This document shows positions 1 through 64,000 of a DNA stretch of 64,000 nucleotides, piece after piece (positions within the stretch are counted from its first letter, which is position 1; every line of letters begins with the position of its first letter). This DNA comes from Leucoraja ocellata. Taxonomy: Eukaryota. Location: contig JAWMAR010000013.1 in NCBI GenBank assembly GCA_036785375.1, positions 310,001 to 374,000 on the forward strand, given 5' to 3'. The translations under genes were made by a program, and so were the position numbers. The notes under the pieces are model-generated. The model made no database searches. It was not told the origin of the DNA and worked only from the letters and a program-made list of their open reading frames with translations.

Positions 1-226
1 GCCACCTGCCAGAATTTAGGTTTCTCCAACTAGATTGATGTGTATTGGACCTGTGGAGCCCAGTGCCACCTCACACCTTTTAACTAGAAATTAATTCCTA
101 CAATAAAGGGTAAAATGTACATATTAACGAACACATTCCCACTTTAGGTCAACCCTGATCATTAAAAAAAGTAAATAAAAATGCAATGATAAGAGTTTAG
201 ATTTGTGTCTCTGATGTACTTTGTTA

Positions 227-432
227 AGCCCGTCCCACACATGACCTTGGCACGCTAATTACGCGACCTTGTCGTCGCGTTGAGGTGCGACGGTCCCGCG
301 AGAATCGCGCGCAACTTCATGCGACTGCACAGCCGTCTGGAGCGCGTGACGTCATTTGAAGAGGGACACAAAATGCAGGAGTAACTCCGCGGGACCAGCA
401 GCATCTCTGGAGAAGCAATGGGTGATGTTTGC
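227..432 (+). mobile_element. Truncated PIF/Harbinger-type MITE (left end) running into a Penelope-like repeat fragment
   Basis: TTA|AGCCCGTCCCAC start resembles the TIR core (G/C)CCTGTCCCAC of the other MITEs in the window; CpG-rich body; from ~362 the sequence matches the GACACAAAATGCTGGAGTAACTC repeat; no right TIR found. Confidence 0.5.
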
Positions 433-3205
433 ACCCATTGCAATAAGATTGTTTGGCTCTGAATACACTAGACGCCAAGAATTATCGTACAAAACCAAAT
501 CTGCCACACACACTTTCTGTTGACATATTTACTGCTATACAACTTTGTAGATTTTTACAAGTTGGACAATAGAGTGCAAGGCAAGGATTGGGAATAGATA
601 TGAATAAGTAACAACAAATAATCATCTATTTACATCATATCCAAGTTCAAAAGACAGATCACAAAACAAAATTACTACATTTTTTGATGCTTCAGTCTTG
701 ATATTTTCCAAGGATCTGGAAGTTCCAACTGTCATATTTGAAAAAATACTACAAATTGGATAATGCACTTCCTGAAGCTGTCAGGCAGATCAAGAGCTGG
801 TAAATTTTGACAGTTTTATAACCAACTTTTAATACAGCACAGCTACCCGAGATCAAGAAAAGATTCCAGTAACAAACTAAATCATAATTTTGAAGCAAGG
901 TGTGTTTAATATGAAACAAAGGCCTCCTTAACATCATTATAGTACGTTTTTAGTTTGCCCCTCATTCTCTTACATTTATTCCCAATCCATGGCTTTCCAG
1001 TGCTTTTTTAATCTAAAATACACATTTGAATATCATTTATCTTACCAATTACATTCTGACAAACTATTTATGATACCCAAAAATACATCGTGATTTTTGC
1101 TTAGCTTAATCCACAACAGGCATTTCTAGGAAATATTGGATTTGGGTCCTCCTGTGCATTTCATCTATATCTTCAGCTTGTGCCTCCCACCTAAAATGTC
1201 AATTTTCTACCCAACTGCTCCTTTTGCTCAGCCAAACCTTCTGAAGTATTAAAAATATGCTCCTTGATGCTTACCAAATCCTTTACCATTTCAATGTCCT
1301 TTCTACAAATTCAATATTATATTCCATGTCCAAATCCAAAACATCAACACCAACAGCCGAAAAGTCAGCCAACCCTAAACCGTGCACACAGCTTTCAACT
1401 CATCGATTCACATTTATCTCATGGATTTTCCAGCAAACTGCCCGTCCATGTTGCAACATGTCTTATATTACACAGCTGTACTTTTTTTTTTTTTTAAAGA
1501 AAACATGAAAAATATTTGAACAATTTTTGGTATCAGAGTCAGCATCGTCCACCCTACTACAATATCATTTTCAAAGAAAATATGCCCCACTTCATCCACT
1601 TCGTATTTGATTAGATACATTTCAAATAAAAACTTCAAATCCAATGCATAATTTTAGGACAACAATTAAGAAAGTAAATCAAACGTTTTCACTAAAATTA
1701 AATGAAGACACTAACTTCTATTCACTTGTAGAAATTCAATACGCATCACTAAAAGAACATGAAAAATATACAAAATCTGACCATTTGCGAGGAATCAAAC
1801 ATAATCATACAGTAAAAATTTAATCAATTATACAATGTAAAGAGTAACACCAAAACTACAGGAAAGCCAATTTCATCTTATAAAAATGTAATCTAAATGT
1901 ACTTCGAAAAAAAAATACGGCCCCTGCTCCCCCTTCCCCATCTATCTGAAAGAGGGTCATGGATTGCAAGCAATTCAATATTATCAGATTTTAAACTTCG
2001 CACTCACTTTAATGAAAGCTTTTGACATAGTGAGTGATATGGCCACGTTGGCTTGAACAATGTCTGCTACCACTATTTGAAACTTAATTACAGAGGCACT
2101 CAAGTTAATTTGATAAAACCATGTGCAATACGAGTTACCCAACCTCCGAGTGGCACATTTCAGGGATATTACTGAGAAAAATTAAAGTCTCTGCAAAGTC
2201 AACAGTTTATCTCATATTTTTTCAGGGCGACAACTGTCCAGCATTGGTGACCTCATGCTATCTCCTTTACATTCCTCGGATTTCTCTTGACACACTCCAT
2301 ATGCTGCTGCTGATCCGCTACCTCCCTACCAAGGAAAATGAACTTAAAATATTCTGTTGACATTGATATGGGAACTAAATTATGCCAATTAATAAGCAAA
2401 TACAATGGCAGCCTCCAATCCTGCTCTGCCCTTGGCTCATTTAAACTTAACGAAAAATTCAACTGAAATTATGGATTTAGTGTGACAGAGGAAAAGAAGA
2501 TGTGATGCTGACTGAATCAGAGATGGAACAATCTTGTCACATGGAGTTGAATCACTGCAATGTACATAGCAATGTACAGACAGCACCGGACATCAACGCA
2601 CAAACATGCAGTAATGTCACGAAGTCTGCATCCACCTCCCCATAAATCAGTGGCATCTGCAAGACAGCCAGAGGAAGGGTGGCTGGAATGACGGGGTGGT
2701 CATTCCTCCCCTTCTCCTTCACTTGCGCAACACATCTCTCTGAACTTCCCAGACCGTCTTCTCACCCCATCACCGCCCCTCATTCATCTTTCTCTCCCAG
2801 GAGAGCCGCTGGCGATGCTCGATGCATTGAAGCATTCAGGCAGGGGGCGTGTGACATGATTACAGCCCGGATGCCACCGGCGCAAAGCTGCTCCCCTGAC
2901 CGACTCTTACAATATCAGCGCGTCCCGGTGAGTGACCAGCGACTCTGCCGGAGAGGAATGTACTGGCACCCCCCCATCCCCCGAGAGTGGCAGTAGTACA
3001 CTTCCCCGCAATGTCAATGATTATAGACGTGATGTAAATAAATAAATAAGTGATGCGCCAGAGCAGCTGAACGGGGACCCCGAGGCCTACCGAGCACCAG
3101 GAGCCTCGGACTCTCGTGCGGACAGAGGCAGCCCGGGTCCCCGCTCGGGGCTCTGTGACCTTCATGGCCCGGTCCCCGGGCCCTCCGATGGCGCCCGTCC
3201 CTCAC

Positions 3206-3230
3206 CTGGTTTTTCCAGCTTGCCGGACAT
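3206..3230 (-). CDS. Probable first coding exon (MSGKLEKP + phase-1 G) of an unidentified gene; the rest lies left of the window
   Basis: Minus strand reads GGGAA ATG TCC GGC AAG CTG GAA AAA CCA G|GTGAGG: purine at -3, consensus donor, inside the CpG island after a GC-rich putative 5' UTR (~3231-3470). The peptide is too short to identify. Confidence 0.55.
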
Positions 3231-3508
3231 TTCCCGGCCCCGGCCCTGGCCGCGCCGCTCCCGCCGGACAGCCCGCGCTCACTCGATCCCCATCGTGTCG
3301 CGGCGCCGCGGCTGTGCCCGCTCCACCAACGGCCAGGGTGAGGTGAGGTAAGGTGAGGATGCCGCGGTCTCTCTCTCGCTCGCTCAGCCCCGAAGTTACA
3401 GCAGCGGGAGGACGGCACCCACAGAGAAGGACTTTTAAAAAAGAAAAGCCCGTCTGAAGGCTGAGCCCGCCCCGTTCGGCCGCCACAGCGCGCCCAGAGC
3501 CGCCGCAG

Positions 3509-3810
3509 CGCCCCTGCGGGTAGGAGGTTGGAACTACCCGTGACTCGCCCAGCGGTTGACGCACCGCACCGCCCCGCCCCTGTGGTAGGAGGCTGGAACT
3601 ACCCGGGACTCGCCCAGCGGTCGACGCTCCGCACCGCCCCTATGGCGGGAGGCTAGAATTACCCGGGACTCGCACAGCGATCTACCCAAAGATCCTATAA
3701 CAGAGCTATAGGTCGCCCCTGCGGGTGGGAGGTTGAAACTACCGGAGCTCGCTCAGCGGTCGCCCACATCGTCCCTGGGGGTGGGAAGCTGCAACCATCC
3801 TGCCTCGCCT
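3509..3810. repeat. ~60-bp degenerate tandem repeat (about 5 units) in the promoter
   Basis: Unit approx CGCCCCTGCGGGTAGGAGGTTGGAACTACCCGGGACTCGCCCAGCGGTCGACGCACCGCAC, starting at ~3509, 3575, 3635, 3714 and 3770. Confidence 0.85.
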
Positions 3811-5914
3811 CCGCCGCGCCAATTGTCTAATTCTTTATTACAAAGTAAACAAATTAAGAAATCTCCAGCATTTTCTGTATTTGTTTGATTTCTAAATATA
3901 TTTTACTGTTTTTCGTAAAAGTCCACCTTTAAAATAGAAGTCGTGTGAACGGGTGATCGATGGTTGACGTGAACCCTATGAGCACGTTTCCTTGCTGTAT
4001 TTCTTTAAAAAATGTCTCCTCTCTTCAATAAAACTTTCATTTGTCTTTTTTTATGTGTTAATTGGTTTGTGTTTTGCTCGGGTATCAAGCAAAACTCTAG
4101 TAAAACTGTCATCTCCCCAATCTTTCACTTCGTCTTATATCTTTCCGTTTCGTAAGTCCTCCTTGACTTTTTCTAACTTTATCCACTTCTGTGAAAACTT
4201 CCCGCATTTGATGTGCAACATCAGCATTTTAGTTGAGTCACAATAGTGCTTAATATTTCTAGGTATTTTGCTATTACCACACCCGTGTATAAAAAAAGGC
4301 ATTGCCTACTCAGTTCCACATTTATCAGCTAGGGCGCCAGCATATTTTATCCTTTAACTCTTTAAGTGACATTTTCTGATTAATTTGAGACAAAATCATT
4401 AATAAATGGCTGCCTGATTTAATCTTCAACTCTACCCTTCAATTTGGTGTCTGCAATTACAGAAGAGGTTGACATGTTTTTTACTATTATGAGTGTCACA
4501 TTAAATAATTAAACATTTGATTTATTATTTGTTCTTTGAGCATGTTGTTATTTTGAGTTGCCCGGGTGTCTATCGCAAACTGATTCATCCATATATAATT
4601 CTAGACGTTCAGCAAATATCTAACATCATTATTTCAGCTCTGGAGCTGCTTGCATTAATTGCCTCAATCGTGTTTTTTCCCCAAAGTCTTTATATACTTT
4701 GTTCCTCTGAACTCCCCGGAGATGTCTGGTATACCACCAGGGATATACCTGCCACAATTTTAGAACCTATTATTTGGATTGAAAATAATTAAATACAGGG
4801 CACAAAAACAAAATACTGCAGATGGTGGAACTTTGAAATATAAACAAAAGGTCTTAAAATTGATGAGGCTGCATCTGTAGAAGGAATACAATAGATCTAA
4901 AATGAAGCATGCAATAATGTAAATGTATAACAGGTCACTTAGGATTTAAAAAGAGAAGAACAATGTTCTAGAAATTGTTTCCAAACAGTACAGTGCAGTA
5001 TAATGTGCATGTTGCTGGAAGTGTGAGAAGAATAGGGAATAGCTACGGGAAATAGGGAAGTTCAGTGTGTGATAGAACCATAGAACCTGTAACACGCCCC
5101 ATTAATCCAAGATTTATGAATAGAGAAATAAAGTATGAAGGAATGAGGAGGGCAAAATAGTCAAATTAAACACTTTTAAGATTTGATTAAGAGGAAATAA
5201 ACCAAGCAAGAGAAAAGTAGAAATGTTACACTATTAATTCCCAACATCACCTTGAGAAATTTCTGAACTGGCTTGCTTGGTAGCCACTGAAAATTACACT
5301 GTTAAATTCTATACTTTGCGTGTCAAGTTTTCTGGTCATACAATATACAAAAACAGCAATTCTGTGAAATTCACCGGTGAAACTTAAGATCCTGTTTTTC
5401 TGAAGCCGAAAACAGAGTGGTGTAAGCCGTTGTACAATTTGTGGTGATTTTCAATTCAGTGTTCCTTTTCTTTACTGCAAGTAATTCAAATTTGTTTTTT
5501 TAGCAAAAGTTTAAAAGCGATATGCTGAAGTTTGACAAAGATTAAAGTGTACAAGTCAGCGAAGAAGGTCAGATGAATATCTTACTGTTTTTCTTCAACA
5601 ATAAAGAAACTATTAATCAAGAGACTGTGTTATGAAGATTTCTCTTTTGAGAAGCTCTGAAAGTCTCATGGAGAGCTAATACGACATTCTCCTAACCCCA
5701 TATTGTCTCCTAAGTGGCTAGAGGGAGCAGTCTCTTGAACTATATAATAATCTGCCACTACAGATGTACTGAATTCCACATGAGGTCATAGGAGAGAGTG
5801 ACAGTTCAGAAGAGTATGATGGGTGTAAATGAAGGAACCTATACTTCAAGTCACAGTGGATTTGGATGAGTTAGGCAATTTGATTCACTTTTTATATCCT
5901 GAATGGTTGTTAAA

Positions 5915-6755
5915 TCTATCTATCTATCTAATCTATCTAATCAATCTAATCTATCTCTAAAAATCTGATCTTATTATCTTGCGGTTTGGCAGTCTTTCTA
6001 TTTGCGCAAAAACGGTCCGCGATAACGCTACGATTTTTTCGACAGTTCACTCACCATTCTCCTATGCTGCGAATGCACCAAGTTTCGTTCGATTGGTGAA
6101 TGTCGTAAAAGTTAGCGAGGTTTAAAAATCTTAAAAACCGCGTGTGCACAGATCGATCTCTTCTCCAGCCAGTCAGAGCCGCGTGGTTAGTCTCTTCCCC
6201 GTCACTCCCTGGGATGGTCCGCCCCTTCCTGCGCCATCGTGTCTTTACTGGAGCTGAGGATGGCCGGCGAAGGTTTCCAACCAAACTTTCGGAGGGACCC
6301 GAAGCAGCCCAGCAGCAGCCCAGTCCAGCCCCGCCCCAAGCAGCAGCCCCACCCCAAGCAGCAGCCCAGCCCTAAGCAGCAGCAGACCCCCCCCCCCAAG
6401 CAGCAACCCAGCCCCAAGGAGCACCCCTCTCCCCCCACAACTCCCACCCACACACCCCTCTAACCCCATACAACTCCCCCGCCCACACACCCCTACACAA
6501 GCCCCCCTGCCCACACACCCCCCGCCCACACACACACACCCGCCCACACACATCCCCCTCCCCCACAACCCCCCTCTCCACCATAACCCATGAGGGGAAA
6601 TGAGACGGGCCTGCGCAGTTATGGGCTATGGGTGAGTGGTGGAATATTGCGTTGGGGGAACGGGTGAGTGGTGGAATATTGTGTTGGGGAATGGGTTGCG
6701 TTGGGGGACCAGGCCTCCCGTGTGACTGGGACCCAACGGGTCCCACTTAGTCTAG
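5915..6755 (+). mobile_element. Non-autonomous Helitron (rolling-circle transposon)
   Basis: 5' A|TC (TCTATCTATC...), 3' CTAG|T (6752-6755), subterminal hairpin TGGGACCC-AAC-GGGTCCCA (6727-6745), no TSD. The interior is CpG-rich with an 18-bp repeat (CCCAAGCAGCAGCCCAGC) and a C/A-rich tract. Confidence 0.8.
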
Positions 6756-7349
6756 TACCTATTAAATGCTGACCATAAATTATGGGTAGCAGGAACATAG
6801 ATGCATAGAATGTAGATGGTGTCAGACATTCAATATGATCATGTTGGATCCTCCATCTCAATACATATTCTTCCTCTCTCCTTAGCCTTATCTCATTCAT
6901 TCCTTAGCCATTAACTATCAATTGACATGCTATTAAATGAAACTCCAAAATCTCTAACTGTCACGTGTCCCATTTACCTTCATAAACTCCTTCATTTAGC
7001 TTTGGGATCCTTGATTAATTTGAACGTTTTAATGCAAATTCAAACATGTTAAGATCATCCTTCTTTAATGAACATTAATATTAGAACATTAACTAACCCT
7101 TTCTCGTCACACAACACCCAGTCTAGGATAGCACTTTCCTCAATCGGCTGCTCACAACACTGATCTAAAAAGCCTTCCCATTACACACTTCAGTTCTTCC
7201 TCCACAGTTCAATTGATCATTTGATTTATCCAGTTTATATGTAGATCTGAGTCACCCATGATTGCTGATGTTTGAAGCATGTCTCTTTAATTTCCTATTT
7301 GATCTTTCCCTTTCACTACCATTACTGTTTGAAGGTCTATTCACAGCCC

Positions 7350-8815
7350 CTGATAAATCCCCAGGGCCTGATGTTCTGCATCCCAGGGTACTTAAGGAAG
7401 TGGCTACAGAAATTATGGACGCATTGGTGATTATTTTCCAATGTTCTATAGATTCAGGATCAGTTCCTGTAGATTGGAGGGTAGCTAATGTTAACCCACT
7501 TTTTAAGAAAGGCGGGAGAGAGTAAACGGGGAATTATAGATCTGTTAGCCTGACATCGGTGGTGGTGAAGATGCTGGAGTCAATTATAAAAGATGAACTA
7601 GCGGCACATTTGGATAGCAGTAACAGGATTGGTCTGACTCAGCATGGATTTACGAAGGGGAAATCATGCTTGACTAAACTTCTGGAATTATCTGAGGATG
7701 TAACTAGGAAAATAGACAAGGGAGAGCCAGTGGATGTAGTGCACCTGGTATTGGGGGTAGGGTATTGACATGGATAGAAAATTGGTTGGCAGACAGGAAA
7801 CAAAGAGTGGGGACTAACAAGTCCCGTTCAGAATGGCAGGCAGTGACTAGTGAGGCTTGGTGCTGGGACTGCAGCTATTTACAATATACATTAATGATTT
7901 AGATGAAGGGATTAAAAGTAACATTAGCAAATTTGCAGATGACTCAAAGCAGAATGACCTGTGAGGATGCAGGGTGTCTTGGACAGGTTGGGTGAGTGGG
8001 CAGATGCATGGCAGATGCAGTTTAATGTGGATAAATGTGAGGTTATCTACTTTGGTAGCTAAAACAGGAAGGCAGATTATTATCTGAATGGTGTCAAGTT
8101 GGGAAAAGGGGAAGTACAAGGAGATCTGGGTCCTTTACATCAGTCACTGAAAGTAAGCATGCAGGTACAGCAGGCAGTGAAGAAAGCTAATGACATGTTG
8201 GCCTTCAGAACAAGAGGAGTTGAGTATAGGAGCAAAGAGGTCCTTCTGCAGTTGTACAGGGCCCTAGTGAGACCACACCTGGAGTATTGTGTGCAGTTTT
8301 CGTCTCCAAATTTGAGGAAGGACATTCTTGATATTGAGCGAGTGCAGCGTAGGTTCACGAGGTTAATTCCTGGGATGGCCAGACTGTCATATATTGATAG
8401 AATGGAGCGGCTGGGCTTGTGCACTCTGGAATTTAGAAGGATGAGAGGGCATCTTATTGAAACATATAAGATTATTAAGGGATCGGACACGCTAGAGGCA
8501 GGAAACGTTCCCGATGTTGGGGGAGTCCAAAACCAGGGGCCACAGTTTAAGAATAAGGGGTAGGCCATTTAGAACGGAGATGAGGAAAAACTTTTTCACC
8601 CAGTGAGTTGTGAATCTGTGGAATTCTCTGCCTCAGAAGGCAGTGGAGGCTAATTCTCTGGATGCTTTCAAGATGGAGTTAAAGATATCGGAGTGAGGGG
8701 ATATGGTGAGAAGGCAGGAACGGGATACTGAATATGGATGATCAGCCATGATCAGAGGGATGGTGGTGCTGGCTCGAAGGGCCGAATAGTCTACTCCTGC
8801 ACCTATTGTCTGTTG
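7350..8815 (+). mobile_element. CR1 LINE, 5'-truncated, decayed ORF2 reverse transcriptase plus 3' UTR
   Basis: Translations DKSPGPD.LHPRVLKEVA, DWRVANV.PLFKKG, QHGFTKGKSCLT, KFADD, LYRALVRPHLEYCVQF; frameshifts and stops; CR1 3' end GGTGCTGGCTCGAAGGGCCGAAT...CTCCTGCACCTATTGTC. Confidence 0.95.
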
Positions 8816-8902
8816 ACTTTGCTTCTTGGTAATTCTTAGCTCCATCCAGATTGATAGCACAGTTATCCCTTACTAATAGCACCACCCAACCTTTTATCTA
8901 TC

Positions 8903-9135
8903 TGTTTATTTATTTATTTATTTTATTATTTGTTTCGAACAGAATAAAAGAACAAAAAGCAGATGTGAAACAGCATACAAAAAACAAAACAAAAACACTT
9001 ATAAAGTGTCACAAACAATATCTATAAATAAATGAAATCATATGTGTCCGAAAAGGAGCAGGAAGAAGCCAAAGCTTATTAATTTCCACCCCTTATTCAA
9101 CTGCTTGTAATTATCTTATACAAATTTAGCAGCTA
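8903..9135 (-). mobile_element. 3' end of a LINE (L2/Crack-like) with (TAAA)n tail
   Basis: TTTA-repeat tail followed by CCGAAAAGGAGCAGGAAGAAG; short direct repeat ACCTTTTAT on both sides. Clade assignment is from memory. Confidence 0.4.
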
Positions 9136-10751
9136 CCTTTATTTCCATTTTACACAACCTTTCCAAACATTAAATATCAGAGGATATTTATCTCCCAGCC
9201 TTAGTTTCCCTGTGGCTAAGTTTCCATTATAGCAATCAGAAGCCTATCTGTGCTCTTAATTTGACCACCTTTTCACAAACCCCTGGCACTTTGAGATACA
9301 GCAATTGTAATTTAATTGCAGATTGGAAATAAATCCAATTGGAAGAAATTAAAAGTCACTGAGATAATCTATAGCAGGGATAGTCCGTGAGATAGAAACC
9401 CAGCGTGTAATAATAATAAAAAATGCACTTCGAATTGGCTGGTCTCAGAAAACTGTGGGGAGAGCTGTGCAAGAGGCACTTCTGGCTTATCTCTCATCTG
9501 TCCATGGAGCACTGATAAAATGTTTTACAACAATGCAAACAATACCATGACATGGAAAACATCTTCATTGCTGGTAATGAAAATGCAGTCACATTGCACG
9601 AGAGGCAGACCACAAGCCATTTCATTGCTACTGTCACGGAGATGAAGGGGGTGACTTTGGTCTCGTGGCTTCCTCAAATACACCATGCAGCATCTTGAAA
9701 GGCAGTGTGATGGGGGGGGAGGTCACAAAGAGGACACCATAATCAGATATTGGCCATTTGGTTTGCAAACATTTTTTTTTAATGAAGGACAAAGGGAAGG
9801 TTCGCAGTCTGGGACAATTTTGCCATTGTGTCATTTCCAAAGGGGGATTTACTGTTGCTTTCTTTGCAGTGCAACAGAGAATCCAGAATGCCATTTAGCT
9901 TTCTCCCACCTCACCTAATGGTGAGAGTAAATAGAAATCTCTGGTGAAATGAAATTTAGAATTACATGACTTGTGTAAATGAACAGAAAACTGCAGAGGA
10001 ACACACTAGGGACAATGTCTTTGTGCTAAATTCTCCTGCAAGAAACTGTAACTCTGTAACATTGTTTTTTCAGTTCCCATCTGATAGTCAATGAATTTAT
10101 AAGCTATATAATTTATAAGCCATTCGGCCCTTTGAGCCAGTACCGCCATTCAATATGATCATGGCTGATCATCCAAAATCAGTACCCCGTTCCTGCTTTT
10201 TCCCCCTTATCCCTTGATTACATTAGCATTGAGCTAAATCCAAATCACTCTTGAAACCATCCAGTGAATTGGCCTCCACTGCCTTCTGCAGCAGAGAATT
10301 CCACAGATTCACAACTCTCAGGGTTAAGGGTGTTTCCTCATCTCATTCCTAAATGGCCTACCCCTTATTCTTAAACTATGACCCCTGGTTATGGACTCCC
10401 CCAACATTTTCCCTGCATCTAGCCTGTCCAATCCATTAAGAATGTTATATTTTTCTATAAGATCCTCTCTCATCCTTCCAGTGAATACAAGCCCAGTCGA
10501 CCCATTCTTTCATCATATGTCAGTCCCGCCATCCTGTGAATTGACCTGGTGAACCTACGCTGCACTCCTTCAATAGCAAGAATATACTTCCTCAAATTAA
10601 GAGACCAAAACTGCACACAATACTCCAGGTATGTTCTCACCAGGGCCCTGTACAACTAAATTCCTAAATTCAAATTCTCTCGCAATGGGGGCCACCTTGC
10701 CATTAGCTTTCTTCACTGCCTGCTGTAACTGCATGCTTACTTTCAGCGACT

Positions 10752-10890
10752 TCTACTTCTTGCGTATGGCGTGCACAGCCTAAAGTTGTAGGACAACTTG
10801 TTCTATTTGATCTTATTTGATTGGGCACGCCGGGTTGATTGCATTCGTCGAATCAGGGAGGACCATGTGAAGGTTGCAATCTTTCACCCC
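10752..10890 (-). mobile_element. ~140-bp ribozyme-headed non-autonomous retroelement, copy 1
   Basis: Flanked by TTTCAG(C/T)GACT direct repeats (10741-10751, 10891-10901), AAG-type tail, colinear end to end with 60385-60522. Confidence 0.9.
10837..10890 (-). ncRNA. Putative minimal HDV-like (CPEB3-type) ribozyme, partly decayed
   Basis: Minus strand: GGGGTGA AA GATTGCA ACC TTCACAT GGT CCTCCCT G ATTCGA CGAA TGCAATC = P1, J1/2, P2, P3, L3, P3', P1', short linker, J4/2 (CGAA), P2'. P2 7/7 and P3 3/3 pair; P1 starts with G.U and has 2 mismatches. Confidence 0.7.
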
Positions 10891-11129
10891 TTTCAGTGAC
10901 TGATGTACAAGGACACCCAGGCCTCGTTGCACCTCCCCTTCTCATAATCTGACACCATTCAGATCATAATCTGCCTTCCTGTTCTTGCCACCAAAGTGGA
11001 CAACCTCACATTTATCCACATTATACTGCATCTGCCCACTCACCCAACCTATCCAAGTCACCCTGCAGCCTCATAGCATCCTCCTCACAGCTCACTCTGC
11101 CACCCAGCATTGTGGCATCTGCAATAAGG

Positions 11130-11520
11130 ACATACAAACATGACAACAAGGCATACAAACAGTAACATTAATCAGGAGGACAGTGAAACTAGTCGGAGAA
11201 CTAGGGTGGGGGAGGGACGGAGAGAGTGGGAAAGCAAGGGTTACTTGAAGTTAGATAAATCAATATTCATACTGTTAGGCTTCAGTTGCCCAAGCGAAAT
11301 GGGAGGTGCTGTTCCTCCAATTTGCATTTTGGCCTCACACTGACAGTGGAGGAGGCCCAGGTCAGAAAGGTCAGTATGGGAATAAGAGGGGGGAGTTAAA
11401 GTGTTTAGGAACTGGGAGATTGCATACGCCTAGTTGGACTGAGCAGAGGTGTTAAGTGAAATGATCGCAGAGCATGAGCTTGGTCTCGCCGATATATGAC
11501 TCCACACCTAGAACAGCGGA
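11130..11520 (-). mobile_element. Penelope-like element fragment: GIY-YIG endonuclease C-terminus and 3' region
   Basis: Minus-strand translation RCSRCG..YIGETK...HF..HL.SV....LPVPKHFNSP..SHTDLS.LGLLHCQCEAKCKLEEQHL.FRLG.....MNIDLSNFK* with stop at 11241-11243; frameshifted. Confidence 0.85.
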
Positions 11521-12644
11521 AAACATGGACAGGTGACTTTTCAGGTCAGGGCCCTTCTTCAGCTTCAGTGCAGACTATGGCAAGCAGAGCTGTTTGCAAT
11601 TCATATCCATTACAGCCTGGAGTCACAATATTCTAGAATAGTGAAACAAATGAATGAGGTGGGAGGTGTTCAGCAGAGACACAGACACAGTTGGTAGAAG
11701 TGTGAAACACTTTCCTTCTAAAGAGGTGGATGCCAGCTCAATTAATAATTTTACATCTGAGATCAATCTATTTTAGCTCGTCAAATATGTTCGGGGCTGC
11801 AATGTGAACAGAATGGAGGTGGAATGCAGATCAGCACAATCTCAAACAATGGCAGAGGACACTGCACGAATGACTGGTCTGGGATGTGACACATCCTTTT
11901 TTGTACATAGAAACAAGGAACTGCAGATGATGGTTTACAAAAAAGGACACAAAGCTCTGGCGTTTTTTTTAAAACAGATAGAAGCCGGCAGTACTAGCAG
12001 GTTGGAGGCTATGAGGGGAGATCATCAGAGGTCGTTAGATCAGAAACAGACTGGGAGTTGATGATTTGGTGTTTGGCTGTGGAATCATAATCAAGGAGTA
12101 GTTATGAGGAGGTGTCCAAGAGATGGTGCCTGGCCTCAGCACTGTAGAGGGCAACATGCCAGACTACAACAGTCTCCCTTGTCGGTGGGTGTCTCCCTTG
12201 CCAGCACTCCTTCATTGTTACCCCGTGTTAGAGAGTGCAGATATGTGCAAACAGGTTAGTACAGGAGGTTCAGACCCACCGATACATTTTTAATAATTTT
12301 CAAAAACGTTTAAATTTAAGTAAGCACAGGAAACCCTGGAGGAAGTAGAGTTTATTGTTGGTTTTCTGGCTTAAATGATGCTGTAAAGCAAGTAGACGAG
12401 GAATGTTTATTTTAGTTTAGAATTGGTATCTCCCAATGGGTGGCAAGTACTCCCAGTGGGCTGTAAGTACTGAGAGACAATTGCAAGGTTCAACCGTTTG
12501 TAAACACAAACCAATCAGGGTCATTGGGACAATAGTGCTGACTCCTGAGGCTATGCACGGGGTTTGGTGCAATTGGATAGGGGGAGGCTCATGTGGAACA
12601 TAAAGAAGACAATAGTCCAACTAGACGAAATAACCATAAAAGGA

Positions 12645-12900
12645 GAGCAGCTGTAGGAACTCAGTGGGTCAGGCAGGAACTGTGGAGGGAATGGACAGGC
12701 ATAATTTCAGGTCAGGACCTCTTACCTAAACTGAGAGAGAGGAAGGGAAGATGTCAGTATAAAGTGTTGGGGGAGGTGTGGGACAAGAGCTAGCAAGTGA
12801 CAGGTGAGGATGGGGGGCTGATTGGCAGATGGAGTCAGGTGGGGGAGGGAAGGGTGCAAATAGCGACAGAGGATGGGAGGTGATGAGTGGAGAATAAAAG
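12645..12900 (-). mobile_element. Decayed Penelope-like terminal region
   Basis: GGAACTCAGTGGGTCAGGCAG...GGACAGG...TTTCAGGTCAGGACC matches the hammerhead-bearing repeat and continues into purine-rich sequence like that next to the GIY-YIG fragment. Confidence 0.5.
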
Positions 12901-12984
12901 GCTGCATTTTCTTGTTTGATAAGAGTAAAAATAGAACTTAATGAGTGAAGGCATGTGGGAACAAAAGGGGAGATCATGATAGAC

Positions 12985-13300
12985 AATAGACAATAGGGTG
13001 CAGGAGTAGGCCATATGGCCCTTTGAGCCAGCACCACCATTCAATTTTTTAGTCATAGAATGATGCAATGTGGAAACAGGCCCTTCAGCCCAACTTGCCC
13101 ACACCGACCAACATGTACCATGTAAACTACTCCCACTCACATGCGTTTGGCCCATATTCATCTAAATCTTTCCTATCCATGTACGTGTCCAAATGTCTCT
13201 TAAACATTAGGATAGCCCCAGCCTTAACTACCTCCTCTAGCAGCTCGTTCCATACACCCCAGCATCCTTTGTGTGAAAAAGCTACCTCACAGATTCCTGT
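12985..13300 (-). mobile_element. Two CR1 3'-end fragments
   Basis: (ACAATAG)n tail plus GGTGCAGGAGTAGGCC, then TGGAAACAGGCCCTTCAGCCCAAC...TGTGTGAAAAA. Confidence 0.75.
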
Positions 13301-13304
13301 TAAT

Positions 13305-13534
13305 TTCTGAAATATTGGTCATAAATTTTGTGCAAAAATGCTCCAAAATAAGGCTCAGAATGCATCAGAGAGCATCTAAAACCCCAGAGCTTCCAGGGCC
13401 CTTAAGCGGACCCTGGCATAGAGGGACTTCACGCTTCACGCTCATGATGTGCGCAGCGCACACACTATTTCACATTACATTTTTTGTAATCCTGTCATGC
13501 CACCCCCCTTTTTGGAAAGCTTCGTACGGGCCTG
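13305..13534. mobile_element. Probable truncated DNA transposon end
   Basis: Composition shift ending in CTTCGTACGGGCCTG (reverse CAGGCCCGTACG, a CAG-type terminus); the partner TIR is absent. Confidence 0.35.
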
Positions 13535-13581
13535 CATAATAGTCTCATGGATGAGCTACGGTACATTCCAAGGAGAAGTTA

Positions 13582-13895
13582 AGGGCCTGTCCCACTTTAC
13601 GAAGTAATTGACGAATTCTCCAGAGTTATTCACGAATTCTCCCGAGTTTTCCCCTTGATTCAAACTCGCAGAATGTTCGTAACGGGTCCATAGATATATC
13701 ATAAACCAGCCGTAGGTACTCGGGGCATCCTCCCGACTATTTTTTTACTCGTGGACATTTTTATCAGGCTGGAAAAAACGTCCCGACTTACCTGATGCCC
13801 CGAGTACCCACGGCTGGCATAACGAGCCGCTACGATTATATCTACGGACTCCTACAGACCCGTTACGAACATTCTGCGAGTTTGAATCAGGCCCT
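13582..13895. mobile_element. PIF/Harbinger-type MITE with internal deletion in the right arm
   Basis: TTA|AGGGCCTGTCCCAC ... CAGGCCCT|TTA; long internal inverted arms (GATTCAAACTCGCAGAATGTTCGTAACGGGTC and its reverse complement). Confidence 0.85.
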
Positions 13896-14547
13896 TTAGG
13901 AGGAGAAAAAATCTGAAGGAAAAAGTTATATCATCAGATAATTAGATCAAAAGTGGTTTTAATGTTTTGCCCATTCTCCACAATTTTATCCAACAGGGCC
14001 CCGATCTCTATTGTCCTGAGATAAAGTTGGAGTGGAATTTATAAAATAAATGCACATTGATTCACCTTGAATGCCTGCAGCTTACCGGAGGCTATTTTCT
14101 TTCACAAGCCTGTTTGAATATTCAGTGCCAGTAAAACTTTAGCAATGGAATATCAACGTATGAATAATTCTACAAATGTAGCATAGCTTCAATTCAAAAG
14201 CTTTGTGACATGAGGAGTGAGTGGGAACTCAATGTAGACGTCTGTGCTTTCCGAGCTGCAGGGATCTGCAGAGACTTTGCAATATCAAAGACTGTGATGA
14301 GAAATGGAATCTTTAAAATTGGAAATACAGGTATGAAAGACCCTCCATCCTTCTGCAAATCATAAAATGTAAGCTATCATTTATATATTTATGGATGTTA
14401 TATAAAAAGCTTGTGACATATTTCATGGCTTTTCTCTATGTTTCTTGGAATGACTGAGATTGAAATTCATCTTTGTTCACTCAGACCAAACAAGTCTGTT
14501 GCACTCCCTGGTGACATCCAGGTCAAGTGAAGACAGTGAAACCAAAT

Positions 14548-14735
14548 AGTGAGGGAGGGATGGGGGAGTGTGTGAGGGTGGAATGGGGGAGCAGTTAATG
14601 GTGGGGAGGAGATGGGGTGGGGAAGCAGGTGAGGATGGGGGGATGACGTGGCAGGGGAGGTGGTGAGGGAGTAGGTGAGGGTGGGGCAGGGGAGCAGGTG
14701 AAGGTGGGGGGAAATGGGTGGGGGGAGGAGGGAGA
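14548..14735 (+). repeat. G-rich low-complexity tract (G-quadruplex-prone)
   Basis: More than ten G3+ runs separated by short spacers. Confidence 0.6.
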
Positions 14736-15654
14736 AAACGTTGCAACCATTATCATAATGATCATTTATCAAAATGAAATAGGTCCCCCAAGAACACGTT
14801 TCCCCCGGATTTTATCATGCAAGTAAGAATTTCATTGTTCTGTAGCTGGTACATATGATGTTGACGTATGAAATGTCATACAGATGTTGGTCATACAGAT
14901 GTTAAATTATCGTGAAGTTACTGGTTTAAAGATTGGGAATTCCTTTCAATTGGACAATGCATCCTAAATGTACTTTGTAGAAAGAAATGTATAGTGAAAT
15001 GCCTTTTACTAGAAGCCAATCAGGAAGCCGCCTGCGTGGCATGTCACCAAGCCATGTGGGTGAAGGAGGTGGTGCATCCTCTCAGATCGGTCCCCACACA
15101 GAACGCCCCATCCCGAGAACTCTCTGACACCACGACCTTGCTGGGCTGGTGGTGAGAAGAGCCCTCCCCGTCACATCCTTCTACACAGCAGAAGTCTCAA
15201 TGCCCACCACATGCTGCCCTCAAGATCAATGTGTGCAGGAGAGGCCAAGAACGAAGAGCAGCAGTTGGCAATGTGACCCCTACAGTGAGGCCCTGGTCTG
15301 GTCTAGTCTGGGACTCATAGGGTGGTGGAGGGAATTAATTGTGACTAAATCAAACCTCATTCAAAATGTTAAAAATTCTCAGGTGTGATGAATATTCATC
15401 CTGGTGCGATTGAAGAGGAAATGATCAGAATATTGATGTAACAACGTGTATCCTTTTTCCCAGAGCACAGCACATCGAACCTCAATAATCATTAGCACTC
15501 CACTGCATGTTTTAGTGATCAAAAAATATAAATCTATAATAATGCTGCTTAGCACTATGTTTCAGTGATTGCAAAATACAAATCAATGTAAAATGCTGCT
15601 GATCACTATTACGATTCTCAATGAAATAAAAATTCCCGGTAAGTAAAAAACATA

Positions 15655-16145
15655 CTATCCGGATACATCACAGCTCAGTCTGGGAAGAATCAAATTGCAG
15701 AGACTTGTGGATGTAGCCCAGTTCATCACACAGACCAGGCTCCCCACATCAACTCCATGTACACTTTTCACTGCCTTGGGAAAGAAGCCAACATAATCAA
15801 GACTCTTTACCACCCCAGGTATTCCCTCTCTCATCGGGCAGAGGATACAAAAACATGAAAGAATGTTCCACCAGATTCAGGAACTGTTTTTTTCCTGGTG
15901 TTATCAAACTACTGAACGCTGCTGCCATAAGCTAAGATGTAGTCCCGATCTTCCAACCTACCTCATTGCGGGCCTTGCACTTTTTCTCCATGACTGTAAT
16001 GCTACAATGCTGTAACAATATATTCTGCGTTTTCCTCTGTTGTACTTGTGTATGGTGTGATTGTACTCGTGTATGGTATGATTTTACTGGATAGGAAGAA
16101 AAAAAAGCTTTTCTCTGAATCCCAGTACACAAGGCAATAATAAAG
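15655..16145 (+). mobile_element. Rex1/Babar-clade LINE 3' fragment
   Basis: Colinear with 52140-52660 (AAATTGCAGAGA..GTAGCCCAG..CATCACACAGACC...CACCAGATTCAGGAAC..TTT...AAAAGCTTTT..CTG). Confidence 0.75.
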
Positions 16146-16639
16146 GCAACGCCAATGGAAGGTAATTGCAGGGGATCAGTTCTGTGTTGTTCACCAGTCA
16201 TCAGTGAGCCACTACTGCGTCATGGCCATTCTAAGAAATAATTTTGAGTTCTAGAGAAATTGATGGCCATAATTAGCAGCAATAATATTTCAAATTGCCT
16301 CACAGCTCTCAGAGATGAGTTAAGTTAAGTATAATTTAAAAGCAGGGATTTCTCACCACTCATTTGTGGAGCAGAATGGTGGACCTCACCCTCACCTTGA
16401 GTCTGATGTACATCAGCCTCTTGCCTGAACCCATTCCAGTTGCGTTTATAGAACAGAGAGCATGACTTCATTGTTCTTTGGCATCCGTTTTGGTGGCAGA
16501 GTAGAGATTCTATACTCGCTAACTGGCTTAAGCTATTAAAGAGCAAAGCACTAAGTGCTGGAGGAACTCAGCAGGCCAAGCAGCATCTGTGGAGGTAATG
16601 GACAAAAGACTTTTCAGCACCGGGCCTCTACTCACTGGA

Positions 16640-17025
16640 GGCTAGAAGGTTGAGGGAGGGCCTCATTGAAACTTAGAATAATGAAAGGCATAGATAGAGT
16701 GGATATGGAAAGAATGTTTCCACTGGTGGGAGAGTCTAGGACCAGAGGTAATAACCTCAGAATTAAAGGGCACTCGTTTAGAAAGGAAGTAAAGAGGAAC
16801 TTCTTTAGTCAGAGGGTAGTTAATCTGTGGAACTCATTGCCACAGAGGGTTGTGGAGGCCAAGTCAGTAGATATTTTTAATGCAGAAATAGACAAATTCT
16901 TGATTAGAACGAGTGTCAAGGGTTAGGGGAGAAAGCAGGAAAATTGGAATTGGAGGCAGAGATCAGCCATGATTGAATGGTGGAGTAGACTCGATGGGCC
17001 GAATGCCCTAATTCTATAACTTGTG
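16640..17025 (+). mobile_element. CR1 3' fragment
   Basis: ORF IMKGIDRVD.ERMFPLVGESRTRG..LRIKG..FRKEV.RNFFSQRVVNLWNSLPQ. Confidence 0.9.
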
Positions 17026-19235
17026 AAATTCTACTATGCTGTTACTACTTCCTCGGGGATCCCTGACCACCAGATTTTGTGTCTGGCATTTTGTATGAAT
17101 CTTATTTATATTTAAACTGACCATCTCTAACTTTATCTGCCAAATTTGTAGGGTATGCAGAATACAAATATCCTAACTCCACTTATGTGTTGAATAACAA
17201 ATGTATTGAAGAGGATGTGGTGAAGCTTGTAGAGAGAAGGCTACGCTCTCTGCCAGAAATTACCGCGAGGTTTGTTTCCTGCAACCATGTGTGCTGAAAG
17301 CCTGCCATATAGCAACTGCAAAATGTGGAAAAAGTATTCAGCAAAATCAACTCACATTTGATCCAAGTGTACTATTTTTGATATAGTCATTATAATTAGA
17401 AACTCTGAATAGAGGCACTTTAGTATTTTTATGATTTGTTTTCAGATATGTGTATCCATCTTTTTATCCAGAATCGACATGCAGATTATTTGACAACCTT
17501 TCCACGAGTAAAAGGAGGTGAGTTTAAAATACTACAGATTGTTTTGTTTCTGGAAGGAAGCGCATTCATTGTGATCAGGTCGCAGATCTTTCACTTGCAC
17601 CATGCAGCCACTGGGAGGTGTCTTATCCCTGCATATAACTAGATGTCATCAGTACTCCCAGATCTCCGGAACAGGTTAGGGCTGCACAAGGTGAAATGTT
17701 TTCGGAGGGGTTGAGGCGAGTGCAGAGGGTGAGGGTAGTGGAGAGGGCAAGGCATTAACGTCACGTTGACTGTTAGAAATGAAAAAGCAGAGGGAAGGCA
17801 AAAGACCAGACGGATGTGTCCAAGAGGAGGAGTGCTGGAGACCTTGAGGTGAGGATTCCTTTCCCAAGAAATAGGTACAAAAATCAAGATGGAGGATACA
17901 GAAGATGGGTCTCAAACTGACCTGTTGACTGTATGTTGCCATTGGCAGAAGAGATAGTTGGGCAGGTACAATAACAACATTTAACCAATACTTGGACAGG
18001 TTCATCGATAAGAAAGGTTTAGAGTGATCTTGGCCAGTCATGGGTAAAGGGGACTAGTTTAGATGGGGCACATTGGTCAGCGTCGATAGGTTGGGCTGAA
18101 GGGCCTAATTCAGTGCTCAATGACTCTATGCCCTCCACAGATGCCGCCTGACCAGCTGAGTTTTGCCTTTGTAAAACTGGCAGGAGGAAGTTAAGTACAG
18201 GGAAGGGATGGAGGAGGCAGTGGAGATGGTTGCATGGTGCACTTTCTATTCATTAGAAACTTGGTATGAAGTGCATTGACATGAGACATGCTGCTCATTC
18301 ATTTACCACATCAGATGCCTGAGCATCTCTGATGACAGTAGCGATCTCCCTTCGCATCTCGTTCAATTCAGTTTATTGTCACATGTACCGAGGTACAGTG
18401 AAAAGCTTTTGTAGCGTGCTAACCTGCCAGTGGAAGGACAACACATGATTACAATCGAGCCATTCACAGTGTACAGATATCATGTCTTCAGTTGTATTCT
18501 TAGATTTCAAGGGCAGTCTTGCAATCATTGAAGGGCATATGCTTGCCTGGGATTGCTGCAACACAACTCTGTCTGTTTCCCAACGAGCGACCTGCGGCTG
18601 GGCTTAGTTTCTGGATTTGCTCAGTGCTGGGGCCCTGTCAGAGAGCATTTTTGCCAGGCAGGTGACAGCTTCCCTTCAAATGAAACTCTGCGCCAAATTC
18701 AGCTGCAGTATCAGAGCTGTGATGAAGTAACACAAATACCAACGCCTGCACCTGCTTCTTGACTCTTTCAGGTACAAGTAGAATTTCTGCTAAAGTAGAC
18801 AAATCTACTTTAGTTTGTTACTTTCAGCAACAGGATGTCCTGGCCTGATGGTTTTATGGCGATTATATGTTAGAGACTGAGTGCGATTAATTTGGAGGTA
18901 ATAACCATTTCTCCCTTTTTTGAAGAAACAGACACTGCTCTTCAGGGGATGACAAATGACCAGACTGGTTTAAGGCCAAGAAAATGAAGTCAACCTTTAT
19001 CCATAGTAAGCCACGCTGTGACATTTGATATCTGCAGGTAAATTGTTAATTTATAAAACTGATATACCTACCTCTTCTTTTGCTGTCAATGTTCATGTGA
19101 TCCGGAAAACTATGGTTGCTCTGTGAGGACAGAAGAGAAACAGAACATTCACCATCACTCTGCTCAGCACTGCAAGCAGCTCAATTCATGATTTTCTTTA
19201 GATAATTTAAATATTTAAATGTAATCATGTTAAAT

Positions 19236-19640
19236 CATCATCGGTGGTGACTCAAAACGAGTATGACTGTCCCCTCATGGAGGACCCCTGTGCGTAACTT
19301 TGTTTAACGTGGGGAGACTGGAGCACAGACAGCCGCCACACGGGCCATGACAGATCTGGGTCAGAATCCACTGGCTTGGATTCCAAGACAACCAGGGACC
19401 CTTTTTTGCTGCAGCCTTCATCCGCCTTCCCAGCTGTTGTGACCCTCCACTAAAGTCAGCCATCATCATCTGCTTATTCCACCGTTGAGGTCTTGGTTGG
19501 ATTGCTCTTTGTCAGAGACCTCTCCCTCGACCTTACCACCATGCGTGGCCCTACCAGGAGCATAGCACCTGATGGCATCGCTCTCAGGATCTCAGGACCA
19601 CACACGCTTCTCCACCATGACAAGGTGACAATCCATGGAG
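19236..19640 (-). mobile_element. Non-autonomous bipartite RTE-clade element (5' UTR fused to 3' end)
   Basis: Minus strand starts CTCCATGGATTGTCACCTTGTCATGGTGGAGAAG...GGGCCACGCATGGTGG..GGTC (RTE/BovB-like 5' UTR, from memory) and ends in a (GAT)n tail; flanked by a degenerate ~20-bp AT-rich direct repeat. Confidence 0.65.
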
Positions 19641-19729
19641 AATAATTTAGATATATTAAATATCTAAATTGCATTCTATAATAAAGTGATATGCTGAATT
19701 GAGGGATTGTGAGCCGATATAGCAATAGT

Positions 19730-20092
19730 CAGACAACAAAGAGACTAGACCTTCAGCACAATTAATCCATGCCGATGAAGGTGCCCCATTTATTCTAATA
19801 AGATTTGCTCATGTTTGGCCCATATTCCCCTCAAACTTTCCTTTCCATGTACCTGTCCAAGTCTCTTTTAAATGTTGTTATTGCACCTGTCTCAACTACT
19901 TCCTCCGGCAGCTGGTTCGGTATTCCATACATTCTCTGTGTGGAAAATGTTGCCCCTCAGGTCCTGATCAAATCATTCCCTTCCAACCATACACTTAAGC
20001 CCTCAAGTTCTTGATTCCCCTAACCTGGGAAAAAGACTCTGTGTACTCACCCTATCTATTCCCCTCATGATCTTCTACAGCTCTATAAGATA
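19730..20092 (-). mobile_element. CR1 3' fragment
   Basis: TTTCCATGTACCTGTCCAA...CTATCTATTCCCCTCATGAT...CTCTATAAGAT. Confidence 0.8.
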
Positions 20093-20216
20093 TGAATAAT
20101 TTACTGGATGTCTGTGCCGTATCATGTACACATAAAATGCTACTTTCTTTATAAATGAAGAACCAAGTGATATTTTAATTTTACCCTACTTCTCAGTTGA
20201 TTTAAAAATGTTAACC

Positions 20217-20400
20217 ATTGATTTAAGAGAGAGTTAGATAGAGCTCTAGGGGCTAGTGGAGTCAAGGGATATGGGAGAGGGCAGGCACGGGTTATTGAAA
20301 GGGTACGATCAGCCATGATCACAATGAATGGCGGTGCTGGCTCGAAGGGCCGAATGGCCTCCTCCTGCACATATTTTCTATGTTTCTATGTTTCTATATT
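20217..20400 (+). mobile_element. Young CR1 3' end with (TTTCTATG)n tail
   Basis: GGCGGTGCTGGCTCGAAGGGCCGAATGGCCTCCTCCTGCAC plus octamer tail. Confidence 0.9.
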
Positions 20401-21409
20401 TCTATTGGGGTTAAACAGCAAAAATAATTAATAATATGATTAACTCTAAAAGGACAACACTCACTGGGAAGATGTTCCAAACCCAAGGTTTTACAATAAA
20501 GATAATACAGTATGAATAAGCAATCTGAATTAATGTGCCAAACATTATACATGGCTCAGTTGTATGTGCTCTAATTCCACACGTGAGATCTCCTTGTAAT
20601 TTAAAGTCATGCCCTGATTTCAACCTGGCCTTAATAGTCAGGTTTCCATAATGTAATAGGTTAATTAACTTCAGACTGTGTAACTCTTATTGGCATCATG
20701 GGATGATGGTCAGATCTCTGTGCTCAGGTATTTGTCCTCAGGGTGGTGCATGTGTGGGAGGGAGTCTGTGGTTGTGCTCGCAGTGGAGGCTGCACGAGGA
20801 AGATTGAAGATGATTGTTGTATACTCACCTGATGCTATCACTAAGACAGGACATAGTCCAATATCACACTTCTGATTTGTACCTTGTACATGGTGGAGAG
20901 GCTTTGGGGGGTCAGAATGTGAATCACTCCTCTTTATACATAGCCACTGAATGTCAAGAGTGGAGGAGGTTCATGTGCCCACGTTTAACCTGATGCCTGA
21001 GATTTCTGGTGGTCTTGAATCAATGCTGAGGCCTCCCAGGGAGTATTCCTCCCACCTGTGTACCACTGTGTCTCCAGTTCTGGTGCAGAGGAGCTGTACA
21101 TAACCCACAGTAGATGGAATGGAGGAATCGAGTGCATTGTTCATAGCTGTGATCCTATGGAGCATATGCGACTATGGAGCAAGTCTGCTGTGTGACTAAT
21201 TCTCGGAATTTAAATATTTGCCCTCAGATAATGGATAGATGGAAGGGAATTGACAGATTATGTGCAAAGTTACATTTCTGTCTATTTAACTTACCAAGAA
21301 GTATTGTAACTTCGGAAGTTGTGATTTTAGGGCTGCCAGAATGAGGTTGAACAGGACTGTGATAGGAACACATTTGATATGCTGCATGCCATTTTAGCCT
21401 CTGATCACT

Positions 21410-21660
21410 CAGAAGGATATATTTGCCTTGAAGTCAGTGAAGTGTCGTTTCACTGAATTGATTCCTGGGATGAAAGAGTTGGCCTGTGATCTGAGATTGA
21501 GAAAGATTGTTATACACCCATTCGGGTATCGAGGAAAGGTGATCTTACTGCAACAAGCAAGATTCAGAAAGAGATTCATGCAGTGAATGCAGAAGGGCTT
21601 TTTAGCTGTAGAGTCTAGAATAGTGGAGATAATTTCAGAATCATCTATTCAGGTCATCTA
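21410..21660 (+). mobile_element. Old CR1 fragment
   Basis: AGAAGGATATATTTGCCTTGAAG.CAGTG...TTCACTGAATTGATTCCTGGGATGAAAG is homologous to the CR1 ORF2 C-terminus. Confidence 0.65.
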
Positions 21661-22749
21661 GTTTAGACACCAACCAGATTTTGGCTGGAGGACTTTGCAA
21701 GACCCCTTTGCCACATCCTAATTTGGTACCTAGTTCAATGTCAGGTGGACTGTTCAGGTTTATTCTTCCTGCTGGAAGAACGAGATGGCTTGCCAGGGTA
21801 TTTCAAGGGTCTGTAAGAATCAACTCAGATTGTCGGTCTGGAGTCCCATTAGGCCAGACAAACTAATGATGACAGATTTCTTTCACTGAAGGACATTCAT
21901 GAACCAGAGAGGAGTTTATGAAAATCCATTTATTTGGGTCTTCATTATGATTGAGTAGCTTTTACAGTGAGAATGTGTGTAAAACATTAGGAAATGTTCG
22001 CATGCACCTCCAACAATCAATTATACAGCACATAATGTTGAACTGTATAGACAGCTATGAGACCTGTCACAGAAATGCCTTTAAGGCCAATAAAGGTCAA
22101 CTATTGGAAGGAAATGGTTGACAGCAAGTCTCATGAGTATTGTTTGTGCTCAGAGGAAAACTTTAAGCTGCAAAAAGCTTGTTTAGTGTACACAACGTTC
22201 CTGATATATTTAGTTCTTAATAACAAATCCATTTTTATAACTTCCTCTGCAAAGTAAAAGCAGCAGATGTTTCCACTTATCTGATGACAGATGTTACCAG
22301 CTGTGGGAGGGGGTGTATCACCACATGATCAGTTATGGTCCCCTGAGGTGGCTTCTTCCTAGTCTCATTCCCACCACCATTAAAGACTGCGTCAGGACTG
22401 TTTAGAGATTGATAGGGCTATGGGGGAAATGGGACCAGCCCAATATGCCAACTTGGTCGGCATGGACAAGGTGGGCTGAAGGGCCTCTCTCTCTATGACT
22501 CTACGACTAGGCTAGAGAAAGCAATTAATATCCCAGACCCTATATTCCCATTCTCTCACTTCTCTATCATCTGAAATATACTGTTGCCCTTCTCAAGGTA
22601 AAACTACATGTACAATTAATCACAATCTTCATGCCGGCTACTGTCCTCTATTGTGTCACCACTGAATCACTGCCAGCTCTTCAAACATTCTTTTGTCCAT
22701 ACTAAAAGGGACAGCATGACACTGCTGGCCTTTAGGAGTGTAACTTCAT

Positions 22750-23950
22750 GAAGTGCAGTAGACTACAAACTGCTTTCCGAAAAGGTATGAGAACTTATTC
22801 AGTTGTATTGTAATTGCCAAGTTAAAAAATAATGAGGATCCAATTGACAGACCACCCACATTAATTAAACAGAGTGAGATTGCTCCCAGCCTCTTTGACC
22901 TATCAATGTTTTCCTCATGGGTATCTCGGGACCAGCATCTAATTTGGGCGAATCGTCTCACTGACCAGTAAACAACAGCTTCAGGGAGTCATTCTCACAC
23001 AATCATAGATGACAGAAAGCAGTCCAGACTCTTCCATTACAATCCGTGGGTACACCCCAAGATGTGAGCCCAACAGTTCACAGGTAGCAGGGGATAGCCT
23101 CAGAAATCCTCAACGTTGATTCCAGACCCCATGAATCTCCTGGCTTCAGATCAAACACAAACAAGAAAACAGCCTGCAAATCATCACACTGAGGGCCACT
23201 GCCGTGCGGAATCTCTGACTCCACTGCTTCAGACTGTGGTCTGTATCAAGTTGGGGATCAATCAAGTCTATGATAAACCTGCTTGTCTTTGACCCTACCC
23301 AGCATCTACCTGACAATATGAAAAGTAACCCAGGAATGATTCATGAAGATATTTTGGTTGGCATGGATGAGATGGGCAGAAAAGCCTGTTTCAATGCTGC
23401 TGATGTCAAAGGCAGTCACTCTCACCTCCCTGGAATGGAGCTCTCTGGATCCATGGTGAGGCATGAGGTCAAGTGGTCTCAGTCAAACCCAAACCAAGCA
23501 TCGTGAGCAGTTGGAAAGTGCTACCTGATTGCAGTTAATAATATGTTCCATGAATCTGTGATGAATGAAAATCTCCCGATGAGGTGGTCTTCAGATAGAT
23601 TGGATTTGTTTAATCAGCCTCATATGTTGTACTCCAGTGCTGAGATATTGCTCAATCAAGGCCACAGTCTCCCATACAGGACCTCAAGCTTAAATAGTTT
23701 CAACACACAGGAAGAAGCATGGTGGGGACCAGTGTTAGAGCAAATACTTTTTGCCAAATGTCAGAGATTGACTGATTGCCCGGGAAAAGGGTTTTCTTCC
23801 CTCCTGAAAGATGTTTTTTTAAAGAGTGCATCAAACTTGGAAAGGATAACGGTTGGACAGGTCATAGTATCTCACTGCTTTTCTGCAAGGCTGCAATAAT
23901 GAGGATTGACTATGTATCTAGTCCAAGTCCACATAGAGATAAATATAGTT
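22750..23950 (-). mobile_element. Highly decayed Ty3/Gypsy pol remnant (RNase H / integrase N-terminus)
   Basis: Broken minus-strand motifs VRYYD....QV/FDA....QEG.KP (~23780-23880) and GLESTLR (~23105-23130) resemble Gypsy RNase H and the integrase zinc-finger region; many frameshifts. Confidence 0.4.
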
Positions 23951-24079
23951 AACTTTGTCATGATATGACAGACCAAGGTATGAACTCACATAAGGTCACA
24001 GTCCTATTTATGCTGATACCACAACACGTATCCTCGGTGTGAATCTCACTGCCCAACTTGTGGGCAACCAGTCGCTGAA

Positions 24080-24490
24080 TCACACAAACCAACCTCCCTT
24101 CCATTGACTCCATTTACACCTCACTCTGTCTCAGCAAGGCCACCAGCATAGTCAAGGATGAGTCTCACCCTGGCCACTCCATCTTCTCCCCTCCCCCAAT
24201 GGGCAAAAGGTATAAAAGTATGAAAATGCACACCTCCAGATTCAGGGACAGTTTCTTCCCAGCTGTTGTCAGACAACAAAACCATCCTCCCAACATCCAG
24301 AGAGCAGTTCTGAACTATTATCTATCTCATTGGACTATCTTTGATCGGACTTTACTGGACTTTATCTTGTACTAAATGTTATCCGTGTTATTCCCTTTTG
24401 TCATGTATCTGTACATTGTGGATGACTGGTTAGCAAGCATCAAAAGCTTTTCACTGTCCCTCAGTACATGTGACAATAAGCTAAACTCAA
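24080..24490 (+). mobile_element. Rex1/Babar-clade LINE 3' fragment
   Basis: CACACAAACCAACCTCCCTTCCATTGAC...CACCTCCAGATTCAGGGACAGTTTCTTCCCAGCTG...AAAAGCTTTTCACTGT..CTC.GTACATGTGACAATAA. Confidence 0.8.
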
Positions 24491-25054
24491 GCCTAACATT
24501 GAACTGAATTATTCACCTCCAGTGCTAGAGTAAAACAATTAGGTTGTAATTAAATTCTGTTACAAGTACAGTCCTGAACCACTCATGTGTTGCATCATCT
24601 GGGCATTTGTACCATATCAAAGATACAGGGTGTTGTAGAACATGTGCCCCTGACATGATGCCTCAGTTACCTAGCCTCTGCTGCAGGTGTGGACTCTGCA
24701 GTGCATTTGGACTCCGCTGAGAACAGAAGTCTGAGCTAGTCAGTGCTGGCCGTGCTGTGACATTTATCAGGTTGCAATGTTTGTCTTGGCATTTATATTT
24801 TAATACAAAATACAATCTCGAGCAGCACTGCCATATATCAATTTGCTTGGTATATACAATGCTCTTAATTGAAATGACCTTTTACTCTTTCACTGACTTT
24901 TCCCAAAAATGAGGCAAGCACAATACTGGCATTTTGATTATTGTATCTTCCTTTTGAAACTGGCAATGCATACCTCTTTAATCTCCATCTGGGTCTGTCT
25001 TGAGCTACACAGTAGGGAGTCCCAGCAATGACTTGAATGGTTACTTCAGGTCAC

Positions 25055-25470
25055 AGACTCATACGGTCATACAGCATGAAAACAGGTCCCAGGCCCAACT
25101 CGTAGATACCGACCAAGCTGCCCCATCTAAGCTATTCACATTTACCTGCATTTGGCCTACAGTATATCCCTCTAAACCTTTTCTATCCATATACCTGTCC
25201 AAATGTGTTTTAAATCTTTTATTGGACCTACCTTAACTACTTGCACTGGCTGCTGGTTAGATATACCTACCACCCTCATGGGAGAAAACATTGCCTCTCA
25301 GGTTCCTATGAAATCTTTCCCTTCTCACCTTAAACCTGTGCCCTCTGGTTCTTGAAATTTAAACTCTGGATTCACTCTATCTATGACCCTCATGATTGTA
25401 TACACATCTATTTCACCCCTCAGCCTCCTGTGCTTTTCAGAATAAAGTCCTAAACTGCCCAATCTATCTG
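25055..25470 (-). mobile_element. CR1 3' fragment
   Basis: CATACAGCATGAAAACAGG...CTATCCATATACCTGTCCAAATG...CTCACCTTAAACCTGTGCCCTCTGGTT. Confidence 0.85.
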
Positions 25471-25654
25471 ATCTCAGTAGAGGTGCCATAGTTCTGAATG
25501 AGAAAAATAATTACCTGAAGATCTTCCATCTTATTGGCATCCATGAAATCCTACTGTCGCTGGGACAGGAAGTGCAGTTACCTGGGTGAAGTGCTGGAGG
25601 ACAGTGGTGCACCAATGAGCTTATTTCTCACCAAACCTTCATGAAAGCAAAGAA

Positions 25655-25930
25655 CTACCATTTACATCCACTTGTTAGGACATTCCAAAATGCTTTATAA
25701 CCAATGAACAACTTTTAAAGTCACAGCTGTAATACTAAAGATGTGGCAGTCAATTTGTGTACAAGGTCCGGATTATTTGTTTTAATAATCTGATGGGAAG
25801 GATACTGGGAAGAACATCTCTGCTCAGTTTGAAAGAATGACACATGTAACAATGGTCCGCCTCCTCATGTTAAAGGAGGTGCTCCAATCAATGGAATGGG
25901 GTTTGAACCCACACTCTGTGGCCGAGTGGA
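25655..25930 (-). mobile_element. Ancient Deu-domain-type SINE remnant (SacSINE1/AmnSINE-like)
   Basis: GGACATTCCAAAATGCTTTATAACCAATGAA...CAGTCAATTTGTGTACA resembles the Deu-SINE body (from memory); similar remnant at ~62780-62900. Confidence 0.4.
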
Positions 25931-28900
25931 AAGAGGGGTAATAATGTCTGACACAAGTGTGGTGGAGAAACATCGTGAGGTAAGAGAGTGGGACAAACAT
26001 TTGCAGAAATAAAGTTGAGACTGAGATAGCGAAAAAATACAAATGAGCTGGAAGTGACCTTTTAGTCTATCTTTATAAAATGATTCCCTGTTCAAGGAGG
26101 CAAATTAGAAATTATCTGTTCATGCCGTGGAGATATAATTCTTATGATAAATATTTCATAGAAGGGACCATAAGACTATTTACCCCTGAAGGAAGAGTGC
26201 AGATGGATTTACTCCTCTTGTAAAATGTATTTAGTTACATTAATTTGGTTGTGTTAATTAACAACAAAAATATCTGTTCAGTATAATATCAAATATAAAT
26301 GGGTCAGATGTAGCAAATGCAGATACCTGTATGAATTCTGAACTGAAACCACCTATTGCAGGACAAATATTTCCATTTCCCACTTTACCTTACTATGTGG
26401 AGGCTGATACGCTCACAGCATTTAAGAAGTGTCTAGAAAAGTGTTTAAATTGCCAAGGCAAGAGTCTAGAGTGTTTTATTGTCATATTGTCCCAGACAGA
26501 ACAATGAAATTCTTGCTTGCAGTAGCACAATTGAATATGTAAACATAGTAAACATAAAGGTCATTGACCTAATGAGGGTAAATGGGATTAGTATTGATCA
26601 GTATTGATCAGGCAGCATGGTGGGCCTGTTTCCGTGGCTCTCGTCTTTTTTGAATGAGGTAAAATTAACGACAGTTCTATGCTGACCTGCATTTGCACAC
26701 TTGTGACGCTGTTGCAATGCTGCCAGTAAGTTATGTTTCAACTGAGCTTCTTATGTACAAAAATACATTTTTTACAGTGGTTGGAAAATAAGGCAGTTAT
26801 TACAAAGAGAAAATAGGAAGTTTACAAAGGTTGAGGGCAATTTTGTTGAGAATAGTTTTCGTAAAGGGTGCCAGAGGAACCAGAGCAGGTAAAGACTCAA
26901 AAATGAAATGGCCAAGAATGTAAACTGCAAACTTTGTACGTCCTCACCACACAACCACATCCTACCCTCACCACAGCAAATAAAGCTGGCAGTATCTGTC
27001 CTCCCCTTGTTTGTAATCAAGAAATAAACACTCATGTGAATATGGACATTGTTATTTGTTATGTGGCAGCAATATTTCGGGGTGGAGTCTAATGTTGATC
27101 GTTGCTTTATGCTTGTGGTTCTTGTCCATTCTGCAATTGATTGTAATGTGAAAAGCTATGTAACCCTGAACAGCTTTGAAGAGACATTATATAGAATATA
27201 TTTTCTCTGGCTTGCATTCTCAGCAAAGGAGTGTTGTAGTGAACATTCCTTGATGTCAACAATTATTTTTAGGTTAGAGAACATTGGCAATTAAGAATAT
27301 GTTATTAAAAAACTTTGAGAAATAATGCTTCTAGCTTTGTTCTTTATTTATCCAAGACTTTGGAACTCCTTGCTCTCGTTTTCCCTCTTTCTCTATTTCT
27401 AAGTGTTAAACACCTAATCCATCTCCTGTTTCTCTTCCCATCAGCCGAAGACGCAACTTTCCTTACTTCAACAAGCATTCCAATGGCTTCACAATGAAGA
27501 GAAGAGAAAATATCTGATTAAGAGGAGTAAGATATTAGAGAAGGGACAAGTCAAGGCAGAGAGAGCATTAGTGGGATTGCAGAATCAGTGGGGGGGGGGG
27601 GGGGGGGCATATCAATGAGAAATGAATAAAAGGCAGAAACGATCAGGATGGCACAGAAACCAAAGGGTTGGTCAGAAAGGTGACAAGCTGATGTGAAGGT
27701 TTTGTTCCTCAAGGTTGTAGGCTATTACTGTACTCAACAACAGAATTCAGTACCAGCTGTTTCAGCTGAATTGCTCCCCTGGATATGAAACTATTTATAG
27801 GCCCGATAAATAACAAACTATTGGATCAATTTGATTATTTATTAATATTTTTTACTTTGGCTCGGGTGAGGGAAAGAGCTGAATATCTGAAAGAGCTTTC
27901 AATGTCAGCGTGAGATGGCTCAGTAAGAAAGTCCGGCTTTTCTAACAATGTGAATAAAGTCAAGCTTGTACAAAGCATCACATAAAGCTTCTAACTCCCA
28001 CCTTACTGACTACAAGCTGAACGCCTTACCTTGTACAATAGCTCACCCTCCAGCTGAGCTTGAGAGCTTTATTTCAAGAATCTCACAGCTGTGTACGCAA
28101 GATTTTAAAGAGTTGACGGAGCCTTGCTGTTGTTTAGTTAAATGTCATTGTAGGATTTGAGTTCTATCAAACACACTAACATTGTGAAAGTTATGGCCTT
28201 GACATAACACTTTGAGTACTTTTAGAATACCTGCAATTTGAACGGGCCCTGTAACTTTCTATGATATTTCAGCACTACTTTAGTTGTAAGCACAAGTGTG
28301 CCGTATTCATGGTCTACTCAGTGCTGCATGGTGACATTTTGGATGAACCTCCACAGCAGACTTTCCAGGAAGTATTAAATCTTGACAATTCTCACCTAAA
28401 CTAAGAATACCATGCAAATTACTAGATGAGGAAGAAAACATCTTAGTCAAGAAGCCTGCGACAATTCAAAACCAAAATCTCTGTTGTACATAATGGTCCT
28501 TAAAATAGGATCTTTCTTGTAATGAGAATGCCTTCCATCAGTAAAAGAATACATTGCTTTTTGTGAGTGTTGACCATTTTGGTTCAGAAATCAAGATTTC
28601 CGCTCTGAAATGGTGCAGGTGGCAGACTTTGCTTTATCATTGTGCAATGATGGAACAAAGTAGAGAACAAGAGTCTCTATCCAATTCTATTTCCAATCCT
28701 CCAATAGTGGGAATGGGAGAGAGAACATTGAATGAGAAAGAATAAATCACAAGGAGTCTGGATACCATTCACAGTGACTTTCCATCTTGCTTGTGTTCAC
28801 TGAGGAGGCTACATGGCAGAATTGTCCTTTTTGCCCTGGAATATGTTCCCTTTTAAGATCCAGCACCTTTTTAAATAAATAATTTTGGATCATTTAGCAA

Positions 28901-29539
28901 AATGGATTTTCTTTCTCCTACCTTCTCACATAGTAATAATTCTTCCTTCAAACATGAATGGATCTGAAGAACTCTCCCTGTTCTCTGGCACTGTAACTAT
29001 CTTGGAAAACGAAGGCAAGAAATCCTCTCTACTCTCAACTGCATGGATTCCAATCCCAGCAGTTGTTACTATACCTATCTCATTCATCACAATGGAAACT
29101 CCACTTCAAGGGAAGGTTCATTGATCAGGCTCCTGTTGTTACTGAGAGACAAAACCGTGAACATGAAGAATATGTGATAACTCACAAGTTAAGCATAGGC
29201 CACCTGTCACAAATATCAAGCATTGGATTCACCCAACAAAGATGGCGATTTCAGGTTGAGCATGCACAGTGGCAACCTTGACTGCGATTCTGTAAAGAAG
29301 CGGGTACTTCTGATGGTTTAAAGGTCTTACTCTGCGTGCCGGACAGAATGAACAATGGCAGCATGAAAGACACGCGCCCACGTGCTTGACTGAAACATCA
29401 AAGGTGTGGGCCAGATTCACTGGAGGTCTTCTGTTACACTGTTTTAACAATCTGGTTCTGGTTCAATGGAACCAGACATTGAATAATTGTTCCTGCTGGT
29501 AATAATGTTGTCAGTGAAGAACGATAAGATGATGCAAGG

Positions 29540-30500
29540 TGGGGATAGAGAGAGCTCAGTGTGATTAATTATTGTGCAGAAGCAGCCAATGAGTGGTGAT
29601 GCACTGATACATGACAGCCTGTAGCATGGAGAAATTAATGCATGCTAATCCTTTCCACAGATAAATTAATGCATAAGTTGCCCACAGCAATAATGAACTA
29701 ACCTAAAGTTGCATTTAGCTAATGATCACCAAATGACAGGGGATATTTTGCAGCCGTCAACATGCCCATGCAGGTGCCCGGGCACACAGAACTGATTAAT
29801 ACACCATCAGGGGCAGGGAAAAGCATCAACAAGACTGACTGATGAATGGGTGTGTTCATCCATGATTCTGCTCTGGGTGTTTGTCAGGGTGGGGGCAGGG
29901 GGGGGGATATTGATTTTTATGACCTGACTCAACAAGCAGCTCAGCTGCCCGGCTGTGGAAGGTCAGTTTGAAAGGTGCTCATCTCATCACTTAACAGGCA
30001 GTTTGTGGGCACCAACAGAATCATCCATCAGAATCTGACCCTCACTCCCAGCTCTGCTAACAAGGGAATTTAAAAATGAGAGTAATCAATACATTATTAA
30101 AGAGGAAGAATGCAGATTAGCAAAAATTAATGAGCTCCATTTTCCCCTTCCCAGAGTTTGCTGACAAATTATCTGTTAAATGTAAAACTGCCTGAGGCAG
30201 AAGCCAGTCCGAGACATACACAGACACAGATATGTATTATTTATAGAGACCTTGACGAGCACTGGGGAAAAAAAATCACATGTAAGCTTTATGTTAAGAT
30301 ACTCAGTTGAATCTTTCTGTTTAATCACAAGCATAACATTGACATTCCTCCTGCACCAGTGGAGTTTTTTTTTTGCTGAATTTTTAACTTGCTTGTCAAG
30401 TCTGTGTGCTGAGAGGCAGAGGTCTGTGGCAATTATTTAAATCGGGCTGTAATGAAAGATGTAATGCCACGTAATGAGATTTACTTGAAAGGATAAGTCG
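29540..30500. promoter_or_regulatory. Candidate conserved non-coding/enhancer cluster
   Basis: Repeat-free; dense TAAT/ATTA, AATTAATGCAT (twice), TGACAG (Meis/TALE-like) and CAAATG motifs. Conservation not tested. Confidence 0.4.
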
Positions 30501-31139
30501 AGGGTAGTGTTTCTGTTCCCAGTTACAGGATGTATGACAAGGTCAGCATCTTCACTGTATTGACAGATTCCTACCAAAGCAATTAGATAGCTCAGCTTGG
30601 TCGGACTGCTAAATATGCCAATTCTTTGTTTAATAGTAATTCCACTTCTGACATTTGGTCACTGTGTCCTGAAGATTCTGTCCCCATTCCAGTTCCAGTC
30701 TCACTCCAAAGATACCCATTTATTTTGATGCATTGGGTGCTTACTGCAAGATAGGGCCTTGGTTATTCTGCAGATAGCCACTACTGCAAACAGAACATTG
30801 GGTAATGAGCTCATTAACATCTTCAACATTAAATATTAGGTTAAACTTCCATTTGACTCCTCTTCTGCAACATTTTCACAGCCCTGAATCATGTCTTCAC
30901 TACAAACCACATCCAATTGGGGTTATTGTCTCAGGAGAATGGTCTCCAGAATCTCTAGGATGTCATGTGTTGTTTAAAACAGGGGAGTGGGCACAGTTGC
31001 CATGGTAACAGAGTTAAAAGGCACTTAATGTTCATTGAACCAGGCATAAGGATGCACCAAACCTGTTGCTGCTACAACACTTTCTCCTGCATGGTATAAA
31101 TAAAAGATTAAACTAAAACTCCCAGTGCTGTGTTCCAAA

Positions 31140-32200
31140 TACTGATACTGTTAACTGTGTGAGGAGCCTGGTGCAGCAGGATTCCTTCCTGGTGACCAAT
31201 CACACCAATGCTCCTCTACTGCTCAGGAAGTCCTTTGGGATTGAGGACCATGTGGTTCGCTCTGGGTTTGTAGGTTCTGAGGTGACTGGTGAATCTAAAG
31301 TGGGGAGTGCTGATTTGTCCATGGAGGGGGCAGTCAGTATCCAAGGGGGTTGTTAGTGAAGTGGAGAGCTCTCTCTGCCCCATTAATAGAGCATCCAAGT
31401 GCTCCCAATGCTCTTTGGGTTCTCAACACTACTCCGAGTCTACCTTCAGTATCTTGGGCCAGAGTTTGCCAGGAATTGATCTTCAACGAAAGTTTAGCAA
31501 ATCCCTGACTCTTATCCTCTGTCTGCCGAGTACTTTCTCTTGATAAAAGTCAGAGTGGAGCAATGCTTTGGCAGTCCAGTGTCAATGTGGTCTGCTGGCA
31601 AGGGAAATTGTCTCACTACTGGGAATGTTGCACCAGCTATGGATGCTGACATTTCAGGCTATCCCAAGCCCACTGCAGTAATGCCCCTGTCCCACTTAGG
31701 AAACCTGAACGGAAACCTCTGGAGACTTTACGCCCCACCCAAGGTTTCCGTGCGGTTCCCGGAGGTTCCTGGAGGTTTTTGTCAGTCTCCCTACCTGCTT
31801 GCACTACCTGCAACCTCCGGCAACTACCAGCAACCTCCGGGAACCTCACGGAAACCTTGGGTGGGGCGCAAAGTCTCCAGAGGTTTCCGTTCAAGTTTCC
31901 TAAGTGGGACAGGGGCATAAGGAATCTCAGCCTCTCTAATCTGTTGACAGTTTGGGTCAATGAGTGACACACTTTCTCTTTCCTCAGCTACCACTGCAAG
32001 AAACTTTAAACTGGACCCATCGGACCTTTTTGAACCTTACTCCACAGCTGGTGCCCATGAGCGGTCACAGGGTGGTTCACTTCTCATTCCTTCCCTCCTG
32101 CCAACACTTGTTCTGCACTTCATTGTTCCAGCATTCAGTGACTGGATGACAGACAGCACACTCACGTTTAACGCACCATTTCATCTCGTGTAGAATTCAG
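31140..32200 (-). mobile_element. Old RTE-clade element, split by a MITE
   Basis: TTTGGGATTGAGGACC...GTAGGTTCTGAGGTGACTG.TGAATC.AA.GTGGG resembles an RTE 3' end; 32040-32190 resembles an RTE 5' UTR. Confidence 0.5.
31682..31917. mobile_element. Complete palindromic PIF/Harbinger-type MITE (236 bp)
   Basis: TAA|TGCCCCTGTCCCACTTAGGAAAC ... GTTTCCTAAGTGGGACAGGGGCA|TAA; roughly 85-bp near-perfect inverted arms. Confidence 0.92.
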
Positions 32201-32644
32201 CAATAACTCTGATGGCAGCTACTTCTCACACTTCATTTGCGGAGCAGATACTCATTCTCAGTTTCAACATCCCAGCATGTTAGGTGTTTAATTTATCCTC
32301 GACTGAACTATCATTCAAGAATATTTTGCAGTGTATTTTTTTAGGCCCTTGCTTATTGCTGTAATTCTCTCATCTGTGCTGACTGCTAAATCCTTCAGTT
32401 AAATGTTATAGTGGATGGCTGTTTTTTAGAGGTTGCACTCTGCTACCTTGATCACTGGAATCAGATTCAGGCACTGTCTTCACACGTTAAGGTCAGAAAA
32501 ATCACTTACAGTGCAATTCTCTATTTATTAATACAATGTAATTGTTTTTGTACACTGCTCTCGTTTCATTAGATGACACACATACCATTATTCCTGCTCC
32601 ATGCCCCCTCCCTCCTCTCTTATCACCTCATCCTGTGACATGGA

Positions 32645-32872
32645 GACACAAGGAACTGCAGAAGTTGTAATCTTGCATAGAACACAAAGTGCTGGAGTAA
32701 CTCAGTGGGTCAAACACCATCTCCGGAGGAAATGGATAGGCGACGTTTTGGGTCGAGACCCTTTTTTAGACTGAGTCTGAGGAAGGGTCCCGACATGAAA
32801 CGTCACCTATCCATGTCCTCCAGAGATGATGTCAGATCCACTGAGTTATTCTGGCACTTTGTGTTCATTCTA
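32645..32872. mobile_element. Palindromic Penelope-derived short element with two opposed decayed hammerhead motifs
   Basis: Inverted arms ~32680-32773 and ~32774-32866; plus-strand core CTGAGGA-AGGGTCCCGACAT-GAAACGTC (32777-32804); flanking direct repeat TGACATGGA (32636-32644, 32873-32881). Confidence 0.75.
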
Positions 32873-34732
32873 TGACATGGATGGCAGCTTCAGGCACCAG
32901 TAGTAAAATGTGAACACTGAAATAAAACATTGCTCTGTTTAGACTGTAAACTTTCCTGAATAAAACATATCAAGAAAAGCCCAGCAGCCTGAAGTGACAG
33001 ACTAACAGCTGACCTGTAAATGCTGCATGAGCTCTCAGAACAGCAGCAGAGAAGGAGAATCTGCCTGGCATCTCAAACACCACAACATTGGACAACTTAA
33101 TAGCCTGGCGAGTCATCGGCATTCCAGATTAAAATATGGCTCAAAGAAAAGCTCCAGTCTTTACATAATTCAGGAGCACTTCTAATACCACTGCAGAAAA
33201 AGGACATCAGTTTTGGTGGGTGAGACATTTCTCACTCCTTCATGACAGAGTGCTACCTGCCAATGATATTCTCCACACGACTGATTACTAGGTCATGGTT
33301 CCAAGATGCAGTGTGTAAATCAGAATACGGTGGGAGGTAAATGTGGAATGACCAGGAGATGCTGAGGTGATGGAGTTCTGAAACTGGAATTGGTGACTCA
33401 GGGATGCATATGAGAATAATTAGATGATGATTATCCAGTTGAGGGAAACTATAGAGGTGAGGCAGTGAAACCAGAATAGTTGCAGACTGTGTACAGCACA
33501 ATTTTAGAAATGTGTATAGTATTTAAATGAACAACAGAAAGGATCTCCCACTCTTGGTCAGGCTGCCTCATGAAAAATAAAAGAGATTTACCAGCTGATC
33601 TTTGCAGCAGCCACTAAATTCAACCTTCACAACAACTTGAACCAGATTTATATATGTCTTCTTCACAAAAGAAATCAGCCATAAAACCTTTCTGTTAAGA
33701 TACATAACCAAAACGTGCAGGACATTGTATCATTTCCAATATATTGCACCATGCTGTAGCATACTTGGGATGGGTCCAAACGCTGCAGCAGGGATCAGCA
33801 ATAACAGTTGAATGTGCTTGCTCTACAGTCTTGCTTCAAGAGGACAGGGTTACTAACCGGAGAATCAAAGTAATTGTTATTGATAAAAATAGAAGGCAAC
33901 GTTTTTAAACCTTGTTTGGCTATAATTACAGATCTGATAAATGTTTTATCTGTATCTTTTCCAGCTGACTGCTGTCTACCTTTCTTCGTTACATCTCAAA
34001 GGGAATGTGAGTACGTAATCAGGAGGCCCAACTCTCATCAATCTTCCGATGCTCAGAATGGCAGGCTCTATTTCTCACTGACTGGGCCATAAGGTTAACG
34101 CCCTTGGAGACCACTGGAATATAAAAACAACAGATTAGAAAAAGGTCATTTTACATCGGGGGGGCATCCAGTTCTTGGCCAGGCTGATGGGAAAGTGTCA
34201 TTTCTTGTATAAAGGCGGAGCGTGAATTGCGCTTGGGAAATTAACAATGGTTGTTTAGAATCAAGGGTGGCTTTCACCAGCAGCAGCTCGTACGCAGAAA
34301 AACACTCGATGGATCATAAACATCATGGAATTCCAAATACTCAGTCAGACATTGCACGTAATGACATTTCAATGGCACCCGACATTTTAACTATAACAGA
34401 ATTAAAACACGATGCCTCTTATCAATGTTGCTACATTCACTTTGATGGCAAGGCCTGGTTAACACAACCCTTGAGAGTCAGGTAGCTTTAATGAACAATA
34501 TTCCACTCTAGGCTGGCATAACATCATTTGGTTCAGAGGCCAACCAGTTGACAGGGAGTTCCAGAGGATCGAGAACCTGGCTGGGGCATCCATGGCGCAT
34601 GTCATTCTCATCAAATTCCTTATCGTTCTCAAGCTCCTTCTGGCCTGGTAGGAGTAACTCGGATTGAACCCAAGTACTGCAGTAACCCAGCGGGTTTATG
34701 GCAGCATCTTTGGATGGCAGCATCTTTGGACT

Positions 34733-35095
34733 TCAGGGGTTGGACAGGCTAGATGCAGGAAGATTGTTCCCGATGTTGGGGAAGTCCAGAACAAGGGGTC
34801 ACAGTTTAAGGAAAAGGGGGAAATCTTTTAGGACCGAGATGAGAAAAACATTTTTCACATAGAGAGTGGTGAATCTGTGGAATTCTCTGCCACAGAAGGT
34901 AGTTGAGGCCAGTTCATTGGCTATATTTAAGAGGGTGTTAGATGTGGCCCTTGTGGCTAAAGGGATCAGGGGGTATGGAGAGAAGGCAGGTACAGGATAC
35001 TGAGTTGGATGATCAGCCATGATCATATTGAATGGCGGTGCAGGCTCGAAGGGCTGAATGGCCTACTCCTGCACCTATTTTCTATGTTTCCATGT
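34733..35095 (+). mobile_element. Young CR1 3' fragment
   Basis: Nearly identical to 48619-48947 (reverse); TTTCTATG tail. Confidence 0.92.
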
Positions 35096-35096
35096 T

Positions 35097-35262
35097 TGGA
35101 GGACATGGATAGGTGACCTTTCAGGTTGGGAACCTTCTTCAGAATCAGAATTGTGAAGTCTCACCTATCCATGTCCTCCAGGGATGCTGAATGACTCGCT
35201 GAGTTTCTCCAGCATTTTGTGTTCCACTCGAGCTTCCAGAATCTGCAGTTCTTTGTGTCTCC
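35097..35262. mobile_element. Penelope-derived short element, partial palindrome
   Basis: TGGAGGACATGGATAGGTGA ... TCACCTATCCATGTCCTCCA inverted pair followed by the family's CTGCAGTTCTTTGTGTCTCC end. Confidence 0.7.
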
Positions 35263-35689
35263 AAGAGTAACCTCGATTTAGCTTCTCAGCACCTTGATAC
35301 TTTGGATGCCATATTCACCAAGTAAATCTTCATGCTCTATGTGGAAGGCCCTGAAGAATGCATTAACGTCCAAAGCCCAGCAAACCTTGAGTGATGTTAA
35401 TTGATGAGATTCCTGCCTGGTGTGGCTGCCTCCTGGAACTGCTCAGATATGGCGATGACTGACCACAAATGGGGCAGCAGCTGACTGTCTACACTGAGCC
35501 CATTTCTCATGGGGTGAAGGGAGTTAACAGTACCTACTAGATACTTTTGATCACTGTGTTTTGGACGTTTATTCACCTGTCATTTCTTACCCCATCAAAA
35601 TGACATAGTAAAAACTGCTGATGTTGGAGGTCCAACTGGAAGTTCTTTGTCACCCCTGCTGACTAATTTGCAATGATGGCCAATCTCTC

Positions 35690-36130
35690 AGCCTCTCCCT
35701 CAATGTCTGCAAGATGCAGGAGCTGCTCATTGACTCTGGGAAGTGAGGTGGTGTACACACCCCCAGTGCCAAAGTGGAAATGGTTCAAGTTCCCAGGTGT
35801 AAATGTCAAAAAAAAAATTATCCTGGCTTAAAGACATTGAAGCTGTGGCCAAGACAGCACACCAACAGCTCTGAGGAAGGTTGGCATGTCTCCACTCTTA
35901 CCAACTTCTAATGATATACTGTAGAAAGTATCTTACCAGGATGCAACACAGTTTTGATCAGCAACAGTTCTGACCAAGACGGCAAGAAATTGGAGATCTG
36001 TTTATGTAACCAAGTCCATAACATAGATATGACTCCCGCACCCTACTGCATCCACATCCCCGCCCCACCACCACCACCACAACCTACACTCATCTACACT
36101 TGAAGCAGCCACAGGAAAGCAGCTAAAATA
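35690..36130 (+). mobile_element. Decayed Rex1/Babar LINE fragment
   Basis: CCTCTCCCTCAATGTC.GCAAGA...GGCCAAGA.AGCACACCAAC... colinear with 51870-52300. Confidence 0.7.
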
Positions 36131-36879
36131 ATCTGCTGTTCCTTGTATAGTCAAATTTGCATACAGCACCAAAGTGGGTGGTATTGGGACAAACGCAGGC
36201 AGGTGGGATTAATGTAGATGGGGCATCTTGGTCTGCAAGTTGGAGGCAAGTTGGACCAAAGGGCCTGTTTTTGTGCTGTATGACATAGACTAAAATAATG
36301 AAGGACCATTTATACCCAAGTTATTCCCTATTCTCCCCTCTCCTGTCTGCCGGCATTGACTCAATGGGCCAAATGGCTTTCCTTTTGTCTTAAGACAACA
36401 GGCAATATCACAAATTCCAACTGGCAGATAACATCCGAGTAAAACTAGATTTTTTAACATAATAACAGAATTAAGGAAACTAAAATTATTTTCAATATTA
36501 AACAAAATGCTACATTTCCATCTGCAGTGCATCTATTAGTAAGTGCAATCTACCCCTCACGACAATCTACAGAAGCAGAATTTACTGATAGTTTGAGAAA
36601 TTATTCTCATTTCAAGGGAACAATAGTGAGAGTTATCCTAGTCTGATAATCCAAATAAGGTCACATTGCAGATCCATTCCTATCTAAGATCAGCACATTT
36701 CCATCAACCATTGGCCATTGTCACATGCAGCCACTGTAGTCCATTTCCCCTTGTGATGAAATTAGATGGGGAAATGGAAATGAGGGAGCCATAAGCGTGA
36801 TCTTTATTTTTCAGGGAAGAGTGACTTTGTTTTGAGTTTCTAGAAAATGAACCAGCATACTCCTAGGATGTGCTGCTAG

Positions 36880-37030
36880 ATTACTGGTGTCAGTTGTCAT
36901 TCAGAGGGTGGCATTCTCACCTCTTGACTGCATGTTGCAGTCCAACTCAAAAACTCAACTAAAAAGACCGGTCTAACTCTCCAATACAATATACAGAAAA
37001 TGCTAGACTGTTGGAAATATTACCTTTTGG
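36880..37030 (+). mobile_element. Ancient tRNA-SINE head remnant
   Basis: GGTGGCATTCTCACCTCT.GA...CTCTCCAATACAAT...AATGCTAGACTGTTGGA resembles SacSINE1/LF-SINE-type heads (from memory). Confidence 0.35.
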
Positions 37031-37406
37031 GTTTCGGTTTAAATTTAATATTATCATGTTTGTCGTGAAAAACGTTGTTTTGCAAACCATCTAAATAAAT
37101 CAGATAATACTACACATCGATACATTCAAGTCAAACTCAAGTACAATAGATAGAGCAATGGGGAATATACAGTGGGCAGAATATGGTTCTCAGCATTGTA
37201 GCACATCAATTACATGAAATGTCCAATGTCTGCAATGAGGTAGAGGACTGTACCCTGGCTGTTGTGTATGTGAGGGGTACAATCTGGGCTGAATTGATGA
37301 AGATGTGGGGAGAATAAAAATAGGATTAATGTGAGAGTAATGTAATTGGAAAATTGCGGGTCAGTTTGGACTCAGTGGGCCAAAGGGTTAACAATACCAT
37401 CAACAC

Positions 37407-38222
37407 AAAGGATAAAGGACATTTATTGTCACATACACCAATTGGTGCAGTGAAATTTGAGTTGTCAATGCAGCACACAAATAAAATATACACATTATAG
37501 AATTTAACATTAAACATAAAAAACATCCCCCCACAGCGGGATCAACGTTTCCCACTGTGAGGGAAGGCAGCAAAGTTCAGTCCACTTCTTAATGTTCACC
37601 CGTGGTCGGGACCTATTGAGGCCTCAGCAGATGCCGCCACGGCGGCCTGATGTTTTAGGCCCTCTCGCCGAGATGATGGAACTCCGGGGTTGGAACAGCG
37701 GCTTGGCGTTCCAAAATGGCTGCTTCCTCCCGGAGATCGCGGCTCTCGAAGTCCACAGGCCGCGCTGGGCGGAGCTCCAACACTGGCGACCTCGGTGAGA
37801 GATCCCAGGCTCCGCGTTGATAAAGTCAGCGCCGCCGCGGCTGGAAGCTCCGCAGACCACAGCTCCACGATGTTGAAGTCGGCAGGCCCAGCACTCCAAC
37901 ACAGCGACCAGGGTAAGGCATCGCCCCGCTCCGCGATGGTACCTCAGTGCTGAAGCTGCAGCTCGAAGCTCTGGCTGGTCTCTGACAGGAAAGGCCGCGC
38001 CAATCCAAATGGAGAGGGCGAAGATGCGGCTCGGAGGAAGGATGCTTCCTCGCCCAGGTAGGGACTGGGAAAAACGATTCCCCCCTTTCCTCCCACCCAT
38101 CCCCCACATAAAAAGACTAAAAGGCCTCCAGAACAAAACTTTAACAAACTAAAAATAAAAAATAGGGCGAAGAACAAACAGTTGCAGGCGAGGCTGCCAC
38201 ACTCTATGGCACCACCACTCAA
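37407..38222 (-). mobile_element. CpG-rich ~815-bp non-autonomous LINE-dependent element with a Rex1/Babar-like tail
   Basis: Minus strand runs from GAGTGGTGGTGCCATAGAGTGTGGCAGCCTCGCC to GTGACAATAAATGTCCTTTATCCTTTG. Related pieces at 59880-60110 and 63665-64000. No RT similarity in its ORFs. Confidence 0.65.
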
Positions 38223-40329
38223 ACAAATGTATTTGTATTAATGTAAATACAGCAACTAAAGCTGTCTAAGAGGATGCATAATTTCAGATTTTGAATTAAT
38301 TCTTCACTGATAAACAAAAGTCTGGAGAAATTAGCACTTAATCAGCAAATGCTGGAAACCTGCATTAATTAATCAAAGTCACTAGAGGGAACCAAATACC
38401 ATTCCCACCTTCACAAGAGGTGGACGAGAAACTGAAGCCAAGATGTTGTCCCAGCTGAACTCAGAATTGGGTGCAGCCGAAACCAAACCCCTTTGGGTTT
38501 CTGCACTAAGATCAGTTTGGGGTGTTAGGACTGAATAGTTTATAACTCAGCAAGAATCAGCCACCCAGGCAACAGGACCCCAGTGATCTGATTTGTCGAG
38601 GATGAGAAACCCTTATCGTTGGCCTCAGTTTAAATGATCAGAGTCACAAATCCAAAATACCAGAAGTCCTGACAATTTGCATTGAACTTTACAAGCCCTT
38701 GATTATGATTCTGGGAGCTTTAATCAACTTACCTTCTCCAGTATTGCTTCATCTGTCACTTGCGTTTACAATTAAGATGATGACGGCTACCAAAATTCCT
38801 GATAAAGTGCTTTTGCTTTGCAAGTAAAATTGTGGTCAATCTAACAATCTTTTAAAAACTTGTTCCCAAAAAAGCGTTGAGCCACAGCACGCACCTGGCG
38901 ATCGAGGCTGAACACTGGGAACTTGCTCAGATTTGATTTTAAAATAGGTCTTCGGAGACTCAGAATATTTTCAATCTGAACAACCCCCTCTCTGAGAAAC
39001 ATGCTGAGTATGGCTTGATGTAAAAGCCATAGACCACTATGGATTTTAACAGTGGGCCCATGCATACACACATTCATTGATTGCATATGAAACAAAGTCC
39101 AATGACAATTGATTAGGAGCAGAGTGCCAGCAATTGGCCTTACCTCCCGTTCAGCAGTCTGCATCTCTCTGGCAAAGGCTGTGAAAAATGAAAATGAGAT
39201 CAGGAAAGGTTGGCATGTTTGGACTCAGTCATTGAGTCATACAGCAGAGAAATAGGCCCTTCAACCCACTAAGTCCATGCTGACCATCAAGTGTCTATCT
39301 GTACTAATCCCATTTACCAGCATTTGGCCCTAATTTGCCAATGCCTTGGCAATTCAGGTGCTCATCTGGATATTTTGTTATTTGAGTCCCTACTTCCACC
39401 TCTGTCAGCGAGCCTGTTGTATGCAATTGTAAATCCAAATTGACCGACGGAACAAACAGCTATAATTTCAGCTATATTCCAGAACACAAAACTAATGTTG
39501 CACTAGATACACTTGCAAGAAACCATTTGGGGCATTGCATCCCAAGCGATTGTTCTGAGCCCCATGCTGAGTCAAAAAGAGTTTTGACTTTGAGGAACTG
39601 AAGGTATATTTAGAGCTGAGGGAATTAAGAGCCTTTAGTTCCTGGGTACCTTGGGTGAAATTAGGGACAATAAAATCCGAAAATACATCAAATGGTCAGC
39701 AGGTCAAGCAGTATTTATGGAAAGAGACTTTGTGCTAACGTTTCAGGTCAGAGGCCTTCCTGGTCAAGATCCCTGTGGGAGTGTGTGCAGAGGATGCATA
39801 CACTTTAAAGAGTCAAGGTACATATTTGGAGTCAACAGGTGGAAATTTCCTGATTGTTTGCTCTAACATCTGAGAGAAAATAACCATCACCGCATTCCTT
39901 CAAGGTGACTGAAATGCTGACAATAAACTGACAGAACAACTATTGTGAATTCAGACCGAGTGAAATAGATTGCTCTTTGTGCTGTTTGAAAGGTACATTT
40001 CCAGCTTGCTTTTAGGCCAAGTTTTATTTACGAATTGGAATAACATAATGCTCCAGAACTGATCTGCATGTTTCTTGGCTTGCTGTGGTTTATTGACTGC
40101 TGAGGTTTAGAGTGTTGAACGTACTGAATAATGTTGTTTTGAGTTGTGAAGGTGAATATTCAGGCCCCTGAACGTTCTCCTGCAATCAGTCTCCACAGGT
40201 ATTTGTCTTCCCATTGCCCCTGTTTTTAAAATGTTCTTGTAGTTACTTCTGCCATCTGGACAGACAGTTGGCTCCTCCTTGTTACTACTCAGTCAACTGC
40301 ACTCCATAACTCTCCTTTTGCATCTCCTT

Positions 40330-40880
40330 CCAAGCTCATTCATTCTCATCCTCAAGCTTCCCCATTTTCAACATGGATCCCCACCCCTCTGAGAAAATGT
40401 GGGCGAGCTAAAGTGACTGCAATCTTCATTTGTCATCCACCAACTCCATCTTCATAGGTCTCAATCCCCTGATCTTTACAATGTATTCACTTCCTATGGA
40501 GGTAGCCTCCACAGCACTGAGGCAGATAACTGGGATCCATCAACCTCTGAGAGAAAACTACTCTGCACATCTTGCTTTTAAATGACTAGCTCCTTATCTT
40601 GAAACTACGGCCCCTTGTTTGAGACACTCTCTTTTTTCAATGTGAAAACTCTTACCATCCTCTTGTCATGCCCCTTATGGATCTTATATGTTTCAGTAAG
40701 AACACTGCTCATTTAAAAAAATTCCAAATATATAGTACAGTCAAGCCCATTTAGCTTCTCTTGGCAGGGCAACACTCTCATCCCAGGAATTAGCTTGGTG
40801 GACTATATCCTTCCTTAGCAAAGGTGATCACAACTGTGCAATATTCGAGGTGAGCTCTCACCAATACCCTTCACAACTGC
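40330..40880 (-). mobile_element. Old CR1 fragment
   Basis: TCTCATCCCAGGAATTAGCTTGGTG...CACAACTGTGCAATATTCGAGGTG...CTCACCAATACCCT is the reverse of the RPHLEYCVQF/LIPGM region. Confidence 0.7.
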
Positions 40881-40917
40881 ATCAGTCACTATCACCTCTC
40901 TTGGGAATTATTTAATG

Positions 40918-41044
40918 TTTAAGAAAGAACTGCAGATGCTAGAAAAATCGAGGGTAGACAAAAATGCTGGAGAAACTCAGTGGGCGAGGCAGCATCTATG
41001 GAGCGAAGGAATAGGTGACTTTTCGGGTCGAGACCCTTCTTCGG
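40918..41044 (-). mobile_element. Penelope-derived short element with near-intact hammerhead motif
   Basis: Minus strand CCGAAGA-A-GGG-TCTCGA-CCC-GAAAA-GTC followed by the family body. Confidence 0.75.
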
Positions 41045-41104
41045 TTCCCATTCTGATTGAGGTTTTAACGAGGTCTGGAGCTGAGTAATTTTAGCAAAAC
41101 CAAA

Positions 41105-42520
41105 CTTTTTTTCTTTTTCCCCCCATAATTAACTTTATTCAGGATAAAAAATAAATGTACAAAACTGTGCAAAAAATGTTCAAACATTCTCAGCATTTAT
41201 ATATTTGCAATTGTCATACTCATTAGTATTTGCACCCATCTTTTAATAAAACAAAACATTCTTGCCATTCATGTGGCCCTTTAGGGTGATATCCCTTCTC
41301 TTGTTTGAGGGGTGTCCCCACCAGACTTTGCCCCTCAATGTTCAGCAGCAGGAGAAATCTAGACTGTAGTCGTCCACGCAGAATCTTGTAGATGGCTGCA
41401 CCAGTTTGGAATGGGCCAGTCAGCAACATTCCCTGACAACATCTCGCTATGCTGGGAGACCAACAAGTTTCAGGCAGACCAAAGTGCCAAGAGCACGGCC
41501 TCGCTCTTCCTGTGGTTGACTCTGGCACCCAATGCCAACTCAAATTGATTGCAGATGATGATTAATCTGTAGACTGATCGTGGATCCGAGCAGAAAACAG
41601 CGACATTGTTCATGTACAAGGCGGTTTTGATTTGAGTGCTCCCACTGTCTAACAATGTTATCCCTCTTATGCTATTGTCCTTCCTGATGGACTCAGCAAA
41701 GGGTTATATGCAGCACACAAACCAGACCGGGTATAGTGGGAAACCTGCCTGGCTTCAGACCCGATGGGGAAGATATCCATTTTCTCCCATTGTTTTGGAC
41801 TGCTTTATAGATATTAGTGAAGAGCAGTTGGATCTATTTCCTGATTCCCTCCCCAAAGCCTATTTTGTAGAACATGTCCATCATGTACGTGCGTGTCAGG
41901 ATCTTATAGTCCACATTTATCAGGGAGATGGGTCTCAATTCCTGATGTCATCGTTCTCCCCCTTCTGCTTGTAGATGAGGTTGATGATGCCCTTCCTCAT
42001 GGAATTTGACACGCTGCCGGCCAGACACACAGCAGTGTACACTTCCAGCAGGTCCAGGTTCACCCAATCCCATGGAAGGTGTATAACTCAGACAGTAAAT
42101 CTTTGCTTCCAGGAGTTTTATTCTCGTCAAAGAAATGGATGGAGCCAGTCAGCTCTTCTTGGGTCAGTGGTTGGTCTAGATTATCCTGCTTGCTGTCTTC
42201 CAAGACCCCTATGTTAAAGAATAGGAAGTTCTGAGAAGCTGTGCTATCTGTGGCCTTTCTGTCATACAGACGGCAATATGTCCGTCTGCGAGAAAATTAC
42301 CGAACAGTCCTCTTCCTTAAGGTCGTGGATCACAGAGCCTTATGGAAGGAGAAGCATGGGCACATCTCATCCTGCTCCATGGAGTGGACTCAGAATTGGA
42401 AGATGATCTTGCAGAATTGTGAGGCAAAGAGTGGATCTTGCTGCCTCTTCACCTCTCGGAGTTCCTCCCTCACATCCACCCCCGTCAACTGCAGAAGGAG
42501 GAGTTGCTGTGAGGTTGTCT
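41105..42520 (-). mobile_element. Decayed, rearranged Tx1/L1-clade LINE
   Basis: Poly(A)-like tail with AATAAA at ~41105-41140; translation GSTQIKTALYMNNVAVFCSDPRSV.RLI.IC.QFELA.GARVN.RKSE (degenerate YMDD region); 41640-41900 resembles the DQEKAFD/PDQT region. Confidence 0.75.
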
Positions 42521-43099
42521 GGAGTTGGAAGAATGTTCACTGTTCTCCAGAGTTGCAGCTAGGTTGGCACCATTTCTGTATCCAGTATAATTAGACATTT
42601 CTTGATATGTTCCATATACTTTTTGCAACTCTACTTACACAATTGAAATTGATTTTATTTTGATTTTGTTAGGTTGTACATTTTCATTTCGCAGGTTCTG
42701 ACTGGTTTTAGATCTCTCTCTCCAGGGCCTGTATCAAATGCGCTGCTGAGGTTTGTTGAGCTGGCTTGGCACCAAGTGCCTAGCAATGCTGCTCTAGACA
42801 ATTGTGAGCATCCAGTAATTACATCTCCTTCAACTTCCTCTTTTGACCTCTCCTGGACAAGTTTCCACAGAGGTGGTAAAGATTGATTACTGAGCAAATG
42901 GAGAGTTAGCACTTGTCTGTTATATCTGTACAGCACAATGTTATTGCATTAAATTCATTTAAGGAGGACCTCTTCATGAAGCCAGTGGAGTTGAATACTG
43001 AGCAAGGGGTAGGATCATCTGCTAAATCTGGAGCTATTTGTACATGTTGTCTAATGTTAGGAATACATTTAGCAAGCACACCATTGGGACAATTGCTGC

Positions 43100-43420
43100 A
43101 CATCAGAGCTATCTCAATACAAAACAAGGGGGCATAGTTACAGTGTAAGGGGTTGGTTATTTAAAGCTGAGTTGCATAGGAAGCCTCTCAAAGAGATTGG
43201 TGAATCTCTGGAATTCTTTCCCCTCAAGGATTGTGGAGGCTGGATCATTGGGGGTCTTCAAAGAGGAAGTAGATCAATTGTTGAAAGATTCAAGCAACTG
43301 CCACAGAAGAAGTGAGGCCTGGGACAGATCAGCCATGATCGCATTGAATGGTGGGACAGGCACGAGGGGCCAAGTGGCCTACAACTGTTCCTATTTTTTT
43401 ATATTGTTATGTTCCTACAA
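43100..43420 (+). mobile_element. Old CR1 3' fragment
   Basis: VNLWNSFPSRIVEAGSLGVFKEEVDQLL plus CAGATCAGCCATGATC...GAATGGTGG. Confidence 0.8.
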
Positions 43421-43949
43421 AAGCCATAGAAGTGTAGCTTTCAATGCTTGTACGCAAAACTGGAATCAAACTATAGACTGAGGATTTCTTCCCTCCTTTC
43501 CATTCGTCATTGTCAGAGTGTACACGAGTGGAAGCACATGACTGAAGGTTGGAGAATCGGTGACATGTATAAAGTTACCATGATGCTCAAAGGAGAGTAT
43601 GTGACATGTTCACACTGTAACACTCCGATACAATGCATTCAGTCAATACCGGTATTAATTCTGGACATTATTAATGTTACTTGTTTCGACTGATAACATT
43701 GTTCACTTACATTGAAAAGTTCAATAACTCCTCAAGACAATGGTAAGGCTTCACAATTTCTTTAAAAAATGTAAAAATATGGCAGTCAGAACAGTAACTA
43801 ACAGCCTAAAAGTGATGAAGATTAGGACCGTTTGTTTCACTTCCTTTGAGATATTGATGGAAAAACCGGTTATTTAATCAGCAATTTAAAAAAAAAATCT
43901 GAAAATCACCCTTCTAATTTTCTCCCAAATCTAGAGCAAGCTGTTGGTA

Positions 43950-44230
43950 AAATGTTATTAATTCACTTCCTTAGCTAACCTGCTAAATGTAATTCAGTAT
44001 ATTTTTAGAAGCCAGCAGACACTAGATAGGCGAGTGACAAAGTTCTTGCCACATGATGCTTATGGGGGATGATGTCACTTTTAATCGCTGGGCCTTGTCT
44101 TACTGTAATATTCTGTAAATGTGATACACTTGCTTTTGTAGCAAACACAGCTGTTATAAATCATTATAAAGCGTAAATAAATCTCATTTTCTTGTTTATT
44201 TATTTTGACTGGTAATTCTTAAAATTATTT
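43950..44230. promoter_or_regulatory. Candidate conserved non-coding element
   Basis: Unique sequence with GTAAATAAA and GCAAACA (forkhead-like), CAGCTG E-box, TGACA and TTTATAA-type motifs. Conservation not tested. Confidence 0.35.
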
Positions 44231-44293
44231 TCCCACTAAGTTGTATTCCTTTGAGCAGAGCTCTCTGTACTTCATTTTATACGAAACCATGAG

Positions 44294-45195
44294 CATAGTA
44301 CTGCCGGGAATGGGAGTGTCGCTGTATAACATTGGGGTGCAGTACTGGTGGGGATGGGTCGCCACTGTATAACATTGGGATACGGTAGTGGTGGAGACAG
44401 GACTATTAATGTATAACACTAAGATACAGTGATGGTGGGGACAGGACTGTAACTGTGCAACAGGAGGTACAGTACTGGTGGGGACAGGTGTGTCACTGTA
44501 TAACACAGAGGCACGGTAGTAGTGGGGACGGGTCTGTCAGTGCTTAACATCGGGATGCAGTATTGGTGGGAACAAGTCTGTCTGTATAACACTGGGGTAT
44601 AGTAGTGATGGGACAGTCAGTAAGTTGTCAGTATATAACATTAGGGTGCAGTACTGGTAGTAAAAGGTCTACAACAGTATTATACTGAGATATAGTATAG
44701 GTGGAGGCAGGTCTGTCGCTGTATAACACCGTGATACATACTGCTGGGGACGGGTCTGTCATTGTATAACACTGGGGTAAGAACTGGTGGAGACAGGTCT
44801 GTCACAGTATAACATTGGATACAGTACAGGTGGGATAGATCTATCACTATAACACTAGGGTACTGTCACTGCACATTACACTGGGATACAGTACTGGTGC
44901 AAATGGTCTGTCACTGTATCACACTAAGGTGTAGTTCTGGTGAGGACTGGTCTGTCACTGTAATAAAGTGGGGTACAGTACTAGTGGAGATGGGTCTGTC
45001 ACCGTGTAGCACTAGGGTACAGTATTAGTCGGGACGGGTATGTCGCTGTATAACACAGCGATACATCATGGGTAGGGACTGGTCTAGGATAGGTAAACGG
45101 TACTCTTGGGGGTAGGTTTATCACCATCTAACAATGGGTACAGCACTGATGGACATGGCTCTAATGTAGTGTATCATGGGATACAATACAGGTTG
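44294..45195. repeat. 44-bp minisatellite, about 20 diverged units
   Basis: Consensus approx GGTCTGTCACTGTATAACACTGGGGTACAGTACTGGTGGGGACG; TGTATAAC recurs every 43-44 bp. Confidence 0.92.
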
Positions 45196-45384
45196 ACAAA
45201 ATCAATAATTGTATAACATTTGGCATGATTCTGGCAGATACAGGTTTCTCACCGCATAAGGGGTTGATCCAGGCCTAATGAGCAGTTTAATAGATTGAAT
45301 TACTATCCCCTCAGTCGGACAAGTACACATCAATTTGAGGGAATCCAAGGGAAGCTGACTTTGTAAAGTACAATAGTAATTATG

Positions 45385-45587
45385 AGAGAAACACAGAGTG
45401 CTGAGGAACTCAGCGGGTCTGGCAGAAATTGGAGGGAATGGACAGATGACATTTTGGTCGGACACTTCTTCACACTGACTTGACCTGAAACGTTGTCTGT
45501 CCATTCCCACCACAGATGCTGCCTGACCCACTGAGTTCCTCCAGCACTGTGTTCTACTCAAGATTTCCATGTGTTCCCTGTGTCTCT
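45385..45587. mobile_element. Palindromic Penelope-derived short element
   Basis: AACACAGAGTGCTGAGGAACTCAGCGGGTC ... GACCCACTGAGTTCCTCCAGCACTGTGTT inverted arms with a central GACCTGAAACGTTG remnant. Confidence 0.75.
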
Positions 45588-48069
45588 TTGTTATAAAGAG
45601 GATACATTTTGCCCAACTTACAAAGGGGAGTGGAAGTGTTTGGAGAAATGTATGGCGTTACATAATTCACTTAGCTTTTAACTCCAGAGTGTTTCTCTGG
45701 AGCTCTCTGTGTATCCATTAGCACGCACCATGGAGACTGCGAGATTCTTAGAAAAGCTGTCAGATTTCAGTAACAGGCTGATTTGACATTACATTTTCTT
45801 TCTCCTCTCTCATTTATTTATTTATTATCACCTCATACAATGTCCATTTTGCTTTCATTGTTGACGTGTTTTGGATGCTGCTGGAATTTATTGTCATCCA
45901 TAGTTGCTCTGGTTCTGAGGAGGCTGCAAGGAATCAAGACGGCAGATTCCCACTCCTGAAGCACAGCAGTGAACCTTTATTTTATGGCCAATGAGCAGTA
46001 TTGTGCAGGCCAATTCATCGATTCCAGATTTATTTAATTAAACCACCCCAGCTGGCTTGGTGGGTTTTACCATTCCCATCTTTTATGTTGAGAGCCAACA
46101 AGCCAGTTGTAGGTAGTTTGGTCCATTGCACCTGCGCCCATCCCGAGATCTGTTAAATGGAGTAGTCTCCCAGAGCAAGCCCCAGCATCAGACACATTTT
46201 CAATGAGATGTGACGGTCTCCAAAGTTCTGTTCATTTGGGATCTCAATAAATCTTAATCTTCCACTGCACCAACTAAATCAGAACAAAAATCTTCACAGG
46301 CTCAACACTCAGTCGGAGTTGTTAAACCCTTTAATCATTTAAAAAACACTCCGAATGCTTCTGGGACATTCAAATACATTCACAGATTGAGAAAAACTTT
46401 CAACAAACTTCTATAACTTAAAAAATAAATATCAGAAACAGAACAACTTAAAAATCTATATTAACTCACCAATAAAGAGTTATTAAAATGCCTCAGAAAG
46501 ATTTTAAAGCCCTTTTAACTTAAATAATGGAAGGGTTTCTTTAATTAATAGCCTCCTACTGGAGTTCCTTGACCTTCTAAAATCATTGAGAAGGATTGCA
46601 GCAGGATCTTGGGGCAATTTCCCTCTGTAAATGGTGCATAATTAGCAAGTTTTTACTCCCACATTGAAGTGCTGTGCTCAATGTTGGAGTACAGCTGCTG
46701 GCTAATAATGAACTACAGGAGGCAACTTCTGGATTTCTGTATCCAAGCACTAACACGCAGAACATATCCTGTCAGGCTTACTTCCTACTCCCTCCACAGC
46801 TTCTGCGATCATTGTATGCTTCCATTCTATAATATTTACAGTGTGAAATGATGAAAGTGAAAGTTACGCATTTACTGTTGTTATACTGCAGACTGGACAA
46901 CAACTTCTTCAAATCAAGTCCAGTTCAACTATTTGTCATGTGCACAAGTACAATGAGATACAGATACAATGCTGCAAGCAAGTTTTCATCAGGTTGTATG
47001 GCCATATTAAGCCCCGTCTGATTTTCCCTGGTCCTTATTTATCAATGTCTTAATCCCTCAGCACCTGGTTGTCAGCAAAACTCAGGACTGCAAAGGGCAG
47101 CTCGCCAAACACCTTCCTTCCTCCAAATCAATTTCTCAGCTTAATTTGTCAGCTCCAAGGGCATCTACTAGTCGTCAAGGACATTTCATCTAAAGTAACA
47201 AGCCATGTCCACCGTTTATCACTATATCACATAGGATGTGTCCATAATACTCACAGGCCTAAGAAAACATTATTCTCTCCAGCCACCAGGAAAACAAACT
47301 TCATTCTGAACCCTGGAAGGTCAACGAGAGGAGGGCCTACCAGCAGCAATAAGCCTGAATCTGCAATACGTGATGATACCGCACTGAAAAGAGAGCCTGT
47401 GGGAGAGAACAACCAGGGAGAGGTTGGGAGATGTTCAACAAGTATCTGTACACTGTGGACAGCTTGATTGGAATCATGTATCATTTTTCCGTTGACTGGA
47501 TAGCACACAATAAAAAAGCTTTTCACTGTACCTTGGTACATGTGACAAGAAACTAAATTAAAGAACCCTCGTGCACAGCTTCAGTTTGATTTGTTTGCTG
47601 ACAATGCGCAAATGTTCTTACTTCAACTTCAAGTACAAATAGGTCTGCGTGCACAATCTTTCAGTGTTTCCTCAACCAGAATCTACTTGACGGAAGCATG
47701 TGTGTTTATTGTCCACTCCGCCTGGACATTTCCTGCACAAACACCAGCACAGAGTGATTCATGGTGAGAAAATAATTGTCCCAGTGGTCACTGAGTTCAC
47801 CTGATTAGGTCTGGTCCGTAGAGTTCTCCAGCTTGAGCTTCAATGAGAGAAAAAAAATGGGCATCCATAAATGTTTATTTTTGGTATTGTTTTAAATTAT
47901 TTTAAGTAAAAGTTAATCTCTGTCATAAATCTTGAGTACATTCATTGATGAAGGTGACAGGATATACAAGTTGGTACCCGATGTAAGATGATCATTTAAA
48001 GCAACTCTCGAGTGATATCGGTATACCTTTGTGCACTGGCTGTGTTCAGACAATGCTGTCTCAGAATGA

Positions 48070-48365
48070 TAGTCATAGGCATGGAATCAGACTCTTTGGC
48101 CCACCAAGTCCACACTGACCAGCAACCACTATTTATACATCCCATTTTGATTCTCCCATTTCCCTTCAATGCCCTCAAGATTCTTCCACCCACCTACACA
48201 AGAGGAAATTTTGTGATCACTTATCCTTGGAATGTGGAGGCAAACTGGAGCATTAGGTGGAAACGTACGGTCTCAAGGCATTTCAACACATCAGCATCGG
48301 AGGTTAGGATAGTACCAGGGTTGCTGGAGCAGTGAGAGAGTGACTCTATAGCTACACCACTGTCT
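48070..48365 (-). mobile_element. Decayed HE1-type V-SINE
   Basis: Reverse of the 56403-56652 family: CR1-derived tail, TTGGAATGTGGAGG.AAACTGGAGCA core, tRNA-like head near 48300-48365. Confidence 0.6.
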
Positions 48366-48618
48366 TCTCATTCATCACTATCATCATGCAAATAAGAGTC
48401 ATACAGCACAGAAACATTCCCTTCGGCCCAATTCCTCCATGCTGACCATTTAAAATTTATGGCTTCAAGAAATGCTTTAGCACCATCACAGACATGCAAG
48501 AGCACACAATGGGAATGTGGAAAATATGAGAGTGATCGAGGCAAAGCCTTGCAGTGGTGATGAGACAGGATCAGTCCCGGCAACAGCAATTCTCAACGCA
48601 ATAGGGGTGCAAGCATAT

Positions 48619-48947
48619 TTAGAAACATAGAAACATAGAAAATAGATGCAGGAGTAGGCCATTCGGCCCTTCGAGCCTGCACCGCCATTCAATATGATCA
48701 TGGCTGATCATCCAACTCAGTATCCCGTACCTGCCTTCTCTCCATACCCCCTGATCCCCTTAGCCACAAGGGCCATATCTAACTCCCTCTTAAATATAGC
48801 CAATGAACTGGCCTCAACTACCCTCTGTGGCAGAGAGTTCCAGAGATTCACCACTCTCTGCGTGAAAAAAGTTCTTCTCATCTCGGTTTTAAAGGATTTC
48901 CCCTTTATCCTTAAGCTGTGACCCCTTGTCCTGGACTTCCCTAACAT
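48619..48947 (-). mobile_element. Young CR1 3' fragment with (GAAACATA)n tail
   Basis: ORF MLGKSRTRGHSLRIKGKSFKTEMRRTFFTQRVVNLWNSLPQRVVEA. Confidence 0.93.
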
Positions 48948-48949
48948 CT

Positions 48950-49400
48950 TGGATGGATTTGGAGAGTGTGCAGAAGATGTTTACCTGAACGCTGTGTGGA
49001 TCAGATGATAATAGCTAGAAGGATAAGTTATCCAGACTTGAATTGTTTTCTCTACAATGCAAGAGGTTGAGGGGAGACCTGTTAGAAGTATATAAAATTA
49101 CGAGAAGCAATGGTAGGGTTTTCATTCAGAACCTTTTTGCCAGGGTGGAAAGGTCAAATACTGGAGGGCATAGATTTAAGGCGTAAGGTGTACGTTTTTT
49201 TTACACTGGGGGTGGTGGTGCCTACAACATGCTGCTAGGGTGGAGGTGATATGATAGAGGCATTTTTGAGGTTTTTAGATAGCACATGGATATGCGGGGA
49301 ATGGAGGGATAGGGATCATGTGGAGATTAGTTTAGCACAAAATGTTCAGCACAAAATGTGGGCTGAAGGGCCTGTTCCTGTGCACTACTGTTCTATGTTC
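48950..49400 (+). mobile_element. CR1 3' fragment of another subfamily
   Basis: TTGGAGAGTGTGCAGAAGA.GTTTACC...GAGGTTGAGGGGAGACCTG.TAGAAGTATATAAAATT...GGGCTGAAGGGCCTGTTCCTGTGC..TACTGTTCTATGTTCT. Confidence 0.85.
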
Positions 49401-49816
49401 TGTGAATACTGTCAACTGAAGTGAGGAATAAGAACACAATAGTATCTGTGCCTAGGAAAGTCTGTCAGCATTGCCAACTGTTGAAGCACCTTCCCTAGTT
49501 GAAGAGAAGGCTGGTGAGTCATATGACCAATATAGCACAATGCTGCCAAACTCTCTGAAGGGTGCGAGTCTCACACAATTACACCGGAAGGAGAAGTCAG
49601 AGACAGACTTGTGTTTAGAACTGCAGACTCGACAGTGAGAGAAAGGTTACTTCGAGAAATTCATTTGCAAATTATTGATACAGAGATTTGTCATCTGGCT
49701 GAGCAGAGAGTCTCAGATTAAAGTTCTCAGTGAGTCAGTTGGGAAAAACGTGAGTGTAGAGGTGTCAGAAGACAGCTCTGAGCTAGAGCTACGCAATGAG
49801 AGGGGTGGAGCTGTGG

Positions 49817-50250
49817 GAACATAAGAACATAAGAAAATCGGAGCAGGAGTAGGCCACTCAGCCTATCTAGCCTGCCTCACTATTCAATACTACAATGTCT
49901 GATCTGCCTTAGGCTTCACCTCCTCTTCTCAGCCAGTTTCCCATGACCCTCGGCTCCCTGATCTTTCAACAATTTACTTACTTCTTATTTAATGACCTCC
50001 AATGATCATGCCTGCATAACTCTCCAGGATGGACATTCATCCACATCTGTGAGAAGTTCAGTTTGAAATTGCGCCCCTCTTAATCTTTTAACGATGAATC
50101 CTCATTTGAGATTCTCCCAATAGTAGAAACATCTGGACATCAACCTAACTGAGTCCCTCTCAGAATCCGTTTATGTTTCAACAAGATCATCCCTTTTTCT
50201 TTGCAACACCAAGAATATAATCTATTTAGCCACTTATGATAGAACAACCT
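49817..50250 (-). mobile_element. Old CR1 3' fragment with (AACATAAG)n tail
   Basis: GAACATAAGAACATAAGAAAATCGGAGCAGGAGTAGGCC. Confidence 0.8.
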
Positions 50251-50444
50251 CAAGGGAGCAAACATGAATTCCACTGGAAAGAATTGTTATATTTTACCAA
50301 AAGCAGGACAGAAGTGCAGGAAGAGTAATTATTTTGTAAAGAAATGCTGAGGAAAAGAATCGTCACTGGCAACCGTAATTGTTGTGGAGTCTGGGACAAC
50401 AGTTTCTGTTGTCAATGCTGTTGGTTTGGATGAGAGGTGCCTTA

Positions 50445-51209
50445 AGGGCCTATCCCACTGATGCGACCTTTCAGCGACTGTCTTCGACCTTCAAGCTCGA
50501 GGGCACTTGCCTGAAAAACCTCGAGCTGGATCGACCGTCAGCGATGAAACCGCGAGCCGGATCGACCGTCTGCACACACACACTCACACAAACACATCAC
50601 AAAGGGGGCCAGGGAAAGCGGGGGAGCGCTGTCTGAAATTCACACCCGCGATGAGCAAGAAGGTAAAAGACGGCTGCACAGTGTACGGTAAGTCCTTTAG
50701 AGAGTGCTGGGGGGGGGGGGGGGGGGGGGGGGGGAGAAGGGGAGAGAAGGGGGAGAAGGGGGAAGAAGGGGGGGGGGGAGAAGGAGTGGAGATACCTTTA
50801 AGAAGCCAGACAACATCATAAAGTTTAGCGGGCATTTTACATTACCGGTCGGCTTTCCTTGGTCTTGAAAACTCCAATGATCCAATTAAAATGCCCGGTC
50901 AGCGAAGGAGATTGCCTACGGCTGCCCTCGACTGCCTATAGCTACATAGCGACTCCACTCCACTGCGCTACGAGTTCAAAAGAACCATGCTGACCAATTT
51001 TTACTCGCGGAAAAATGTTCAACATGCTAATAAATTTTCCTCGACCAAACTGAGGCCGCGAGTATGCGGGAACTTCCCTCAAGCATGAAGGAGAGTTCCA
51101 GTGACCTCATAGGACCTCCTAGGACCACATGTCGACCTTGCTGCGAGTTTGAGTCGAGGCCAAACTCTTCCAAACTCGCAGATTAGGTCGCCGCAGTGGG
51201 ACAGCCCCT
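50445..51209. mobile_element. PIF/Harbinger-type non-autonomous DNA transposon (765 bp)
   Basis: TTA|AGGGCCTATCCCACTG..GCGACC ... GGTCGCCGCAGTGGGACAGCCCCT|TTA; CpG-rich interior with a poly(G)/GA tract. Confidence 0.88.
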
Positions 51210-51379
51210 TTACACTGAAATCAGAGTCAGCAGCTCCCTGAGATGTCACACTGACGTAGGGTAGTGTAACCCCACCAGCTACCACGGATCTTAAGATCAA
51301 GGCATTGTGATTATTCCTTGTCTCAGGTCTTTCATCCTGCAGGGCAGGTGGCGCAGATGGTTCAGTACACCAACAATAA

Positions 51380-51600
51380 ATGGAATGTGGACGATCAGAG
51401 GAACAGTAAGTATCGGGAATACTCAGCGGATATGGCAGCACCTGTAAAGAGTGAAACAAGAGTGTTGTTTCAATTGAAGACCTTTGATCATTGATCCAAC
51501 CACTGACTTTGTTTCTCTCTGCTGGTGTGGCCTGACCACTTGAGTATGTGTGGCATTTTCTGTTTTTCTTCCAGCACCTGCAGTATTTTGGTTTTGTAAA
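51380..51600. mobile_element. Old palindromic Penelope-derived element
   Basis: AATACTCAGCGGATATGGCAGCACCTG ... GGCCTGACCACTTGAGTAT..TGGCATTTTCTGTTTTT..CCAGCACCTGCAGTATTTTG. Confidence 0.5.
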
Positions 51601-51689
51601 CGGAGTGAGTGAACACCATGGCGAAGATTGCCGAGCAGGCTGCATGCTTGAGAGGGGATATTATCCGCCAGGTCGCGGGTACTAAAGGA

Positions 51690-52670
51690 AGATGCGTTCC
51701 CAGTCCCCTACTATACTCCCTGCACAGTCACGATTGTACAGCCAAATTCAGCTCGAACTCCATCTACAAGTTTACGCATGATACCACTGTGGTGGGCCGA
51801 GTCACAAACAATGAGAAGACAGAGTACAGGAAGGGGATAGATTTTCGTGACAGGGTGTCAAGCCAATAACCTCTCCCTCAATGTCAACAAGATGAAGGAG
51901 TAAGTAATTGGCTTCAGGAAACATGGTACAGTACATGCCCAAATTGGCATCAATAGTACGGAAGTGGAATTGGTTGAGCACTTCAAGTTCCTTGTTGTTA
52001 ATATCATCAATGATCTGTCATAGATCAATCACGTTGATGCAACAGCCAAGAAGGCACATCAATGCCTCTACTTCCTGAAGGGACTGAGGGAATTTGGTAT
52101 GTCTTCAGCGACTCTTACAAACATTTATAGATGCACCACAGAAAACATACTGTTGGGTTGTGTCACAGCTTGGTTTGGAAACAGTTCTGCCCAAGTCCAC
52201 AAGAAATTGCAGAGAATTGTAGGTGTAGCCCAGTCAATCACACAGACCTGACACTGATTCTATCTACACTTAACACTGCCTTGGAGAAGCAGCCAACATA
52301 ATCAAAGACATCCCACCCCAGTCATTCCTTCTTCTCCCAGCTCCCATCCGGCAGAAGTTGCAGAAGCTTGAAAGTGTGTGTCACCAATTTCAGGAACAGC
52401 TTTTTCCACTCAGGCTTCTGGACAGTCTTGTGATAAGCTAGGGTACCGTCTGAGGACATTGAGGACATTGGACTTTGTCTACAGAACAGATGCGCTACAA
52501 TGCTGAGATACTGTATTTCTCGCTTTGTATCTTGCTCTTTGCTCTGTCTATTGTACTTGAGTTTAACTTCATTGTATTTATGTATGCTGTATCTGAACTG
52601 TTTTGATAACATGCAAAACAAAGCTTTTCACAGTACCTCGGTACACATGACAACAATAAACGTTAACCTA
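51690..52670 (+). mobile_element. Rex1/Babar-clade LINE, 5'-truncated RT C-terminus plus 3' UTR
   Basis: Translation SPLLYSLHSHDCTAKFSSNSIYKF(TH)DTTVVGRVTNNEKTEYRK (degenerate KFADD), NNLSLNV.K.KE; tail AAAGCTTTTCACAGTACCTCGGTACACATGACAACAATAAA. Confidence 0.88.
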
Positions 52671-52865
52671 CAGCTGCTGCAGTATCACAGACGGATCATT
52701 TTGAACAGAAGATGCACACAGTTACTTGAGCCGTAGCACACAGAGCTGAGTCTGTGTCCTGCCAGGTGCCCAGGTGGAAGGTGCGGGAAACCGGTTCACC
52801 AGTTTAAGTCATGCAGGAAGGTTCACATTACTACAGCTTGAGCTGCTGGGCAAGACCACTCTTAT

Positions 52866-52966
52866 CCAGTCTGAAGAAGGGTTTCGGCCCGAAACGTTGC
52901 CTATTTCCTTCGCTCCATAGATGCTGCTGCACCCGCTGAGTTTCTCCAGCTTTTTTGTGTAACCCA
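52866..52966 (+). mobile_element. Young Penelope-derived short element starting at a hammerhead
   Basis: Direct repeat CACTCTTAT (52857-52865, 52967-52975); CpGs retained. Confidence 0.8.
52868..52901 (+). ncRNA. Putative minimal type-I hammerhead ribozyme (Penelope-type)
   Basis: AGT-CTGAAGA-A-GGGT-TTCG-GCCC-GAAAC-GTT-GCC: intact CUGANGA and GAAA boxes, helix II capped by UUCG, palindromic AACGTT in place of helix III, weak helix I. Confidence 0.65.
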
Positions 52967-53044
52967 CACTCTTATAATTACTTTGTTTGTTCTTACCCCC
53001 TCATTGCCCAAATTTCACAGCTTTTGTTCAATGTAAATCTGTCT

Positions 53045-53400
53045 AATTTCAAGAGCCAAGAGTGCGTAATTGTCATATGCAACAACACAACAATGAAATT
53101 CTTACACGCAGCAGCATATGAGGCCTGAAATCACATTATACACAAATAATATATAATAAACAACAAGTCTTTAAATTAATAATGCCAATACTAGTGCAAA
53201 GCAACCCCTATGTCATCAGTGCAACCAAAAACAGTCCACTGTCACTGTTGGGGTTAGTGTTGTGCAGTGTTCAAGAGTCTGATGGTTGTTGGGCAGAAAC
53301 GTTTCTTGAACCTGGTGATCATGGTTTTCAGACTCCTGTACTTTCGTCCCAATGGCAGGAGTGAAATGAGTGTATTGTCAGGGTGGTGTTTTCAAACCCA
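53045..53400 (-). mobile_element. Rex1/Babar 3' fragment
   Basis: GTGTTCAAGAGTCTGATGGTTGTTGGGCAGAAAC.TTTCTTGAACCTGG...CAGACTCCTGTACTTTC.TCCC.ATGGCAG. Confidence 0.75.
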
Positions 53401-54349
53401 TTGTCTGTGTAATCTCTGCAGGGCTCTCTTCTTGTCCTCAGCATTTCCCTCTGTCCTCCTCATCTCTTCCCCACCTTCTCTGCAACTTAAAACGGACCCA
53501 GTTTTCTCTATCCCAGTTGAAGGATCTTATGAAGGATCTTTCACCCAAAACCGTAATGCGATTTCTCATTCCACTGACACCGCCTGACGGGCCATGTGTT
53601 TCCAACATACTCTGTTTCAATGACCTCAGTTCAAGTCAATGTTCCCATCTTTTCTTTAATGTTTGATATGAACCAGCTGTATAGAGGAACATCATATTCA
53701 ATGGAATACAATCTGTGGTGTAACGAGGTGATATTTTACTCGCTCAACAACCGGTGACAGAGAGGTTTGTATTCATTGAGCCTGAGACTGTCTCTAGGAT
53801 TAGGGCTTGTAGTGCCTCCAAGGTTAAACAATACACTTCAAAATATATTTGTCTGGCAAATCAAATTTTATTGCAGCACTACATTCTGGCCTTGAGCAAA
53901 GGTTGAAAAGTTCATCACACATTGAAGGAATTGGATGATTCATGCCGGTGAACCACTTATAAAGGAAATCTCCGTGATTGCAGCCTGTTCTGAAACAGAG
54001 GATCCCCAGTAATTCTCTGCTCTTCACATAGAATCACTAAAGGAATGGGCTCAGGTCCCAGGAATCAATTGCCAGCCACTGATCATCGACCTGGAAGTGT
54101 AGAGGAAGAGCAATAGGCTCTAATAGTGCCTGTTGTGATCATGTGTTGGTTTCCATTCAATAGCAGATTTTTTTATGATGGACAAAATGCAATGAGACTA
54201 GTGTCATCACTAAGACGACACTGCGAGACTGGCATTGAAGCCACTGAATCAAGTCTAGTTACATTGTTCAAGAGAACTCAATTATTCTGCTATGCTTACT
54301 TCCCAAATGTAATGTTTATTAATTTTAGTTTTCTGTAAAAAAAAGTATA

Positions 54350-54690
54350 TTTTACCCAGGGTAAGGGAATTAAACAAGAGGACATATATGTTTGAGGTGA
54401 GAGGGTACATGAAATGAGCTGCCAGAGGAGGTAGTTGAAGCAGATAAATGGGACTTGCTTAGATGCAGCATCTTAATTGGCATGTTAAGTTGGGCCAAAG
54501 GGTCTGTTTCCATGCTGTATGGTTATTGGGTATTTGTAAAACAGAGATTGACAGGTTCCTAATCCGTAAGGGTGTCAAAAGTTATGCGAAGAAGGCAGGA
54601 GAATGGGGTTCAGAGGGAAGGATTGATCAGCCATGATCAGCAGAGTGGACTCAATAAGTCAAATGGCCTAATTCTGCTCCAATGATTTAT
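54350..54690 (+). mobile_element. Two decayed CR1 3' fragments
   Basis: GAGCTGCCAGAGGAGGTAGTTGA and GATCAGCCATGAT...ATGGCCTAATTCTGCTCC motifs. Confidence 0.7.
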
Positions 54691-55429
54691 GAACATGTTT
54701 CCTGTTACCTGATTACTGGAAATGCAGCTAATAATTCAGGTGCAGTCCCATTTTTATACAACTATTACAAGGGGAGCAGGTATGTGGGACACCACTAATT
54801 GTGGGATTTCTCCAAGTTGCACACTGACTTGGAAATATATCATAGATCTCTATCATCGCTGGGATTTGCTTCCCAACAGCCTTGCCAATCATGCCCAGAT
54901 CCCAAAAACGAATATAATATAAGTGCCAGCTCACAAAGAAAACCCTTTTCAATCAGTCGAGCTAACTTTAAGGAGATGTGGCCAGTTTTATTTATAAAAG
55001 GCCAATCAGGGTTACAATTTCTCCAACTGATAATCATATGGATTCCAAAGGGAACTGGATTTACGGTTGCCATTGATCAGAACTGTTAAATCAGGAAATT
55101 TGTAGCAATTCGGGTGGAACAACTAATGGTTCACAAAATATCCAGAGAAACATTCAAGGCATAAACACGAAAATGAATGTCCAGAATGGAGAATAATTTC
55201 TCCAGTGAGGCTTCTGTCATTTCTGCAGGAACCAAATATATTCCAAAAGGATGAACTTATTAAGAGTAGTTCACAGAAATCTTAAAAGCCGACAACCTAA
55301 TGTAAAATATTCCATCACAATTCACTTTGCTCCCATGATGGGGTGGGTTTGAGTACTGCGTTAAGCACAGAGCATGCATGTTTACTCATTCCAAGCACAC
55401 ACCTTTAGAACCAAGGGAAGTAAATCACC

Positions 55430-55800
55430 CTTGTGAGACTTTGCTTTTACTCAGCACCTGATATTTAACTATTCATTTATACAGTAAATATGTCAGGAGC
55501 AGATAGATGTCGGCAGCGTGCTCGGTATTAATTTGCTGAGCTTTTCTCGGCTTGTTCCTCCCTGGTGGGGCTTGGGATTTGTGCCACAAATGCCAGCAGG
55601 TCCTATTGATCAGCTGATTAAGCAGTAATCGATTAGCTGCTGATTACCATATTGTTAAAAATGACCTCTGCTTTTCTGGCTCCAGAAAGGGACTCCATGG
55701 ATTAACAGGTGCGATATCTGTGAGACGATGGGAAATCAGTAAGGACCTGACAGGAGCCAGATCAATGTGATTTACATTATTAATCCTCAGAGAAAGACAA
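55430..55800. promoter_or_regulatory. Candidate conserved non-coding element
   Basis: Unique sequence with TAATCGATTA palindrome, TGATTA repeated three times, CAGCTG E-box, TGATTTAC and TGACAG. Conservation not tested. Confidence 0.4.
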
Positions 55801-56402
55801 CAGATCCTGGCTGCATCCATAAATACAGCAAGGCCAGCATTTAGAGGAAGTAAATTCTTGATAAATATCTTCTCCCTCTGCGTCCTCAACCTTTTACCTG
55901 CTTCAGCATTGCCGTTTTCGCAGGTGAGAGCGTTCTTATCGTGGAGTTAATCACCTGTGGGACCACTTGTACACAACCCCAGTTTCTTTCCTACATAACA
56001 TCAACTTTCAACTGAAAAAATGACCTGGGGAGATGATATACTGAATCCAGGCATTATCACACACGAGCAAGACATGGCAGCAAAGAAAAGAAAGGAAATA
56101 TCAATTCCTATAACCAGTAGAAATAACATGTGTAACGGTTGGGGAGGAGTGAGGTTCAGTGGTTAAGAACAGACGTGACCATGCTTGTTGCTATCCCAGA
56201 AATTCCGGTGACCTCAGCCTCTACAAACCATGGATAGACATATCTTGAATTTTCAATTTCCAAGGAAAGGGAATAACCTTGCATTACACAATGCCTTGAA
56301 CAATGAACCATAGAATCATCAAATGTTGAGTAGAGAGGAAGGCCCCTCCTCTGATTGTGCCTTTGATGACTCTTCCACAGAACTGGAACCCCTCTTCCAC
56401 AG

Positions 56403-56652
56403 GGGTGCCATGGTGGTGCAGCGGTAGAGTTGCTGCCTTACAGTGCCAGAACCCCAGGTCCCGGGTTCAATCCTAAGCACAGGTGCTGTCTGTTCGGAGT
56501 ATACGTTCTCCCCGTGACCTACATGGGTTTTTCCTCCCACACTCCAAAGACGTACAGGTCTGTAGGTTCATTACCTTGGTATAAATGTAAGTTGTCCCTA
56601 GTGTGTAACATAGTGTTAATGTGCAGGGATCACTGGTTGGTGCGGACTCGGG
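56403..56652 (+). mobile_element. HE1-type tRNA-derived V-SINE
   Basis: A box TGGTGCAGCGG, B box GGTTCAATCC, V-domain-like GTTCTCCCCGTGACC...TTCCTCCCACACTCCAAAGACGTACAGGT, CR1-like tail. Confidence 0.88.
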
Positions 56653-56654
56653 TG

Positions 56655-56862
56655 CTCCAAAACTAAGCTGTGATGCAACTCAACAGTATGTTTTCTATGG
56701 TGCATCCGTAGAAGTTTGTACGAGCCACTGGAGATATGCCAAATTTCTTCTGACTCCTGAGAAAGGAGAGGTGTTGGTGTGCTTTTGTGACCATCGCATT
56801 AATGTGGTTAGTCCACAACAGATTATTGGTAATTTGAACATCATGGAACTTGAAGCTCTCAA
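56655..56862 (-). mobile_element. Rex1/Babar RT C-terminal fragment
   Basis: ORF RVESFKF..VQITNNL.WTNHINA.V.KAHQHL.FLR..KKFG.S.....NFY.CTIENIL.SCITA. Confidence 0.85.
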
Positions 56863-56869
56863 CTCTGGC

Positions 56870-57640
56870 TGATAATTCCAAATATTCACCATGCTCTGAG
56901 TGAAAAACTTACCCCTCATAGCTTTTCAAATTTCTCTCCCCTCATTTTAAACCTATGCTCTCTAGTTCTGGAGTTCACTACTCTGGGAAAAAGACTCTCT
57001 ATCATATCCATGCCCCTCATAATTTTATAATCCTGCATAAGGTTATCCTTCAACCGTATACGTTCCTGTGAGAATAAACCCAGCTTAATCCAGTCTAATC
57101 CTTTTTAAAACTTTAGCCCTCCTTTCTAGCAACATTGTGGTGAATCTCTTCAGCACCCTCTCTATTGGTACCACATCCTTCCTGCAATGTGGTTACTGGA
57201 ACAGTACAGGATACTCTAAGTGTAATCTAATCAATGTTTTGTACATGACGTCCCAAGTCTTATACTCAATGTCTCGGCCCACGAGGATAAGTGAGCATAG
57301 ACAATTTTGACAACCCTACAAACCGGTATCATCACTTCCAGAGAGCTGTGGACTTGAACCCCAAGGTCTCTCTGTACATCAATGCTCCTAAGATCCAGGT
57401 CATTTGTTCTAGATGTCCTTGTACTTATCTAAAGTCCATCTGCCACTGCTCCGCCCAACTATCCACCTGATCAATGCTTCACAAACAACTTTGAACAACT
57501 TTCTTCATTATCTGCAACTCCGCCTGTTTTTTTGTCTGCAAACTAATCATGCCTCCTAAATTTTTATTTAAGTCATTTATACAAAGATTACAAACAACAA
57601 GTTTTCTGCATGGATTACTGTGAACACCACTTATTAAACA
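56870..57640 (-). mobile_element. Old CR1 fragment
   Basis: MRGKFFTQSMVNIWN; reverse of the LEY.V.FW, DLG and FADN.K regions. Confidence 0.75.
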
Positions 57641-57993
57641 TTTCCCATCTGAAATTGGATACAGTCACTGTGTTGTTGGAGTCACTGTGCGAGGATCTTG
57701 CTGCAAGTATGAATTTCATTGTACCTGTACCTTACTGGTACTTCACCTGATCAACACGCGTCTGAACGCTGTGCCTTAAGCTTCTGGAATAGCTACTGTC
57801 CTGTTTTCATCAATCTCTTTGGATAACTCCCCAAAACCTCAATTAGATTGATCACCTCTGCACAAAACTGAACTTACTGCTCCTAATAAGACCCCGCCTT
57901 TCTAAGTGAACATAAATCCTGTTCCTCTGAATCTTCTCCAGCAACTTGCCAACCACTGATGTTACTCAATGGCACACACCTGGACCATTCTCA

Positions 57994-58086
57994 GAAAGGT
58001 AGACAAAAAATGCTGGAGAAACTCAGCGGGTGAGGCAGCATCAATGGAGAGAAGGAATTGGCAACGTTTCGGGTCGAGACCCTTCT
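57994..58086 (-). mobile_element. Penelope-derived short element (hammerhead 5' box truncated)
   Basis: Minus strand AGA-A-GGG-TCTCGA-CCC-GAAAC-GTT-GCC followed by the family body. Confidence 0.75.
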
Positions 58087-58899
58087 CTAAAGGTCCCATT
58101 CTCTAAGGCTTTGACCTTTCTTAAGGTGTGTTAGCCAAAACGGAGCATAATATTCCATCTGAGCCCGCAACCAGTGAAAATGTCCTCCATTTGCATTCTG
58201 GCTTCTCTCTACGATGCCAATATGCCTGTGTGCTGTCTCAGCAGCTTGCTTAATATTTCCCATCTTCTTCAAGGTTACTTTCATGTGTGCTGCCAGGTTT
58301 CTATATTCTTGTGGCACTTGGAAATTTATATTATTTATTTTAAAGCACACAGCCTCTTCACATCTGCCGCTCAAATCCTTCACAGTTGTCTGCATTACAT
58401 TCTGCCAGTTTTCCGTTCTGAGGTCTGGTATTTTCTTTATCAGTGTTGACTAAGTTTGTACATTCCATATTTCCTTTCAAGCTCCCAATATCCAGCCTCA
58501 GATCATTAATACTGTATATACTGGTGATCACACTCAGAAACAGTGTGGTGGCCGAATATAGGGAACACACAGTTGAAGCAGCCTCCTGAACGTAAAGTGA
58601 AAACATTTTGAGGGCTGTGAGAAGCCTAATATAAACACCACATTCTATTTCTTCCTTTTGTTGCAAGCTATTCTCACTCTTCTAAAGCTCAGCATTTTAT
58701 TCCACACATCCTACCAATATGTTGAAACATCACAAAATAAAATGATGTAAACCAGAAAAGACACAACAAATGAACACCATAAGGTCTACATCCTCCTACG
58801 CTGTTTGTGGTTTGAGTTTCCTCTGATCTCGGCAACTGTGACAGCAGCTTCAGCCTCCTTTCAATGAAAGTGAATTCTGTTCACTCTGCCAATTCCATA

Positions 58900-59170
58900 G
58901 GATATAGGTTTAAGGTGAGAGGGGAAAGATTTATTAAGAACCCGCGGGGAAACTTTTACACGCAGAGGGTGGTGGGTATATTGAAATAGCTGCCAGAGGA
59001 AGTAGTGGAGACAGGTACAATAACAAGATTTAACAGACATTTGCACAGGTACATGGATAGAAAAGCTTTAGACAAATATGAACCAATGCAGGCAAATAGG
59101 ACAAGCTTGGATGGGTCATCTAAGCGTGGAAAAGTTGGGCTGAAGGGCCTGTTTAAATGCTGTATGACTA
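58900..59170 (+). mobile_element. CR1 3' fragment
   Basis: CATAGG.TTAAGGTGAGAGGGGAAAGATT...ACGCAGAGGGTGGTGGGTAT...GGGCTGAAGGGCCTGTTT. Confidence 0.85.
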
Positions 59171-59767
59171 TGGACCAGCTGGCTTTGGTCTAAATGTCTG
59201 TATTAAAGGAATTTCCTGGCTTAAAGATGTGACAACATAATTATGACTTAGTACTTTAAAGTGGGTTATTATTTCAAGGGGCAGGCAATGGCACAGAGTA
59301 AGGAGATCTGTTGGAACAATCTGGGCTTTGATGAAACCTGGAACAATGCAATAGACAATAGGTGCAAGAGTAGGTCATTCGGCCCCTCAAGCCAGCACCA
59401 CCAATCAATGTGATCACGCATACGTGAAACGTTTCTAGAGTGAAGGATTGGTATATTTGCGTCAAGAAAGCTGACTGGTGTGGTTTCTGGAATGAGGATT
59501 ATTTTGTGAAGAAAGATCGAGTAGAATTGGCCTATGCTCTGAGATTTTGAAGAAAAATTGTGATTTCATAAAAACATACAAGATTCAGTGTGGGCTCAAC
59601 AAATCAAGATGCTGTGAAGCTGTTTCTGAGCTTGGGGTATTTAAAACTAGACATCACAGACTCAGGATAAGAGCTTGACCACATTACTGCCAAAGAGAAA
59701 TTCCTTTTTGTTGAGGGTTGAGTCTTTGGAATTCTCTCCTTCAGTTGTTATGTTCGCTATATTATTA

Positions 59768-60285
59768 AGGGGCCACACAGCACTTGCAGTGGCGGAGACC
59801 AGGGTTCGACCCCAACTACAGGTGCTGAATGTACAGCGTTCGTAATTCTCCACGTGACCGCGTGGGTTTTCTCCGAGATCGTAGCGGCAACTGCGGAGGG
59901 CTTGAGGAGGCCCTGACCACGGGGAACAATGGAGGAAGAGACTGACTTTGGTGCCTTCCCACACAGTGGGAAACTCTGATTCTGCTGTGTGGGGATGTTT
60001 TATGTCAAATTCTATAGTGTGTTGTGTTCTTTATTTTTATTGTATGGCTGTATGGGAATTTCATTTCGCTGTGCCATCTGGCACATGTGACAATTAAATG
60101 TATCTTGAGATTGTCGGTTTCCTCCCACACTCCAAAGACATACAGGTTTGTAGGTTAATTGGCTAGGTATTAATATAAATTGTCCCGAGTGTGTGTAGGA
60201 TAATGTTAATGTGCGGGGATCACTGGTCAGTGCGGACTCGGTGGACCGAAGGGCCTGTATCCGCACTATATATCTAAAAACTAAA
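59768..60285 (+). mobile_element. HE1-type SINE interrupted by a ~230-bp retroelement 3' fragment (59880-60110)
   Basis: B box GGTTCGACCC; the SINE body breaks at CTCCGAGAT and resumes at GAGATTGTCGGTTTCCTCCCACACTCCAAAGAC; the insert matches the 3' end of the 37407-38222 family. Confidence 0.8.
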
Positions 60286-60384
60286 GTATATTCAAAGCTA
60301 CTATGACTTGACTACAAGGATTGCAAGGGCAATGAACAACAAAGGTCACATCATCCATAACCTTACTGAATAACAGAGTTGGCT

Positions 60385-60438
60385 AGGGTGGGAGATTGCA
60401 ACCTCCACGTGGTCCACCCTGTTTCAACAAATGCAATC
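60385..60438 (+). ncRNA. Putative minimal HDV-like (CPEB3-type) ribozyme
   Basis: AGGGTGG GA GATTGCA ACC TCCACGT GGT CCACCCT G TTTCAA CAAA TGCAATC: P1 7/7, P2 7/7 and P3 3/3 Watson-Crick pairs in nested double-pseudoknot order, 7-nt L3, candidate catalytic C at 60428. Confidence 0.78.
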
Positions 60439-60522
60439 AACCTGGCGTGCACAAACAGAAGATCAAACAGAACAAGTTGTCTTACAACTTTAGGCTGTGC
60501 ACGCCATACGCAAGAAGAAGAA
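60385..60522 (+). mobile_element. ~140-bp ribozyme-headed non-autonomous retroelement, copy 2
   Basis: Perfect 16-bp TSD GAATAACAGAGTTGGC (60368-60383, 60523-60538); (AAG)n tail; same 5' boundary as copy 1. Confidence 0.92.
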
Positions 60523-61404
60523 GAATAACAGAGTTGGCACAGGAGTGGAATGTTCTCATTGCATAAGAACGTAGGAAGAGTATTAGCAATGAGTAGGAGT
60601 AGGCCATTTAGCCCTTTTAGTCTGCTATACCAATTAATAAAAACATAGCTTTGATCTTTGATTTCAGCTCAGGTTTCTGACCTGTTCTTCATCACCATCA
60701 TCAGCCAACTGTGACACAACCTTCAGGTACCTTTGATGAGCATCATGCACGCAAACAATTGCTCAGAGTATACAGTAGCTGCAGTCCTCTGAACGTCGTC
60801 TACAGATCGAAAACAAGAGCTGTCCCATTATTTGAAGGTCAATATCAAAGAAATAAAATAATAATTGCTGGTCATCTGAAGTTGCCTGTCAGTCATTTCA
60901 CTCATGTAGAATAATTGCTCCAGCTGATGTTCTAAGGGCGTTCAGGGCACATTCACTAACTGAAGAAGTTTGTCATTGAGCTAGAGGTGATGATGTCATG
61001 GTCACCGCCCAATAAACTTATCTCTGTAAAGCTGTAAGCACGAGGTGGAAGTGGATAATGGCTACAGCAAAGTCTTTCTAACACCCGTTGCCCCCATGTA
61101 TTGGTATTGGTTTATATGTCACAGAGCTGTGGTGCTCTTGATCTGTTTGCACAGGGGTGTCCACATTTACCCTCCCCTTTCCCAGAGTGAAGGGCTCGTC
61201 TCCTGCTGTCTCATCCATTAGTAAAGTGTTGAAGCTGGGGAAACACGATGGGCAAGGGCTACCTGTGTCTCTGTTGCAAGGCTACACACAGAGACCAAAT
61301 CAATTAAAAGCCTCTGTCCCCCTTCCCCCCCCCACCCCCCCCATCACAATTAATAAAGGGTAGGCATGAAGTTGTTTACTCAAGCTCAGAAGGCTCACCG
61401 AGTC

Positions 61405-61660
61405 ATAAATTCATAGAGCCCTTTGGCCCACCTTGTCCATGCCACCAAGTTACCTTACTGGGCTAGTCCCATTTGCCTTCATTTGGGCATTATCCCTCAA
61501 AGCTTTTCTTCCTTGTATATGTCTTTTAGAAAACGTCGAAATGGGACGTTTCTCGATTCCTTTGGCAGCTAATTCCAGATATGATTTCTCATGAGTGAAA
61601 AAGGTGACTCTGAGATCCCTCTTCAATCTCTCCCCTCTTACCCTAAGGCTATGTCCTCTT
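61405..61660 (-). mobile_element. Decayed CR1 3' fragment
   Basis: ORF PRGHSLRVRGERLKRDLRVTFFT. Confidence 0.8.
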
Positions 61661-62319
61661 GGAAGCAGCAACACATTGGTTCTCAATGCCACGTTAAAAA
61701 ATACCTGTTTATTATTGAGGGCTGTGGGCTAGGCTGCAGGCTGAGTCACCAGCAGCTCCAGGGTAGGGAGAGTCCGGGTGTGGGAAAGAACTGGGAAAAT
61801 GCCCTCTCTTCCTGCTGTGGTGCACCTGGGCCTTATCACAGCACCTGTCAGTCAACCAGAGACCACCAGCCAACATCCTGGCCTGTCTTGTTCGCCTACA
61901 CCTACCTTGGAAGGGATAAGGGAAGAGGTGCATTGGCTTCATGTGATGAGCATGCCCGAGAGGGAGGCAAACTGAGGCTTCAATGCCAAGGTTGGAAAAG
62001 GTGCAATCCGCTGCAAAGAGGGAAATGGGGAGAACTAATCCAGTGGAATTCTCATTCTTGACAAAATGCCCAATTTACACTGAGAGAAGACCATAAGATG
62101 TCATGACTAATTAATCTCCTGATCTAAGAAATGGCCCCAGTATATCGTTGGCCGAGCGTGATAGCCCAGGGATGTCACATCACAACAGGTACCATTGCCT
62201 GACAGGCCACCCACAACCTTGGGAAGGAAAATCAAAGGCACAAGACTCAAATTATTGGAACTATTTCTGTTAATAGTGTCTGAATTCTAATGTTTGGGAT
62301 TTGCACAGTCCAGTATTTA

Positions 62320-62760
62320 GTGGTATTTTAAAAGCAACCTTTGATCACGGTTTTAATATTGTGATTTTGCTGTGTTCCGATGTTTCATCAGAGCTCTGAC
62401 GATCCCAGCCAGCTACTGGCACAACCTCAGGCACGAACTGCTCATAATTTATAATGAATGGCAAAGATCTACTACTCCTTTTAATAAGAAAACTAAATGA
62501 ACTTCTCCCAAATGGTCGCCATTCTCTCAATATAGCGCCTATTTTGTTTGATTGCAGTCATGCTGTCCAGGAGATATAAATAAAGTACTGATTATATTGC
62601 GGCTCTACGTGCCGGTTTCATTCTTCACACTGGACGTGAACAAATACAAAGTAATAAGTACACTTTGCAGTCATTTGGCTGAATTAATTTGGAAGCTGTT
62701 GAAGTTTAATAGAAGGCAGAACACTCTGGAGTAGAGTATCTAATTAAACCTGAAGGAAGG
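62320..62760. promoter_or_regulatory. Candidate conserved non-coding element
   Basis: Unique sequence with a consensus TCF/LEF site CCTTTGATC (62338-62346), TAATTA, CATAATTTTATAAT and ATAAATAAA motifs. Conservation not tested. Confidence 0.35.
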
Positions 62761-63664
62761 GGAATTCAAAGAAAGAAGAAGAAATTGCATTTATTTCAGG
62801 CATCTTGCATTTTCAGGGTAAATAAATGTTCTGCAGTGTTGTCACTCCCACATTGCCAGCTGCCCATTGCCAAAATCCCACAGATGACTGAGGTGAGTTC
62901 AGGAGTTGGAAGACAGAGAGATGGAAGAGAGTGGGAATCAAAAAGACCTAGATGCTAGAAATCTGACACAAAAGCAGTGGGTGCTGGAAACACTTAGCAG
63001 TTCAAGCAGCGTCTGTGGAGAGAGAAACAGTTCTTGGCTCGGGTTTGGGACTGTTCAACAGACCCAAGGTTAGGAGATAAAATAAATAAAGTGAGGTAAG
63101 ATGGTGCATAATCTTATTAGCAAATTGCGATTGAGCTTTTTCGCCTTTTTTTTTGCATTAATATGGCAAAGGAATGAAGAGGTGTACATCTAATGTTGTA
63201 CATAAGATATTGGTAATGTGGGAGGGAGCATGACAGCTAATTCCAGATATGATTTCTCATGAGTAAGAAGCAGATATATTGAATTCATATAAGAGTACTA
63301 ATGGAATTGTGTGTGGGAAAATTAAGGATGAATTGTAGAAATAAATCAGAGAATCTTTGAGGAATGTTGGGAAGAAGCAGGAATTTGGGTTATCCATGTG
63401 CAAAGTATAGATGGCAATAATACAGCAGGTATAAAGTATTCAAAGTGGAATGCTGGTCTTCATTTCAAGGTGGCTGAAGTACAAAGAGCTGGTTTAGATC
63501 TCACTCGAGTCACTGTCCATCGGAGAGGCAATGTTCTGCACTCGGTACTGCATCTCAGGGAGAAAGTTAAGGGGCCGGGTGCGGTGCAATAGTGATTCAA
63601 CAGTAAACTCCCAAGGCAAGTAGGGTGAAATGGTGAAGTCAGTGGGATAATCGTAAATACCAGT

Positions 63665-64000
63665 AATATTTTGTTATTTTTAGTATGTTTTAAAGGTTTG
63701 TGATAATGTTCTCAGTTTTTGTTTTATGTGGGGGAGGGGCGGGGGAAACCTTTTTTCAATCTCTTGCCTTGCCGGAGATGCGATTGTTTTCCGGGTCGTA
63801 TCTCCGTTGCTCTGCGGCCTAACATCATGGAGCTGGAGGTCTTGCTCCAGACTGCGTGGACTTAACAGCGGAGCCGATTCCTTGCCTGGGATCGATGCTC
63901 CAACCTGTGGACTTTAACATCGGAGCTCGCAGTCTCAGGAGAGACCGAGCCTGATAAAAAACGCACAACGTTTGACAAGCCCTGACCCGAGGTAGATCGC
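63665..64000 (+). mobile_element. 5' part of a CpG-rich element related to 37407-38222 (continues past the window)
   Basis: TTTTATGTGGGGGAGGG...GGGGGAAAC..TTTT.CAATCTC.T.CCT.GCCGGAGATGCGAT is colinear with the reverse complement of ~38030-38160. Confidence 0.65.

What the first reader, a model, noticed from the sequence alone, without database searches (positions are those of the whole stretch)
60368..60538. 140-bp retroelement headed by a minimal HDV/CPEB3-like self-cleaving ribozyme
Seen: the first 54 nt parse as P1 AGGGTGG/CCACCCT, P2 GATTGCA/TGCAATC, P3 ACC/GGT, L3 TCCACGT, a single G after P1', a ~6-nt linker in place of P4, and J4/2 CAAA. The insert has a perfect 16-bp TSD and an (AAG)n tail, but no ORF and no tRNA A/B boxes. 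Known: this helix order is the HDV-like nested double pseudoknot. The CPEB3 ribozyme has L3 UUCACGU and J4/2 CGAA (recalled), which matches the consensus of the two copies here (GGGGTGG GA GATTGCA ACC TTCACGT GGT CCNCCCT G TTTCGA CGAA TGCAATC). HDV-like ribozymes cut just 5' of P1 and define the 5' ends of R2, RTE and L1Tc/Ingi-type retrotransposons. Inference: this is a SINE-like parasite that needs no Pol III promoter, because it excises its own 5' end from host read-through transcripts and borrows a LINE's RT. I am not aware of such a P4-less ribozyme-SINE being described in cartilaginous fish, but I cannot search to confirm novelty.
Basis: partly seen in the sequence, partly recalled or inferred. 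Interest (0 to 1): 0.93.

Follow-up and report, generated by a model that had tools for sequence, protein, structure and literature searches.

The report
Ribozyme-headed miniature Vingi retrotransposon
This is one of thousands of copies of a cut-down jumping gene that keeps only the two ends of a full-length parent; its front end folds like a very small self-cutting RNA, and related jumping genes carry a front end almost identical to the ribozyme in the mammalian memory gene CPEB3.

Summary
Observation confirmed. The 139-bp insert (60384-60522) has a 16-bp target-site duplication and belongs to a dispersed family: 6,463 exact matches to the ribozyme core in the assembly, inflated by duplicated contigs. 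Its first 54 nt fit the HDV-like fold. P1, P2 and P3 are rewritten by compensatory changes across five ribozyme-headed families of this genome, and copies start at G1. It is not a SINE that gained a ribozyme. I found the parent, a single-ORF APE-RT LINE of Vingi type. It has the same P4-less ribozyme in its 5' UTR and the same 3' end. The element is the parent's first 79 nt, a 13-nt filler and its last 35 nt plus tail: a short internally deleted element like R2 SIDEs, NARTc and hedgehog Vingi derivatives. P4-less ribozymes are already known in silkmoth R2. Cleavage and mode of transcription are untested. The side result matters more. Sister families here, and the Repbase Vingi-2_Gav 5' end, match the mammalian CPEB3 ribozyme almost letter for letter (55/62 and 52/54). 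This points to a Vingi origin, which I did not find in the searchable literature; three key papers were unavailable.

The parts
60368..60383 (+). 5' target-site duplication (16 bp)
   Evidence: identical to 60523-60538
60385..60438 (+). P4-less HDV-like ribozyme fold (54 nt); predicted cleavage just 5' of 60385; predicted catalytic C at 60428
   Evidence: descriptor parse and shuffle control; covariation across five families; weak Rfam RF02682 match; activity not tested
60385..60463 (+). 5' part, derived from the first 79 nt of the parent LINE's 5' UTR (parent ATG at nt 107)
   Evidence: alignment to parent 5' end L135; 14 of 20 fetched parent 5' ends carry the same ribozyme
60464..60476 (+). 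13-nt junction filler not found in the parent's ends; begins as a short duplication of the preceding 5' UTR letters
   Evidence: comparison with parent and older derivatives; the duplication reading is by eye
60477..60511 (+). 3' part, derived from the parent's last codons, its stop codon (60491-60493) and its 18-nt 3' UTR
   Evidence: blastn to parent 3' ends; same junction seen as loose ends at 60483 in two other organisms' contigs
60443..60506 (+). long hairpin: 11-bp outer stem joining a 5'-UTR-derived arm (60443-53) to a 3'-UTR-derived arm (60496-506), with an inner 7-bp hairpin
   Evidence: MFE fold; whole-element z only -1.8
60512..60522 (+). (AAG)n tail
   Evidence: sequence; same tail on the parent and on Vingi family 1
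60523..60538 (+). 3' target-site duplication
10751..10890 (-). second, older copy of the family (subfamily B), with mismatches in P1 and L3

Best explanation
A bipartite non-autonomous derivative (SIDE) of a Vingi-type LINE. Shown: shared 5' and 3' ends with an APE-RT LINE, target-site duplications, high copy number, a start at G1, a conserved and covarying HDV-like fold. Inferred from HDV, R2 and L1Tc biochemistry: a Pol II transcript that runs into a source copy is cut by the ribozyme just 5' of G1, which frees a defined 5' end. The parent's APE-RT protein, supplied in trans, binds the short 3' UTR and (AAG)n tail and does target-primed reverse transcription, giving full-length copies with duplications of about 10-14 bp. 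The ribozyme lost P4 in the parent lineage, before the deletion. Whether transcription starts upstream (read-through) or inside the element is open.
For: Parent 3' ends: 4 of the first 100 listed (536 total) tail matches lacking the element's 5' register are LINE coding ends. 11 of 11 fetched 3' hits end in the element's last 35-46 nt. The closest database protein, P0001 (1019 aa, 75% identical to a parent fragment), has APE, RT, a weak zf-RVT hit and no RNase H at E<=0.1. Parent 5' ends: 14 of 20 fetched carry the same P4-less ribozyme ahead of the ATG, and none shares sequence upstream of G1 (by eye). L116/L117 is one insertion running from J4/2 through the ORF to the tail with a flanking duplication. 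At least four different deletion junctions exist among short copies. No longer-P4 family of this ribozyme: 61 of 61 longer-linker hits look like single-copy accidents (by eye). 5' ends: 51 of 70 copies have the duplication flush with G1, 10 within 1 nt, 2 further off, 7 none; among 20 copies picked without regard to the 5' end, 16 are flush. Fold: 95.5% of cells paired, 11 of 17 pairs with two-sided changes, covariation 0.70 against 0.24 shuffled and at most 0.13 slid. 95 of 100 listed copies keep the catalytic C (counted by eye).
Against: No cleavage or RNA-end data; contigs cannot show RNA starts. No single locus with a complete ribozyme and a colinear tail was found: 0 of 10 windows checked at the expected distance; one reached residue 942, one had the tail but no ribozyme. 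No intact parent ORF was seen. Only 2 of the 14 ribozyme-bearing parent 5' ends reach G1; the rest are clipped 3-13 nt inside, several at inversion junctions. Covariation rests on 13 hand-picked sequences from five families, not on changes within this family, whose copies decay neutrally. 9 of 21 subfamily-B copies have a mismatch at the top of P1. With its real 30-nt leader the window copy's MFE is a non-native fold (-19.2 kcal/mol, against -12.8 for P1+P3 alone; no pseudoknots modelled). The Vingi label rests on architecture and on likeness to family 1, not on an RT tree with reference elements.
Confidence: 0.82

Rival explanations
1. Same origin, but the 5' segment works mainly as an internal Pol II promoter, like Pr77 of L1Tc; the ribozyme is slow or secondary, and the precise 5' end is a transcription start.
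For: Pr77 is both promoter and ribozyme (PMC4035085 passages). PMC5786205 expects bipartite LINEs to be Pol II transcripts. Dispersed insertion gives no guaranteed upstream promoter. A P1 mismatch occurs in part of subfamily B.
Against: Stems are rewritten with compensation between families while L3 and the J4/2 C are kept: an RNA-level constraint. The two roles are not exclusive.
Confidence: 0.25
2. The ribozyme is a dead relic in the short element: the fold is inherited from the parent, but the element spread without cleavage.
For: Individual copies show CpG decay in P1', the linker and J4/2. P4 is said to stabilise HDV-like ribozymes, and the P4-less silkmoth R2 ribozyme has very low activity (PMC3774820).
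Against: Subfamily-level changes fall in J1/2, J4/2 position 2 and a U-A to U-G wobble, all compatible with the fold. 5' ends stay at G1. P4-less phage ribozymes cleave and are killed by C-to-U (PMC10879173).
Confidence: 0.1
3. One reading: a true SINE with an independently acquired ribozyme head and only a LINE-derived tail.
For: SINE-like size and copy number; a 13-nt filler absent from the parent's ends.
Against: The whole head and the following 25 nt are the 5' UTR of the same LINE that gives the tail.
Confidence: 0.03

Closest known systems
R2 SIDEs of Drosophila (Eickbush and Eickbush 2012, PMC3414825; passages read)
   Same: 5' HDV-like ribozyme joined to the parent's 3' end, no ORF, mobilised in trans; ribozymes shown to cleave
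   Different: R2 clade, rDNA-specific, larger ribozyme; here APE-type parent, dispersed, thousands of copies, 54-nt ribozyme
NARTc, RIME and SIDER of trypanosomatids (PMC4035085 passages; PMC3383444 listing)
   Same: internally deleted Ingi-clade elements headed by an HDV-like ribozyme; dispersed; Ingi is Vingi's sister clade
   Different: 77-nt Pr77 that is also a promoter; protist hosts; the parent has RNase H
Non-autonomous derivatives of Vingi-1_EE in hedgehog, and SINE2-1_ACar / SINE2-1_AMi (as cited in PMC5786205; Kojima 2011 itself not held)
   Same: internal deletion of a Vingi LINE keeping both ends
   Different: [quoted passage not shown]
P4-less HDV-like ribozymes: silkmoth R2, abalone (PMC3774820); drz-Mtgn-1 and theta ribozymes of gut phages (PMC10879173)
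   Same: short linker instead of P4; catalytic C first in J4/2
   Different: silkmoth R2 has a J1/2 of over 200 nt, here 2 nt; the minimal compact forms were reported nearly all from phages, with human, mouse and protist genomes searched
Mammalian CPEB3 ribozyme (Rfam RF00622)
   Same: 7-nt L3 with the ACGU palindrome, single G then U after P1, C-G-A-A J4/2 in subfamily B, G1-U wobble
   Different: this element lacks P4, has different stems and does not reach the Rfam cut-off; sister families in the genome do

Membership tests
HDV-like ribozyme | P1/P2/P3 nested pseudoknot order with 7-bp P1, 3-bp P3, 7-nt L3 | tested here: met
HDV-like ribozyme | purine 1 paired at the base of P1 (G-U wobble); catalytic C first in J4/2 followed by a conserved A | tested here: met
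   G at position 1 in 64 of 70 copies; C in 95 of 100 listed; the window copy has A-U at pair 1
HDV-like ribozyme | P1.1 between L3 and J1/4 | tested here: inconclusive
   one C-G plus U-U is possible in the family, as described for CPEB3 (bioRxiv 2022.09.22.508989); C-G plus C-U in the window copy; no covariation to test
HDV-like ribozyme | P4 helix (optional) | tested here: not met
   6-nt linker in element and parent; P4 is dispensable per PMC3774820 and PMC10879173
HDV-like ribozyme | Mg2+-dependent self-cleavage 5' of position 1, lost with C-to-U | not testable with these tools
   needs an assay
Rfam CPEB3_ribozyme RF00622 | score at or above 35 bits | tested here: not met
   element: no hit (L135 and L153 also none). 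Sister families: 56 of 59 scored loci pass
Bipartite non-autonomous LINE (SIDE) | 5' and 3' termini both from one autonomous LINE, ORF deleted | tested here: met
Bipartite non-autonomous LINE (SIDE) | retroposition marks: target-site duplication, simple-repeat tail, many dispersed copies | tested here: met
tRNA/7SL/5S SINE (Pol III) | small-RNA-derived head with A/B boxes | tested here: not met
   the head is LINE 5' UTR
Vingi clade (parent) | compact single ORF, APE plus RT, no RNase H (PMC13708176) | tested here: met
   P0001 and family 1 Pfam scans; tested on the closest database protein and broken genomic copies. RTE shares this layout
Vingi clade (parent) | sequence kinship to a named Vingi element | tested here: inconclusive
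   family 1's 5' end closely resembles Vingi-2_Gav as printed in the PMC5786205 supplement (by eye); P0001 is 32-40% identical to family 1 protein. The C-terminal Cys/His motif as a Vingi/Ingi-not-RTE mark is recalled
Vingi clade (parent) | placement in an RT phylogeny with reference clades | not testable with these tools
   no Repbase or Dfam reference set available

The most novel reading that the evidence does not exclude
Vingi LINEs as a clade begin with a CPEB3-type ribozyme, and the single conserved mammalian CPEB3 ribozyme is the domesticated 5' end of an ancient Vingi insertion. The element here is the stripped-down extreme of that ribozyme lineage (54 nt, no P4, 2-nt J1/2), spread in thousands of possibly still-cleaving copies. 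Vingi ribozymes would then supply the outgroup that CPEB3 studies say is missing.
Probability: 0.7. Interest if true: 0.72.

Novelty: new member of a known kind. Interest (0 to 1): 0.5.

Why it matters
The element itself is a new, very compact and abundant member of a described class. It adds Vingi to the LINE clades with a predicted 5' ribozyme. It also defines a minimal cis-acting template (79 + 35 nt) for a clade now used in RNA-based gene writing (PMC13708176). The larger point is the origin of the CPEB3 ribozyme. It is described as not found outside mammals and lacking outgroups (PMC8233481). Near letter-for-letter identity of its stems with Vingi 5' ends gives a concrete donor, an outgroup for ancestral reconstruction, and a simple flank test at the CPEB3 locus.

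Tried and rejected
Rfam at gathering score on the window: nothing. A genome search with the minimal HDV model RF02682: 28 matches of 62 scored, none over the cut-off, not followed up. A P4-bearing ancestor of this ribozyme in the genome: none among 61 hits. The first three parent loci fetched were short 5'-truncated ends, and three more stopped inside the RT region. A complete colinear parent: 0 of 10 windows. Linking the most CPEB3-like family (L053, L055, L056, L061, L062, L065) to an ORF by blastx: 0 of 6; families 1, 2 and 4 do link to APE-RT sequence. Host gene context: 0 of 19 window ORFs match Pfam, so the orientation of the copies relative to a host gene was not tested. PDB sequence search gave only generic L1/R2/group II RT hits. 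Earlier scan findings: none in 3 look-ups. Ruminski 2011, Kojima 2011 and Webb 2009 are not held.

Full report
OBSERVATION. The insert lies between two identical 16-mers (60368-60383, 60523-60538) and is 139 bp long; a second copy, 88% identical, lies at 10751-10889 on the minus strand. A generic HDV-like descriptor finds only these two sites in the window, against 0.033 hits per shuffle over 60 shuffles. Rfam gives nothing at gathering score and a weak HDV-F-prausnitzii match on the element (19.4 bits, E 0.18). No tRNA gene and no exact A/B box (box consensus recalled).

A LARGE DISPERSED FAMILY. The genome has 3.44 Gb in 5,847 contigs. The element gives 2,539 first-look candidates, of which 40 were scored at 97-100% identity; the second copy gives 423, with 40 scored at 93-100%. 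An exact pattern for P2-P3-L3-P3', an 18-nt gap and P2' has 6,463 matches and 0 for the reversed control. This undercounts decayed copies and overcounts duplicated contigs: both window copies recur on C243 at nearly the same spacing, and 18 of the 100 listed hits sit in two tandem clusters on C1. Mean divergence from group consensus is 1.6% (30 best hits, biased low) and 3.5% (21 copies). Sequencing runs of six coded organisms hold the stretch. In three contig sets from three organisms coverage begins at about 60386 and ends at about 60522, with mixed flanks.

THE 5' END. Of 70 fetched loci, 51 have a duplication ending flush with P1 position 1, 10 within one base, 2 further off and 7 none (one mismatch allowed for 10 nt or more; no shuffled control; a few loci are duplicates of each other). 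Fifty of these were best BLAST hits and so favour full-length copies. Among the 20 picked from pattern lists that did not require the 5' end, 16 are flush and 4 have no duplication found. 64 of 70 start with G. The window copy's A at position 1 is probably flank, because its duplicate L005 has one more G.

THE PARENT. A tail pattern with letters excluding the element's own 5' register gave 536 hits; 4 of the 100 listed were coding sequence ending in a stop codon followed by the element's 3' end. That coding end has 996 first-look candidates, and 11 of 11 fetched copies end in the element's last 35-46 nt. A parent RT fragment found P0001, 1019 aa and 75% identical, with APE, RT, a weak zf-RVT match and no RNase H. 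P0001 located longer, broken copies. L116/L117 is a single insertion that begins inside J4/2, runs through the 5' UTR and ORF and ends in the tail with a flanking duplication. Searching with its UTR-ORF junction gave 51 candidates and 40 scored. Of 20 fetched, 14 carry the same P4-less ribozyme, none shares sequence upstream of G1, and only 2 reach G1; the others are clipped, several at inversion junctions. The ATG is at nt 107. No complete colinear copy turned up in 10 windows checked, and no intact ORF was seen. The element therefore equals parent nt 1-79 (60385-60463), a 13-nt filler, the parent's last 35 nt (60477-60511) and the tail. Other short families with different junctions exist, so the deletion happened several times. 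Loose ends at 60483 in runs X15 and X19 show the parent's coding letters joined to the same tail in two other organisms.

THE FOLD. No family with a longer P4 exists for this ribozyme: all 61 longer-linker hits look like single-copy duplications or chance downstream matches (by eye). Copies within the family cannot show covariation, but the genome holds other ribozyme-headed families. The Rfam CPEB3 model scores 56 of 59 examined loci over its cut-off. Family 1 is a 3.1-kb APE-RT LINE with an (AAG)n tail. On an alignment of 13 hand-picked sequences from five families, 95.5% of cells pair, 11 of 17 pairs change on both sides (P1 3, P2 5, P3 3), and the covariation score is 0.70 against 0.24 shuffled and at most 0.13 slid; two of the five measures do not exceed shuffles clearly (38/500 and 257/500). 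Sequences within a family are not independent. Subfamily-level changes in the element fall in J1/2, in the second base of J4/2 and in one U-A to U-G pair; a mismatch at the top of P1 occurs in 9 of 21 subfamily-B copies. Downstream of the ribozyme, arms from the parent's 5' and 3' UTRs pair. In eight hand-picked copies the hairpin goes from -13 to -15 kcal/mol in parent-like copies to about -23.5 in subfamily A, with one decayed B copy at -11.9. This may insulate the ribozyme or bring the ends together (inference).

MECHANISM. Shown: origin, ends, copy number, fold. Inferred from R2 and L1Tc: co-transcriptional cleavage 5' of G1 frees the RNA from upstream sequence, the parent's protein binds the 3' end and primes reverse transcription at a nick, and a full-length copy is inserted with a short duplication. 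I put this at 0.82. The main rival is that the same segment is also or mainly an internal promoter, as Pr77 is. With its own 30-nt leader the window copy prefers a non-native fold in a pseudoknot-free model, so this particular copy may cleave poorly.

COMPARISON WITH WHAT IS KNOWN. R2 SIDEs are a ribozyme joined to a 3' end and were shown to cleave (PMC3414825, passages). NARTc and RIME are deleted L1Tc/ingi elements headed by the Pr77 ribozyme-promoter (PMC4035085, passages). [quoted passage not shown] A review says some non-autonomous SINEs use HDV-like ribozymes (PMC6765202, passages). P4 is absent in five silkmoth R2 ribozymes and replaced by 5 nt in an abalone ribozyme (PMC3774820, passages). 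Compact P4-less forms were reported nearly all from phages (PMC10879173, passages). So neither the architecture nor the loss of P4 is new. A predicted ribozyme on Vingi, at this size and copy number, was not found in searches.

THE CPEB3 LINK. L053 equals the Rfam mammalian CPEB3 consensus at 55 of 62 model positions 17-78, with one extra base (counted by eye). The 5' end of Vingi-2_Gav, printed in the supplement of PMC5786205 (passages), equals that consensus at 52 of 54 positions outside the distal P4 (by eye); the paper's main text never mentions CPEB3. Identity extends through the stems, which differ freely between other HDV-like ribozymes, including this element's (20-31 of 49 core columns shared with the sister families). 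This argues for common descent rather than convergence. [quoted passage not shown] A review mentions structure-based hits in lamprey and lancelet (PMC8256844, passages), another suggests domestication in general terms (PMC7761336, passages), and ancient Vingi traces exist in the human genome (PMC5753468, passages). 'Vingi' with 'CPEB3' gives 0 papers; searches listed no paper naming a donor, judged from listings and the passages read. Against: the most CPEB3-like family here was not tied to an ORF (0 of 6); I could not examine the mammalian locus; and Ruminski 2011, Webb 2009 and Kojima 2011 were not held, nor could Repbase or Dfam notes be searched, so priority is uncertain. Also seen as passages without changing the reading: bioRxiv 2022.09.22.508989, PMC4908430 (a reference line only), PMC3747384, PMC10919898, PMC13708176. 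bioRxiv supplements were closed and were not needed for these claims.

VERDICT. Real and well explained: a new member of the SIDE class from a Vingi-type parent, with a compact predicted ribozyme. Interest 0.5, carried mostly by the lead on the origin of the CPEB3 ribozyme.

Noticed in passing
L053:3886-3956(-); L055, L056, L061, L062, L065; 56 loci: Families with P4-bearing ribozymes that pass the Rfam mammalian CPEB3 cut-off; L053 is 55/62 identical to the Rfam consensus. With Vingi-2_Gav this suggests a Vingi origin of the CPEB3 ribozyme.
   Followed up: partly
L046, L048, L049, L051, L054: Vingi family 1: about 3.1-kb full-length copies with CPEB3-like ribozyme, APE-RT ORF (broken in the copies seen), (AAG)n tail and target-site duplications; 5' end close to Vingi-2_Gav.
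   Followed up: partly
L036, L041, L058, L060, L114, L115: At least three more ribozyme-headed families, some with their own internally deleted forms; L114/L115 carry a divergent version with a long region after P1 that no model scored.
   Followed up: no
L031, L034, L040; parent copies L121, L122, L123, L128, L129, L131, L133, L135: Many LINE copies have the 5' half inverted, with the ribozyme facing the internal junction, as twin priming would give if the second primer ran to the RNA's 5' end.
   Followed up: no
L145-L152: Further short derivatives of the same parent with different deletion junctions (after about nt 85-95 of the 5' UTR).
   Followed up: partly
L153, L155-L157: Subfamily C's last bases before the tail have shifted towards the 3' end of Vingi family 1; possibly a switch of helper enzyme.
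   Followed up: no
window 60443-60506: The 5'-UTR and 3'-UTR arms already pair over 8 bp in the parent, where they lie 3 kb apart; the stem is longer in younger subfamilies of the short element.
   Followed up: partly
G000:C243:3369651-3419559: Both window copies recur on C243 at nearly the same spacing: uncollapsed haplotype or segmental duplication.
   Followed up: no
G000:C1:19261560-19279255 and 19408515-19431509: 18 copies of the element at about 2-kb spacing in two opposed clusters, apparently carried in a tandem repeat.
   Followed up: no
many small contigs (e.g. G000:C1489:208512-208580): 26 sites with the identical score of 32.1 bits to RF02682, one per small contig: a homogeneous repeat with a weak HDV-like match; one site on C293 scores 41.6 bits.
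   Followed up: no
window 59800-60290: Fragments of other abundant SINE-like repeats just upstream (likeness to V-SINE/HE1 recalled, not tested).
   Followed up: no
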